This document shows, one piece after another, positions 1 to 64,000 of a DNA stretch of 64,000 bases. Numbering within the stretch: the stretch's first letter is position 1; every line of letters starts with the position of its first letter. The DNA is from Patellaria atrata CBS 101060. Taxonomy: Eukaryota. The translations under genes were made by a program, and so were the position numbers. The stretch is taken from contig MU006101.1 of assembly GCA_010093705.1 (NCBI GenBank), positions 347,614 to 411,613 on the forward strand, in the 5' to 3' direction. The notes under the pieces are model-generated. The model saw nothing but the letters and a program-made list of their open reading frames with translations. It was not told the origin of the DNA and made no database searches.

Positions 1-51
1 GGGGGGGGAGGGGTGGGAGTTTGCGGGTTTCTGGGAGGGATAGAGACATAC

Positions 52-460
52 TTTGCCGACACATGGGACACTTGTCTTGACTTGCTTCTTGCTGGAGCCA
101 GGCATCTATGCAGTGCTGTGGGTTATTAGTTTGGGTATATACACGCGAGACTGGAGACTATGGGGGTTAGGTTGGATTGGATATGGAAGTTTTTGGGACG
201 CTTACGAGGTGGAAGGAGTGGTTGCATTCGCCCATTACTGTGAGAGATTAGAGGGTTGTATAGCACAAGTATACGATAGAGGGTGAAGATGGGAGGATAT
301 GGAGCGGAGGATACGCACACAAAGGACACTCGTCACCGGGGAACTTGCACTTCGAACAGGTGCTGTCGTAGGGGTTGCGACAGATGCCGCAGACATCGTC
401 TTCGGGCATGTCCCAGCGCCAGGCGGCGACGGCGTTCCATTGTTTGATTATTACTTTCAT
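52..460 (-). CDS. APC11: Anaphase-promoting complex subunit 11 (RING-H2); last exon lies outside the window
   Basis: Spliced exons 460-319, 237-206, 115-52 give MKVIIKQWNAVAAWRWDMPEDDVCGICRNPYDSTCSKCKFPGDECPLLMGECNHSFHLHCIDAWLQQEASQDKCPMCRQ; donors GTGCGT/GTAAGC/GTATGT and CAG acceptors. Confidence 0.95.
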
Positions 461-921
461 CGTTTGGAGTTGTTTGGGGGTTGTTTGGGGGTTGTTTGGA
501 GTTGTTTGGTGTTTAGAGGGGCGAGTCAGGGGATGGTGGATTAGTTCTGGAGGTGAAGAGCTTGTCAAAGCTTGGGGTGACTTCAATCTTTATACGTCGT
601 TCTACCTACCTTATAAAGGGTATAATATATTTTCACTGTTTTTGTACTGTGCTAGGTGTACCTTAATGTCTACCTTATCTGTTTGTGAGTCAAGGTCGTT
701 GGTGATACGTAAGGTAGGGCAAACATCAAAAGCAAGGGGAAGCCGCAGATCATAACATCATAGGTCTACCTTATCAATCTGAATCTATACATATAAACTC
801 TTAATTCTACATTTCCTCTCCAATACCCGAACTGCTGTCACTCCTTTACAACCCTCTGCTAAGATTTGGACTAATCAAACTTTCACACAACCGGCCTCCA
901 AGACCCCTTACCGATAAAACA

Positions 922-1991
922 ATGCTACTCACAACCCTCCGCACAGCTCCCACCACCATCCTCCGCACAACTCACCCCTTCCTCTCCACCTCCACCCGCA
1001 AAATGTCCACCTTCCAGCTAACGTCCTACCTCGTGACGCCGGCCGACCTCTCCGCCGCCCTCTCCAAAAATGTCCTGACAAAACTCTCCACCGCACCGCG
1101 CGTAATCCCCCTCTGCGCCTCCTGGTTCCTCCCCAACGACACGCGCGACGGCCTCAGCACCTTCAAAGCCAGCCGGATCCCGCACGCGCGCTTCTTCGAC
1201 CTCGACGCCGTCAAAGATCCCGCGAGCCCTTATCCGCACATGCTCCCCTCCGCCGCCGACTTCGCCGCCGCGATGGGGAAACTAGGCATCAGGAAGGATG
1301 ACTCGGTCGTCGTGTATGATTCGAGGGAATTGGGGATTTTTAGCGCGCCGAGGGTGGGATGGACGTTGAGGGCGTTTGGACATACGAATGTGCATGTGCT
1401 TAATAATTTTAGGCGCTGGTGTGAGGAGGGGTATCCGCTGGAGGAGGGGGAGCCGGGGGAGGTCGAGAGCGTGGAGTATCCGGTACCGGAGGAGGGTTTG
1501 GTGAGAGATAGGGTGGTCGCATTTGAGGAGTTGAGGGAAGTAGTCCTGGAACAAAATAAGGAGGGTGCGGAAAGGGTGCAGGTGCTTGATGCGAGGAGCA
1601 GGGGCCGTTGGGAGGGGAGTGAGCCGGAGCCTAGACCTAGTATAGTATCCCAGTTGTGAAGACTGATGTTATGATTGCTGACTTGGGTGAAGGTCTGCCG
1701 TCTGGTCATATCCCTGGCTCGATATCTGTTCCTGTGCCGGAACTTCTGGATCCGAAGACTAAGGCATTCATGCCGGCAGAGGAGCTCAGGGCTCTCTTTC
1801 AGAAGAAAGGTGTCGATACTAGCACGCCAATCATCTGCAGTTGCGGTACGGGCGTCACGGCTGCTGTGATTGATGCTGCGTTGACTGAGGCGGGCTTTGG
1901 TGAGGAGAACCGGAGGTTGTATGATGGTAGTTGGACGGAATGGGCACAGCGTGTTAAGCCCTCTGATAATCTCATCAAGAAGGTTGGATAG
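922..1991 (+). CDS. TUM1: Tandem-rhodanese 3-mercaptopyruvate/thiosulfate sulfurtransferase, probable mitochondrial presequence
   Basis: RIPHARFFDLD, PYPHMLP, VLDARSRGRW, SGHIPGS, active-site CGTGVTA, LYDGSWTEW; intron 1640-1692 joins ORFs 922..1659 and 1656..1991. Confidence 0.93.
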
Positions 1992-2460
1992 GTGCATAGT
2001 CGAACTGTTGACCTTTCTTAGTTATATTGGCGTATGGTTCAAAAGTTATATTGTTTGCCGCCACAGCGGTGCTATGGTTCTGCTGCTCCGACTGCTGGCC
2101 ATATGTCCTGGAGTTCATGGCTAAACCTGTTCATTTCGGTGTTAGTATGGTGTATCATGGCGAGATACCCAGTCATTATCGAGGTTCTGTTTCCCACGGT
2201 CGATCGCGGGTGTACTTTAGGGACGTTTATTATAGCTTACTTGGAGCAGGTGATGCCAGAGGATTACCTCTTTCGCGAGTTTGTTTCATCTTGAGTTTCT
2301 TCGTTTAGAGACTTTCGTCTCAATCCTTATCATGTAGCCAACAAATGTAAACCCTTCTCGTCTTAAGAGTCATTTTCCGAAGCCATTTCATTTGAAGCTT
2401 TCTTGTCTAATCCCTTCTACACTTCCATAACGTCGAATCTCTCGCCATGTCAGTTTGTCG

Positions 2461-2496
2461 TTACTCCCACGTGTATCATTACTCCCACGTGTATCA
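2461..2496. repeat. Exact 18-bp tandem duplication TTACTCCCACGTGTATCA x2
   Basis: Direct reading; a degenerate partial third copy follows; each copy contains CACGTG. Confidence 0.9.
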
Positions 2497-2753
2497 GTAC
2501 TCTTCACTCTCCATCATCATCAACACCAACTTCTTCAAACACCGATTCTGTAAATCGTTCGGAATCCCGCACCTTTTCTACCTCGCGTCGGATTTTACCT
2601 GGTAACCAAGTCAGTAAGTTCGCGTATTTTGTTACTGCGCCAGAGATAACGTAAAGGTTCTCATGGTCCAATTCCTGTGAACGAAGTTTTGGATTCCCTT
2701 TAGACCAGACCCCAGTTAAACTTTACTGTGTGGTATCCTGGTAAAAGCACTGT

Positions 2754-2828
2754 GTGGCACTGGGGGCTTAATGTGGCACTAGGGATTCATGTGGTACTGG
2801 GGGCTAAACGTGGCACTGGGGGTAAATT
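2754..2828. repeat. Degenerate 18-19-bp minisatellite, 4 units, consensus GTGGCACTGGGGGCTAAAT
   Basis: Units start at 2754, 2773, 2791, 2810. Confidence 0.85.
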
Positions 2829-3366
2829 TTTTCTTCTTTTTTCTCTTACCCAAGGGAGTAAGTAGTCTCTACCGGTGTCTGTGTCTTCTTTTGTTAGAGT
2901 TGATCCTTTTTGAGGTTATGCGATGGTTGTCCGTCATTGATTGGTATCATATCTTTTTGGCTTTTGTGTAGAGAAAGTTATTACCATGTTGCGAAGGGAT
3001 TTTCAGCACATATTGGTTCTCCCAGGCTCTTATAAGGTAAACACTTATGAGAAGGAAAATATCTGGTTTATTTTTCTCTTCTTGGTGCGATACTTCCGCT
3101 GTTTCCTTTCATACTTTGTTCCTGTTTTGTGTCATCTTAGAGTTATCAACTTCAACATATGCTCATTTAGGTCATTCATTTCTATTTGCTATTCTACAGA
3201 AGTAAGTACCAATAAGAGACAGACAACCTCCATAACTACTGTCTTCCACGTAATTGATCTATTATTCACGCATTACTGAAGGAACACGAATTACTAACCC
3301 GTTTTAGCATTATACTCCAATCTCCCCATCAATTTCAATAAACCCCATCTTCCGTCTTCCAAACCA

Positions 3367-4005
3367 TCAATCATACGGTTCATACCAATTCGACCGTACA
3401 TCCTGTACAACAGGAGCTCTCGCGAATCTCCTTCGCTGGAAAAGCTCCCCATTCTCATCTCGTACCCACATCAACTCATAGTTGAAACTATCATCCCCTT
3501 CCGACCACTGCTTGTGAACTTCCTCTTCTTCCTCGTTTCGGTTTCGTCGTCTCATATACACCATAAAGTCCGCCGGCGCCCAGAAGACCCGAAGAGCGGC
3601 ACGACGCAGCATCTTCCGGTTGGCAACACGAACGAGCGCTCTCCCCATCCCGCGGAGACGCACCCATGTCCAGCGGAATAGGTGAGTTTTCAGCTTCGCG
3701 AGTTGAAGAGCCAGGATGTAACCTATGACCGAGAAGAGGGCTAAGGTGAAGAAACCGCAAAGTACGAAGATGAGTATGATGACGATATTAAAGAAGATCG
3801 ATAAGACATCGAATGGGAAACCTATCCATGATAACAGGGTCTTCCATGTGTATAGGATATACTCGGCTAGGCAGTCTAGGGGACCGATGCAGATTATGGA
3901 AGAGAGGGTTTGGATGTATGAATTGATGGAGAGGTAGATGAGGAGGATGAAGGTTACGGTTAGGATTATTGCTGCGAGAGCTAGACGCTGGTCGTCGTGG
4001 TCCAT
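3367..4005 (-). CDS. Orphan membrane protein A (~212 aa, 2-3 TM segments, basic then acidic tail)
   Basis: ORF from MDHDDQ; hydrophobic LALAAIILTVTFILLIYL and ILIFVLCGFFTLALFSVIGYILAL; TATA-like box upstream. Confidence 0.6.
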   Translation of the reverse strand: MDHDDQRLALAAIILTVTFILLIYLSINSYIQTLSSIICIGPLDCLAEYILYTWKTLLSWIGFPFDVLSIFFNIVIILIFVLCGFFTLALFSVIGYILALQLAKLKTHLFRWTWVRLRGMGRALVRVANRKMLRRAALRVFWAPADFMVYMRRRNRNEEEEEVHKQWSEGDDSFNYELMWVRDENGELFQRRRFARAPVVQDVRSNWYEPYD

Positions 4006-4254
4006 GATGGTATGGTTGTTGGGTTTAAGGGGATTGTTAGTTGAGCCTGCTTTTTTAGTATTGGGCTTTGTGCTGGTGAGGGATGAGGAAAGAAGGAGAG
4101 AGGAGGGAGATTTATTGGCACTTGCCAGTACATTAGGGAGTTGTGAGGACACCGAGATCCGATGTTGTGCATTGTTTATGTACTTCAAGTTTCGTCTTCC
4201 CATATTTTGGTAAGTGGTCTCTTGTTCGTATCTACAATGTTGTTAATGATGGTG

Positions 4255-4261
4255 TTTATAG
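4255..4261 (-). promoter_or_regulatory. TATA-like box (CTATAAA) of orphan A
   Basis: 250 nt upstream of ATG 4005. Confidence 0.4.
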
Positions 4262-4751
4262 GTAAAAGACTGAGTGTGTATAGGTCAATCCTGTCAATCA
4301 CAAGTTTTATGGGACAGGTTACATTTATGGGATATACTTTCATGGCATCGGTATTCTACTTGAATAATTATACTGAATGAGAATGGACGCAGGAGAAACG
4401 CGAAATTATCCAATCTATGGAATGTTAACCTAGATATTAAAGACTCATTCTCCTAAGCTAACCTGGTCATATATCAGACTCCTTCAGAAATCTATTAAGG
4501 CCCCTAGTTCAAATTCCCGATCATTTCTCACACGGTTAATATACATATGATCACTTTCCCTCGGCGTCACATTTCTCATACAAATCTATCTTCTCCAATA
4601 CACATTCCTCAGCCGTGTATGCTTCTATTTCATTAGTTCCGTCTTGAATTCACATTTAGTCTACCGTCCTGAGCCGCTCTACCGGTTTACACCTAAGATA
4701 TTTCTCATCAGTCCTCCCCCACATCCATCCCTCATCCTTCATATCCATCCC

Positions 4752-5675
4752 TCATATCCACCCCTCATATCTATCCCTTACCCTCACCCCCTCCCTCCCC
4801 ATCAGACTCGGACCCCCCCAACCCCTTCAACCCACGCACATCCTCCGCACGCCTAAGCAACGCCGCCACACAAGCGATCCTCCTCGCCGTCACCGTCACC
4901 GCTACCGGCCGGTTCCCCCGAATTCCCCCACGAGCAGCCGGCAGGAACGGGCCAATCTAAACCCCGCAGCTTCCGCGTTAGGGATCGTGCCGTCATTGTT
5001 GGATCCGTTCGGCAAAAATCGGGCAAATCTAAATCCCGGGGTGCCGTTGTCATTGAGTCCAAATGGCGCCCGGGCTCTAGGGGTGTTGTATATGCGATTC
5101 TGGCGCGGAGGTGAGAGCGGGAGAGGACCAGCGCTGTAGGATGGGAGTGGAGTTCGGGGAGTGTTGCCGGCTGCGGCGTAAGGCGGCGGCGGGTCATTCG
5201 GAGCGCCGCTGTAGCGCGGTGGGTGGTTTAACGCCGGTTCCGAGCTCTGGTACCCGGGTGGGATTTGGATGGGAGGCGGAATGTGGATGTGGCGTGTACG
5301 ACGGCGACCGCGGACTTCGGTGACTGTTATATCGCCTTCTCTGGAGATGGATAGTTGGGTCCATGTTGTTGGGCGTGGTGCCCAGGGGATGTGGGAGAGT
5401 GTGTGGGTGAGTTGGGTGCATAGGAAGATTGTTAACCGGCCGACTAGGTGGAAAAGACGGATGAGGAGGGTGATGTAGAAGAGAGTGGTTAGGTTCGCTT
5501 GTATGAGGTCGGATTTCAAGAGAGTGGTGATGGAGATTAAGGGGAGGGTAACTAGCTCGCAGAGGAATCCAAGGAATCTAATAGGAAGGAGGACGGCGCT
5601 GTGGACTGTTATAAGGGGTTCTCCAAGGAAGCACTCATGGTTGCGGTTCATGTGGTGGATGGGTGATGTTACCAT
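4752..5675 (-). CDS. Orphan membrane protein B with clustered PY motifs; apparent 1-nt deletion at ~4946 (as written the ORF stops at 4902)
   Basis: ORF from MVTSPIHH, two hydrophobic segments, PPGY/PPRY/PPPY/LPSY; the internal repeat GFRFARFLP / GFRLAR(F)LP is restored by one extra base. Confidence 0.55.
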
Positions 5676-5821
5676 ATCTAAATCCACTCGAGATTTTGCG
5701 GTGGTGATATGTCGTATCGCCGTTAGGATCGTTGCGAGTTTGTGTGTTTGAGTGAGGATTGAGCTTTTACGTTGATTTATTTTCGAAACTGTGGGTTTGG
5801 TGATCACAGTTCGAGTCCTCT

Positions 5822-5881
5822 TTTTATAGTCCTGACTCTAGGGGGAAAGGTGAATAGAAAACGTGAAGGAAGCTTTTATAG
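5822..5881 (-). promoter_or_regulatory. Two CTATAAAA boxes upstream of orphan B
   Basis: 5822-5829 and 5874-5881; flanks of the second resemble those of the orphan C box. Confidence 0.5.
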
Positions 5882-6416
5882 ACGAGAAAGGTTACTGTAC
5901 TATGTTTACATACTTCGATGTCACCGATCGTCTAACATGCGTATCAGGACTTGTGGACGTACTAAGGTTTTGTTCTCTGCTCGCTCACAGAGAGGTTAGG
6001 TTCTGCATTGTTTATGCACTTTCCAGTACTTGATCTTCAGAGATACCTTGGTAAGTAAACACTTCACTCGGCTGGTATGCAGTTCACTCTATACTTGTGT
6101 AACTAACTATGAGTATTCAGTTCTTAGTCTACGGTTCCGTCACTCCTCGGTCCTTAAAACCCCTATTCAACTATTCCTAGTAGCAACTTATTTGAAAAAC
6201 TAGTCCTCAGTCAAAACCCATCATATCACTACTCTCATGCCAAAATTCACATCTACTCTCATATCGATTCCTTTTCAAGATTTCAGGTTGAAGCATTTCT
6301 ATTCGCTATCCCTAGAGCTGTACAACTAGTTCAGTGGGTACAAGTTCCATGACTTCTGTTAATTTGTCTCGTCTCTCAATATCTACCAGTTTATTTACCT
6401 CCCGTCAACTCAACAC

Positions 6417-7371
6417 TCACTTCCTCGTCGTACGGCTTGTAGTACCCGTCGCAGGTTCCCCGGTCCTCACGCGTCCTCTGTCCAGAATCGCCCTCACCTC
6501 ACTCGGAATAGACCATAGGGTACCAAAGCGCCTAGGCTGCAAAGCCGTCCTCACCGCAGCTTGATATTCCCGCATCTGTTGATGGGATAGGGACCTCAGA
6601 TCGCGTGTGAATGGTTCTGCAAGTGGCAGTATCTTGGGTGAGGGTATGGGTAACCTACTAGCACGGGGTGTAGACCTCTGGCTAGTAATAGACGTATCGC
6701 TAGTAGAAGACTTCTCGCCCTCGCTGCTGTCAGAGCCTGTAGCAACGCTCGTCGATGTCGTCGGAGTGGGATCTAATTGCATAATATCGCCGGGGACGGG
6801 GATATCGTTAACAGGATTGTAGATATAACCAGATGGATGTGCCGGTTTTGAACTCAATAGCACAATGTCCCCAGGAACGGGTATATTGTCCACGGGATTA
6901 CTCTGCTACCGGAGAGTCATACTCCTCAACCACAGTCTCGAAGAAATTCTCCCATATCCCTTCGACACCCACTCGGATCCAAGAGTACACAGCCCTACTT
7001 ACAAGTTTTATGAGGTAAAATATCTCTACGATGAGCCCTATATATGCGAGCACGACTAAGTGTGAGCGCACGAAGTCCGATTCCAGCGCTTCGCAGAGGT
7101 TGTCGAGGAAGAGGGTCATCAGGTTGCAGGCGAAGCCGATGCAGAATACCACTACGCTGTGTATCGTGTGGAGGTTCCCTAAGAGGCGTGAACAGTCCTC
7201 TTCGACGCAGAGAGCGATCAGAGAGGCCATTTGTAAGCACATTTGAGTCCCGAACGAGGTGACATTGGATGGGATTGAGTCCATTCCACTCATGGTAGTG
7301 GGTTGCGGCTGCGGTACACTGCTTGCGGACGAGTAGCCTGCGAAGTTGGGGAGTTGAAAGTTACTCACCAT
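6417..7371 (-). CDS. Orphan membrane protein C; two abutting ORFs probably joined by intron 7002-6903 or by a +1 frameshift
   Basis: ORF 6898..7371 (hydrophobic) and ORF 6417..6893 (Ser/Pro-rich, NPVxxIPVPGDI x2); phase-0 GTAAGT donor and phase-0 TAGCAG acceptor. Confidence 0.55.
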
Positions 7372-7543
7372 CTTTGGGAGCGTTGTGGGTGGAGGTGGTT
7401 GAGTGTTGTGTGGAATTTTGAAGGGAGTGTTATTGGAAGGGTGGTGTTTGTACTTTGGACTGTGAGTTAAGTTGTGTTCACAGTTGAAGTCCGATTGGTA
7501 GAGAACTGTCTGGCGGATTGTGAAGATGAAGGATGAAGAAGCC

Positions 7544-7551
7544 TTTTATAG
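7544..7551 (-). promoter_or_regulatory. CTATAAAA box of orphan C
   Basis: 173 nt upstream of ATG 7371. Confidence 0.5.
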
Positions 7552-8121
7552 ATGGAGGAAATTATAGGTATGTGAGTTGTATTCGATCAGTGTATCATGT
7601 GTTGTTGGCGTATAGGGATAGGGATGGTATACTTTGTTCAAGTACTTTGCGATAATGTTTTGTATCATAATAATGACTATATCAGAGCTTGGTGATACTA
7701 GAATAATCTTCTTTGTTTACTCACTTCGATCCTTCCGTTTTGTAGAGTTCTATTTGCGAATTCCTACACGAGATTATCGGACAGTGAGGATTCACGAAAG
7801 CGGAATCTGACAGTCCACCATTGTGTGTACAGATCCTTTAGAATAGGGCCTAGAGATTTCAATATTGTCAAGATATTTGAGGTACTCTACCTATTTAGAA
7901 GGTCAGATAAGTATAATTGAACTTCCTTGAACTGTCCTCATAACTTTCATATATAGCACAAAAGGTATATCTCTGATAGCACTTTTGTTCAATATCATAC
8001 TCGCAGGCACTTATTACTCACAGCAGTTCATAACTTAATATTTGGTATCAATGGATACCAATTGATTATCATTCATCTATATCAGTTCTTCTACACTTTA
8101 CCTCTTACAGTAGACAACCCC

Positions 8122-8718
8122 TTAACGTCTCTTCTCCCACCGTGAACTACTCATCACTTCCTTTGGTACTGGTCCTAGGGTACTGTATGTAGGTGAACGG
8201 GGAGCAATCCATAAGTTTCTAGGAGTACTTGGTCCAAGAGATTGCGAAGTCGACAGACGCTCTAGGGGTAAACGGTGACGACGACTCTCCATCTCCTTCT
8301 TCATCTGTGCATATGATTTCTCGCGGTTGGCAACAAATTCATCATGTCGTGGATATTGTCGTCGAAAGAAGAGTTGCAACTCCGGATCAGGTTTAGGATC
8401 GTACTCCCTGATCCAGATTCCAAGGCCGGCTTCGGCGCCGGTAATTTCGGTTTCTTGAGATGGTTCAGGGGTAGTGGTTGGGTTACCTCGACATCGATAT
8501 ATGGCATTGATGACGCGGTTGACAAAGCGGCGGATGATCCTAAGAATGAGGATGATAATGGCCAGAGCCAAAACAGCCGATAGAATGATGTGGAACTTAT
8601 CAGATGCCAGAAGGCCGTAGAGGAGTTCGAGGACAGATGTAATAGTGTCGCAGACGAAGAAGACAACATAGATCACGCCTCTGATGTAGAGGTAAAATAT
8701 TTCTTTTAGTTGAAACAT
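8122..8718 (-). CDS. Orphan membrane protein D (198 aa)
   Basis: Intronless ORF, TM segment IILSAVLALAIIILIL followed by an RIIRR positive-inside patch; TATA-like box 167 nt upstream. Confidence 0.6.
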   Translation of the reverse strand: MFQLKEIFYLYIRGVIYVVFFVCDTITSVLELLYGLLASDKFHIILSAVLALAIIILILRIIRRFVNRVINAIYRCRGNPTTTPEPSQETEITGAEAGLGIWIREYDPKPDPELQLFFRRQYPRHDEFVANREKSYAQMKKEMESRRHRLPLERLSTSQSLGPSTPRNLWIAPRSPTYSTLGPVPKEVMSSSRWEKRR

Positions 8719-8810
8719 GATGGACCGATGGACCTTTTGACTTTCTACCTTAGTGTGTAGATTCGTCTTTCGTTGAAATGCTTTGTAATGCTATTTCAAC
8801 TGTAGGATAT

Positions 8811-8843
<33 letters not shown>
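8811..8843. repeat. (TTG)11 microsatellite in the putative 5' UTR of orphan D
   Basis: Direct reading. Confidence 0.95.
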
Positions 8844-8845
<2 letters not shown>

Positions 8846-8884
8846 CTTGAAAAAGAAAATTGGAGATAATAGTTAGAAAAAGTC

Positions 8885-8892
8885 TTTTATAG
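8885..8892 (-). promoter_or_regulatory. CTATAAAA box of orphan D
   Basis: 167 nt upstream of ATG 8718. Confidence 0.5.
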
Positions 8893-9616
8893 CTGTAATA
8901 TGGCCAAGGAAGTAAGTTGTGTTCATTCACAAAATGCGAGCTGTTGAGGTAATGGACGACTGATATGTATTGTTTGCACGCTTTGTTATTCTCGTACACC
9001 CACCCACTTCCCGGTCATGATTAGCCCTTTATACTCTTATAGAATAACAATCGGTGACTTATTGATCCTGATTGACCTCGGTGGTGTGTGCTATCAATCC
9101 CCACATTTAGTAGGTCCTGTTCCATACGCTTCAACTTCCCTATATATAGATATCAAAGGCCCAATTGAAAGTACGAGTACACGAGGGGGTGGATAATCCG
9201 AAGCATTTTATATAGGAAATAAGCAATATTATCTTATTTCCATAGAATTGGAGTCGGAGGTGCTTTAAGTGACATCTGTGCGTCCACTGGACGCTGGAGG
9301 GCTTAATTTTCACGAGATTCTTATGGCGTGTCTCAAACAATGGAAAATTAGTTGTTGTATGAGGAAGCAAAGAAGGACGAGTGATTGAGATGAGTAGTTC
9401 GTACGAACTTATAAGGTGGCAGTGCGGAGAATATAGGTAACTGTTAAGAGGAGAAGTTCTAAGTCTTCGCGGTAACGTTCAGAGCAACGGAAACATGCAG
9501 CACCATGTCTTACTAATCACATCACCACCCTGTAAGTTTAAATATTCATATTCTCACAATTTTCAAAAAGAATCATAAGTCGCATGTAAACAGTTTCTAT
9601 CATTTGTATTAACCCC

Positions 9617-10000
9617 TCATTCTCTGAAGACGAAACTCCAACTCTCTCTTCTCTTACTCTCTCCCTGAAAAGCGTTCAGGCACCGAACCACTCTACGAAA
9701 GCTGTTATGTCATTCACCAGACTCAAGACCCTCTGAATATACTCTTGAGAGCAAGAAAAAGAGCATTCAAAAGCACCACAGCTTAAACCTGAGCCGGAGC
9801 CTCTCTTCACGAAGTTTGCAAACTTGCATATGACTTATATAAACAAGCAGAGGACTTGCAATAGGATGAAGTTCATCACTTTAAGAAGGAGTATAGACGC
9901 GCTATTAGCTTTACAAGCGTCCACAATCATCTTCGCTAATTTCGGGGAATGAAGAAGTGACTGAGGTGTTGTTGGTGATGACGTTCAGTAGTTGGGCCAT
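9617..10000 (-). pseudogene. Pseudogene E, probable paralog of orphan F (10593..11003)
   Basis: ATG at 10000 with TATA-like box 148 nt upstream; extra C at 9944-9947 breaks FPK (intact in F); stops at 9835-9837 and 9676-9678; FVEWFGA..FRERV resembles VFEWLEA..LVERV. Confidence 0.5.
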
Positions 10001-10147
10001 TTTTAGGGTGTTGTTGGTAGTTGTTGTGTAGGTAGTGGTATGATTTGTTTTGTTTTGTTATGTTGAGGTGATGTTCCACGATGTGAATATATTCGTAGTG
10101 TAATAAGGTTTTGGATCTATGGTATAATTGTCGGCCCTAAGCACACG

Positions 10148-10155
10148 TTTTATAG
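10148..10155 (-). promoter_or_regulatory. CTATAAAA box of pseudogene E
   Basis: 148 nt upstream of ATG 10000. Confidence 0.45.
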
Positions 10156-10592
10156 GAGTGGAAGAGATATTGTACAATCAACTAGTTTGAGTATTGTCAG
10201 GTCATAATGTTCTCGATAGAAGCTTTGTTGAGCGTTAAGATGTGTTTGTTACCATACCAAAGACTACATTGTGCTCATCTCCTTTGTCCCGGTTCAAAAT
10301 ATCTTCATTCTTATATTGTACGGTTTGTGTACAGTGCTGTAAATTTAATGCATACTGTTCAAACTCCAAACTAGCTCCATAATTGAACGCGAAGAAATAA
10401 TATAGTTGGAAAGTAGATAAGGACAAACAGGTTCCTTCTTACTTTACCATTCAAGTCCTTCTTAACGCAAATTAAGTCTCACGATACACAGTTCATGCAT
10501 TCACATACCCAGCCAAAAGTTAGTTCAGTTTCCTTCATTCCATTCTACTTTCTACCCAGAATAGCATGATCTAGTGTTTCGTCTCAAGCCAC

Positions 10593-11003
10593 TCATTCCT
10601 TCTCTCCTTCTGGACTCCCATTCCTCAACGCCTTAACCCGTTCAACCAGCCCTCCCAAAGCGGCCTCAAGCCATTCAAACACTTCTATCACAATCGTTGC
10701 TAACAGCTCCCGCGCAACATATGTCTTCGCCAAACTAGCCATCAAGATAGAGATGAACACCATTGTATGTGCAATCGAATGTAGGGTCCTCGCACAATAA
10801 GCAAGAAACGTCAGTATCTTGTCCAAGAACCTCAATAGCAGTAGGAACAAGAGGGCAGAGGTGAGATTGCTCCCGTTTCCTATCTCAGCGATGGTCGTCA
10901 GGCCAAGATCAACTTTCGGAAAGACGGTGATAATCCAGGCCATGGCCATTGAAGAGATGTAGTTAGAAACGCGAGTGGAAGTGACTCGGAAGATGCTTGT
11001 CAT
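10593..11003 (-). CDS. Orphan membrane protein F (136 aa)
   Basis: Intronless hydrophobic ORF, CA-rich leader, TATA-like box 166 nt upstream. Confidence 0.6.
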   Translation of the reverse strand: MTSIFRVTSTRVSNYISSMAMAWIITVFPKVDLGLTTIAEIGNGSNLTSALLFLLLLRFLDKILTFLAYCARTLHSIAHTMVFISILMASLAKTYVARELLATIVIEVFEWLEAALGGLVERVKALRNGSPEGEKE

Positions 11004-11168
11004 GTTGTTTGCGTTTGGTTGTGGTTGGTTGAAGATGTTGGTTATTGTGAAGGGTTTGGAAGTTGTTGGTATCTTCAGTCGCCTTTGGAGGTTTGAATGT
11101 GAAGAGTGGTGTTTGAAGGTTGAGTGGTTGAGTTGTGAAGATTAGAGATCGGTTGAGGGCGAAGGATT

Positions 11169-11176
11169 TTTTATAG
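11169..11176 (-). promoter_or_regulatory. CTATAAAA box of orphan F
   Basis: 166 nt upstream of ATG 11003. Confidence 0.5.
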
Positions 11177-12149
11177 GGGTTAACTTATTTTCTATTACGG
11201 ACAATGTAATGGGTAAACCCCACGGTGTAGTGCTAGAAAAACGAGGACTGAATTTTCCTCATTCCCTTCTTTATCGTATTTGGCATTCTTCACTTACTAT
11301 ACGCTTTTTATACACACAACGATGTACTGTCCAATATATCTCCTTGTGATTTCTTTTGCTCTGTACTACTCAGCTCGTGAGTCTCGGTATAGTAAGCGTA
11401 CAACAGGAGGACTGCAGTCAGAAAGAATATCAGTTGTTCCTTTCCAGATGAATGAAATACCCCATATAGAGGCAAGGGCATGGGGATACGACCTTTCAAA
11501 TGCAACGAAATAAGAATCTTACTATTACCGTAATATTCACAAATAATCAGAGCGTACCGTTGCGAAAAGACCAGGGTCAAATAGTAAGCATTTCCTGGAT
11601 CTATATGACTTCTTCACCCTTCCCTAATTAGTGCCCAAGACTTCTACTGCACGATCTGGTTCATTACCAATGACCACTAACCACAATACAGTTCGGCTTC
11701 CGCTCATAAGATGCCCTCATAACCTTTCCAGTCGCCTAAAAAGCTCCACTAGGTTTGTGAGAAGCTCCGAGCCGCAAGATGAACTCTGTTTCACGAAGTA
11801 TCAAAGGAACAATGTTTGAATAACAACGATAGCGAGTACCAGGAAGCGGAGGACACTGAAGGAGTTCCTCGCCCTTCTTTCTCGACTGAATGCGTGTAAT
11901 GAAGGAGAAGTCCAAAACGGGGCTAACGTTGGCAGCGCGGTTGAGGAAGCTTAGAGAACATTTACTATTCAGGTGGGTTTATTGTGATAAATTGAGTGTC
12001 TCGGTCAAATGGTTTGCGCGAATTTTTACTATGTTTAAGTAGAATTTTATGGCTATATTTGCGAGTCTGTGTTACCAGAGGTGCTTCTTGAGGGGGGTAG
12101 GAGGACCGATTGGCATTTTGTATCTTGGGGAAATACATCTACTATTCCC

Positions 12150-15100
12150 TCAAAAGTCCATCTTAAGAGCAATAGTCGGCGCTTCCCTCTCCTCCTCACT
12201 CTTCTTCCTCCCCAGTCCACCAGCCGCACTCTTCACCAGTTCCTCCAACACTTTCCTCTCGCCCTCTTCCATTGCTCCCACCGCAGCCCTGAACACAACT
12301 TGGTTTGCAGCCGCAATTTCCAGCAACCTCGCACCAGTTTCTCGTCTCGTACTCTCGTCATTCTTCGCCCTCACCACTAGGGTCGGCACGACAACTCCCA
12401 TCGCGGCCTGCACCTGTTTCAGCTCTCTCAGAGACGAGACCCACGCCACGAGCGCTTGGACGATGATGGTCCGAGCATCTTCCAGACCTTCTACCTCGGA
12501 AGGGCACGCGAGAAAGCCGAGTAGATGAGGCAGTAAGTGAGCTACAATAGCGTGTTCTGTAGCATTCCTCTTGGGAAGAAGCAGCAGAGAGCGTGCACAA
12601 CTAGCCGCAACCTTACTAGTCATCCTACTATCAAGAGAATCTGCGAGCTCGGCGATGAATCGAGCTATCAGAGGGTCCGCGGCATCAAAAGCTGAGGAGG
12701 CTGAGCTCAGGAGCACCGTCGAGGCGAGGAGAGTATTTTTCTCGCAGGGGAGCGCGGCGTCGGAATCGCGCTTCTGGGCGTGCTTGAGGATAGCATGAAA
12801 GCGAGCAAGTGTAGTGTGAAGCTGTTGGCTTGTTTCGGAGCGATTGGAGCCGTGCGAAAGCGAGGCAATGAAGCGCCGAAGAATGGGGAGGGAGAGGGGG
12901 ATAACGGTTTCTTGACATGAGGCCGTGGCCAGAATTGAGGCAAAGATGTTGAGGATGCAGGCGTGGAGATCTGTCTTGATAATTGAAGGGAAGATGGCTG
13001 CAGCGTCTACGAGCGAAGAGACGGCGAGGGTGAGAAGGTTGACTGATTCATCAGTTAGGAATTTGGGTGCTTGATTTCTGTTCTCGCTCAAGTTAGGTAC
13101 CAGGCCGCTTAGGACCAGCACCATGATTCTAGTAAGCTCGAAAAGCTGTTCGATATCTTCTGTGAGTTGCTCTTCACCGGGAGGTCCATGGGAGGTCGTC
13201 CTGGCCGATGGATGACCCAGACACAGGTTCCGAGCAATCTCAACAATGACTGCCTGTATTGGAGGACCTTCTGTTAATACAAGGCGGTCTAACATATCTG
13301 TCGTCTCGGTAAATACAACTTCCTGGTATATCGCATGGCCAGATACAGACGGACGGAGGATCTTCTTGAGCGCCTGGAGTATGGAAAGTGTTTGGTCTTT
13401 CGAAGCTTGAGAATCGCCGGTCCTGCTGACAAGTGCCTCAAAGGCAAGCCCGAAGAGCACAAAAAAGAAAGCCACCGGTTCGTCACGATAATTGATATCG
13501 CTGGACTTCACAGGCACTCCAGGAGTTGTTCCGTCAGTCTTCCCGTCAAGGGCGTCAAATACGAATTCACTATCCTCCTCGATAAGACTTGCGATAGCAT
13601 CAACAAGATTTAACCATGAATCTTGATAGAACTAGATCATGTCAGCGATATTTTCTATGAGAAACTGTGAGGTATACATACCTTTAGCAAAGTTTCCCGG
13701 TTCAAAGCAGCATAGATCATATCCAAACTACCTGAGAGCGAAGCCGCACCAGCTGCTGTCGAGATATCCGGTTCGAATCGAAGACGAGCGAATTCTCTGA
13801 GCGATGCAAGCCATAGAGGAGTTAACCTCGCAATATGGGGTTTAACAACCTCGACAAGATATTTCTGTTCCGCGCTCGCGATCTGAAGTTCAGCCCACGC
13901 GGAGAAGACAGCCATTTTCACCATGACTTGTGCATTGGAGCTCAGCCCTTGTAGATCACCAATTGCTGCTGTTTCAGATTCACCTATAACTGAGGTCATT
14001 AAATTGTTCCTTGAACAAATCAAATATCAGCACTTACTGGAAAAATTGTCTAGAGCGGAAACCAAGAGTTTTAATATCCTGCCCATGCGGTCTACATCCG
14101 TCACGATTCCGGTAGCAATAAAAGTCGCGCAGACGTTGACCGCTTCAGCTGCTAACTCCGGTGAAGAGTCAGCGGCAAATGCAGGAGTTAGTGCTGAACC
14201 GATCTGAGCTTGATACTGTTCAAGTAGAGGAGCTTCTGCAAAGTCTGGGTCAGGGGTCTTTCCGAAGATCTTTTCAAAGCATCAGCATAATATACATTAC
14301 AAATCGAGACGAAAACAGACCTTAAGAACCTGATCAATAATACGCAACCCTCTGATCCGTAGTGACGCCACGCCAGCAGTCGATGCAGAGAATGCAATCC
14401 GAACAACGTCAGCGATACGTTGCTGGAGAGCAAATTCAGCAGCCGAATCCTCATGAGAGGCAGCATCTCTTCCGCACGTAGCAATGAGTTCGCTAAGGCA
14501 ATCCATTGCAAAAGTCCTGACCTGCCACTTTAACAGTTCCTGGGTCGAGTTTGCCCCACCAGCATTATCCTCTTGTCCAGTCCCAGAAGCAGCAGCGAAA
14601 CCAGCTGCCTCCTCATCTTGCAGCTCGGGAAAACCAGAAGCTTTGCTCGTAGATTCTGATTGAACCTTCTCGGGGGTTTTCATGACTTTGGTTAAAACAA
14701 CGTGACATCGCTGGACCCATTCCGCTGTATTTGATAGTCCAGTCTGTTGTAGCCAATTTCGAACAATACTCCGAACAACGTCATGTTCGGGAACAGAATT
14801 GAGAGCCTGCCATAACTGTTCTTCTAAGCCGGGTTCCGCTGTACTAATGACATCTTCCGCATTCCTCCGCATCAAGTTATGTAGACCATCCAGAGCCATA
14901 TCCCGGATTTGTAAAGATGGCGATTGTAAGTCATGTTGTAACTTCCGTACATACTCGGAAAACTCCATATGTCCAGATGCATAAAGGTACATATGCTCTT
15001 GACATCTTGCAGTCTCTAATAGAACAAGTATATCACCTTCAGTTTGGAACTGACTAATTAAGATCATGATCATATCCCGTGCTTTTGCTTGGTCTTGTAG

Positions 15101-18100
15101 GTCTGGTCCTAAGACGTTGATGATGCTGTCGATGCACCTCACAATCACAGCTTCCGAAGGGAGGTCAAATTCGAGATCCGAAGACCCCAGAGAGTCCGTC
15201 TCGGTGTTGTGGCTATCATTGACATATAGCTGAGCGAGCATCCCTAGGGTGCTGGTTACATATCCGGAGAAAGACAAGCACGCGGAGTCTGCCACGCGTG
15301 AAAGGCTGTCTAGAGCCCAAAAGTGTACAGTCGGGTGTGGATCGCTGCATAGAGACATGATTATACTTAGGATATTCTTCAGATGGAAACCAGCAGCCAT
15401 ACCACCCAATTGGGAGTGGATGCATCCGAGAGCAAGAGCGCAGCCCGCTCGAGCGTTAGGGTCTCGATTTGCAATTATATGATCAACAATATGGTTGACT
15501 TCATTAGTAGTGAAAGCGTTGCCAGAACAGCTGCAAATCCTCCCTAGTGCTTCAGCAGCGATATTACGCACATATGGGTCTGGGTTAATCACAAAACCCT
15601 AAGCATATATTAGTTAAACCTCATGTTCGAACACGAGAGTTACATACGTGGAGCAATTCTTGCATTGCCTTCTCAACAGCAAGACCTCGTATCTCTCCAG
15701 AAGCAGATTTGGTTTCTTTTACAGTGACTTTTAGAGCTGATAGTAGTGCAAGAGATATGTTGACTATCATTGCAGCTTTTCTTGCAGGATCTCGTTGAAG
15801 ACTAGACGCTGATAGAAAGGATGACAATTGCTCCAAAATACTCTCTTGTACTTTTGGGGTCTGAACAGGTAAAGCAACCGCAAAAAGCTGTATTGCTGAA
15901 TTCACAACTTCAGTAGATGGTGGATCTGGTTGGTCAAATGAATCGAGAGCGGTGTCGATATACAGCGAGATGGAATCGTGCTCTTGCCCTCCGCATATTG
16001 GGGATAGAAGCTAATTTGAGGTCAGTTTCGCTTAAAAATATATACAGGTCCTTCTCATAACCTACAGTTTGGTCAACTTGGGCCTCCGGTCCGCCCCTTG
16101 TCACCCAGTGATGATCGGTTTTCGAGTCCTGCTCTCCAGGTAACGGTTTTATATCGAACCCTCGTATTAGACCTGTTACGCCAAAGCCAGAATTATCTCC
16201 AATCTCCCAGATGCTTTCAAAAGTCGCAGAGGAGGTGGCAATTGATGTGCTAAGGGAACTAGGGGCATAGTTATCAGGACTGGCAAATGAAGAGAGCGCG
16301 AGGGGCAATAAGTTAGTCTGCAACAAGGTCTCACTGCTGCCAGCAGGGTTTAGGTTAATAAGTTTAGTGTAGCATTGCAATACCCTTCGACGAACCATCA
16401 AGTCGAAGTCATGGAGCTGTAATGAAGGAGAAAGGCGCTGAGATATGTCATCTGTTGTCTTTCTACTTGGTAAGCCATTAAGAAACAGGCTCGTATTTTG
16501 TAACATAGCCGCAAGCCTCTTCGTTACGTCTGTAGTTAGAAGTCGACTGTTGAATTCAAGAAACGCGAGGATGGAACCTAACGCGCACTCACGCACATGA
16601 GCTAGAAAGCTGAGCTCGAGGACATTCCTTTGAACCATATGATCTTTGTTCAAGGGCTTAGGTAGAGCATTTTTCCAAAGAAGGAGGAGCTGTGATAAAT
16701 GAATCTTGACAAAACTTGGACCCAAGGACATTAATCCGCCAATAAGCACCCAGGCTACCTGTATCTGAGTACTGGAGATTCTCAAATCTGAAGAACTACT
16801 CGATTTCAGGAGACTGGTAGCTTGCGATAGCACACGTGAGTTCACATCAACGGAACCATACAGTGGTTGAGCAGATGTTGTACTCAGCACAGCAGAAAGT
16901 CCATTTGCCAGGCCTACGCATCGTCGTGGGGATTTTCGTGTACCAGACAACAGACCAAGCTCACGAGTGACGCTATTCATACATATTGTGAGTACTGGTA
17001 GTAACTGCTGGGGACAAGCAAGGACAAATGCTCGGAGACATGAAGATGCGTAGACCTGAACGGTATAACTTGGATGCTGAAGGACTTGAAGAAGACCCTC
17101 GCGGCAGGACTCGGAGAAAGTGCTAAGAGCAGAGCCTAAAGACTTGGCTAGAGACGTAAGAGCACTCAGAGCTCCTGTCAATGTTTGCTTGCTTGGTTCA
17201 GGCCTTTCTTTCAGAGCTTGAGGATAGTCTTTCAGTATGTCATTAACGAGAAATTTAGCAGCATCGAGCTGGCCTGATTCACCCAGTAACTGGCGTCCAA
17301 TAACATCCTCTAGAACAATACGCACGTACTTGCGTGTGGTTAATTGGCGGTAACGGTTTTGAGTGATACTCGGAAAGCTGAGAAGATTATTGAAGAGATG
17401 CCGCGTGATCTCTCCGTAATTTCTCTGAACGACCGATTCACCTAGCCCTCTCAAGCCTTTAATAAGACAGACAATTATCGCCGCTCTAGCCCGGTTGCTG
17501 GTCGCAGGTTTACAGTATTGTGTAGATAGCTCCCTTAGGAGCCCACTTATACCGAATGTTAACTGTGTAGCTGGTTTTGAGGGGGCTGGAGATCCAGGGC
17601 GCTCAGCTATTTCATCTTCACCCTCAGCAATTGTTGATCTCCTCGTAGGTTTCTTCGGCTTTCGAACTACCGGAAGAGGATCTTGTCGTGGACTATCTGA
17701 GTAGCTCTTCACTAAAATAGCAGCAAGAACTGATGCGGCAGCATGTCTGACTTTCGGAGAACCACTATCCATTGCTTTCCAAATAGCACTTTGTAACTTT
17801 TCGTAGTCATTAGAGTTATCAAAAAAAGGAGTTTCTTGTACAAACTGTTCCAGACACCAGCAGGCGTTCGCTTGGACGAGAAGTCCCTTTCCAGAGGATG
17901 CAGCCGCCCGACATTGCTTCCAGATATCTCTTGAAACGGGTTCATCCATTGACCCTCGAACACCTTTGACAATCCTTCCTAGAGTCCGGAAGACGGAACT
18001 CTTGAATCCAGTGAGAGTTTGCGAAATCTTCAATTGACGTAATATGAGTGCAGATACCAGACTTGACTGGCCTATTGCACTATCGCCAGCAGCTTCAAAT

Positions 18101-18501
18101 ATGCTTCCCAATGCATGGATAGCTGCATGTTTTGCTTTTACATCTTTATCCCCCTTTCCAGTATTCAAGATAGCAATCAACTCATTTATAGATTCAAATA
18201 GCAATTTCCTGTCCCCTTTGGTGAATATACCAGCGAAGGATCTTCCTATACTGTTTCGTATAGCTTTATTGGGGGCGGGAGAGGAAAGCGTTATGAGCTT
18301 GAACAATTCCTTCTTGATATAGACCTGATGCGAAGAAGCACCGTCTGCGTCCAGCGCAGCTACATGACGAGCGAGATTAGACGAGAATGTTAAGACGTAC
18401 AGCTCCTGCTGTTCTGAGGGGAGAGCGTGTAATTTAGGTATATCGAGTTCGGGGTTCGACGAAGTACCATTAGTGGGTGCAGTCTGCTCAAGAGTTGACA
18501 T
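12150..18501 (-). CDS. LAA1: Large HEAT-repeat AP-1 accessory protein (Laa1/Sip1/HEATR5 family), multi-exon
   Basis: ~2000 aa across ORFs 15934..18510, 15621..15905, 14297..15592, 13655..14023, 12150..13517; motifs RDPNARAGCALALGCIHSQLGGMAAGFHL, DPHPTVHFWAL and C-terminal PTIALKMDF. Confidence 0.88.
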
Positions 18502-18735
18502 CTTTAACAAGGAAATTCGTAACTCATAAAAGCATTAGGAGAAACAATCGAGGTTGTGTAGCCGCAATTTCTGTATCTTGAGCATGAAATACTTTGTTAT
18601 CCTCACGAGGAGGAATCGTCGAGGGGTTGAGATGCGGTGATTCTGTGAAGCTTCCGCATCCCTGGTCCAAGCTTGACCGCTCGGAGGTGTTTTCTACACC
18701 ACAGCATCTCACCATTTCACTCACCCCTGGCCTCA

Positions 18736-19673
18736 ATGTCCCTTTCAACTCGACAGTCTCTCCTTTTATGGAGGGTGTCGAATGAATACATATGTTTGAG
18801 ATGCCAGAGTCGGCGGCTCTCAACCTCAGACTTCCTAGGATCAGGTCACAGCAGATGGTCCACTATCAAACATGACAAGGGGAAGAATGATGCACGAAAG
18901 AACAAGGAACGCTCCGTTTTTTCCAATGAGATAGCTACAGCAGCAAAATGCAAGTGCGCTTTAAAGATACATAGTAACTTTATGCTAATCTTAAGTTTGC
19001 AGTATTCGGCGCCAATCCCGATCAAAATCCTCGTTTAGCTTTAATAATCACGAATGCGAAGAAAGCTGGTTTCCCTAAGGCTAGCATCGAAGCAGCAATA
19101 GCCAGGGGACAAGGCGTTTCCGCATCGGGTGCCGCATTGGAGGCTGTGACTGTCGAAGCAATACTCCCCCCATCCGTTGCGGTCATCATTGACTGCCAGA
19201 CCGATAATAAGCTACGCACTCTCGCCGATGTTAAGTTTGCGGTCAAGAAGTCGGGCGGGACTGTCACGCCCATTGAATACATGTTCGAGAAGAAGGGTAG
19301 AATAGTCTTCAAGCAGAAAGATGGTATTGGTGTAGACGAAATACTAGAGCCGGCATCAGAAGCCGGAGCCGTGGATGTCGCAGAGGGTGAACAGGGAAAT
19401 GTGGTCGTGTACACGGAAGTCAATGACACGAAATCCACAGCGCTAGGACTATCTAAAGACCTAGACTTAGAGGTCGAGAGTTCAGAGATAATATACGATG
19501 TAAACGAAGACACCAAGGTCGAACTCGAAGATGAAGAATCTATAAAGCCGCTCCACGAGTTCATCGACAAGTTAGAGGGTATACACGGCTTTTCAGGGCT
19601 GTATATAAATGCCGCTCAGGGATCCTTAGACGATGCAGCTTGGGCTGAACTAAAGAGTAGAGTCTCCGCATAG
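18736..19673 (+). CDS. TACO1: Mitochondrial YebC/TACO1-family translation factor
   Basis: SGHSRWSTIKHDK, NPRL..I..AKKAGFPKASIEAAI, DCQTDNKLRT, YMFEKKGRIVF; GC-AG intron 18950-19002. Confidence 0.9.
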
Positions 19674-19900
19674 CGTACATAATCTGTAAAGTAATGTACA
19701 TTAGATCCCGTAAAAGCCATACAGACTTGTACAACAATTCCCTACGCCCGCAATGCTGCTCTTTTGACCGCTTACAGTAGTCTTCAATCTTTATTGATAC
19801 CACCATCCATATGACCATACATCCATATTTACAATCATTCCTCATTGAATTCAGTGACGCTCGATTCGATTCCATGACACCCACTCTTCTCCCCTCCACC

Positions 19901-20235
19901 TTACTCACCATCAACCCTCCCTGTTATCTCCATCTGCCTCCTCTGTTCCTCCTCCTTCCTTAACCGTGCATCCCTCAGCGCCAATCTCCTCGCTTTCAGT
20001 CTCTTCAACTCTGCCTCTATATCCTCCCTTTCCGTTGGAATCTTGTTAACCTGATTCGGATTGGGCCAGAAATCGGGGACTGAAAAGCGCTGATCGAGGT
20101 TGGTACCGAAGTAGTACATGATGCCGATGGGGAAGAGGATGTACATCCCGAACTACAGGAGACTCGGTCAATGGGGAATCTGAAAGAGGGGGTCAGGTAA
20201 CTTACTTTGAACACTTCGAGGTTGGGACCGCCCAT
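19901..20235 (-). CDS. PET100: Cytochrome c oxidase assembly factor Pet100
   Basis: MGGPNLEVFK|FGMYILFPIGIMYYFGTNL..F.VPDFWP; intron 20205-20153. Confidence 0.92.
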
Positions 20236-21091
20236 TTTCGCAAAACTATTCCGATGCGTGGTAGGGAGTTGTGGGGAAGATATCAGTGTTATGAGGATGG
20301 TATTAACTTCGTCTATAATCAACTCGTACCAATTGGTTAAGATCCTGCTGATAGAGGTTCTTTGTGTGCTTAATCTTCAGACTTGCGGTGGTGCGTAAAT
20401 CGCGAGAATCACTAAATGCGCCACACCTGTAGCCACAGATACCTTAGTCATACCTTCCAGGATGCATCAGCCACCAGCCTAAAGTTCTTCCCATCTGTAC
20501 TTTAACCTGACGACTTCAGCAACAGATCCATACAAGGAAGTAATTATTTTGCCAAAATAAATCATTTTCTCCCTCTTCGGCAAATCTAAGAGTATGAAAT
20601 GAGGTCAGTAATTGCTGCCAATATTAGTTCAACGAAGCGGAGTCCACAGTAACAGCAGAATAGGAGGATACCTTAGAGATATAAAGTATGGATCTCTTAA
20701 TTAAGTGTCACATCGGGGCACCGTAGGGTCAGGGGTATGTAAAGAGCTATGTAAATAACAAAGGGAAAAGGGGAAAAGTAAATCATTAGACGTTAGAATG
20801 CAAGCGTAATATTCTTACGATTTCAGTGCTAGAAATTTGAATGGTATGGTTCAGTAGGTGTAGAGAAGAGCTTAGTATTGAGAAAGTTGGAAACAAAGAA
20901 AGCAGCTATGGAGGAGTGGTTGAAGTTGTTCAATAATAGGAGGAGTAATTTGCAAAAAGGGAGAGACAAAAAGCGTAAGAATGCAATCTTTTTTAGACAC
21001 AAATATCCCCCAGCAGTCACACCACCACGTGATATCCCCAGTCCCGCACTCACCACCTTACATACAATCGAGGGAGAAAATAACCCCAATT

Positions 21092-21280
21092 AACCGAATG
21101 GCAGAGCGGTCAGGCAGTCTGGCTACGATCCCCTGAAACGTCTTCAGTTCGAATCTCTCCGGGCGGGTTTATCGGTAAACCTCAGGTCAAAGGAGCAGCG
21201 GCAGTAAAAACCCGTCCGGGGGGTTCAAGAAGGCCTACGGGCCTAATTGTTTTGTCTTTTTAACTCTTTTTTTTCGGTTA
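21092..21280 (+). ncRNA. Putative RNA polymerase III non-coding RNA with tRNA-like internal promoter (family unassigned)
   Basis: A box TGGCAGAGCGG 21099-21109; B box GTTCGAATC 21147-21155; ~19-bp stem 21151-21170/21208-21226; AGGCC-TACG-GGCCT hairpin 21231-21244; T5 21257-21261 and T8 21267-21274; no cloverleaf. Confidence 0.7.
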
Positions 21281-21845
21281 CTTGCTTCTTTTTTGAGTTC
21301 CTATCAGAGAGTCTGAGATCTGAAGTTCGAGTCACGCCTTAATTTGTTTTATATGTTATTTACATTCTTTTGGAAGTTTCAAATAAGAAGAAATTTAGGA
21401 CTATTATGGACGGATCTATTTTCATGCTAATTGTTATATTATGACTGAGTACGGTGTGAATTGAGGAGGAAAATTTCAATTACTGTATGCGATCACTTAT
21501 GAGAATGCTCCCGACTGAAATAAGTATGGAACGACAGCACCTTATACTTTAGTTCTAACGCTTAGACATCCCTATTTACTTTCTGATTCACACACCATAG
21601 CTAACTGCAGTTGTGGCAACCGGTTGAGTCCAGACCTATGAGTAAACGGTTGATGTCCCGAGCGCGTCTATCACCACCCTCGTCACTGCTGGCATTTTCT
21701 TTGTGGTCTTTACGCTTGCTAGACAAGCTCTTAGATTCAAATGTAACCCGGCTACATGGTATATAACCCATATAGCTGTGAGGACGTTCGCCCTCAAGGC
21801 TCCCCGGTCCGCGAATAGAGTTCACCCACAGCATCCCCCTATTTC

Positions 21846-22607
21846 CTATACGACAGGACCGCCCCACTCGCTTTGTCCCGGCGCAATCATCCTTCTTTTA
21901 TTCGACGCATCCGGATGACAGAGGCCTGCATTACTTGTACCGGCACTGTTCGACTCCTGTCACTCAGTCAATATATCACTCTTCGCCATTGTCAGGGATG
22001 ACAATTTGATCAAGACCGCACGTGCGAAGAGCAAAATATCAGAGGCACTTACAGCATGAGTCACAGCCTGCTCGACCCTCTTCCGCTTCCTCCACTCCGT
22101 CCTCTGCATCTCCCTCTCCCCCAGCTGCACAGCCTCAATACACTGCGCCAAAAACTCCGCCTCACCCCTCGTCGTCAAAGCCACACTCCTCTTAAAAACG
22201 TCCATCCTCAACTCCTGCCTCAACCTCTTCAAAAACCCCTGCATCTCATAGCTGCGCTTCAGCTGTTCGATGCGCCTAGCCACATCCACGTTCTCGGCGT
22301 CCTGGGAGGTCAAGGGACGACGGCTGAACCAGACCCCTCGGAAGGAGACGTGGTTCTGGATCTCAGGCCTCAGTCTCCGGATGAAATACTGGATCTTGAG
22401 CATTTCATCGACTTCGGCGGTGAGGTATTCCTCGAGGTGGAAGAGGTAGGTGGAGAATTCTGCGACGGTCTGGTTTTCGCCTTGTCTGGCGCGGTCGTAG
22501 GCTATGAATGCGTTCAACTCTAGATGCACCGAAGCTTGCACGGAGGATTGGAAGTCTTCCATGTCTTTGATAGGTGTAGGTTCGCTTTCTCGGGAATATT
22601 TCTTCAT
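21846..22607 (-). CDS. Solitary Ty3/gypsy Gag capsid (C-terminal domain)-like protein; unspliced ORF ends at 21960, possible intron 22052-21957 extends it to 21846
   Basis: ARQGENQTVAEFSTYL..LEEYL (MHR-like) followed by F..RLRPEIQ..V..T...A..VARRIE and a second copy F..RLRQELR..V..TTRGEA..LAQCIE; no pol ORF or LTR seen. Confidence 0.65.
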
Positions 22608-23285
22608 GGGGTCTCTAGTTCCTCGTTCGGGCGGGGGGTTGTTGGACTTTGGAAATCAGATGACTATCTTGGGAAATTATCTTCCTTTTATTCTCGACTC
22701 CTTCTGCACGCATCTTTGGTCGGGTTTCCATCACCGTCACTCTCAAATGGTCGTTGAATATATCACTGTAGATCTAATGTCGCTTTGTGGGTCTTCTGCG
22801 CGTAGTACGCGATCTGGTGGTTGAATACTCGTCATGACTCCTAATGTGACCTTCAAACTTCGGCCAATGGAAAGGATTTTCAGTCCATCCAACCTCATTG
22901 AGTAAGATCTAGAGACTCAACTTCACTTCACCAAACAAGTAACCTACAGTACCAGTTAAATGTTGTTAAGAGTTCCATTTGTTATTCTATGCTATTTCGT
23001 AGAACTTACTTTGACACCCTTCCCCATTCCGCATAACAACGCTTGGTGAACAACAACTAGGATACTACTACTTCCGCTACATTACCAAGCTCGATTATCT
23101 CTACTGTCGAGTTCATCCCACTAGCGTGCACAGATTATTCAAGAAAGCCAAAGCGATATGTTGAGAAAGTCTTTTCAATTCTATATGAAGTTATACAAAA
23201 ACCAGCGTAGTTTTGTGGGGCGCGAGTGATGCTACGATCATACTAGGGTGAACCTGCCAACTAGAGTAAAAGCAATTGTCGACCC

Positions 23286-24669
23286 TCAATCTTTCTTCGA
23301 GAAGTAGTTTGCCAGAGTATTCTTCTGCGGACTCTTCTCTTTCGCCTTCTTCGGGCTCTCCTGTTTCTCAGGTTTCTCACCAACCCTCAACGCACGCATC
23401 AACTCCTCAAACTCCTCAACTGGTACAATCCCACCGCTCGCCTCCTTATGACCCCTTGCGAACGCATCTCCGAGTCGTTCTCGCAGAGTTGGATCTTCTG
23501 CCAAATCCGCAAAACTTTTTAAACTCTCGATGAGATTGACCGGCGGGTCTCTGCTCCGTGCACAACGAGGTATGCGGCACGAGAAGTTGACATAACCGGG
23601 TAGATAGCCCGAATTCGCAACGAGCACAACTTCTAGCTTCTTGGAATTGAGGTGGCCAGCCCATCGAGTGGCAATTACTGGGTGGACCTGAGCGCCGCTG
23701 CTTATACGCAGAACAGCGACTTTGCCGTCGTACGAGAACTTAGGAGGTGTATGCGTACAGCGTTCAGTTTCTGCAAACACTTCGTCGCGCGCTAGGTGTA
23801 ATCTCTTAACTTGTAGTACGTCCTCAGGTTTAGTAGCATCTACGAGAGCATTCCACGCCGAGATGACGTCGTAGGTCGCTGTTCTGCGAGGAGCGTTAAG
23901 TGCAGATACGCAATCATTCAAGGCCTTCTTAGAATACCTCTTGAAAGTATCTGTCATATCTGGGAAGGGTGGAAGCCATTTGATGGTCGTGCCCAGATCA
24001 CCATGCGTACCAATTATACACAGCCAAGCACACTGTTCTTTCACAACCGGATGAAGTTCAGCGCATAACGTATATGTTAGAAGGGATGCCGTTGCGACGG
24101 GCGGCGAGTGACAAGCGGTGACAAATTGTGCACCATTTGGAAAACTTCCATCTTCCGCATGGTGATGGTCTATAATAAGTGCAGTATGGGGAGAATCGAT
24201 AACAGGAGGACCACTCCGGGATCCTTGATCAAGCACAAACACGTAACTTGGATTGTGAGATGCCATCTTATCGCGTTCGACATCAGTATGAATAGTGTTC
24301 CCTTTGCTTATAAGGTGAACAGCAATGTTGTCGGCAGATGCACCTAGTAATATGAGGGTACGACGAAGGATGCACCCCGATGTAAGTCCATCAGCGTCCT
24401 TGTCCGGAACGATGAGTATTCTATTGTTGGGTTGGGCACTGAGAGCGTCAGTAATAATGCCAATCGATACATTTGCTAGTGATACCAGACCTTTCCCTGA
24501 TGGTTTTACGAGCATTCTGTATCTGCACTTTAGGGGCTGGCCATATGATATTATCATTCTCATCGCGTAGCGAAGTTGTAAGATGATATTCGGGAACCTC
24601 TATTTTCGCCTTTTTCGAAGATGAACGCCCAGTAGAAGGGGCTTCCTTCCTCTTAAGTGTTGAAGCCAT
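23286..24669 (-). CDS. DHH-family phosphoesterase (RecJ-like)
   Basis: Motifs PDKDADG, VLDQG, IIDHH, GTHGD and a DHHA1-like RGHKEASG; exon 1 MASTLKRK... joined by an intron at ~24490-24439. Confidence 0.85.
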
Positions 24670-25761
24670 CCTAAACTTAGATAGTAGTCTTAGATTTTGG
24701 TTGCTAGATCGAGACAGCACTTGAAATAGGTTATTATTGGACACCGGACGAAATAAAGATGCGATAGGAAGTAGCAACGATGTTTTGAAAATGATGACCA
24801 TAACCAATCATTTAGAAAGCATTCCAATCAATGGGCAGTGACTGATCGAACGAGATTAACATCACTTGGGACTATACCGAGCAGAAATGAAGCGACAAAA
24901 GGGACTTCAAACATGTCATGACGTTAGTGGTAAGACCAATTGACTATGAACAGTTTGCAAGTGAAAAAAGATTTAGCTAGAGATGAGATCCCAATTCCAG
25001 CTCGAGCATCACGAAAGTATCAAAATGGTGTCAAAAGGAGCTTTCTGGACCAGATGTCAAGGCAGCACAGTCGCAAGCACTCCGCAGCTGCAGAACTGCG
25101 TGGTTGTCGGGCAAACACGTTCGACGAAATATAATTACCAAGCATTGCCCTTTGGGGAAACCACACTTCAGTCTAACCGAAAAGCCTCTAGTGGGTAATC
25201 CCTTCCATCTCATCACAGAAACTGAACTTGAACCACTTTGTCTAAAGATCTCATGTTACACATGGATGTTCAAGATTTTTGGAGAAGATATCAGAATATT
25301 ATATGAAACTGTTCTATTCCTAATCGTTAAGAAGATGACCAAAAAAATTCACGGCCTTTTTGAAGTTTTTGGTGTATAATATGCCAAGACTCGGACATGC
25401 CTGAGGACTGAACTAACGATAAATGGGCATCTCAGGAGAACGCTCACCCATTACGCCTTTCTAAAATCATAAACGATAAGGGGGACATGTTCTTCGGACT
25501 CCTTCACCACTCATAGGCTTCATCTTACGGCAAGATGGATAGGGATGTCGAGAGAGCATACTTCCACTCACTTCAGCAAGCACTGGGTTCATCGTTGTAT
25601 ATCAATATGGCTTAGAGGTTTAACATTGAAGGTAGGTTTTAAGAGATAATACGTTGCTAGCAATAGAATAGTACTTCATAACCAACGATCCCGCCGCCAT
25701 ATTATTCACCGAGCACACCCATCGAAGATACCTGCGACTGAAACCGAAGCTACCGCTCACC

Positions 25762-26652
25762 TTACACCATTCTCCTCTCCCAATGCCTCACCTGACTCCT
25801 CCTGGAAGGGATCATCGTCCCATTCAATCCACACCCAGCATTCACACAACTAGAAATGGTATGAATATACCTAATCTCCCCGCCCTCGACCCTAAACATA
25901 TGACTATCCGGCATGGGCGTCTGTCCCTGACTCCTATCCAGCCCCGGGAAGCCCAAAAACATAACCACAACCCCCATCGCCTCATCAACGATATACCTCT
26001 TATTCGTGACCGTGATATTCGTCGGGATGCCTAGATTACACGTATTCGTCGTGATGTTCCCCGTGCGGGACGTGTAGGCCCCGCCCTCGAGCCTCGCGCA
26101 CGGCGTCCCGAACGGCACGTCGACCGACGCGTTGTGGAAGCGCTCGAAGTACGCATCCCCGGCATGCTGGATCACCTCCCGCGTGTCCCGCATCCCCTCG
26201 GGGATCGGGTTCCACCGCTCGAACGAGTTCCAGTACAGATACCCCGTCGCGTTGAACAGCCAATCGCCCTGATCACTGACCACGCTCTCGATGGTCGTGA
26301 CAACGCCGTTCGTCAGCAGCATCCGCGTCCCGATGACGTACGGGTGCGGGCTGTTGGCCACGATGAGCTCGGTGAAGGTGCCACAGAGCACTGGGTCGTG
26401 TATGCTGCGCGCGTGGTCGATCTTCATCGGTTGCTGGATGATGCCGTTGGCGATGTTGAGCGCGACTTCGTTCTCACTGTAGCTGATATTGTATGAGAGT
26501 AGCGTGAAGTTCGTGACCAGCCCCGTCGATTGTGTCGTTACATATTGCTCCGTTACGGCCTCCAGCAGCGTGCGGTTGCATTGCGGTTCGCCGGTTTGCG
26601 CGACCGCGGTGGCAGCCATTGCGCCCAGTGCGAGGAGGAGTGAGCGAAGCAT
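25762..26652 (-). CDS. Secreted Cys-containing protein of unknown function (fungal family, two similar halves)
   Basis: Signal peptide MLRSLLLALGAMAATAVA; CNRTLL, YSENE, GDWLFNA, AGDAYF, PCARLEGG; several N-glycosylation sequons; strong GC3 bias. Confidence 0.85.
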   Translation of the reverse strand: MLRSLLLALGAMAATAVAQTGEPQCNRTLLEAVTEQYVTTQSTGLVTNFTLLSYNISYSENEVALNIANGIIQQPMKIDHARSIHDPVLCGTFTELIVANSPHPYVIGTRMLLTNGVVTTIESVVSDQGDWLFNATGYLYWNSFERWNPIPEGMRDTREVIQHAGDAYFERFHNASVDVPFGTPCARLEGGAYTSRTGNITTNTCNLGIPTNITVTNKRYIVDEAMGVVVMFLGFPGLDRSQGQTPMPDSHMFRVEGGEIRYIHTISSCVNAGCGLNGTMIPSRRSQVRHWERRMV

Positions 26653-27479
26653 CTTGATCTCTCCCTCTCTATCCGATCTTCAGGGTCGTGAGGAGGAACA
26701 GCGTGGTCAATTGCAGATATTGACGTTCTCCTGAGCTTCGTTATAACCCTCTCTCTTCCCCCTTTCCCGATGTCAATTATGACGTTTCATCATCGTAAAG
26801 AGGAGAAAATACCATTTAAACCCCCTCAAGAGTCCAAAAAGCATTTCGGCACTTTAGTCCAATCGATACCATGGAGCGATATACTTGTTGCTTGCAACGG
26901 CCACATATTTATATAAAAATCATATCAAGGTGCATGGACCCCTTGTATTCTTTAAGGTACGGAAAGATCTCCACGCTGCGGACGTAGTGTGGGGAACCCA
27001 GCTACCTCATCTACTCAAGTCACCTTTTAACCGGTCTAAGGAATCATCCTACTTGGGAGGATCGAATTTGGAAAGTTTCCTGTCTTGTACTATGTTTTCT
27101 GATATCGCTGCAAATTGCTACATGTTCAGTTTTCGGTGTCAGTTTTGGAGACCGGGGGAACACCCTATCATTTGCTGACTACACATCACGTCTCATGCAG
27201 TTTTAGAGGGATTATAATTTCAATATCTATAACCCCTCGATGGCTTGTATCAAACGAATGGGATATAAGTCGAACCCATTATACTTTAGCCTCCTACGCA
27301 GTCTAACCTAACCGCTCTTTGAAATCGAACATACCTTTTCAATTTCGTGGATGTTCTTCAGTCTCCCCACCACGGAAAGGATATTGAAGATAAAAGAAAT
27401 TTAGCACATTACAAGATGTATATATCTAGATATTTAGAAGCAATGCGCGGCCGGTCTATATCACGCAGGAGTCTTCCAA

Positions 27480-29894
27480 TTAGAGCGTAGACTCGAGCGC
27501 AAGCACCTGAGGATATGTTAGCATTGATCTCGAAGGTAGTCGAACAGAATGAAACTCACAATAGCGGTTCTAGCCGGAATATAGACTTGCAAAAAGTTCT
27601 TCCTACCATTCCACCCGAATGGTGTCGTGAAATACCTCTGCTGAGCATTCAACCTGGCGTGGCCACCAAACTGCTCATCGTCGGTATTGAGGATGATTCT
27701 ATACGTCCCCTCCTGCTCGACACCGATCCTATAGTCCGTGAAGCTGGAGCTAGGATGCCAGTTGAAGATCCACAAAAGCCCTGCCCGCTCAAATACAATA
27801 ACTTTGTCGCCTTCATGCTTCAAGCTAACGTAAGCTTGCTCACTGTGCAACCAACCGTACTTTTCTTCCGTCCACTGCATCTTGCTGTCAAACTCATTGA
27901 GGAACCGATAGCGTAGCAGTTGGTCGTCAACTAGGTTAAACTGGCGCCGCGCATAGTGGAAGCTGTTGCCATTGCCCTCACGTGGAAAGTCAAGCCACTC
28001 AGGATGTCCGAACTCGTTACCTTCAAAGTTGAGATATCCTTCACCGCCTAGTCCATGTGTAATTAGGCGAATCATCTTATGCAAAGCAAGGCCACGATCA
28101 ATCACCGGAGTTAATTCCGAGAGAACGGACATGTTGGTGTACATTTCGGCATCGCAAAGCCACATAAGTAGAGATTTGTCTCCGACAAGCCTAGATATCG
28201 TTAATAGATGAAATTATGAACTTAGTGAATGCCTTACGCTTGGTCGTGGCTTTCCGCATATGCAATCGTCTTTTCACCGTGCCGGCGGTTAGTCAATGTG
28301 AACGCGAGATTGCCCATATCCCAGTCAATGTCCTGCTTCTCTTTTAGCCATTTGATATAGAGATCTGGAATGGCCATAGCAAGCCTGTAATCAAAGCCAA
28401 CACCTCCCAACGACAGGGCTACGCAGAGACCAGGCATACCAGATACGTCTTCTGCTATCGTGATGACTTCAGGATATAGCTGATGTAATAGTTCATTAGC
28501 AAGCATGAGATAAACAACACCTTCCTCATCAACTCCAGGTCCGAAGTACTCGTGATAACCACCAGAGAATCCCCTTTAGAGATTAGCGAAGTCTAAAAAG
28601 TGGATAGAATAAATTACTCACGTTCCAATACCATGATGAGAGTATAGCATGCTGGTTACACCGTCAAACCGGAATCCATCGAATTGATACTCTTCCATCC
28701 AGAAGCGCAGGTTACTCAGGAGAAATCTCAGAACCTCATGATTTCCATAATTGAACAAACGACTATCCCATAGTTCGTGACGGCCCTTAGCTCCTTCGTG
28801 GAAATACTGGTGATCGCTATTATCGAACATGTTCAAACCATCCAACACATTCTTGGATGCGTGGCTGTGTACAACATCCAGCAATACTGTGATTCCCATT
28901 CCATGTGCTGTGTCAATCAGGTCTTTCAAATCGTCTGGTAATCCATAACGGCTACTAGCGGCAAAGAAGCTGTTGATCTGATAGCCAAAGCTAGCGTAAT
29001 ATGCATGTTCCATTATCGCCATCAGTTGAATTACATTATAACCCAGCTTCTTGATACGAGGTAAAACATTCCGTGTAAATTCTTTATATGTTGCTACTTT
29101 TGGATCAGGGGAAGAAATTCCCACGTGGGCTTCGTAGATACGAACGCTCGCTGGTTTCTTCGGTCGTGGGTTTTTGAAGACATATCGTTGATCCTTTGGA
29201 GGGTACCAAAATCGGGCATCATAAACAGGGGAGACAGATAGGTCTTGAGTTACTCGTGTGATCCACGCGGGAATACGTTCTTGTCGTGCGTGGTCATTCG
29301 GTACGACAAGGGAGATCTTGAGTTTCGAATCGTGTGGAATCGCTGGTTGGCCATCTTTTCCTGGTATTGTAACTTCGAATACTCCAAAGTTATTCTTAAC
29401 CATAGGGGTGGCATCTCTGTTCCATCCATCTATACACGTTAGAACTGTGAACTTGTCTTTTGACTCTTTACACATACTGAAATCTCCTATGAGATACGCT
29501 CTAAGAGCATTTGGTGCCCACTCTCGATACACCACATCGCCATTGTCTTTTACTATCAATCCAAACTTCTCGTAGCCCTGGGAGGTTGTTAGACAATTGA
29601 CATGCTCGCTGTGTGACGCGTAGTCCTGACCTTGCTGAACTTGTCCAATCCACCTTCTGTCTCGTCTATCGTTTTGATCCATTGTTGGGCTTTGAAATAG
29701 CGACTGCGTAATGCGTCTCTGAAAGGGGAAAGCCAGGGATCCAATTGAACGATACCTGTACACCAAAGTCAGTACTGCTGCAATTGAGCAAGCGAGAGGG
29801 AAAGGACTATATCAGACATACCTGTTCCATCGTTAGCCGTACGCCCGGCTGCTTCGCCTAAGACTGAATTGTCTGATTTCTGGTTGAGCTCCAT
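27480..29894 (-). CDS. GLC3: 1,4-alpha-glucan (glycogen) branching enzyme, GH13, multi-exon
   Basis: [69 protein letters not shown]. Confidence 0.97.
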
Positions 29895-30746
29895 GACAGA
29901 TAGTTGGCAGTTTGCTTAGATTAGCATGTGAAAAATGGCCTGTGCTTCGTGAGGATCTAATCGGTGATCGCTCGACGATGAGGATGGCACTTCCTGATAG
30001 ACAGATCCGAAGTTTGAGTAAGACGATATTTTAGTAGTAAGGAGGGGAAGATTGATGATGGTTAAAGGTAGGTTGACAGGTTTGAATGCGGGGATATGAC
30101 TGACAGCTTCTCCAAACGCCCAATTCTTCAGTTTCGTTTTCGTTGCGTAGTTTGCTGAGGATTTTCATCCCGACCACCACCGATTTCGACACCCCAATGC
30201 AGCAAAACGTCATGCACTAATGCCGCCCTATCCTGGCGGCTTGGGAACCCCTTTCCGGAACTTTCCTTCCTTCTTAGCGCCACGACCAGCCCAAATTCCG
30301 CCGTTTAGAGCCCAAGACACGCGCGCTTAAGGTTACTGATGGTACGAGGTAAGCCATAGCGGTGACTGCTGCTGCTATCCGTTGCACCATACCGTAGTTC
30401 TACCGTTAAAATGCTCCAATAGTCCAGATAAAACATGTATGTAAGGGGCATACTACTGTGCCTATACCTACTTATACCCCGCACGATAAGGATTACATAT
30501 ACTGTATACCATGGATGGTGATAATCATGGCTACCTTATTGCCGATTACATATCGCGCTTGTCGCTTAGTACTCCCTCTGTTATCGTCTGAACCCCGCAT
30601 GGGAGCTCAATGCTCCAACCTGGCACCTTTCCGCCGGTATATGTCCATTATTGACAACTATCAACAGCAAGAAGTGTCATATTGATGGAATATTAGCATT
30701 TTCCAACTACGTATAACCTCCGTCCAGTCTCAAGGTGACCGTGAAG

Positions 30747-32660
30747 ATGGCGACTGCCATAACCGTTTCTCCTCAAGCTCGCATCTCCTACCTTGCCCTC
30801 TATTCCATCCGAAGAAGCTATAGCACGTCCTCAAGAAAAGCCAATGGACAATTCAGCAGATCAGACTTTGGTTCGCAGCCTTTTACAGGCACGTACGAAC
30901 CGGGTAGGCCCACAGAAGGCCCCTTAGGTGGTGCCAGTCCCACCGGTGCGCCTCGTATCACTCCAAGATCGTTGAAAGACCATCTGGATCAATTCGTTGT
31001 GGGCCAGGAAAGAGCAAAGAAGGTCCTTAGTGTGGCAGTATATAATCACTATCAAAGAATTGAAGAGTTGAAGAGGCAGCAGGAAGAGCATGAAGCGCTG
31101 CTGGAGCAACAAGCGCGACGGGAGATGGGACGACCGCATCCGGTTGAAGGTATGGAACTGTGCATGCGCCATAATTCTGCTCTTGCTTATTAATTGACTA
31201 TCAGTGGTAGACGAATACCCAGGACATCAGCAAACCGTTGCGTACGTTCCACCATCAACGCAAGCTCCCCTCGGCTCCTCTCCAATCCAGGATCACAGTC
31301 CCTTAACTATCGAGAAGTCGAATGTACTATTATTGGGCCCGACAGGTGTTGGGAAGACACTTATTGCCAAAACTTTAGCTCGAATCCTCGAAGTGCCCTT
31401 CAGCATGTCTGACTGCACACCATTTACCCAAGCAGGGTATATAGGTGAAGATGTCGAGGTATGCGTACAGCGGCTATTAGCGGCAGCAGACTACGATGTA
31501 GCAGCGGCAGAGCGAGGAATAATCTGCTTGGATGAGATTGATAAGATCGCCACAGCAAAAATGGCACATGGTAAAGATGTCAGTGGGGAGGGCGTCCAAC
31601 AAGCACTTCTCAAGATCATAGAGGGCACGACTCTGCAGATTCAAGCCAAACAAGAGCGTAGTGGAGGAGGTAAAGCGCCTAGTAACGCACCCGGTTCAGC
31701 TGGCGGTACATACTCTTCCCAGAAACCACTTGGGGGTAATCTAAGTTCAAACCAGACCGGAGGCAAGGGCGAGGTTTACAATGTTCGCACTGATAACATT
31801 CTCTTCATCTTCACAGGCGCGTTTGTAGGCTTGCACAAGATGACCCTCGAGCGAGTTTCGAAAGGCAGTATTGGCTTCGGAGCTACCGTTCGCTCTTCCT
31901 CACCTACGGCGGGTACACACGAAACTACGTTCAAGGGCCAGGACGAAATGTTCCGAAAATATCTACCATATTTCATAATACCTTCGGAATCTTCTCAGGG
32001 ATCCAGCATAGAGCGAACTTACAATACGCTCGACTTGGTTGAACCTTCGGACCTTCAGAAGTATGGGATGATACCGGAATTGCTCGGACGAATCCCGATA
32101 TCATGTGCTCTCTCTGCGCTAGATGAAGAAGCACTAGTCAGAGTCTTAACTGAACCTCGAAACAGCTTAATGAGACAATACGAACAACTCTTTCAGCTGA
32201 GCGGAATTGAACTCCGCTTCACAAGCGGCGCTTTGCGGGAGATAGCAAAAACAGCAGCTGCAATGGGTACCGGCGCTAGAGGTTTGAGAACGGTATTGGA
32301 AAGGTTGTTAGGGGAAACTATGTTCGAGACACCCGGTGAGTTATCCCTTGATCTTTGATCTCTGCTGCTTTAAAAATCTTTTGCGTGTCTCACTTGGGAG
32401 CCCTATGGATATTTGTGCTAATAAGGTACGCAGGTTCCCCTATAAGACACATCCTCATTACCGAGCGCGTTGCACAGCGTAAAAAAGCACCAATATACAT
32501 GCTTCGCGGCCAAAAGTCAGATTTCCATGCTATGATAGCAGAGGAGGAGGAAGACTGGGAGTCACGGCAATTGTCAGAGAAGGAAGCATCAAGACGTGAA
32601 GATCCCAATTCTATACACTCTTTCGAGGAGTATCGACAGAAGGCTACGGGGTTTATGTGA
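30747..32660 (+). CDS. MCX1: Mitochondrial ClpX AAA+ chaperone
   Basis: [69 protein letters not shown]; two introns. Confidence 0.95.
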
Positions 32661-33171
32661 CAAGCGACGCTGTTGTGGACAATACCGGCCTATCCTTTTT
32701 TGTCACAGATGCGGAGTTATGTATGAACGTATATGATGACGAATTACAGATTTACCTCAAAGGAATGGGATTTATGGGAGTCCGTCGGTCACATCTGTAT
32801 TTTCCTAGAGAAGGAAACCTTTTCCGTCTGATAATCTTCGAATACTGTTTCATTTGCGTGCTCCTTTCACATGTGTACTTATAGTAATGATAGAAGATAC
32901 CGTCCAGCGTAACTAATGTGGGATCTCAATGGTCCTATATACTCCGGGTCAAATAGTTTCTCAATCGTAAATCTACAATGAGGTTTCAAAGAGTGTTACG
33001 GAAAAAGTTGATGTTGTGGGTTGACTCGCAGCTCGATTCGGACTAGCGGCCATCGGCTGGAATCGAAGGAACCTTTCTTCTCCCGACCTCACAGCACCCT
33101 CAAGCTCTCTCCCCAATCCAACACATCGCACCTCTCCACTCTCATCACATCGCTGTTTGACGTCCTTCAGA

Positions 33172-35082
<1,911 letters not shown>

Positions 35083-35842
35083 ACACTTTAGACCCTGCTC
35101 TGTTGTTTTTCCTTCTTTACGCCCACTCCCCATTCTGTACATTGAGAGATAAAAGTGGGGGATTCCGCTGCAGGGTGGAATGAGTGTGGAGATACTGACC
35201 TGTGTAAAGTTAGTCGTGATCTGAATCGAAACTTCTTCTCTGTTCGTGTAGTTTGCTGTCCTTAGGGGATATATGTGATGTGGTATCGTGTCTTTCCTCG
35301 GGAAGTGAAATTATGAGGTAGATTTATTCTGGGAGAGATAAGGTACCGCGAGTTGAACTGTAAAAGCAAGTGAAAAGTGGTAAGAAATCATGTTTTCATG
35401 TACGAGCTTTATTTATCTATAGAGCAAGGTAAGTGACTGATTAACCGGTTGGTAAGGTGATGTTCCGGTTCATTTCCTAGTAATTTCTCGTTTTCAGTGC
35501 GCTTTTGGTATATTTGTCTTCTTGTTCATAGCGTAAGGACGTTCAAATTTATCAGTCATATTTCTGCTGGTGTATAGCGTATGGGAAGAAACCAATGTTG
35601 AGCATCAATCTCTAGCAACATTCAGACACTCCAGTCACATATCCCGTCACAAGAACCATTTGAGACATCATAGCCATCAATATCCCATCATATCAACATA
35701 CCTACCACCGAACTCATCTGTGCGGCTGCGAAGAGGGTATGAAGGCATGATCTGGTTTTCTCGAACGGACGAGGTCAAAATAGCCTTGATCGATATCGAT
35801 AGACTGTACTGTACACTACACTCCGTCCAAATTTTATATACA

Positions 35843-37303
35843 TCACGATTTCTTCTTTTTCCTGTCTAAAGCACTGTCCGAGCTCTCACCGATATCGTTG
35901 ATGATGATGCCTAATATCCACACGTTGACGAGAAAGAAAGTAATGCTCGCGGTCCACAGTCCAGGCACGAATGCCGATTTACCCAGAAATTCGAGTTGGT
36001 AACCTTGTTGGAGCCAGAAAACCTAACGGGGTTAACATGGTTGGTCTACTCTTCCTATTTTTGATACTAGTTAACGATGACTTACTTGTCCGAAAATCCA
36101 TAGACCCAATGCAGTCAATCCAAGCTTTGGTTGGTGCAGCAATGATGAGGATGGCAGATAGAACGGCAAGAAGACCAGATACCACAGAAAGTACTTCCCA
36201 TCGTCAGTGGTATTTCTTGAGAGCCATCAAAGTGCTGGGTACTTACTTGACTGGTGCAGACTTTGTTGAAAGTCACAAATGCAAAAGTTTGCGCAAGCAT
36301 GGTCCTCGGGAGGTCTTTCTTTGCAAGAGCAAGGGGAATGAGCGCAGCACTAAGTCCTAGTTGGGGGATAAATGCTAGAGACTCCAAATGGAACGAAGAT
36401 CTGCTGATAGGTGAGGAGTTGATGTAGAGTAACATATTGTATGGCGAGAAGTTGTGTCGGTGGTCTGTACGTGTCAAGTGATAGAGATAGCTATGCTGTA
36501 TAAATGGCCATCCGTATCTGAAGGAGTGGTTAGTGCTTAGATTCTGCTATGTCACTCAACTCCGTGTAAAGCCCATATTTTACTCACAATTTGTACATCG
36601 AAATATTGAGAAGCATAAAAGTGATGGTACTCGAGATTGCAAGCTTCAATCTGTCCGCATTGAAAAAGTTTACAATCTTGGAAGATACCGAGGTATCTCC
36701 CTTTAAGACAGGTTTAGATTTAGGTTGATTTATCTCAAGCCACCAGATGATGGATGGTGCGTATATGAACGGATAGATTTTGAAATGCACTCCAAACCCT
36801 AGAAGGATACCAGCAAGTGTAATATGCCTCTGGGTGACGGCCCAAAGCAAAGCTGTGACAATAACACCTAGTAGACCCTCAGAGCTACCCCTCGTACTAA
36901 TTTGCGCAACCATGGGGTTGAGCAACCATATGCTTGCGAACTTCAAAGCTCGACCACGAGGCATTCCAGAATATGACTGAAGAATTAGCATGATGAGCCA
37001 TCCAGTAACAATATCGCCAAATGCGAAGAGAACTTTTCCAAAGGAGAACCACAAGCCATCCCAGGTAGTGGGATATATGAGCCATGCTAAAATAGGAGTA
37101 TAACGATACGTGTCTCTTGCATAGGGTGAGCGACCTCTTGAAATAAAACGAGCTGCATCTGTAAAGACCATGTAGTCGATATCTGTGTACTTCATGGGAG
37201 AGAATGCATCTTGAAAGATACCATATACGAGCAAGATTGCTCTTAGAGCAATTGCACTCGAGAATACAAAAACTGGATTTGATAGGTACTGAGAAAAGGT
37301 CAT
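35843..37303 (-). CDS. GPI14: GPI mannosyltransferase I (PIG-M)
   Basis: KYTDIDY, SPYARDTYRYTP, ISTRGSSE, HFKIYP, RTDHRHNFSPY, FVTFNKVCTSQ; ends RKKKKS (ER-retrieval-like). Confidence 0.95.
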
Positions 37304-37573
37304 CTTGGGTTGATCTTGAAGACAGCAGGAAAAGTTACTGTCAGTACGGTTCTAGAAATTTGGCCATGTTCAACCTGATGATAGCGGAAAAGCAATAGAA
37401 AACAGCGTGAAAATGGATAGATATTTGGTTGCTGAGTGTAGTTGTGAGATGCTGCCCGTCACTTGAATTTGTGTCTAACCTTAGCGTCCGCTCCACCCCG
37501 CGCTTGGCAGTTCTTTCTATCATGAACTCAGAGCAATATTCCGCAACAACAAAACGCGTCATGCTCTTCGCAG

Positions 37574-38555
37574 ATGGATAGTCGTAAAAGACGACACGAC
37601 GGAACCATGACAGATATTTCGAAGTCTTCCTCTGCCTCACTATTCCTTCCTATGTTCGAAGGATTTCGGGCGGAGTTAGATGAACACCACGACCGTCGAG
37701 AGCGGGTTATCAAAGCCTCTCGAGATATCACAGCGGCGAGCAAGAAGATGTGAGCTTACAATATTTATTTTAAGGCGTGTGTCTGACTTATCATAGCATA
37801 TTTTCTTTACAACGGTATGAGGACCATTGACCATACAACCTGGTACCTCTAACGTTCAATTCAGAATAAAAAAACTGAATGAACCGATTCCAAATTTTGT
37901 CACAAAGGCGAATGCGCAACATTGGGATAACATTGCAAAACAATATAAGACCATTTCTCCCGATCTGCAAGATTTGAATACCCATAGATATGAGCGTAAT
38001 ATCACAGGTGGTAATCAAGAGTTGATGGAGTCTCTAAGCTTTCAACATTACCTCTCAACGCAGACACTCATTTCGTACGATGATGCTTGCGCTAAGGTCT
38101 CGGAACTTAGCGAGAAAGGTAAACCCGTTCAGTTGAGCATTGAAGATTACGTCTTAGGAATATTCGACATGGTAGGAGAACTCATGAGATTCGCCATTAC
38201 TGCTATGGCAACTGGTGGAGAACTACCGGGAGGGAGTTCCACATCTACTGAGAACCGCAAGGTTGCGGATGAGGACACCATGGAAGTAGACTCTGAAGAG
38301 AAGCGATCTCTACCTCCTAGGAATGCTCTTTCAGATATGCGAGAGCTGCGTACGTATCTTGAGTACCTTGAGGTACCCCGAGGAACATACTTCGGTAAAG
38401 ATGTTGACAAGAAGATGGAGGTAATGCGGACCTGTGTTGAGAAGGTTGAAAACGCATTGTATGGGTTAGTTGTTCGTGGTAGCGAACGACCCAAGGGTTG
38501 GATCCCGGAATTCACTGGAAGCAGTAGAGGACCAGAGCCGGTTGAGGCAGTATAG
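37574..38555 (+). CDS. TRAX: Translin-associated factor X (TRAX; C3PO catalytic subunit)
   Basis: ELDEHHDRRERVIKASRDIT, QELMES, DYVLGIFDMVGELMR, KVENALYGLVVRGSE; includes an 18-nt exon 37797-37814. Confidence 0.88.
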
Positions 38556-39071
38556 AAATATGGGGAGATAATACTTTCGCTCATCGTATACTCTGAAGTT
38601 TCACCTCAGTGATATGGAGAACATCTTGGTAACTGTCTGTACTCGATATATCACAGTACGAACCATATACCCTAGTAGATTCAAATAATCAGAAAGAGCA
38701 TATAACGACAAAATGCTGTGAATTGATGTTAAGCGTTGATTTATAACCCGAAAAATACTACTCAGTAGAAATAATGGTGAGTGACTCCTGTTAAGGTACT
38801 GTAGATAATGTATTGCCCGGTGCCCGAGTACCGTGAATGATGTCGGGTGACAAGTGTGAAAACCAGCCTCCGCACAAACCCAGCGATACTTGCCAACGTA
38901 CCTTATCTGGCACGTCGCAAATCGCCCTTACCTCTACCTCGTCACCCTTTGCAAGATGCATGCTGCTTCTCTCTTCAAAAAGTCATCTGGGCGCAATGAA
39001 GAAATTCGTCAAACAAGTCTAGCTTTCCTTACAACCCCCGCACCCTGAACGGAGAATGACTCTCTGAATGA

Positions 39072-40607
39072 ATGGATCCACCCATTGAGAAATCGAAACC
39101 AATAGTGAGTACTTTGACACTTCGCTTGAGTCGAAGTTCATTTAGTTAAAATCCTGACCTCTGCATTTTAAGACCGAGCAACGCACGCTCATGAGAATGC
39201 GACATAACTCGCAGCTTTTCCGAGCGCAAGTAGACGAATACCGCGCCTATCCTCCCGCACCACCAACTCGCAAGATGTTTAACTGCATCATCGATGACAC
39301 CGCTTTGATAGCCGGGGTCAAACGAAGTACGAGGGATGGCATCAAGAAGTGGGTCAACAATGGCGCGATGCGCTTATTTGTACCGCTCTACAGTATGAAT
39401 CCAAAGCTCTCTAAGTATTCGGGAAAGTACTAACAGCATCCTAGCCCTCGAATCACTTGATCGCATGAAGAAGATTAAGGATAGAACGGGTGCTGATGCC
39501 CGAGAAGCCGTTCGTTGGCTGGACGAGGTAACTTCGAACTCCGATACCGCCGCGCGCGTACAACTCCAAGGTGGATTCGAGGTTTACGAGAACTGGGCGG
39601 ATGTTGAGCAGTTCCTTCTCCCTGAAACACTACTTTATTTGGAGAACGAGGAGGAGGAATCTAGCGAAGAGGATGATGAAGATACGAAAGAAGATGCTGA
39701 TGATGGTCCAACTTCCGAGGGCAAATCTGAAGGCAAATCCGAAGGTGGTTCTATCAGCTCAAAGGAGAGTGTAGGTCCACACTCAAAGACGGCGTCCTCC
39801 CCGCGTTCCACATACTCGTCCACAAGCCCAGGTCTTCTCTATGTTAGCCCCTATAAGCATGTCGAATCAACAATAGATTCGATGAACAAAGAGGGGACCT
39901 CGGCCCGCTCTACTACTTCTTCGGTGTCTGGTGACCGAAAACGAATGTCATCTGTGCCGAAATATTTGCAACCATTGTTCAACCATATTCTTTGGCGAAT
40001 TCACCAAGAACAGGACGCTGATATGGCCTTGGAGTCATTTATATTGCTTAGCAATGACCCAGTCAAGCAGACCGTAGCACAACGGTTCGGTGTAAGAGTT
40101 AAGCGTCTTGAGCAATTGCGCGAAGTCATTGCACGAGAGGAGCGAGACTACAAGTCCCGCATGCAGCTCTATCAAAAGGATCAAGGGAAAATGACCATCG
40201 TTAGCCCCAAATCACCTCGCAAACCGGTTGAAATGACCGAAGCTCGTCAAGCTCCTGAAGCACCCGATTCAGACGAAGAAGAGGTCGTGTTCAAACCAAA
40301 ATCTGCACCGGCAGTTCCTGTAAAGAACGAAAACAGCAAGAAATTAATCGACCCGAGCGACTTTACTCGAGCTCCTATCCTACCTCAAAAGAGTCATGGA
40401 CGAGGGCGTGGCCGTGGAGGTCGTGGAGGGCACAGTCCTCAGAGTTCTCGAGGGAACAACTTCCACAAAGTACCTGTTATGGGAAACCTACCTCTCCGTA
40501 CTCACACCGTTAATACTGGACCTATCGATCCTAATTCTTTTGAGCGTCCATCCCCGCACATTCGTTCACTGCGCGGCGGAAGGAGAACTCTCTGGGAGCC
40601 TACGTAA
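39072..40607 (+). CDS. PIN-like domain protein with acidic insert and RG-rich C-terminus
   Basis: CIIDDTAL..G..IKKWV..G..RLFVPLY.LE.LD, AREAVRWLD, FILLSNDP (PIN pattern); introns 39105-39172 and 39393-39444; start codon uncertain (39072, 39191 or 39275). Confidence 0.75.
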
Positions 40608-42645
40608 ATCAGTACCGAGCAGATATCAGATTCATACATCGGTCACTCAGTTCATCCAATTTCATTGAACGGGCATCATGCGAGAAACGATTCCGCAGCT
40701 CGATCCTACATATCTTGATTGCGACTTTAGAACCATTCCTTGATGCGAAAGTAGACCTTGGGTCGTCCAGAAGGTGCAGCTGTTAAGAGGTACTATTTCG
40801 ACTCTCAGACTGTTTAGCCGCCGCTGAATAGGCATTCCCTCAACGTGGATTGTCTGATGAAACCTGCCATTTACATCTGGAGCGCGGGAGGGAAGTTGTC
40901 GCGTTCGTCTCCTACTATAGCAATAGTGCGAGCTCGAGTAGTGTAACAGGATAGTCAAGGGGAGCTTTCCTTCAGACTTTCATTTATTACAAACAGCTGA
41001 CGTTCGGAACAACAGCAGCGTATGATCTGCTCTTTCTTTGGCTCATATCTGGCTGTTTGTTTTCAGTCAACAGAAACTCCGTGTTTTCGGCATCTCAGAT
41101 TGATTTATGCCGCCTTAAGTATCTAGCAAATTGAAAATCTGGTATTGGGAATATTTTGTGTCGACTCTATACTAATTTGAGCGCTCTAGAATCTCCATCT
41201 ATTCGAACTTTCACAGATGAGATGACACCAAACTTTTTACAGAATCTACTGACGGCATAGCTTTTCGAGTAACTACTCTGATTCTTTGCTCGTCGAAATA
41301 AGGTAATTGGAACCGTAAACCAAGTTTGCAGTAGAGCTTAAGGTTATTAGAACGACATGTGTACACTGCCTCTTCGTGTCACTGTTTTCAGATAGGAGAG
41401 ATGCGGCTCTTCTCCTTGGCACGGTATCAGAAGAGGAGGGGGTCAAAACTCACAGCCTCGGTCTCAAAATAGATACGTTTTCAAGTTTTCGGTAGCTTAC
41501 CTGCACCCTGTTTAATGTTGACACATTCGATAGGGTCAACGATATTGTACACGAAAGGTTCTATTACTGACCGGTCAAAACCTTTCAGTTATGTGTCGAA
41601 GAAAGAGGTTGCGACAACTTCTCTTGACCCTATCCATCAGTGTCGAAGATTCGAAGAATGTTGCTGTGGATATCAACACCCGAGAATTTTTCTTTCACCG
41701 GACAGTCTCAAGCCGGAAGTGTCGGGAAAACGCAAAGAGGCTCTTACTAGAGTTACTGCCAGAAATAGGCTTGGTGGTGCATAACACGACTCTACGAGGG
41801 AGATGTGCAGAAGTGTGTAAGATGTGTTACACACTGCCCCCAAAAACTATCCAAGCCATGGGCAAGCCATCCCGACGGTCGAACGATAGCCAGCATCGCG
41901 TTGTTCTGTTACTGGTTAGCCTTGACTTTTGGGTACTTTTTCATCTTTTTGCACAAGGTTTCAAAGGCTTAGCGTCCGCTTACCCAGCCTCTATCTTCTT
42001 GGGGGCCGAAACTGAGTGAAATCTCATCTCGCTATTGGATATGGACCCTGTCGAAGGATTCCGATACTAAGGCTAAGGTACAGGCAGGCACCACTTCAAT
42101 ACAGTAACACGAGATCTCTGATTCTATGTGAGATTCTCAATTTAATTTGCAGTTGGAATTTTCGTAAGTCCGTAAAGAGATGGAATCGTAGCCTGACTAA
42201 ATGACTGATCAAATGCGCAGGGAGGTTCGAGAGCTCTGAAAAGACACAAGTGCAGGCGAACGTGGCTTGATATTGCTTTTTTGGTGATACCGTTTGTGTC
42301 TTCGATACTGATATGGTCAGGAGCCACAGCCCCTTTTTCCGGACCATCATTCGCTGCACTTACCCACACGTCTCAAATCGACTAAAACGATCTCCCACGA
42401 TGGATCATTGCCCAATCAGCACTAACTTTACTTCCGCACCCTTCGTTCTGGAATTAAGGACTGTGAAAGGAGCTGAACCCTCTGCATTGCTAGCCATGCT
42501 TTTATGCAACTGTTCAAATAACACTCATGGCCCCCCTTCGCTCTCTGGGGTTGCGTCTCAAGAATTCTATCGTGATACTCCTCCCCACCGGACTTTTTCG
42601 TTCCAGTTAGAAAGAGAGAAGAGGAAGTAATTATATACAGCAATC

Positions 42646-43985
42646 ATGAGTTTCTCAGGCTTTGAGCATGAGGGTACTCCCCCGGCAGCTGCCATTACCT
42701 CGATCTTTACCATGCCGTCCGCCTATTGTAGCAGCATTTCAACTCCATTCTGGGACAGCGGTTGTATGCCTCCAGGCTGGAGCCGATATTGGGCCAGCGA
42801 TTATGGATACTATTCACCTGCCATTTGCCCATCAGGATACGAAAGCGCGTGTGCCAGACCAACTACTACTAACAGCGGTTGGGGACCCATGGGACCTGAA
42901 CTATTACCAGACGAGACTGCGCAAATATGTTGCCCAATGTAAGTTTACTTGAATTTCATTAACGCGTATATCAGAATCGGAGAATCAGATGCATTTGGTT
43001 GTTATGCGACGCAAAATCTAATATCATCGACAGAGGTTATGAATGCTCCACCTACCAGTCCTACTGCTTCTCTATGGGTCCAGCTACCGCATCGACCGCA
43101 TATGCTCTACAAGTCCGCTGGCAAGCTAGTGATCTTCCCGATCTAGAGACTAATCCTACCGTCTCTGGTCAAGGTCCCCCAGATGCCACCACAACCGACT
43201 CCGCTAGCACCTCAGAGCCTACTGGCCCAATAACACCGGGTCCTACGCAAACACAAACTGACACAACATCCACTTCGGATCCGACCTCTACCAGTTCTTC
43301 CAGCTCAGGTTCCGGTGGCATGTCGACGGGCGCGAAAGTTGGCGTCGGTGTTGCAGTTCCCGTCGCTGCCATTGCCATCATAGCCGGTGGTCTCCTCTTC
43401 TGGTGGCGTCGCAAGAAGACCACACACCCCACTGGCACAACCGGTCAACCTGAGCTCTCCGAACCCACACATTATCAGCATCCACAGCAATACCAGCCCG
43501 TTCCTCCCAACCCTCAACAATACCATGACCCTAGCTATAACCCACAAGGGATTACTCCATCGATGGCCGCGGCTGGCTATAAACACCCGTCTCAGAATAT
43601 GGGCCCGCCTGCACAGTTACCGGATTACAACAGGGTGTACACGGAGCGTGAGCAGCGAAACTCACCCCAACCTCCAATGAACAATGCCCCCATGAGCACG
43701 TACTCAACAGGCCAAGCTGTGTCACCACAACAAACGCATACGTACGCGGGCTCTGGCGTTTTCGAAGCACAGGGCAACGATTCGTACATGGGTCCCGGCA
43801 CTGGCGTTGCTGGAAGCCATGCCGGAAGCCAACCCGATCAGGAGATGAGCGAAGTTCAGCGACTGAGGATGGAGCAAGCGCGCTTGGCCGAGCGGAGGAA
43901 TAGGCTCACGCAGCTGCAAGAATTAGATGAGCAGGAGAGGCTGCTGAGCTCGAGGTTGGCTGAGCTAGAGACTAACAAACCGTAA
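42646..43985 (+). CDS. Single-pass membrane protein: Cys-rich N-terminus, Ser/Thr stalk, Mid2-like TM segment, C-terminal coiled coil
   Basis: YYSPAICPSGY, CCP, QVRWQASDL, GMSTGAKVGVGVAVPV..FWWRRKK; intron 42939-43033. Confidence 0.8.
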
Positions 43986-44871
43986 GAAAGTTCTTGACGA
44001 GATGATACGGTTAATATGTAAGATTGTATACCGCGCCGGTAAAGAAGAGGTGGATGAAAAATTCAGGGAATGTTGTGTTTGATAGAGGTAGATATTATAT
44101 CCCCACAATAGTCCCGACGCGATTTTTACTTTTACTTGTAGCGTACTTTTTTTATTTTTATCAGTGGAGTGAGGGATGGGTGGCATCGAAATGGGCTTCA
44201 TGGCGATATTGCTTGCTCATTATCATTTTTTTTTTCTTTGTAATTGATTATAATGATATAGTCTGCTAATCATGATATTTAACAAAAGAGGAGAAATTGA
44301 GAGTATCTGTATAGTCCCGTACAGGCGATTAACTTGAGGCCCCAGGATATTATGGCTAAAATCTTTTATTCTGTGGTCAATATAAGCTCATCTCGGATAT
44401 TGGTACCTTAGTACAGCTGTATTGTACAACGTACCATTTCTTCAATGTCAGATCTGATGTCCCTGAACCGCTTTAGGGGTTTTGTACAGATAACGGCAAG
44501 CCGAGAAATGGGATGCTTCGTTGATGCACGGGTGATTGAGAGGGTCATCAGAAAGTAAGGTATGAGCTTACCTACCTCTTCTACATATCCTTCCCTTTCT
44601 CCCGACACCGTGGCTGTGGTATGGATTATGTGTGACCCAGATAGTGCGAGGCACGTGGTGAAAGATTGGAAGAACCCTAGGAGCGCGCCAAGACTCATAC
44701 GCGACTTCCCGTTTTGGTTCTCTCGCCAACGGGTTGTTTAACAACAATAGAACAGATCAGAGAACTCCTTCATCTTCACCACCACACCAATAACTGTCAA
44801 CTGATATACTTCTAGAATATCGATACGTGGACATTTACCATGCAATAGAGTCAAACGGATAATCAATAGTA

Positions 44872-47633
44872 ATGCCTTCCCGGCGCGGCACGGAACTCGA
44901 ACCTCAAACCACGAAGCAACCTAATACCGCAACGTTTACGTTTCCCACCAATGACCACTTGGTGATTATTACGCAGCGACATGTGCTCAATTGGGATGCG
45001 AAGGGTATATCAAAGGTCTTTCTATCAGCATCCGAAGGTATCCTTGCAGCGAAAGAATCGAAAGATGGCAGTGGCACGCTCGCAATCGCAGATAGTCAGG
45101 TCGTAGTATTACATGACCGAGTTGACCAGGCTACTCAAAGGAGCTACAAGTTGAATGGAACTGAGGTAAGGATATATCTCTATAATCATCAACAATACTC
45201 ATACATTACATTTAGGGTCCCGTCCGACTTCTAGAGTATACGAACGATTCGAAGCAGCTGTTCTTCAGCACTACTGTTCAGAATGCTGTACAATGCTATT
45301 CCATATCGCAATCGTGTCTGTTAGATCCGCTTCACAGTCATCCTTCTTCTCCCACGGTCCTTGCCCTCTCGTCGAACTCCAGCTTGCTATTGTCTGCCTC
45401 AGAAAACCCTCCAGTCATATACCTCCACAACCTCACACTACGTACGCCGCCAGTACAGCTTCAACCCCGAGCGTCTGGCAGTGCCGTTTCTACTGCTGCT
45501 TTCCATCCAGATAGACCAAATGTTTTCATGCTTGGATATAGAGATGGAACATTAGCAGCGTACGATGCGACAAGGATTCCACGAGCAATTGGTAAAACAG
45601 ACGTCCGCACTCGACTTGGCAGGTCGGCACAATATGGCGAGATAAGTCATTTCAAGCACTTACATTCATGTTCAAATCAGTCGGGCAAAGACACAACCGC
45701 GCTACTGGACGATGCTGTGGTAAGTGCTTACGACTCAGGTACTAAGAGCGTGGGTATGGGAAACATAGGGACAGGAATTACTGCAGCAAGGTTTCTACCT
45801 GGATACAAAACTAGGACTGTCAGTGTGGGCAGTGATGGGAAATGTCGTATGGTGGACTTTGATCTCGGCGGCAAATTGCTCAGGACCTGGCATGTTCGTG
45901 GTCCCGCCACAAGCCTTTCCATCTTGTCCACAGCTCGACCAGGCTCCACTGAACCCTCTAAACTCTCTCGCGGAATTAGAAGGATACCTACAGTCTCGAA
46001 GAGTCTCCTTGAAGAGTCCGAATCAACAGATTATGTTATTGCTGTAGGACGGCTCGATGGCAAGCTTCTGTTGTTCAGTTTAGTCGGTGTACTTCTCCGG
46101 GAGCAGGTTATTGACCCTGCGGGTGGTAGAGTCATTGACGTAGAATGGCGATCAGGACCCAGTCATGGAGTCATAGCAAATATCCCACTTACCGCTGGTC
46201 AACAGGTGGAGATTCCTGTCATTCAAGACGGTTCAAAGAAGCGTAAGAGATCTAGCTTTGGGAATCAGAGCTGCACCTTTGGAGAAGATGTTGATCCAAT
46301 AAAACATGAACGTGCCTCTAGTATAGTCGAGATAACCCCAATGTTGATTTCCAAGGGAAGAGAACAGACATTGTCCGATTCTGGTACTATTCAACATATG
46401 GATGTACTCGAATCAATCAAGTCAGACTTACCAACCATGTCTGGGAATAACTACATGGATCTCTTTTCACCCGTGAAAGCTCAGGCCTCACCCCAACGAC
46501 GTTCAACTCGTTCAAATCCAAGACCAAGGCTTTCCAGTTCTACGTTCATTGCAAATGGCTCAAATTCTGCTCCCCAGTCGCCGACAAAGGAACCTTTGCG
46601 GAATCAGACTGTTTTGTCACCAATCAGTCCTGACAGACCATTGCTTACAGGAGAAGCTCAAAGAACGAAATCCGCAGCTAAAGAGAAGAATGGAAGTTTT
46701 GATTATCTTCCATCTGAGCCCGTCCCAGCTACAGTTGAGAACGGCTCACCTCGCGCTCACAAAACAAGGTGGATCTCTACACAACACATGCCGGGCGCCT
46801 TCCACCACTCGTACAGTACTCTAACAGTCGGGTCCGGATCCAGTTCCGAAAGCAGTAAGATCCTCGCAGATTTACGCCGTCTCGATGACACAGGCCCGAA
46901 ACCGAGGAATGGCGGCTCATCGATTCTGGCACCATACATGCCCGCGTCCACAGGACGTAAGTCCAAAGCCGTCTCCATAGCCCCTAATTCCGTTTCCAAA
47001 AAGAGCGAGGACGTACCAGATATTTGGCTCGACCGTGAAGAGCACAGCGTAGGACCTCCCCCCAGACGCACAAGGACAGCGCGCACATTCCCGCAACAGG
47101 AAAGAAAGGGACCTCCTCCCCCTTCGAAATTACAGCAGATGAAATCGGGTCCGCTCGATAGCAGTAAGCCGCAGTTGTCCTTCTCGACAGATACACTGGG
47201 CTACACCGCCTCAGATGAGAATCAGACCGTGGAAAAAAGCGATGATATTGAGAATGAGAATTCGCATCTGGATCCCGGGTTCGCACTCTCGCCCAAAGGC
47301 CCGGTGGTCATGAAGGAGTTTTTCCCGCGCTCGAGCTCGTTGAGTCCGAAGAAGGCGAAAGAGAAGAGACTGCAGACTGCGTTGAGGGAGTTGGAGGCGA
47401 ATTTTGCGCAGAGCAGGAGAGAACGGATGGGGACTAAGGGTAGCGAGGGGGAGAAGATGTCTGGTGCCATCCATAGGAAGTTAGATAAGGCAGACTGCAA
47501 GTATGAGGGCTGTCAGGATAGGTTTGAGGGACTGGAGGATGAGGTTGCGGAGTTAAGGAGGGAGGTTGCGGAGTTAAGGGGGTTGGTGGGGGAGATGGTT
47601 ATGAGGACGACGGATACACGGCTGAGGCGATGA
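44872..47633 (+). CDS. WD40-repeat protein with low-complexity linker and C-terminal coiled coil (NEDD1/GCP-WD-like architecture)
   Basis: WD-like strands (AAFHPDRPNVFMLGYRDGTL, VSVGSDGKCRMVDF, AVGRLDGKL); LEDEVAELRREVAELR; intron 45166-45215; NEDD1 identity is inferred from architecture only. Confidence 0.75.
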
Positions 47634-48154
47634 GTTCATGAATAAGGGAAGAGTTTGCATAGCGAGGTGGTTTAATCATTGATAGAAAACCTGTCAATTC
47701 TCTATCTTTTCTGTGCGGAAGATACGGACACGCATCCTGGGCAGAAATGGGAATGTTACTGCGGTCCGTAAGTACACGTTAGACTAAGGGCTCGAAAAGT
47801 TGAGAGGAGCTTACGACGGATTGTACGATATCGTTTATGGTTTTTCAGGCAGATGTGATTCCTGAACTTAAAGTTAAGTCTTTCGAGTACCTGTAAATAA
47901 GCAAAGACTTCGAGATATTTCTAGCGCTAAGACACGTAAAGAAGTTAGTAGACCACTTAATAAACTCTCGAAAAGCGACTGACCTCCTGGGATAACCCTA
48001 CCCTCCTTTCTTTATTACCATTCTTAACTCTTTCACTACTTCTTCTTCCCCATCTTGGTCTTCCCCCTCGCCTTGTTCTTTCCCGTTGTCTTGCTCGTCC
48101 TCGTAGCCTTCAGCTTCATCACTATTCTCTTCCCTTTCCTCTTCCCTATTCCCT

Positions 48155-51100
48155 TCACCTACTACCCCTTTCACTGCTTTTCCCTTCTTCCATTTTCCAC
48201 CTATGTAAAACTTCAAGCGACCACTTCGTGCGAGGATGGAGAGGACCGAGTCTCTTTTCTCGTAGTTGAGCGCAGTTCGCCATTAGTAGGATAGCTTCCT
48301 TATTGCGATTTTGTGACTTCAGCGTACATGCGAGGTTAGACATGCTCGTGAGGGTACTTGTGTGCTCTTCCCCAAGTACTCTCTTTCTCATCTCTATAAC
48401 TTGTATCTGGAGCTCCTCTGCCTCCTTTAACCGCTCTTGTCCTTGTTCTGAGATAGTTGACGCAAGGGTACTCATACTCTCGAGGGTATTTGGATGCTCC
48501 TTCCCAAGTAACATCCTCTGTGCCTCTAGAACTTGTATCTCGAGCGCTTCCGCCTCCTTTAACCGCTCTCCCCCTTGCGCTGAAATAGTTGATGCGAGGT
48601 GAGACATACTCAGGAGGGTATCTTGATTTTGTTTTCCAAATAACCTCCTTCGGGTATCCACTATCTGTATTAGGAGCGCTTCTGCATCCTTCCAGAGCCC
48701 TTGATTTAGGAATGTTATCGCTACGTTGTGCATAATTCTTAATGTGTCCGGATGCTCCTTTCCGTGCATCCTTCTTTTCGCCTCCGCTACTGGTATGTTG
48801 AGCTCTTGTGCGTCCTTCCACTTCCCGACATCCTGAAATACCCATGCAAACATTTCGCACTGTTTAACATCTTCTAATAGAAATTGCTTTCCGCCACCGT
48901 GCTGTTCGCAAGCTAGGATGTGCGGAAGAAGCTGGCGACGGTAGGCGTTGTCCACGGTGGTCATTTCCCAATTTATCGAGGAAGCTAGAAGTTCTCGTGT
49001 GGCCCGCAAACAATCCAGCTGATTAGTCTGAGGTATCAGGTCTCGTGCCCACTCATGGACTAGAACATGCATGGAGAAGAATTTTTGTGACTCGTCCTTT
49101 CTTATCAATGAATAAGAAAGTAAGGTAGAAATGCCTTTCCTGAATAGAAATGGATCCCAGTTATCATTGGAGTCGATCTTCAAGAGCCCACCTGGAAGGT
49201 TGAAGCCCCCGTTATCAATTTCGGCAGTACTAAAAAACTTGATTTTGAGCTTTCCGGGCTCCGCGGCGCGCCTAAAAATATCTTCCATGATACCATCGTT
49301 GTGGAGGAAAGCAAAAAGTCTGAGAATCTGCAGTGCAACCGCAGCATAATTGGACTTTTGGGCGCCCTCCTCGTTTGAAACACGTTCTATTGCTGCGTAT
49401 GAGATATCCCAAGTAGCATATACTGCCTGATTAGCCTCTGACACGCCCTTGTATCTTGGATTCTTCAACATCTCTTTTCGGTGGTTGTGGAAAGTATGAA
49501 TGTAGTCCTCAAGGCTGGATTCACCCATGTGAATGGAGGCGCCGGCCAGGTCGATAGCCAGGGGAAGGAAACCAAGTTCTTCAACTATTCGCGTTGCAAG
49601 ACGACGGGAATTCACTCCACTTTCGTTCAACCGTGCGGCTCTCAAAAGCAATGTGACAGAATCCGAGCTTTCCATCTCATCAATTCTTAGGACAGCTTCA
49701 GGTGGAAGTAGATGTCCTATAGATGGGTTTCTGCTGGTATATATAATATTTCCATTTTCACCCCTCGGTGAAAGGCGTTCAAGATCTTTATTGCTCTCGC
49801 AGTTGTCCAATAATAGTAGCCATTCTTGTTTCAAATTCGATAGCCAACGCAAGACCCCTTCAATGGTGTCGCCCAAACCATTCTCAATCCCGATTTCTTT
49901 GTAACTTTGTTCGGTCGTAGCCGTACTACTTGCATCAATCCAGAAAACACGCTCGAATCTGTCTGATGTTAGCTGACTCAGAAATATGGAACATGTAGGC
50001 GCGTACCTCTCTCCGTAGACTTGTGCGAACTGTAGAGCAGTCTGAGTTTTGCCCGCTCCACCGAGTCCATATAATAAGAACTCCCGCCTTGGGAATGAGC
50101 CACCCGTTCGAGGAACAAAGAAGTTATCCATTGTACCCAATACAGTCTTCCGACCTGTAAATATTGGGCTAGGTTTAGGTTTTGCTCGGATTTGTACCTT
50201 CTGGACAACCCTAACTCGGGCATCTGGGATCGCACCTGTCGTCTAGTCAGAAGAGAATACTTCAAATATTCATGCTGTCCCCTATACAACATTCCTGGCA
50301 TTCTATATGCAGCTTCAACTTTTACTGTATAAGAATGAATAGAGTACAGGTCGACTTGGAGTTGTACACGAATATCATGATATAGCTCTGTATAATCTAC
50401 GCTCGGATTTGGAAAGTGTTTCTCACTCGTCTATACAGGAAAGCGTAAACTTCCGAGTGCATCCTAGTACGAAGTACGGCTGAACAATTAAGATACTGGA
50501 ATTCTGTTGAAGGCCCCAGTAATTGTTTGGTAAGCGTACAAAGGCTGAGCAAGACCGAACATGATAGGAGGGGAGAGAGTTCTATGACTGACACATATCC
50601 CGCAGTGTTATACCAAAACTCACGGGTTTGCAAAGCCTTTCCACCACCTCATTAAGAGCTTTGTGTACTCTGGTTTCCGTCATGTATGCTATCGTATGCT
50701 GTTTTAGTTCCCCCATCCTTTCCCATTCTTCCAACGAGATACCTGCAGCACCGTGGATAATACTGAAACGAAAATAAAAGCCCGGACAATCCTGGAACCG
50801 TTGCTCTAGCCTCTCTGCTACCCTCTCACAATCAGTCACAATCTTCTTCAGTACACCAATCAAGTCGGTGGGTATCAATCTCTGTGCGGAATCCGGCGTC
50901 GCTAGCCCAATTGGCCCTGGATGGCCCGTACCGATACTAATAAGACATCCGACTTTCCTATCGCTTCCAAAAACCTTTCTGGCCTCCTCCAATAGCTCAT
51001 TGACAGGATTATTACAACCAAGCGCTCCATCAATGAAGTCTTCCATTGTATGGCCTTCATCACCGATGGAAATACGTTTAAAGAACGTTGGAGCCGCACT

Positions 51101-51902
51101 GGTCGCACGACAAGCTTGCCAAATTTCACAGTTTGGACTTCGTAGCTCTCGTACCGAATACGTCCGGAACAGACGAGGATGGGCAAGGTTTCCGGCAGGC
51201 ATCGCGCATACGAATGCCCTTCCTTTACTGGACGGCCCAATCGAGGTATCAAGCATACAGTCCCCCAGGCCTCTGCTAGAGACAAGTTTCTTTATCTCAT
51301 TTTCCAGTACAGTGGCTTTAAAAGCCCCATCCTGGGACATTCTCTTTTTGTTATTTTTTGAAAATACGATGCTGGCAAGGGAATTGTAATTTTTCAACGC
51401 TTCGTTAGTTGTCATACGTAATCGGCCGAGCATGAGCGCAATCAGTCTAGAGGAGTAACTGTTAGCAGAAATACTATAGTTTCTTTCGTCGTGGTACGCT
51501 CTCTTTATACACAACTCAAGAAACGAAAGACTCTCAGACCCAATTATCCCCTGAGTTAATGTACAGCAAAATCTATGGCAAGCGAGGACCCCTGAACACG
51601 ACGAGAGCATTAGATTGAAGATAGATACGTACCCTCCTGTACTAGTTCCTCCAATAAGATCAAAGTAATCACAAGGCCGGGGGTCTTGCTTCAGCTTCAA
51701 ATCACACTTAACCCGATTCATAATTTCGTCCAATATGAGAAGCTCGGAGATCCCTCGAATGCCGCCTCCATCTGGGCGGTTTTAGCATGGTATACATATC
51801 CCTATCCTTTGGTAGAAGAGATATAGTAAAAATAAGTTTTCAATTACCTAGTGCTAAGAGATTGACCGGATGGTTAGCGACAGACGTTGCATTTTGGGCC
51901 AT
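48155..51902 (-). CDS. Fungal NLR: patatin-like phospholipase + NB-ARC + TPR repeats
   Basis: DGGGIRG, GTSTG, SAAPTFF, DGA (patatin); FTGR, GLGGAGKT, LLLLDN, LGFLPLAI, MHVLVHEW (NB-ARC); LGKEHP.TL..M..LA TPRs; introns 51847-51772, 51632-51447, 50592-50236, 50006-49959. Confidence 0.92.
48280..48830 (-). repeat. TPR-coding tandem repeats (4-5 units of 126-132 nt) in the NLR; boundaries approximate
   Basis: CCTCCTTTAACCGCTCT recurs at 48421 and 48553 (132-nt period). Confidence 0.85.
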
Positions 51903-52478
51903 GGTTCCAGCACAAGTAACACTGCAAGCACGGAGCTTTCTATATGTGAATTCGATAGTCTAAATTGGGTAACTATGTGAAATCTATTGCAGAGAATTCA
52001 CTCCATGAGCTAGTGCAATAATATGACTTAGTGACAGTCGACTGAGAATACGGCGAAGGAAGAGGAAGAAGAAGAGTAGGAGAGCGCGTCTGTTGTACTG
52101 CAGCTGAGCAAAGCTGAAGGTAAGGTCTGGACAAGGACAATGCGACGAAGGAGGAATACAAGGAAAGACTCCTTCTTATACAGTATGAGTACTGCAACTG
52201 AGAAAGGCTAGTGAGGGGTTTGATCTGCGAGTAAAACCAATAGAAGGATCTCGAGCCGATGGGGCAAACATTGAGTGCATATGTACTTTCTAGGTGTTTG
52301 ATTAAGACTCTGGAACTGAAGAAATGGAACGAAATTCTTTATAATTCCAGCATCAGCAATCAAGATCCAGCGTCTTAGCGATTATTTTGAGCAAGATTCT
52401 TTGCTTACTCCTGTACGTGAAAACTCTTAGACGGAGAATGCTTAATATAGAGATCTGCGAGTAGCCGCCCGTAGAGTT

Positions 52479-53780
52479 CTACTGTACCAATGGAACGTCA
52501 TCATAGTCCTTTCTCAAAAACAGCTTTGCCTTATCTAGTCCTCCCTTTAAGGATTCTGTGGCGCAGCAGTAACCTATTCTTATGTATCCCTTGAACTCCT
52601 TTCCGAAGCACTCATCTCCTGGAGCAAAAAGAACTCCAAATTTCTCCAGTAATGTTTTACAGAATGCTGTTGAATCTACTGGTATCCCGTCACGGTGGAA
52701 TTTCACAAATGCTGTGGTCCCTGCTACTGGTTTGACCCATTCGCAAATGTCATCATGCTTTATGATAAACTTTTCGAGTAAATCTTTGTTAGTCTTAGCG
52801 ATTTGGAGATTCCGTGCAAGTAGATTATGCACCGTAGATTGGCTTAGCGCAAATGCCGCCACTTGATCGTTCAGTTGGCCTACTGAGATCGTAGTATAGT
52901 CTCTGGCATGGGCGCATTGATCGATGATATCGTGGTCCCTGGAAGCAATCCAGCCTACACGAAGTCCTGCCATAGAATATGCTTTGCTCATGGATCCCGT
53001 CGCAATAGCCTTCTTGTACCCCATGCTGAGGATGCTTGGTGGAAATTCTGCGTCCATTGGCGTGATTCCATGGAAAAGTGGTCGGTATACCTCGTCTGCT
53101 AGAATATATATGTCATGCTCCGTTGCAATATCGACGATCTGTTGAAGGAACGACTTTTTTAAGACGGCCCCTGTGGGGTTGTTGGGGTTGCTACCCTCAT
53201 GTTAGTACTCTGGTTTCACAACTACTCCCGATACATACTTAATAATGATGAGCTTGGTATTCGGTTTGATCAACATCTTCAATTCTTCAACGTCGAGGAT
53301 CCAATCACTCTCTTCCTTCGCCTTCCAGAGATCAACTTCAGCACCTAGAGACTTTGGAACTTCATAAAGTTGTTGATACGTCGGATAGTGACATATAACA
53401 TGGTCCTCAGGTCCAGTCAGCGTGTAGAGCAATAGATAGTTCGCTGATATCGCCCCAGGTGTAATCAGAACGTTCTCCTTTGGTAGTGGTATGGCAACTT
53501 TGGAAGAGTAAAGCCTTGCAAGGTTCCCGCGTAGTGTGTCTGACCCTCGTATCTCGCCATAGTCAAGTCGTTTGGCGAGTTGGATAATGTTACCTGACTT
53601 GTCTTCTGAGAGATCAATCAATTCTTGAACAGATATCGAAGAACAGCACGTTTCTCCAAGGTCAAAGTTGCAGCCTGGTTGGTACTTGTCCATCCACTAT
53701 CCAACGGATTAATATCAATATTTGATGGATTTGCCTTTGTTACTGACTTGTTCGATAGCAAAAGGTTTAATCTTAACCAT
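52479..53780 (-). CDS. PLP-dependent aminotransferase class I/II
   Basis: MVKIKPFAIEQWMD, LDYGEIRGS, NNPNNPTG, ADEVYRPL, GSMSKAYSMAGLRVGW; two introns. Confidence 0.93.
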
Positions 53781-54424
53781 GTTGATCTTGGTAAATAGTT
53801 TCTATTTGTGAAATGTTCAACACTGTACGATGAAAAGCAACGCGGTCGTCAACTTAGGGCAATAGAATAGCCCAAATACTCATATATAAATATTATACAT
53901 GCAACTACATGAATGCTCAAAGGGCGTGCAGAAGCGGAGCATCCACGGGGAAACCCAGTTAGAACTAGGAGGTCTTCTCACTAGTACCTTCTGTTACATG
54001 TACCAAAATGGGCCCCTCTTTAATTAACTTGTAAGTGTAAGTAAAACTTTATCAGATAGTCTTCAAGCGATGTTCATCTTCAAGGTCTATAACGATAGGT
54101 CAGGAATTCAAAGACCTGCCTAAATCGGCTAAATCTAAGCTGATGTTGCGGAGGACGGTGACCCTTGCCCGCAAAGAAGCCCCAGCCCCTCCCAGAGCTA
54201 TCATCACCATCACTCCGACTCCATTACCTTCTTGAGACGCTATTAACGCGTTAAATGATCATTTGCACCTTTCAACTTCGGGTCTATATATCTACCATCA
54301 CTTTCTACGACCTGATCGCTTGATAGTTAATGTCGCCGCCGATGTCCCGATAGAGGAATCACCTTCCCGTCCACCAGCCATCTCAGATACCCGCCCCCGA
54401 TCGCATTCTCGTTAGAGCTCCGCA

Positions 54425-57400
54425 ATGCGCTATTCATTTCGGTCGTTACATTCGTTAGCAGCTACCATAGCTTTTTCGTACCTTTCTAGAGCTCATAGCA
54501 CGTTTTCGAACCTCTCAAGCGCCGACTTGCTTGATCAGGATCCCTTCTCAATCTATCGCGAGGATCGACCTGACGGATGTCCTCCTTGTTTCAACTGTAA
54601 TCTCGAGGACTTTAAATGTCACCAGTTCGCAAAATGTAGCAGAGCGAATGGGAGATGTGTCTGCCCACCTGGCTTCGGTGGCGATGATTGCTCTGATCCC
54701 GTTTGTGGAGCTCTGTCGGATGGTAAAGATAGGTCGCCTAGGAAGGGTAAACAATGCAACTGCAAAGAGGGCTGGGAAGGGATCAACTGCAATGTTTGCA
54801 CATCAAATCAAGCATGTCGAGCATTTGTCCCAGAAGGTGTGGAGGCAGTATGCTACAAAGAAGGGGTGGCTGTTGAAGAGAACTATCAGATATGCAACGT
54901 AACGAATAGAAAGATTCTGGATCAGTTAAAAGAGCAAAAGCCTCAGGTAACATTCTCCTGCAATTCGGAGACAGAAGAATGCAATTTCCAATGTAAGATT
55001 ACTCTATCCCCTAAAATCAAACGTATCCTGATATCTTCAAAGTCTGGGTGGATCAAAAGGAATCCTTCTACTGCGGCCTGGATACTTGTACTTGGAGTGG
55101 AACTCACGAGTCCTACCGTAATACTACAAATTACCGGTGTGACAACATATCATGCCGATGTATACCTGGTCGCATGCTCTGTGGAGCGGATGGGTCAATC
55201 GATATATCCGATTTTTTAGTTCAGGATATCAAGGGCCCAGCTACCTTCTCCTCGATATCAACAGAGGGTGGAAGCGCCGAAGATGGCAGCAAATTTTCAG
55301 AACCAGCCATGAATGACCTAATATCTAGCATTTTCGGCGACGAGACTATAACCTTGACTTGTCGGTCAGGCGAATGCTTACCTCTTCAGGATGTCCCCGG
55401 TTACCAAAGACCAGTCAAGAAGATCAATACACCATTGATAGCAGGAGTTATTGCTGGATGTGCTTTGTTTATTGTTTTTGTTGTCCTGATCATCTGGTAC
55501 TTGTCACGAAGGGCTGCAAGGAGAGGATGGGGCCCGATCCATCTTTCCGACGATGAGGATGAGGAAACTGCCAAATTGCTTGCGGATCACAAACCTGCAG
55601 CCCTCTATTTTGAGAATGTGTCTTACAACCTCAATGGTAAACAAATTCTGCACGGGATCCAAGGAGCTGTCCGCCCTGGCGAGATTATGGCTATTATGGG
55701 CGCATCTGGCGCGGGCAAAACAACTTTCCTTGATATTCTTGCTCGTAAGAATAAGCGTGGTTCAACACAGGGCGATTTCTTTGTTAATGGGGAAAAAATA
55801 CCCGACGACGAGTTCCGAAGCGTCATTGGTTTCGTTGACCAGGAAGATAACATGTTGCCGACTCTAACTGTCCATGAAACTATCCTCGACTCGGCCAGAC
55901 TTCGACTACCAAGAGAGATGAGTTTAGCTGCAAAAGAGCAAAAGGTTGAGGATGTTGAGAAACAGCTTGGCATTTATCACATCAGACATCAGATTATCGG
56001 GTCTGAAGAAGGTAGCGGTCGCGGTATTTCTGGTGGCGAAAAAAGAAGAGTTGGTATTGCATGCGAGCTGGTTACAAGTCCAAGTATACTGTTCCTAGAT
56101 GAGCCAACAAGTGGACTCGATGCATACAATGCATTCAATGTCGTCGAAAGTTTGGTACATCTAGTCAAGACATACCATCGGACCGTCGTCTTCACCATTC
56201 ATCAACCCAGATCGAATATTGTGGCCCTTTTCGACGAGCTCATTCTTCTTGCTAAAGGCAGGGCTGTTTATTCCGGACCCTTTTCAACCTGTCAAGCTTA
56301 CTTTGATCATATTGGCTATTCTTGCCCTCCGGGTTTCAATATTGCTGACTACCTAGTGGATTTGACAATGCATGCGGGCACTGCTCGCTCGCCTATGGAT
56401 GATAGCGAGATCTTCGGGAACCGGGATGGACTGCGAACAAGCGCAAGCAGTGCCGTTGCTGTAAAATCTGTTCCCAGCCTTTCTAACGCGAGCGTGGGAC
56501 CTGATAGTGTGGGCAGCCCGAGCAACTCTAGCGTACGATTACCAAATCGACGCAGGACTTCTATCAAACACAAACAAGCGCAATGGCTATTTGAAAGAAA
56601 GAAGAGCAATATACCTGAACCGAGCACACCGAAGACGGATGACGAACAATCATTCCTCGACAGTACTCCGGATGGTGCAACTCACCTGTTAAGACTGCCC
56701 AACCGAGGCGGTATACCTCCACCTCAAATACTTGACGATCCAGATCAGCTTCCTCCACCAGCAAATGGCGGTACTGGAACTGATCTCGATGGTCTAATCG
56801 ACAGCTACTCGAAATCGGATGTTGCACGCTCTCTTCACGACGACATGCACCGGGCCATATCGGAGGCGAATTCAGCTAATGGCGAACCTAACGGTGGTGC
56901 TAATGGCCAAGTTCCTGCTGGCGGAATGAAGGGCTATCGTAAGGTTGGATGGTTGGGGCAGTTCAGAATCCTCTCCGTTCGCACATGGCGTAACCTGTAC
57001 AGAAACCCAATGCTTATGCTCACACACTATGCCATCGCAATTCTGCTGGCCGTTCTCGTTGGATTCCTATTCTACGGACTTACCGATGATATTGCGGGGT
57101 TCCAGAATCGACTTGGTCTCTTCTTCTTCATGCTTGCACTATTTGGTTTTAGCACATTGACGAGCTTGACGGTTTTTGCACCCGAGCGGCTACTCTTCGT
57201 TCGAGAGCGAGCCAAAGGATACTACTCTCCGGTTTCGTATTTCGCAGCCAAGGTCATATTTGACATCGTACCTTTACGTCTCATTCCACCGATCATCATG
57301 GGCGCAATCGTGTATCCCATGACTGGCCTCATTCCTGCTTGGCCCGAATTCCTCAAATTTATCCTATTCCTCGTACTATTTAACCTTGCAGCAGCAGCGA

Positions 57401-57833
57401 TATGCCTATTCCTTGGTATTGTTTTCAAAAATGGTGGCGTTGCGAATCTTATGGGCAGTTTAGTCATGCTATTTAGCTTGCTATTCGGCGGCTTCTTGCT
57501 CAACCACAATACCATTCCTTCCGCAGCACTTTGGTTGCAGAAGGTGAGTGTTTCGAATACCCAGAGCGTATAACGCATATACTGATGAACTCATAGCTTT
57601 CTATCTTCCACTACGGTTTCGAGGGCTTGATTGTTAATGAAGTCAAGTACTTGTCACTTGTTGACAGGAAGTATGGTCTGGATATTGAGGTACCCGGTTC
57701 CGCCATCCTCTCGTCTTTCGGATTCAACGTGTTAGCCCTTTGGCGCGATGCTATCGGTCTAGCAGTCTTCTGCGGTGTTTTCATCGTCTTAGCTTATGCA
57801 GCAATGCATTTCCTACTAGTTGAGAGACGCTAG
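54425..57833 (+). CDS. ADP1: ABCG half-transporter with N-terminal EGF-like Cys-rich luminal domain
   Basis: [48 protein letters not shown]2-type membrane domain; two introns. Confidence 0.95.
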
Positions 57834-58357
57834 AGCGAGGCCACTGTAATTGGTATAGGAAGTCCTTGAGGCAGTTAGCCGTGAATGTACTGTACATACT
57901 TTTCAGATGCTGAGGTTAAGGGATCTCTCAACCGGACGACACTTTGTATTCCTCTTCCTTAAACGGCGCCTGGTTACTAGATTTGCATCCATGCGGCGCT
58001 ATGTACTAGTGTAGGAATATGTTCGTCGTTGTTCATATTTTATAGAGGCTACAGATATAAATTTCACTATGAAACCGTTCGTCTAGCCGTATACTATCTC
58101 ACGAAACTCTTCTATTTGCAAGGATATGTACCTAACAGTTGCTTTTACGCTGCAAAATAAGTACAAAGCCATAGGTATACATACCGTAGTAATCCTAACT
58201 GTTCAACCTTTTACCCCTCATCCTAGTTGATGTTGCTCGGATCAGACCCTGCCCATCGCGTCAAATTTCCCACGACGCGTCTTCCCCTCGAACTCTCCCA
58301 TACTCCTCACGATATCATACTGTATATGCTGTCAATTGAACACGAAATATATTTACA

Positions 58358-59508
58358 ATGTCCTCCACTGAAGTCGTCCGAAAGCGTGGTCGCCCTAAAA
58401 AGGCCATAGCAACGTCCAATGCGGATGCGCAACAGCAGGAAGTCCCAGAGATGAAAGCTGAAGTTGCGCCGAAAAAGAAGGGGAGAAAGCCAAAAGTCCC
58501 CAGCATCGAAGAAGTTCAAGAGAAAGCTGAGGAGGTCTTCAAATTAGTGAAAGCAACATCAACGAGCAAACGGGGAAAAGGGAAAGCCATGGAACAAGAG
58601 TCCGTAGTTGAGGCTTCATCTCCCTCTACGTCAAAAAGAAAGGGACCGGTGAAAGCAATTGAGAGCACAGGCATACCTACACCAGAACGGTCTGAACCCA
58701 GTAAAGAGGCTCTCATGATACCTCAATCACAGTCGAGAATCCTCCAAGCCCTTGTAGCGTCTAAGAGGTCACAGGATCCGCAAAAGTTAAGGTTAAGGAG
58801 CCCGCCACTTTCTCCACAGACACCTCCGATAGTCCGAAATGCGAGGAATTGTTCAGATCAATCCCTAAAGAGTACAACAATACCACCTCAGCCTGCTCCA
58901 CCGTCTGCGTGCGCAGCTGCCTTATCCCCGACACCATTCTCCATACCGCACCCTCTACCATCTCTCTCCCTTTCCTCCACGCCCGCCCTCCTGGCAAAAT
59001 CAACCGCCCAATTCGCAAATACTAAATCAACAAGTTCGCCCTCTCCCTCTAAAACTCCCCCCTTGCCAACCACAACGCAAAAAACCCCACAGCCACCCCT
59101 GAAACCCTACTCCCCCAAATCTCCACAACAACCACCCGTTCCGCCCGAAAAGCTCGCACCGAAACTCCCTTCGCTAGGTGAAGTAAATCGGATAGCGGTA
59201 TCCCAGCAGTCGAAGCGTCCGTTGCGGCCGGGGACGGAAGAGTACAAAGCGGCGTACAAGAGCGCGACGAGGAAGTGGACGGGATTGGTTGTTGCGTTGC
59301 CCATCGTAGCGGTTACGAGTTACGTGTTATATGAGCGATGTAAGTTTATCCCCCCTGCTCTCCATTTCTACGTTTGTGGTAGAACATAGTAAGGAGGTTG
59401 CTGATTTTTGAAGTGCTTCTGGGGCAGGATAACGCACTTTCGAGTATCGGCATCGTGGGGAGTCAGAAGGATGGGAAGTGTGGTGATGGGGATTCAGCTG
59501 ATTCGTGA
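58358..59508 (+). CDS. Hypothetical protein: N-terminal AT-hook, Pro/Ser-rich linker, C-terminal TM helix
   Basis: KRGRPKK; YKSATRKWTGLVVALPIVAVTSYVLYERL; intron 59340-59413. Confidence 0.7.
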
Positions 59509-60386
59509 TATCGGACGTAGCCTGTTTCCGAGGGGAGGGGAACGGTTCTTTTTGGGGAGGGGGGAAAGGGGTAATGTATATATGATTGATGATCGATGCG
59601 GAATATGTTGACATGTATTGTACAGTCCCACGTCTTCCGGAAAATAATTTCTTCAGATCGATAAATTATCGAAACAGTTGAATTGGTATGCGCTTCTTCG
59701 CGGAATCCAACGACTTGGTCATCGTCTCTTTGCTCTCCGCGAAGGTATACGTGCTTCGAGGGATAACCTCGATACCTGGTTGGAGCAATGCTATATGTGT
59801 ATGCCGCCGATCCTGTCGTTGTTGATGCTAGGGTCATGAAATACGAACCATCCTATCTTTAGGGTATCAGATGAGATATTAACCCTCGGTATATCAATCT
59901 CCCTCTCTACCTAACCCCTTCCTTGTCCTTGATTTATACTCCCGGCTTCAACACACCCAAACACCTCGACTGGGCCATCCTCTCTAACTAGTCTCCCTAC
60001 CTTACCCATATCCAGACTCGATGAGACCTCTGCATCTGCACAATTCAAAGTACGGATCCACATGCCTAACGCATCGGAACCACTGCATCAGACGCTGTAC
60101 CCCCGGTTATTTCTCCGGTTTCGGGGTCTTACATCGTGGGGTGGGCTGTTGTATGCGGGTTAAGTTGCTGTAAGGTCCGAGTTGCGGGAATGTTATTAGG
60201 TATGTATAGATATTTGATGTTTGGATGGTAGATATGGGGATCCGGAGATATGTAACAATGGGGACGAGGTACAAATATGCAGTACAAGGACCGAGAAATG
60301 CGGATATCGTATAGAGAGAAGCGGGAAGGGGTGATATGACAAATAACGCACAATGATCAACTTGATATATTACTATTAATCTTAAA

Positions 60387-60404
60387 CCCCCCCCCCCCCC
60401 CCCC
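60387..60404. repeat. C18 homopolymer (G18 in the DPP4 3' UTR)
   Basis: Direct reading. Confidence 0.9.
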
Positions 60405-60445
60405 TTCTCTTCCCCCCCTTCTTTCCCCTCAACCGCACAAATCCC

Positions 60446-62833
60446 CTACAAGATCCCCTTCTCCCTCGCCCACCTCACACCCACCGATTCCTCCTCAACC
60501 CTCCTCCTACTCCACTGATGTCCCCCTCCTTCCCCCTCCCTATGTTTCTCCTCAAACAACCTAATACTCAACTGTCTATACAAAAAGTTATTCCCACCAT
60601 TATAAACGATACTATGATCCGAATCCGTGAACCACTGGACCTGGACCTTCTCGGGGCTAACCCCCTCCCCGACTAGCAGATCCACCAACGCAGCCGAGTT
60701 CTGGAAGTGCACGTTGTCGTCTCCGGTACCATGCTGGATCAGCACGCCGCCGGCAATGTTCTTGAAGCCGGCGGTGCTGTGCACGGCCCCGGTGGTGTAA
60801 CCTTCTGCGTTAGAGTCGTTGGTTGGGAGCTTCATGTAGCGCTCCGTGTACATGGAGTCATAGAGGCGCCAGTCGCTGACGGGAGCGGTGATGAGGGCGA
60901 GGGAGATGGCGGGGGAATCCAGCTCGACGACTTTGGCGGAGAGGTAGCCGCCGAAGCTCCAGCCGAAGATGCCGACGTGCGCGGTGTCGATCCAGGAATG
61001 CGTCTCGGCGAAATGCTGCGCGGCCCATACTTGGTCTTGGGCTTCGAGGGTGCCGAGGCGGCTGGCGACTTGGGAACGGAAGGCGCGGCCTTTGTACCCT
61101 GTGCCGCGGTTATCGACGGTGAGGGTAGCGTATTCGAGATCGGGGTCCGAGGTTATGTAGGCTTTCCAGTTCAGCTGCTGGAAGTTCTTTGTTACTTCTT
61201 GAGCGCCGGGGCCGCCGTAGGGGATGAGGAGCAGCGGGTACTTTTTGCTGGGGTCGAAGTTGGGGGGTTGGCGGAGCATGGCATTGAGGGTGTAGCCGTC
61301 GGGGTGTTGGAGTTCGAGGTACGTGATGTTTGGGAGGTTGTACGTCTGAAGGAGATTGTATAGGCGCGCGTTGCTTGTCAGGGTGCGGATAGGGGTGTTT
61401 GTCGAGTTGATGCTATAAAGCTCCTGGTAGGGAACGTCGGGCCCGAGATAACTGAGCACATAGTAGCCGCCTTGCGAGGAGAAAGAAGCGGTCCAGGAGG
61501 CAGATACGGCATCATCCACAAGGGCCGTCTTGGTAAAGTCTTTATACGAAACGGAGTATACGTGAGATTCGGTGCTATGGTGTTCAGTGGAGCGATAATA
61601 GATCAGACCGCGGGTGGTATCGATCTTCAAGATTGCCCGGACCTCCCATTCACCTGTGGTTAAGGGAATGGGTTTGCCTCCTAGTACTGGAAACAGGTAG
61701 ATATGGGTCCAACCAGATTCATCTGAGATATCAACGTAGTATGTGCTACTATTGAATCCACGGGTTACGTTCGATGCAACACTTCCCACGTAAGAGATGG
61801 CAATGTTATTATCCAGCCAGCCATCAGTCCCATCCCGAGTGCGGACTTCCGTAGAGGAGCCACCCGCAGTGGCGTATGTGACTAGAACCTCGTGGTCCTG
61901 AACTCGATTAAAAGCTCGATAGATGAGATGGGAATGATCATCTGTAACCCAGGCTACCTCTCCAATAATCAGGTCTTCTGGTTCAAATGCAGTCACCGGG
62001 ATAGTGCTGATTGAGAGATCTTCAAGCGTCAGAAGATAGACCGCGACCGTGGGATTCTTTGCTCCAACCTTTGGATATCTGATATCCAACTCAAAAGGAT
62101 ATGAAGGCGCATGTTTCTGGCCATGCATATAGTATGGAACGGTATATGTGGGAACACCTGTCTCGTTGAAGCTCAGATAGGCCAGATACTCGCCGTCAGG
62201 AGAGTACCAGAGAGTGTATCGATCACCAAATATTTCCTCTTCGTACACCCAGTCTGGAACACCATTGAATAAATCTGGACCTCCATCTTCTGTGACGCGA
62301 GTGACTTCACCACTATTCCAGATGTAGATGTCGTTTCCACGCACAAAAGCAATTTGGTCCTCTACAGGATTCCAAGTCGCATACTGGATGTCCCCCACTT
62401 GGTCTGCAACAAGCGGTTCGGTCGTTCCCGTCTCGCGATCATAAATTAGGTAGTCGGCAAAGTAGGAATGACGGTATTGTTTGGTGTAATTTACGGAGAA
62501 CAGAACTTTGCTCAGATCTGGCTTGATCCAGTATTCCCAGTAATCTGCTGGTAGCTGATCGGCTGGGACGAATGTTTCGTTTTCGCCTGTAACTATACTC
62601 TCGAGCACCAATGCGCCTGCGGTTGAGACGTAGACGAACTGACCATCCTCTTCGGTAGCTGCCCAGTCAAAGGCAGCAGAAGATGCCCTGAAGACTCCCG
62701 GGCTAGCTGTCGTCTGATTGTAGTCTAGGATCTTTGTGCCGTTACCCAGCGGTTGGTGAGGGACGCGTGGTGGTTCAATTGCACAAACCCCGCTTAGGAG
62801 AAGTAGCGAAGACAGAACAACAGAAGACAACAT
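60446..62833 (-). CDS. DPP4: Secreted dipeptidyl peptidase IV (S9B), intronless
   Basis: Signal peptide [25 protein letters not shown]; catalytic [18 protein letters not shown]. Confidence 0.95.
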
Positions 62834-62980
62834 GTCGACGAGAGAGAAAGGGAATCTACGAACGAACGGCTTCAAAGGAAATTAAGAGCTCTCAAGCTCT
62901 CTTAAATGCGCAACAGACCTTGGGGGTAAATTGCCGGAAGCTCGTCATATCTCAGCGAGTTCGCACGATAGGTACAGGTT

Positions 62981-63020
62981 AGGTGCAGGTAGGTGCAGGT
63001 AGGTGCAGGTAGGTGCAGGT
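62981..63020. repeat. (AGGTGCAGGT)4 tandem repeat upstream of DPP4
   Basis: Four exact 10-bp units plus degenerate flanking copies. Confidence 0.9.
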
Positions 63021-63586
63021 ACCATAGACCTAGGTGCACAATAATCTGGACTAATAGAGGTGTTGTGAGTGGTGCTGGAAGTCCGAAGTGCTTGCCGCTT
63101 CCCAGAATCCGGGATGGTAATGGCAATCAAGTTCATCATGGCATAGGTGATCTATGGCGGTCTATCTGCATAGAGCAGGTCGTAACTCATATGGATATAC
63201 TAGTGATGCCGGGGTATGAACTCCGCATATCTCGATTAATAGAGTGGCAAGAGGAGTCCAAGATTGCTATAACGTCTTGATATGGCAGTTGACAAGAAAA
63301 CTCCAAGATATCAGGGACAGAAGACCAAGATATCAAGATATCAAGATATCGCTCAATGAGTAAAAGGTAAGGTTGCCGATGATATCCCTCATGCAGCTCC
63401 CGTGAATCCGTGGTGCGCCTTAAACTACGGCTTCGGGAGCGCCTTCTCCTTGAAATTGGCCTCACAGCGATAACCGTTGCCAAGCTGCCGTTATCGGGCT
63501 CATAGCTTATCCGCAGCCATCCACGTGACCTAGCGCGTCAATTCAATGCTCGGGAAATCTCCGGAATCACTCCGGCATACGGAGCT

Positions 63587-63599
63587 ACGCGGTACGCGT
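63587..63599. promoter_or_regulatory. MCB (MluI cell-cycle box) elements upstream of MSH6
   Basis: ACGCG 63587-63591 and ACGCGT 63594-63599, ~115 nt before the ATG of a DNA-repair gene. Confidence 0.5.
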
Positions 63600-63713
63600 T
63601 CACGTCTTCTCAGACCAGGCGTGGCTTATCATCGTACAGGAGAATTTCTTGAGCTTCCCTCAGACGAGACATCACTTCCCCAACCCATTGCAAGCCCATC
63701 ACCATAGTCCACC

Positions 63714-64000
63714 ATGGTTAGAGGTCTCGAGGGAAACGAAATGTCTACTCCTAAACCACCTGCACTTAAGAAATCTTCTTCCTCCACCTCCAAATCGAGC
63801 AAAAACCAGCAATCGATTCTAGGATTCTTCCAAAAGAGAGACACTTCGGATACTCCTGGGCCCAATTCGTCTCCAGAAGAGAGTGTTCTCACAAGAAAGT
63901 CTCTCACACCAGCACTGAAAGCTTCAAAGCTTCCTCAAAAATCTGGTGTCAATTTGACACCAGTTCCTAGCAGTGATGCTATTGAGCCTTCCAGTCCGGT
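63714..64000 (+). CDS. MSH6: Mismatch repair protein Msh6, N-terminus (runs off the window)
   Basis: Open frame MVRGLEGNEMSTPK... with PIP box QQSILGFF and LTPVPSSDAIEPSS, typical of filamentous-fungal Msh6 N-termini; MutS core not visible. Confidence 0.7.
   Translation, partial: MVRGLEGNEMSTPKPPALKKSSSSTSKSSKNQQSILGFFQKRDTSDTPGPNSSPEESVLTRKSLTPALKASKLPQKSGVNLTPVPSSDAIEPSSP

Follow-up and report, generated by a model that had tools for sequence, protein, structure and literature searches.

The stretch of roughly 170 bases at 21090-21262 of the window (by which we mean the whole stretch of DNA analysed, 64,000 nucleotides in length) carries a tRNA-type pair of promoter boxes ahead of a structured body unrelated to tRNA, and the question it raises is whether this is an RNA gene in its own right or one copy of something that is repeated. 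The initial annotation had read it as a functional non-coding RNA of ~160-190 nt or, alternatively, as the head of a SINE. Its Pol III-type anatomy stands, its uniqueness does not, and the SINE alternative has emerged as the better supported of the two. We accordingly assign the unit, with moderate confidence, to a SINE-like family of Pol III-type repeats that derives from a tRNA and is dispersed in the genome.

A tRNA-type head with internal promoter boxes

Direct reading, folding, and the mapping of contigs delimit on the + strand a unit comprised of a tRNA-derived head, a structured body, and a T-rich end (21090-21262), whose 3' limit is a T5 run and whose 5' limit is approximate, the match of another copy being lost upstream of 21097. 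The A and B boxes of tRNA-type genes are the internal promoter boxes recognised by TFIIIC. In the unit the A box is TGGCAGAGCGG (21099-21109, + strand) and the B box GTTCGAATC (21147-21155, + strand), the latter of which would supply the first bases of the long stem's 5' strand in the RNA; this presence of both internal boxes in a tRNA-related head is a hallmark of the SINE2 class. Taken singly, the A box has 6 matches in the 64-kb window (3.13 expected) and the B box has 12 (5.28 expected). The pairing is more than chance: the A box of the unit is the sole one of the 6 with a B box downstream, and a scripted search of both strands for an A box followed on the same strand by a B box at 20-75 nt recovers this pair alone in the window, against a chance expectation, estimated from the expected box counts, of ~0.004 such pairs per window. 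None of the other box matches inspected in the window, at 5809, 13771, and 43885, belongs to a Pol III unit. A further B-box-like word, GGTTCAAGA, lies inside the unit at 21222. At the 3' end, + strand runs of T4 (21250-21253), T5 (21257-21261), and T8 (21267-21274) form what, to judge from the sequence, is presumed to be the Pol III termination zone.

The head is no longer a tRNA. ARAGORN predicts 0 tRNA genes in the whole window, no tRNA model matches 20900-21500 up to E = 10, and inspection by eye shows that the T-stem and acceptor strands fail to pair, leaving no cloverleaf; the earlier claim that no tRNA is present is therefore upheld. The D-loop region of the head resembles what we take to be the pattern of a class II (Ser/Leu-type) tRNA. 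The individual elements described in the initial annotation, namely the A box, the B box, the hairpins, the stem, the T runs, and a second B box further downstream, are likewise all in place, and, to the extent covered by a comparison of five neighbouring ORFs with Pfam (0/5 matches), its placement of the unit in a gene-free gap is borne out.

Predicted fold of the RNA

For the RNA of the + strand, the predicted folding energy is -62.2 kcal/mol (z = -2.49), a value equalled by 4/200 shuffles, and the fold of the - strand has z = -0.17. The predicted structure displays three elements, all on the + strand. The first is a 5-bp hairpin (CTGAA/TTCAG, 21133-21147), recovered both by reading and by folding, whose 3' arm abuts the B box. 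The second is a long stem-loop (21151-21226), in which 21151-21170 pairs with 21208-21226 via 19 pairs, including 3 G-U pairs, with one bulge and a 37-nt loop; it is present in both the minimum-energy and the centroid folds and is also picked up as an inverted repeat (I3; 12 nt, 92%). The third is a 5-bp hairpin, AGGCC-UACG-GGCCU (21231-21244), with a UACG loop closed by a C-G pair. As the three G-U pairs of the long stem make the fold strand-specific, the boxes, the T runs, and the G-U pairs all indicate the + strand. The proposal of two mutually exclusive folds fared less well: the segments on which it was based, GGTTTA (21166-21171) and TAAACC (21176-21181), are both present, but they offer just a 6-bp alternative that carries no weight. 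Separately, a part of the loop of the long stem (21180-21201) reads CC-UCAGG-UC-AAA-GG-AGCAGC-GG, and resembles the symmetric-loop motifs of SRP helix 8, probably by chance.

Copies of the unit in the same DNA

The evidence that bears most directly on the nature of the unit comes from the contigs of two DNA sequencing runs (X1 and X2) of one sample and one study, which were mapped to 15000-27000; this sample is possibly the very one from which the window derives. These contigs behave as DNA, i.e., they are long, collinear, and without splice joints. Altogether 74 contig pieces map to this interval, and the loose ends and variants considered below were seen among the 16 pieces listed. In both runs, long contigs are interrupted inside the unit, ending at 21176 and restarting at 21193 (12,360 and 2,378 letters in X1; 1,278 and 2,355 letters in X2). 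The summed depth in the bin containing the unit (21015-21415) is 1753 in X1, as against 303-329 in the neighbouring bins, and 2552 in X2, as against 416-479, i.e., ~5.5x the depth of the flanks, where summed depth is not to be equated with copy number. With the same reservation, the excess, if placed entirely on a unit of 165 bases, would roughly amount to ~10 further genome equivalents.

Among the pieces listed, contigs matching parts of the unit continue into unlike sequence before 21097, before 21137, and behind 21222, and a further loose end lies at 21219; at least three variant copies with other flanks are found in the sample. The unit or large parts of it occur in several other contexts of the same sample at >=95% identity, and the flanks of these other copies become unlike on both sides within 30-255 letters. 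Thus, for this one sample and with a copy number that is rough, the unit is present as several dispersed copies with unrelated flanks. The contig breaks, the ~5.5x depth, and the variant copies, together with a partial copy adjacent to the unit, leave the unique novel RNA gene that had originally been envisaged without support.

The variant copies also display differences within the unit. In the copy with a loose end at 21137, the small hairpin is replaced by a pyrimidine-rich stretch. The copy behind 21222 has one G fewer and keeps the 3' hairpin, with a G-C pair changed to U-G at 21233/21242 and a UAAG loop. This change of pairing accounts for two of 4 substitutions in ~30 nt, and a compensatory change of this kind would have a chance of a few per cent by a rough estimate; involving one pair only, it is a weak hint, and it fits a selected RNA as well as it does a SINE.

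The adjacent partial copy (21303-21338, + strand) was detected by local alignment, and through the repeat families D1 and D3, as a shortened version of the head that reaches from its D-loop-like region as far as the B box. It encloses the second B box, GTTCGAGTC (21325-21333, + strand), and is devoid of the A box and of ~16 bases between the boxes. Its local alignment with 21110-21160 scores 27.1, as against 15.0 +/- 3.0 for shuffles, a score matched by 3/1000 shuffles and by 2/992 random pieces of the window. It may represent an older copy that has been truncated at the 5' end or has suffered a deletion, as far as the alignment allows one to say. A further likeness, between 21222-21270 and 21324-21371, is marginal, with 12/300 shuffles being equally good.

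Searches for additional relatives were negative within their respective scopes. With blastn, no second full copy was found in the 64-kb window, and the sole candidate copy within it, an nhmmer match at 37621-37717 (E = 0.4), reads as coding sequence. Scans of metagenome collections with few fungal genomes returned 0 matches to a 20-base word across the B box. A gapped pattern of the head returned 5 loci from the same type of collections, and 0/5 are related to the unit: they comprise a pair of GC-rich, coding-like loci, a single tRNA-type gene, and an AT-rich sequence that was hit twice. A 59-codon open frame that runs across the unit (21084-21260) yielded no candidate when used as a query against a protein collection with few fungi, and a literature search found no description of this repeat family.

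A SINE-like repeat or a family of small-RNA genes

In favour of a SINE are the joining of a tRNA-type head to an unrelated body, the small length of the unit, and a low copy number, with young copies that stand in other flanks. Counted against it are a T-rich 3' end with a terminator of its own and the lack of a duplication in the flanks that goes beyond TTAAC. Specifically, the 3' end consists of the T4, T5, and T8 runs with their presumed terminator rather than of the A-rich or simple-repeat tail of a SINE. TTAAC (21090 and 21260) is the only word common to both flanks, and words of >=5 nt are shared by 233/1000 shuffles.

We propose that such an element would function as follows. The head (~21092-21160) has kept its two internal promoter boxes and lost the ability to fold as a tRNA. 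Pol III would initiate a few bases 5' of 21092, transcribe the + strand, and terminate within the T runs at 21250-21274, and the predicted product would be an RNA of ~165-185 nt with the small hairpin, the 19-bp G-U-bearing stem-loop, and the terminal UACG hairpin. The copies would have spread via an RNA intermediate with the help of the reverse transcriptase of a LINE-like element, and units so short would be expected to escape repeat-induced point mutation. This copy probably has no function for the cell beyond a possible binding of TFIIIC. As a SINE-like repeat it would be of little importance alone, enlarging by one the set of short tRNA-derived families in a genome of fungal type; such short units are of interest chiefly because their size would let them evade repeat-induced point mutation and because they may provide TFIIIC sites near genes.

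The alternative that survives best, though we regard it as unlikely, is that the copies are genuine small-RNA genes transcribed by Pol III, which form a multi-copy family specific to the lineage, with the decayed tRNA serving as a promoter leader or leader gene and the hairpin body being the functional product, e.g., a small-RNA precursor. Such a family would account for a complete promoter, a structured body, and a terminator all lying on one strand with a fold that the G-U pairs render strand-specific, for the T-run terminator being part of the repeated unit, and, as a weak hint, for the preservation of the 3' hairpin in another copy through the G-C to U-G double change. It would also have precedents in the dispersed tRNA-Trp-RUF70 and tRNA-5S genes of Y. 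lipolytica and in the leader of RPR1 (PMC2566860). Against this, a head that cannot fold as a tRNA leaves processing by RNase P and RNase Z with no evident substrate; the small hairpin and the inter-box region are lost in another copy (the one with the loose end at 21137); no conservation was found outside the sample in collections with few fungi; and there is no Rfam match. That the copies are lineage-specific structured Pol III small RNAs, in which a gutted tRNA promoter and a variable inter-box region accompany hairpins under selection, seems to us rather doubtful. Were it true, the family could supply small regulatory RNAs or TFIIIC-bound chromatin elements, and would belong to a Pol III transcriptome that has gone unrecognised in these fungi.

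It is still more improbable that the locus is a dead tRNA relic, or two such relics in tandem, copied by local or segmental duplication of DNA and neither mobile nor transcribed. The decayed cloverleaf, the tandem partial copy at 21303-21338, and a flank word that is no longer than TTAAC, which was not counted as a target-site duplication, are all what a relic would be expected to show. On the other hand, the boxes remain near consensus, with neither the 19-bp stem nor the T runs disrupted; large segmental duplications are made less likely by the flanks of the other copies, which become unlike on either side within 30-255 letters; and the >=95% identity among several copies suggests a recent spread.

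The ends of the unit

The ends of the unit invite comparison with a different class of mobile elements. TAACCGAA (21091-21098) is complementary to TTCGGTTA (21273-21280) over a perfect core of 8 nt. This exact complementarity had been pointed out before, and it extends to an inverted repeat (I2) of 12 nt at 92% identity (21087-21098 with 21273-21284, no strand assigned) that brackets the whole unit along with its T runs. Its 5' arm sits exactly at the position of a tRNA acceptor strand; its 3' partner overlaps the T8 run, continues past it, and would hence be absent from a terminated RNA. The bracketing of the whole unit by this repeat would suit a MITE with terminal inverted repeats that had captured a tRNA fragment by chance, yet we consider this very improbable: there is no direct repeat immediately outside the arms, an inverted repeat of 8-12 nt somewhere within 300 nt is not rare, and the arm is not identical in the other copy observed at the 5' end.

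Comparison with Rfam models

The reported lack of an Rfam match is confirmed, as Rfam 15, with its models of SRP, RNase P/MRP, U6, and 5S RNAs, of snoRNAs, and of the Afu_* families, yields 0 matches at gathering score in the whole window. When 20900-21500 was searched up to E = 10, two chance-level matches were obtained, and the only one of these on the unit is to Bacteria_small_SRP (21148-21232; 15 bits as against a gathering score of 40, E = 4.5). A reduced SRP-like RNA with a loop mimicking helix 8 of SRP RNA can practically be dismissed: although the alignment sets the loop UCAGG and GGAGCAG on the conserved helix-8 motifs, it attains 15 bits instead of 40 at E = 4.5, with many non-standard pairs, one helix missing, and an apical stem reduced to two pairs with a three-base loop, and the unit is multi-copy.

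Neighbouring genes and other irregularities of the contigs

The neighbouring genes are both on the - strand, one for a HEAT-repeat protein (15934-20322; Pfam HEAT, E = 2.2e-07) and one for a DHH-family protein (23286-24563; Pfam, E = 7.8e-09). Neither has a match among PDB sequences at 1e-5 (0 matches), and a simple GT-AG intron test on the neighbouring ORFs allows many possible joins; the pattern of the ORFs is what points to eukaryotic, fungal DNA. At 23518-23631 the contigs of both runs split into short alternative pieces, with a T>G difference at 23548 in X2; this has the look of a polymorphic site or of a small variant bubble within the region of the DHH-family gene. Elsewhere in the mapped interval, contigs match as far as 18137, 25192, and 25347, beyond which up to 255 letters of unlike sequence follow, and these ends may reflect other small repeats, paralogues, or structural variants.

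Comparison with known systems

Several known elements share the plan of a tRNA-type 5' part joined to something else. The T-tailed tRNA-type SINEs of plants have a tRNA-type head and a T-rich 3' end, i.e., the same type of head and of end as the unit described here, although they belong to a different kingdom. Among fungal elements, the comparison with AfuSINE2 of A. fumigatus, drawn by description only, is of particular relevance. The AfuSINE2 elements are 140-493 bp long, have degenerate boxes and a low copy number, and are flanked by target-site duplications of 4-14 bp, with 5/8 shown to be transcribed (Kanhayuwa and Coutts, 2016; PMC5063351). As in our unit, the A and B boxes lie in a tRNA-related 5' portion ahead of an extended tRNA-unrelated region, the head lacks a cloverleaf, the copy number is low, and the size is short. 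One of the families has an extra B' box downstream, for which the counterparts here would be GGTTCAAGA at 21222 and the second B box at 21325. A point of difference is that our unit ends in T runs. The same source lists MgSINE, Foxy, nrs1, and SINE2-1_BG of filamentous ascomycetes, with tRNA-derived heads and from tens to ~160 copies (PMC5063351); these resemble our unit in the head but are mostly longer (472-900 bp).

A second set of parallels is provided by genes in which a 5' tRNA-type promoter drives a downstream promoterless non-tRNA RNA, a configuration that is found in RPR1, tRNA-5S, and tRNA-Trp-RUF70 and that our unit resembles in architecture. SNR52 is a further leader-driven Pol III gene. 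In Y. lipolytica there are 48 tRNA-5S and 13 tRNA-Trp-RUF70 genes, and in yeast RPR1 the first 84 nt are a tRNA-like promoter leader (PMC2566860). RPR1 differs in being single-copy and conserved, whereas the unit here is multi-copy; the RUF70 and tRNA-5S genes are like it in being both multi-copy and dispersed. In Y. lipolytica a functional tRNA serves as the leader and is cleaved away, whereas the head here is not a tRNA. Should the copies of our unit turn out to be expressed and processed RNAs with conserved hairpins, they would constitute a multi-copy Pol III RNA family like RUF70 of Yarrowia.

Follow-up and report, generated by a model that had tools for sequence, protein, structure and literature searches.

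The CTD-only restriction factors that we found in the literature come from budding yeast. There Drt2, a Gag product reduced to the capsid CTD, associates with particles and restricts Ty1' (available sections of PMC10951436), but it does not restrict Ty1c, three residues setting the specificity (available sections of PMC12530519). The DRT2 gene is derived from Ty1/copia, is flanked by a broken 5' gag and solo LTRs, resembles a living target closely in sequence, is transcribed and has been shown to restrict, according to the same sections. The fungal co-opted gag genes Crtg12 and Crtg13 come from Ty1/copia and Crtg14 from Bel-Pao, all three being backed by synteny and selection across families, while the vertebrate SCAN domain has a gypsy Gmr1-like origin (partial text of PMC8321522). 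NTD-only Gag truncations are reported in mammals (partial text of PMC11011659), and the portion of PMC10799480 at hand mentions no gypsy CTD-only gene. In the literature searched, mostly the main texts of freely accessible articles, no gypsy-derived CTD-only gene of a filamentous ascomycete was found.

The locus described here belongs to Patellaria atrata, a filamentous ascomycete whose gene content and near-identical database proteins suggest the Dothideomycetes and whose genome is represented by a 28.7-Mb assembly of 127 contigs with gaps; the window is the whole stretch of 64,000 nucleotides that was analysed. It holds a 215-aa ORF (Table 1), and the comparisons below support its reading as the capsid CTD of a chromovirus-type Ty3/gypsy Gag without NTD, zinc knuckle, pol or LTR. 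Like DRT2 and Ty1 p22/p18 of S. cerevisiae, the ORF would give a CTD-only Gag product from a fixed site in the chromosome, close to a Pol III-type unit (the yeast genes as described in parts of PMC10951436 and PMC12530519). In contrast to DRT2, it appears to be gypsy-derived and to carry an added half-domain, searches of the assembly gave neither an element remnant nor a cognate target for it, and it is known from sequence alone. With Crtg12-14, as far as the partial text of PMC8321522 describes them, it has in common that it is a single-copy gag-derived fungal gene; it differs in its gypsy derivation, in being an orphan and in being known from one genome. The ORF and SCAN may both represent a gypsy capsid CTD kept alone, likely as a dimerisation module, a likeness by description and not by sequence; unlike the ORF, SCAN occurs in large protein families, joined to zinc-finger arrays.

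Table 1. Features of the capsid-CTD ORF and of its candidate second exon (positions in the window).
Feature	Position	Strand	Description
215-aa ORF	ATG 22607 to TGA 21962-21960	minus	intact single exon, 215 codons and stop; the form in protein databases
residues 1-29	22521..22607	minus	short leader without capsid NTD; hhalign match begins at residue 30
residues 30-87	22347..22520	minus	predicted Gag capsid CTD, first three helices; hhalign, BLASTP
residues 88-118	22254..22346	minus	predicted lengthened loop and diverged last CTD helix, copy 1
residues 122-161	22125..22244	minus	predicted second copy of the last three CTD helices, canonical spacing
RKRKR, residues 173-177	22077..22091	minus	basic patch ending a helix; candidate nuclear localisation signal
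candidate intron	21957..22052	minus	96 nt, phase 0, spliceosomal; GTAAGT, TTGAC branch-like site, CAG
candidate second exon	21846..21956	minus	36 codons and TAG; open frame, stop at 21846

The earlier note had described an intact ORF of about 215 aa with several capsid-like motifs, and all of them are present: QGENQTVAEF begins at residue 42, LEEYL occupies residues 58-62, FIRRLRPEI residues 75-83 and FLKRLRQEL residues 125-133. The identical 215-aa protein in NCBI/UniRef/nr forms a cluster with one member, and the ORF sequence is matched without differences by contigs of two sequencing runs, probably of DNA. The order of parts is a leader, one CTD, a half-domain copy, a helix with RKRKR and a tail, with neither NTD nor zinc knuckle. 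Leader residues 16-27 might, judged by eye and without significance, be what is left of the last NTD helix. The first three CTD helices include a major-homology-region-like Q...V..F..YL..LE..L; residues 88-118, which lie outside the hhalign match, were assigned by position in alignments A5 and A6. The basic patch, first read as KRKR, is RKRKR, a candidate nuclear localisation signal by the NLS consensus; the tail past it has 30 residues, or 36 if spliced. The proposal that the protein may be an RNA-binding scaffold has this five-residue patch as its one basis, in an ORF without a zinc knuckle.

Searches with the ORF itself returned little. The Pfam check proposed in the earlier note was blank: neither the whole protein nor three sub-regions matched PF03732, PF19259 or any other family. 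A search of the PDB by sequence also found no match, and among 1.84 billion representatives the protein matched only itself. One of two word-based homolog searches likewise returned only the protein itself and the other no relative among longer proteins, and tblastn against metagenome and viral contigs found no relative. Two single-sequence AlphaFold2 models were too poor (pLDDT 42 and 45), and Foldseek on one of them gave no match. The Pfam result is explained by the insensitivity of this test for the clade concerned, since the full Gags of the putative parent clade described below also stay under the PF03732/PF19259 cut-offs (none of six reaches them). In the ESM Atlas, feature matches at 0.91-0.92 were obtained, the first and second being Retrotrans_gag clusters, with only 112-124 of 256 features in common; nine of the ten structural rows were clusters with Gag families, and the first reached the bar for Ty3_capsid at TM 0.50.

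The Atlas result preceded, and is independent of, a motif scan in which a DNA pattern for F..YL..LE..L(12-19 codons)LRPEL, derived from the ORF with one residue chosen by recall, was run against metagenomes (241 million records). Seven of the eight matches were gypsy Gags; the remaining one, L095, was rejected as a chance match within a long bacterial membrane-protein ORF. Pol lies directly behind Gags L090, L091, L092, L096 and L097, L093 ends at a contig edge and L094 is in a broken frame. The same pattern occurred at 16 loci in viral contigs, which are outside the Gag set used here. The pol of L090 has RT, RNase H and integrase, with a chromodomain match just below the cut-off.

Because these Gags were chosen by an ORF-derived motif, the following scores are inflated: the L090 Gag matched the ORF by BLASTP with E 6e-10 (31/90 identical); when it was searched against the 28.7 Mb, the ORF locus came first of nine matches (E 3.3e-5, 38%); and A4, a five-member profile of the motif-selected clade Gags, matched residues 30-87 by hhalign with probability 94.8, E 5.2e-8 and 39% identity over 57 columns. 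The genome match covers only residues 226-292 of the L090 Gag, and the other matches were at 22-33% identity, or short and at the zinc-knuckle end. Two neighbouring proteins cut to equal length, used as controls for A4, gave hhalign probabilities of 0.5 and 0.1. Identities between L090 and the ORF extend beyond the searched motif (Y, ARQ, NQTV, ST), and the L097 Gag matched the ORF by BLASTP with E 6e-5. In alignment A5 the ORF is 24-35% identical to six clade members. A4 is itself linked to recognised capsids: it matches A2, a profile of a resident family of PF03732/PF19259 Gags, with hhalign probability 94.2, and for one A2 member there is a match to a solved structure, the PEG10 capsid fragment 7LGA. 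Searched against the PDB, A4 recovered zinc knuckles and zinc fingers related to them, with Ty3 Gag recovered through the zinc-knuckle end alone. Together with the Atlas clusters, these scores support the descent from a Ty3/gypsy Gag capsid CTD that had been proposed. Compared with the seven fungal-type chromovirus Gags (Metaviridae; the motif-scan set), the ORF is alike in CTD sequence and helix order; it differs in having no NTD, zinc knuckle, pol or LTR, in its doubled last three helices, in its altered TKLRPEL and following P..R motifs, which are conserved in those Gags, and in standing as a single copy between host genes.

Two tandem copies of the motif had also been claimed. The internal repeat is above chance but modest: the best split scored 42, whereas shuffles averaged 28, and under either of two shuffling schemes 13 of 1000 shuffles scored at least as high. 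When one half was compared with the other by BLASTP, no alignment was obtained; in the DNA alignment of copy 1 and copy 2, 30 of 55 bases are identical in the first in-frame block (hand count). The second half matched A4 by hhalign over residues 122-161 (40 ungapped columns, 30% identity, E 0.0015), with a probability of only 16.5, and had no match in the ESM Atlas at 0.9 or above. By these alignments the duplication is real but partial: it is not the whole CTD that is doubled, only the last three CTD helices recurring at residues 122-161, and the extra half-domain, so read, is without helix 1. The duplication is absent from the six clade Gags aligned.

The possible intron is present as claimed, with GTAAGT at 22052, CAG ending at 21957 and an open exon behind it, whose GC content is 0.55 against 0.42 downstream; it remains plausible but unproven, and its pattern is not enriched in the window relative to shuffled sequence. 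The window has five matches, two of which use this donor; shuffles average 3.79, and 35 of 100 have five or more. About 0.02 matches are expected per 650-nt strand, for a pattern that was tuned after the site was seen. The sole gene model on record is the unspliced 215-aa protein, which reads through the candidate intron.

Upstream of the ORF, across a gap of 678 nt, is a fungal DHH-family gene (PF01368, a RecJ-like family; 23286-24599, minus strand); minor variant contigs occur within it near 23520-23630 in both DNA runs. Downstream, after a gap of about 1.5 kb, there are a small gene at 19901-20376, then TACO1/YebC and HEAT-repeat genes. In the genome the protein has no match but itself, and when the DNA of 20400-23300 was compared with the genome, only a downstream 190-nt repeat had other copies. 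The 64-kb window contains none of the 79 genome-wide RT matches, and no long direct or inverted repeats bracket the ORF within 17000-28000. In the upstream gap, three frames show many stops and, by eye, no recognisable Gag or element remnant, nor did the genome search with the L090 Gag find one there. These blank RT, flank-repeat and homology searches agree with the earlier observation that pol, zinc knuckle and LTR are missing nearby, and they answer the question of copy number that it had raised: the ORF is single-copy in the assembly, with no LTR or pol remnants found nearby. The features of an autonomous LTR retrotransposon, namely LTRs, a full gag with NTD and zinc knuckle, pol and multiple copies, were thus not found at this locus.

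The downstream repeat is one copy (21058-21275, plus strand, about 570 nt downstream) of a dispersed family of about 190 nt, present at 20 other places at 75-88% identity, with a 22-nt core found within two mismatches at 17 places. Upstream of its copies, whose flanks are otherwise unrelated, a TATA-like box recurs at a constant distance; the repeat itself has A and B boxes, a T-run and a hairpin core that is very conserved. A two-sided change was seen in only one of 47 predicted pairs. Its head resembles tRNA-Arg(ACG). ARAGORN and Rfam gave no match, nothing was found in the literature, and an identity as SRP RNA was rejected, the SRP RNA gene being elsewhere. The repeat appears SINE-like, and the kept upstream TATA would suit a family of Pol III genes more than it suits plain retroposition. 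About 50 nt past its T-run there is a second B-box-like motif, GTTCGAGTC (21321-21338, plus strand), possibly a decayed Pol III unit.

Stops were found in 62 of the 79 genomic RT matches, nearly all of them TAG or TAA. Such stops in repeats are the signature expected of RIP, and the resident gypsy elements are mostly RIP-damaged. The ORF is stop-free, and its composite RIP index is -0.72 versus +0.13 to +0.77 in four damaged gypsy loci. Its GC content at the three codon positions is 0.54/0.37/0.73, the flanks having about 0.43 GC. GC3 is 0.43-0.46 in two resident Gags and 0.41-0.48 in three of the four neighbouring genes; a neighbouring ORF at 25762-26679 has 0.78. High GC3 was considered as proof of host adaptation and rejected: two parent-clade CTDs are GC3-rich as well (47/80 and 56/80 codons, hand count), so the codon bias of the ORF may be inherited.

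We give a probability of about 0.45 to the reading that the ORF encodes a host-kept, self-associating CTD protein, perhaps a former decoy; for host retention of any kind the odds appear slightly better than even, and domestication, as we infer it, is plausible. Retention is favoured by the intact frame, the absence of RIP, of siblings and of any element trace, and a diverged in-frame duplication unseen in the clade Gags. Against it stand the possibly inherited GC3 and the failure to find an ortholog among 1.84 billion representatives and by word-based searches. The same two points would suit a neutral relic, a gag fragment left by deletions, spared by RIP as a single copy and still without a stop. 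Divergence alone does not date the capture, since the clade Gags are only 33-39% identical to L090 (three of the four others, the fourth being a near-twin) and the divergence of the ORF may predate its truncation; the candidate intron, being unproven, leaves room for a relic too. Yet siblings or adjoining element DNA would be expected of a recent relic, and the searches found neither, while in an old one the frame should be broken and the GC content should have moved toward 43%; the two duplicated copies, diverged yet both in frame, also speak against it. We regard a relic as possible, with the odds against it. The ORF could also have been carried as cargo by a non-autonomous element as yet unsampled, or be foreign DNA acquired recently, its duplication and codon bias having arisen in the mobile lineage. 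A GC3 unlike that of three of the four neighbouring genes and the tRNA-derived repeat downstream, considering that yeast Ty elements target tRNA genes (partial text of PMC10951436), would suit such an origin, which we nonetheless judge quite improbable given the lack of terminal repeats, of a second copy and of any match in the viral or metagenome scans, and given the similar GC3 of the ORF at 25762-26679. Least probable of all is an orphan helical protein that resembles Gag through a chance motif match. The blank Pfam, PDB-sequence and Foldseek results, the selection of the Gag set by motif and the limited feature overlap in the Atlas would allow it; a motif taken from the ORF nevertheless recovered gypsy Gags almost exclusively from 241 million records, and chance resemblance is unlikely because the Atlas result was independent of, and earlier than, the motif and because the matches extend outside it.

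The earlier note had favoured an anti-retrotransposon factor, which today would mean a DRT2-like protein co-assembling with a resident gypsy Gag and poisoning its lattice. By analogy with yeast this is conceivable: the ORF keeps a CTD without NTD, as do p22 and Drt2 in the available sections of PMC10951436, the genome has gypsy elements with open gag or RT frames, and it contains at least one further intact solo Gag ORF (L024). None of three resident Gag families, however, has significant similarity to the ORF; the best phmmer E was 1.0, in a non-Gag frame, the A2 profile matched the ORF with an hhalign probability below 2, and BLASTP against L063 gave an E of 34. No readable Gag was found in L064 and L065. 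Neither was the parent clade, or any closely related cognate element, detected by the motif and L090 searches among the first-look candidates scored in this one gapped assembly: the motif matched three times versus one control match, the ORF accounting for one while the letters of the remaining two put them out of register, and resident RT-RNaseH sequences reach at best 53-54% identity to L090, versus 60% between two clade members, a small margin. In yeast, Drt2 spares Ty1c despite 78.9% identity between the Ty1c and Ty1' Gags (available sections of PMC12530519). With yeast CTDs restricting only within subfamilies, and with no sign of the parent clade in the genome searches, restriction of the present residents is unlikely, and the proposal is weakened. 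One resident gypsy family (L015:2026-3258 and L014:1366-3258, both plus strand) has a long, Cys/His-rich repeated region past its zinc knuckle.

A Gag without NTD or nucleocapsid does not build particles or package RNA in the Gag manner. For a former decoy kept by the host, helix packing of the CTD type would be the only activity left, because the ORF has neither NTD nor zinc knuckle. Most likely, the ORF would at first have been kept as a decoy poisoning the lattice of its parent clade. Once that clade had vanished, it would have become by drift a small helical scaffold that associates with itself and is probably nuclear. The extra half-domain could fold back onto copy 1 to form an internal pseudo-dimer; alternatively, it might receive the first helix of a partner's CTD, as happens in the SCAN dimer, reportedly a domain-swapped, capsid-CTD-like structure. 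A bolder and improbable version is that the fungus maintains a few Gags captured from different gypsy clades (this ORF and L024) as decoys, a protein-level defence beside RIP, with the ORF as a helix-1 trap: the half-domain would capture the major-homology helix of an incoming Gag and cap the lattice, the basic patch would drag the captured Gag to the nucleus, and the parent clade may thus have been driven out. L024 (L024:1348-1938, minus strand; G000:C1, about 3177400-3178000) is a second intact solo Gag-capsid ORF, of 197 aa, which matches PF03732 over the cut-off (E 3.6e-6), has no zinc knuckle and a GC3 of 0.62, and adjoins a host gene.

If the ORF is a relic, it matters little. One chromovirus Gag clade lies below the Pfam cut-offs, so its derivatives are missed by domain-based screens. 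If the ORF is a host gene, a gypsy-derived CTD-only gene with a half-domain duplication would extend both the fungal co-opted gag genes, which come from copia and Bel-Pao in the partial text of PMC8321522, and the restriction factors of budding yeast, and it offers a small, testable protein with which to address the use of capsid decoys by RIP-competent fungi.
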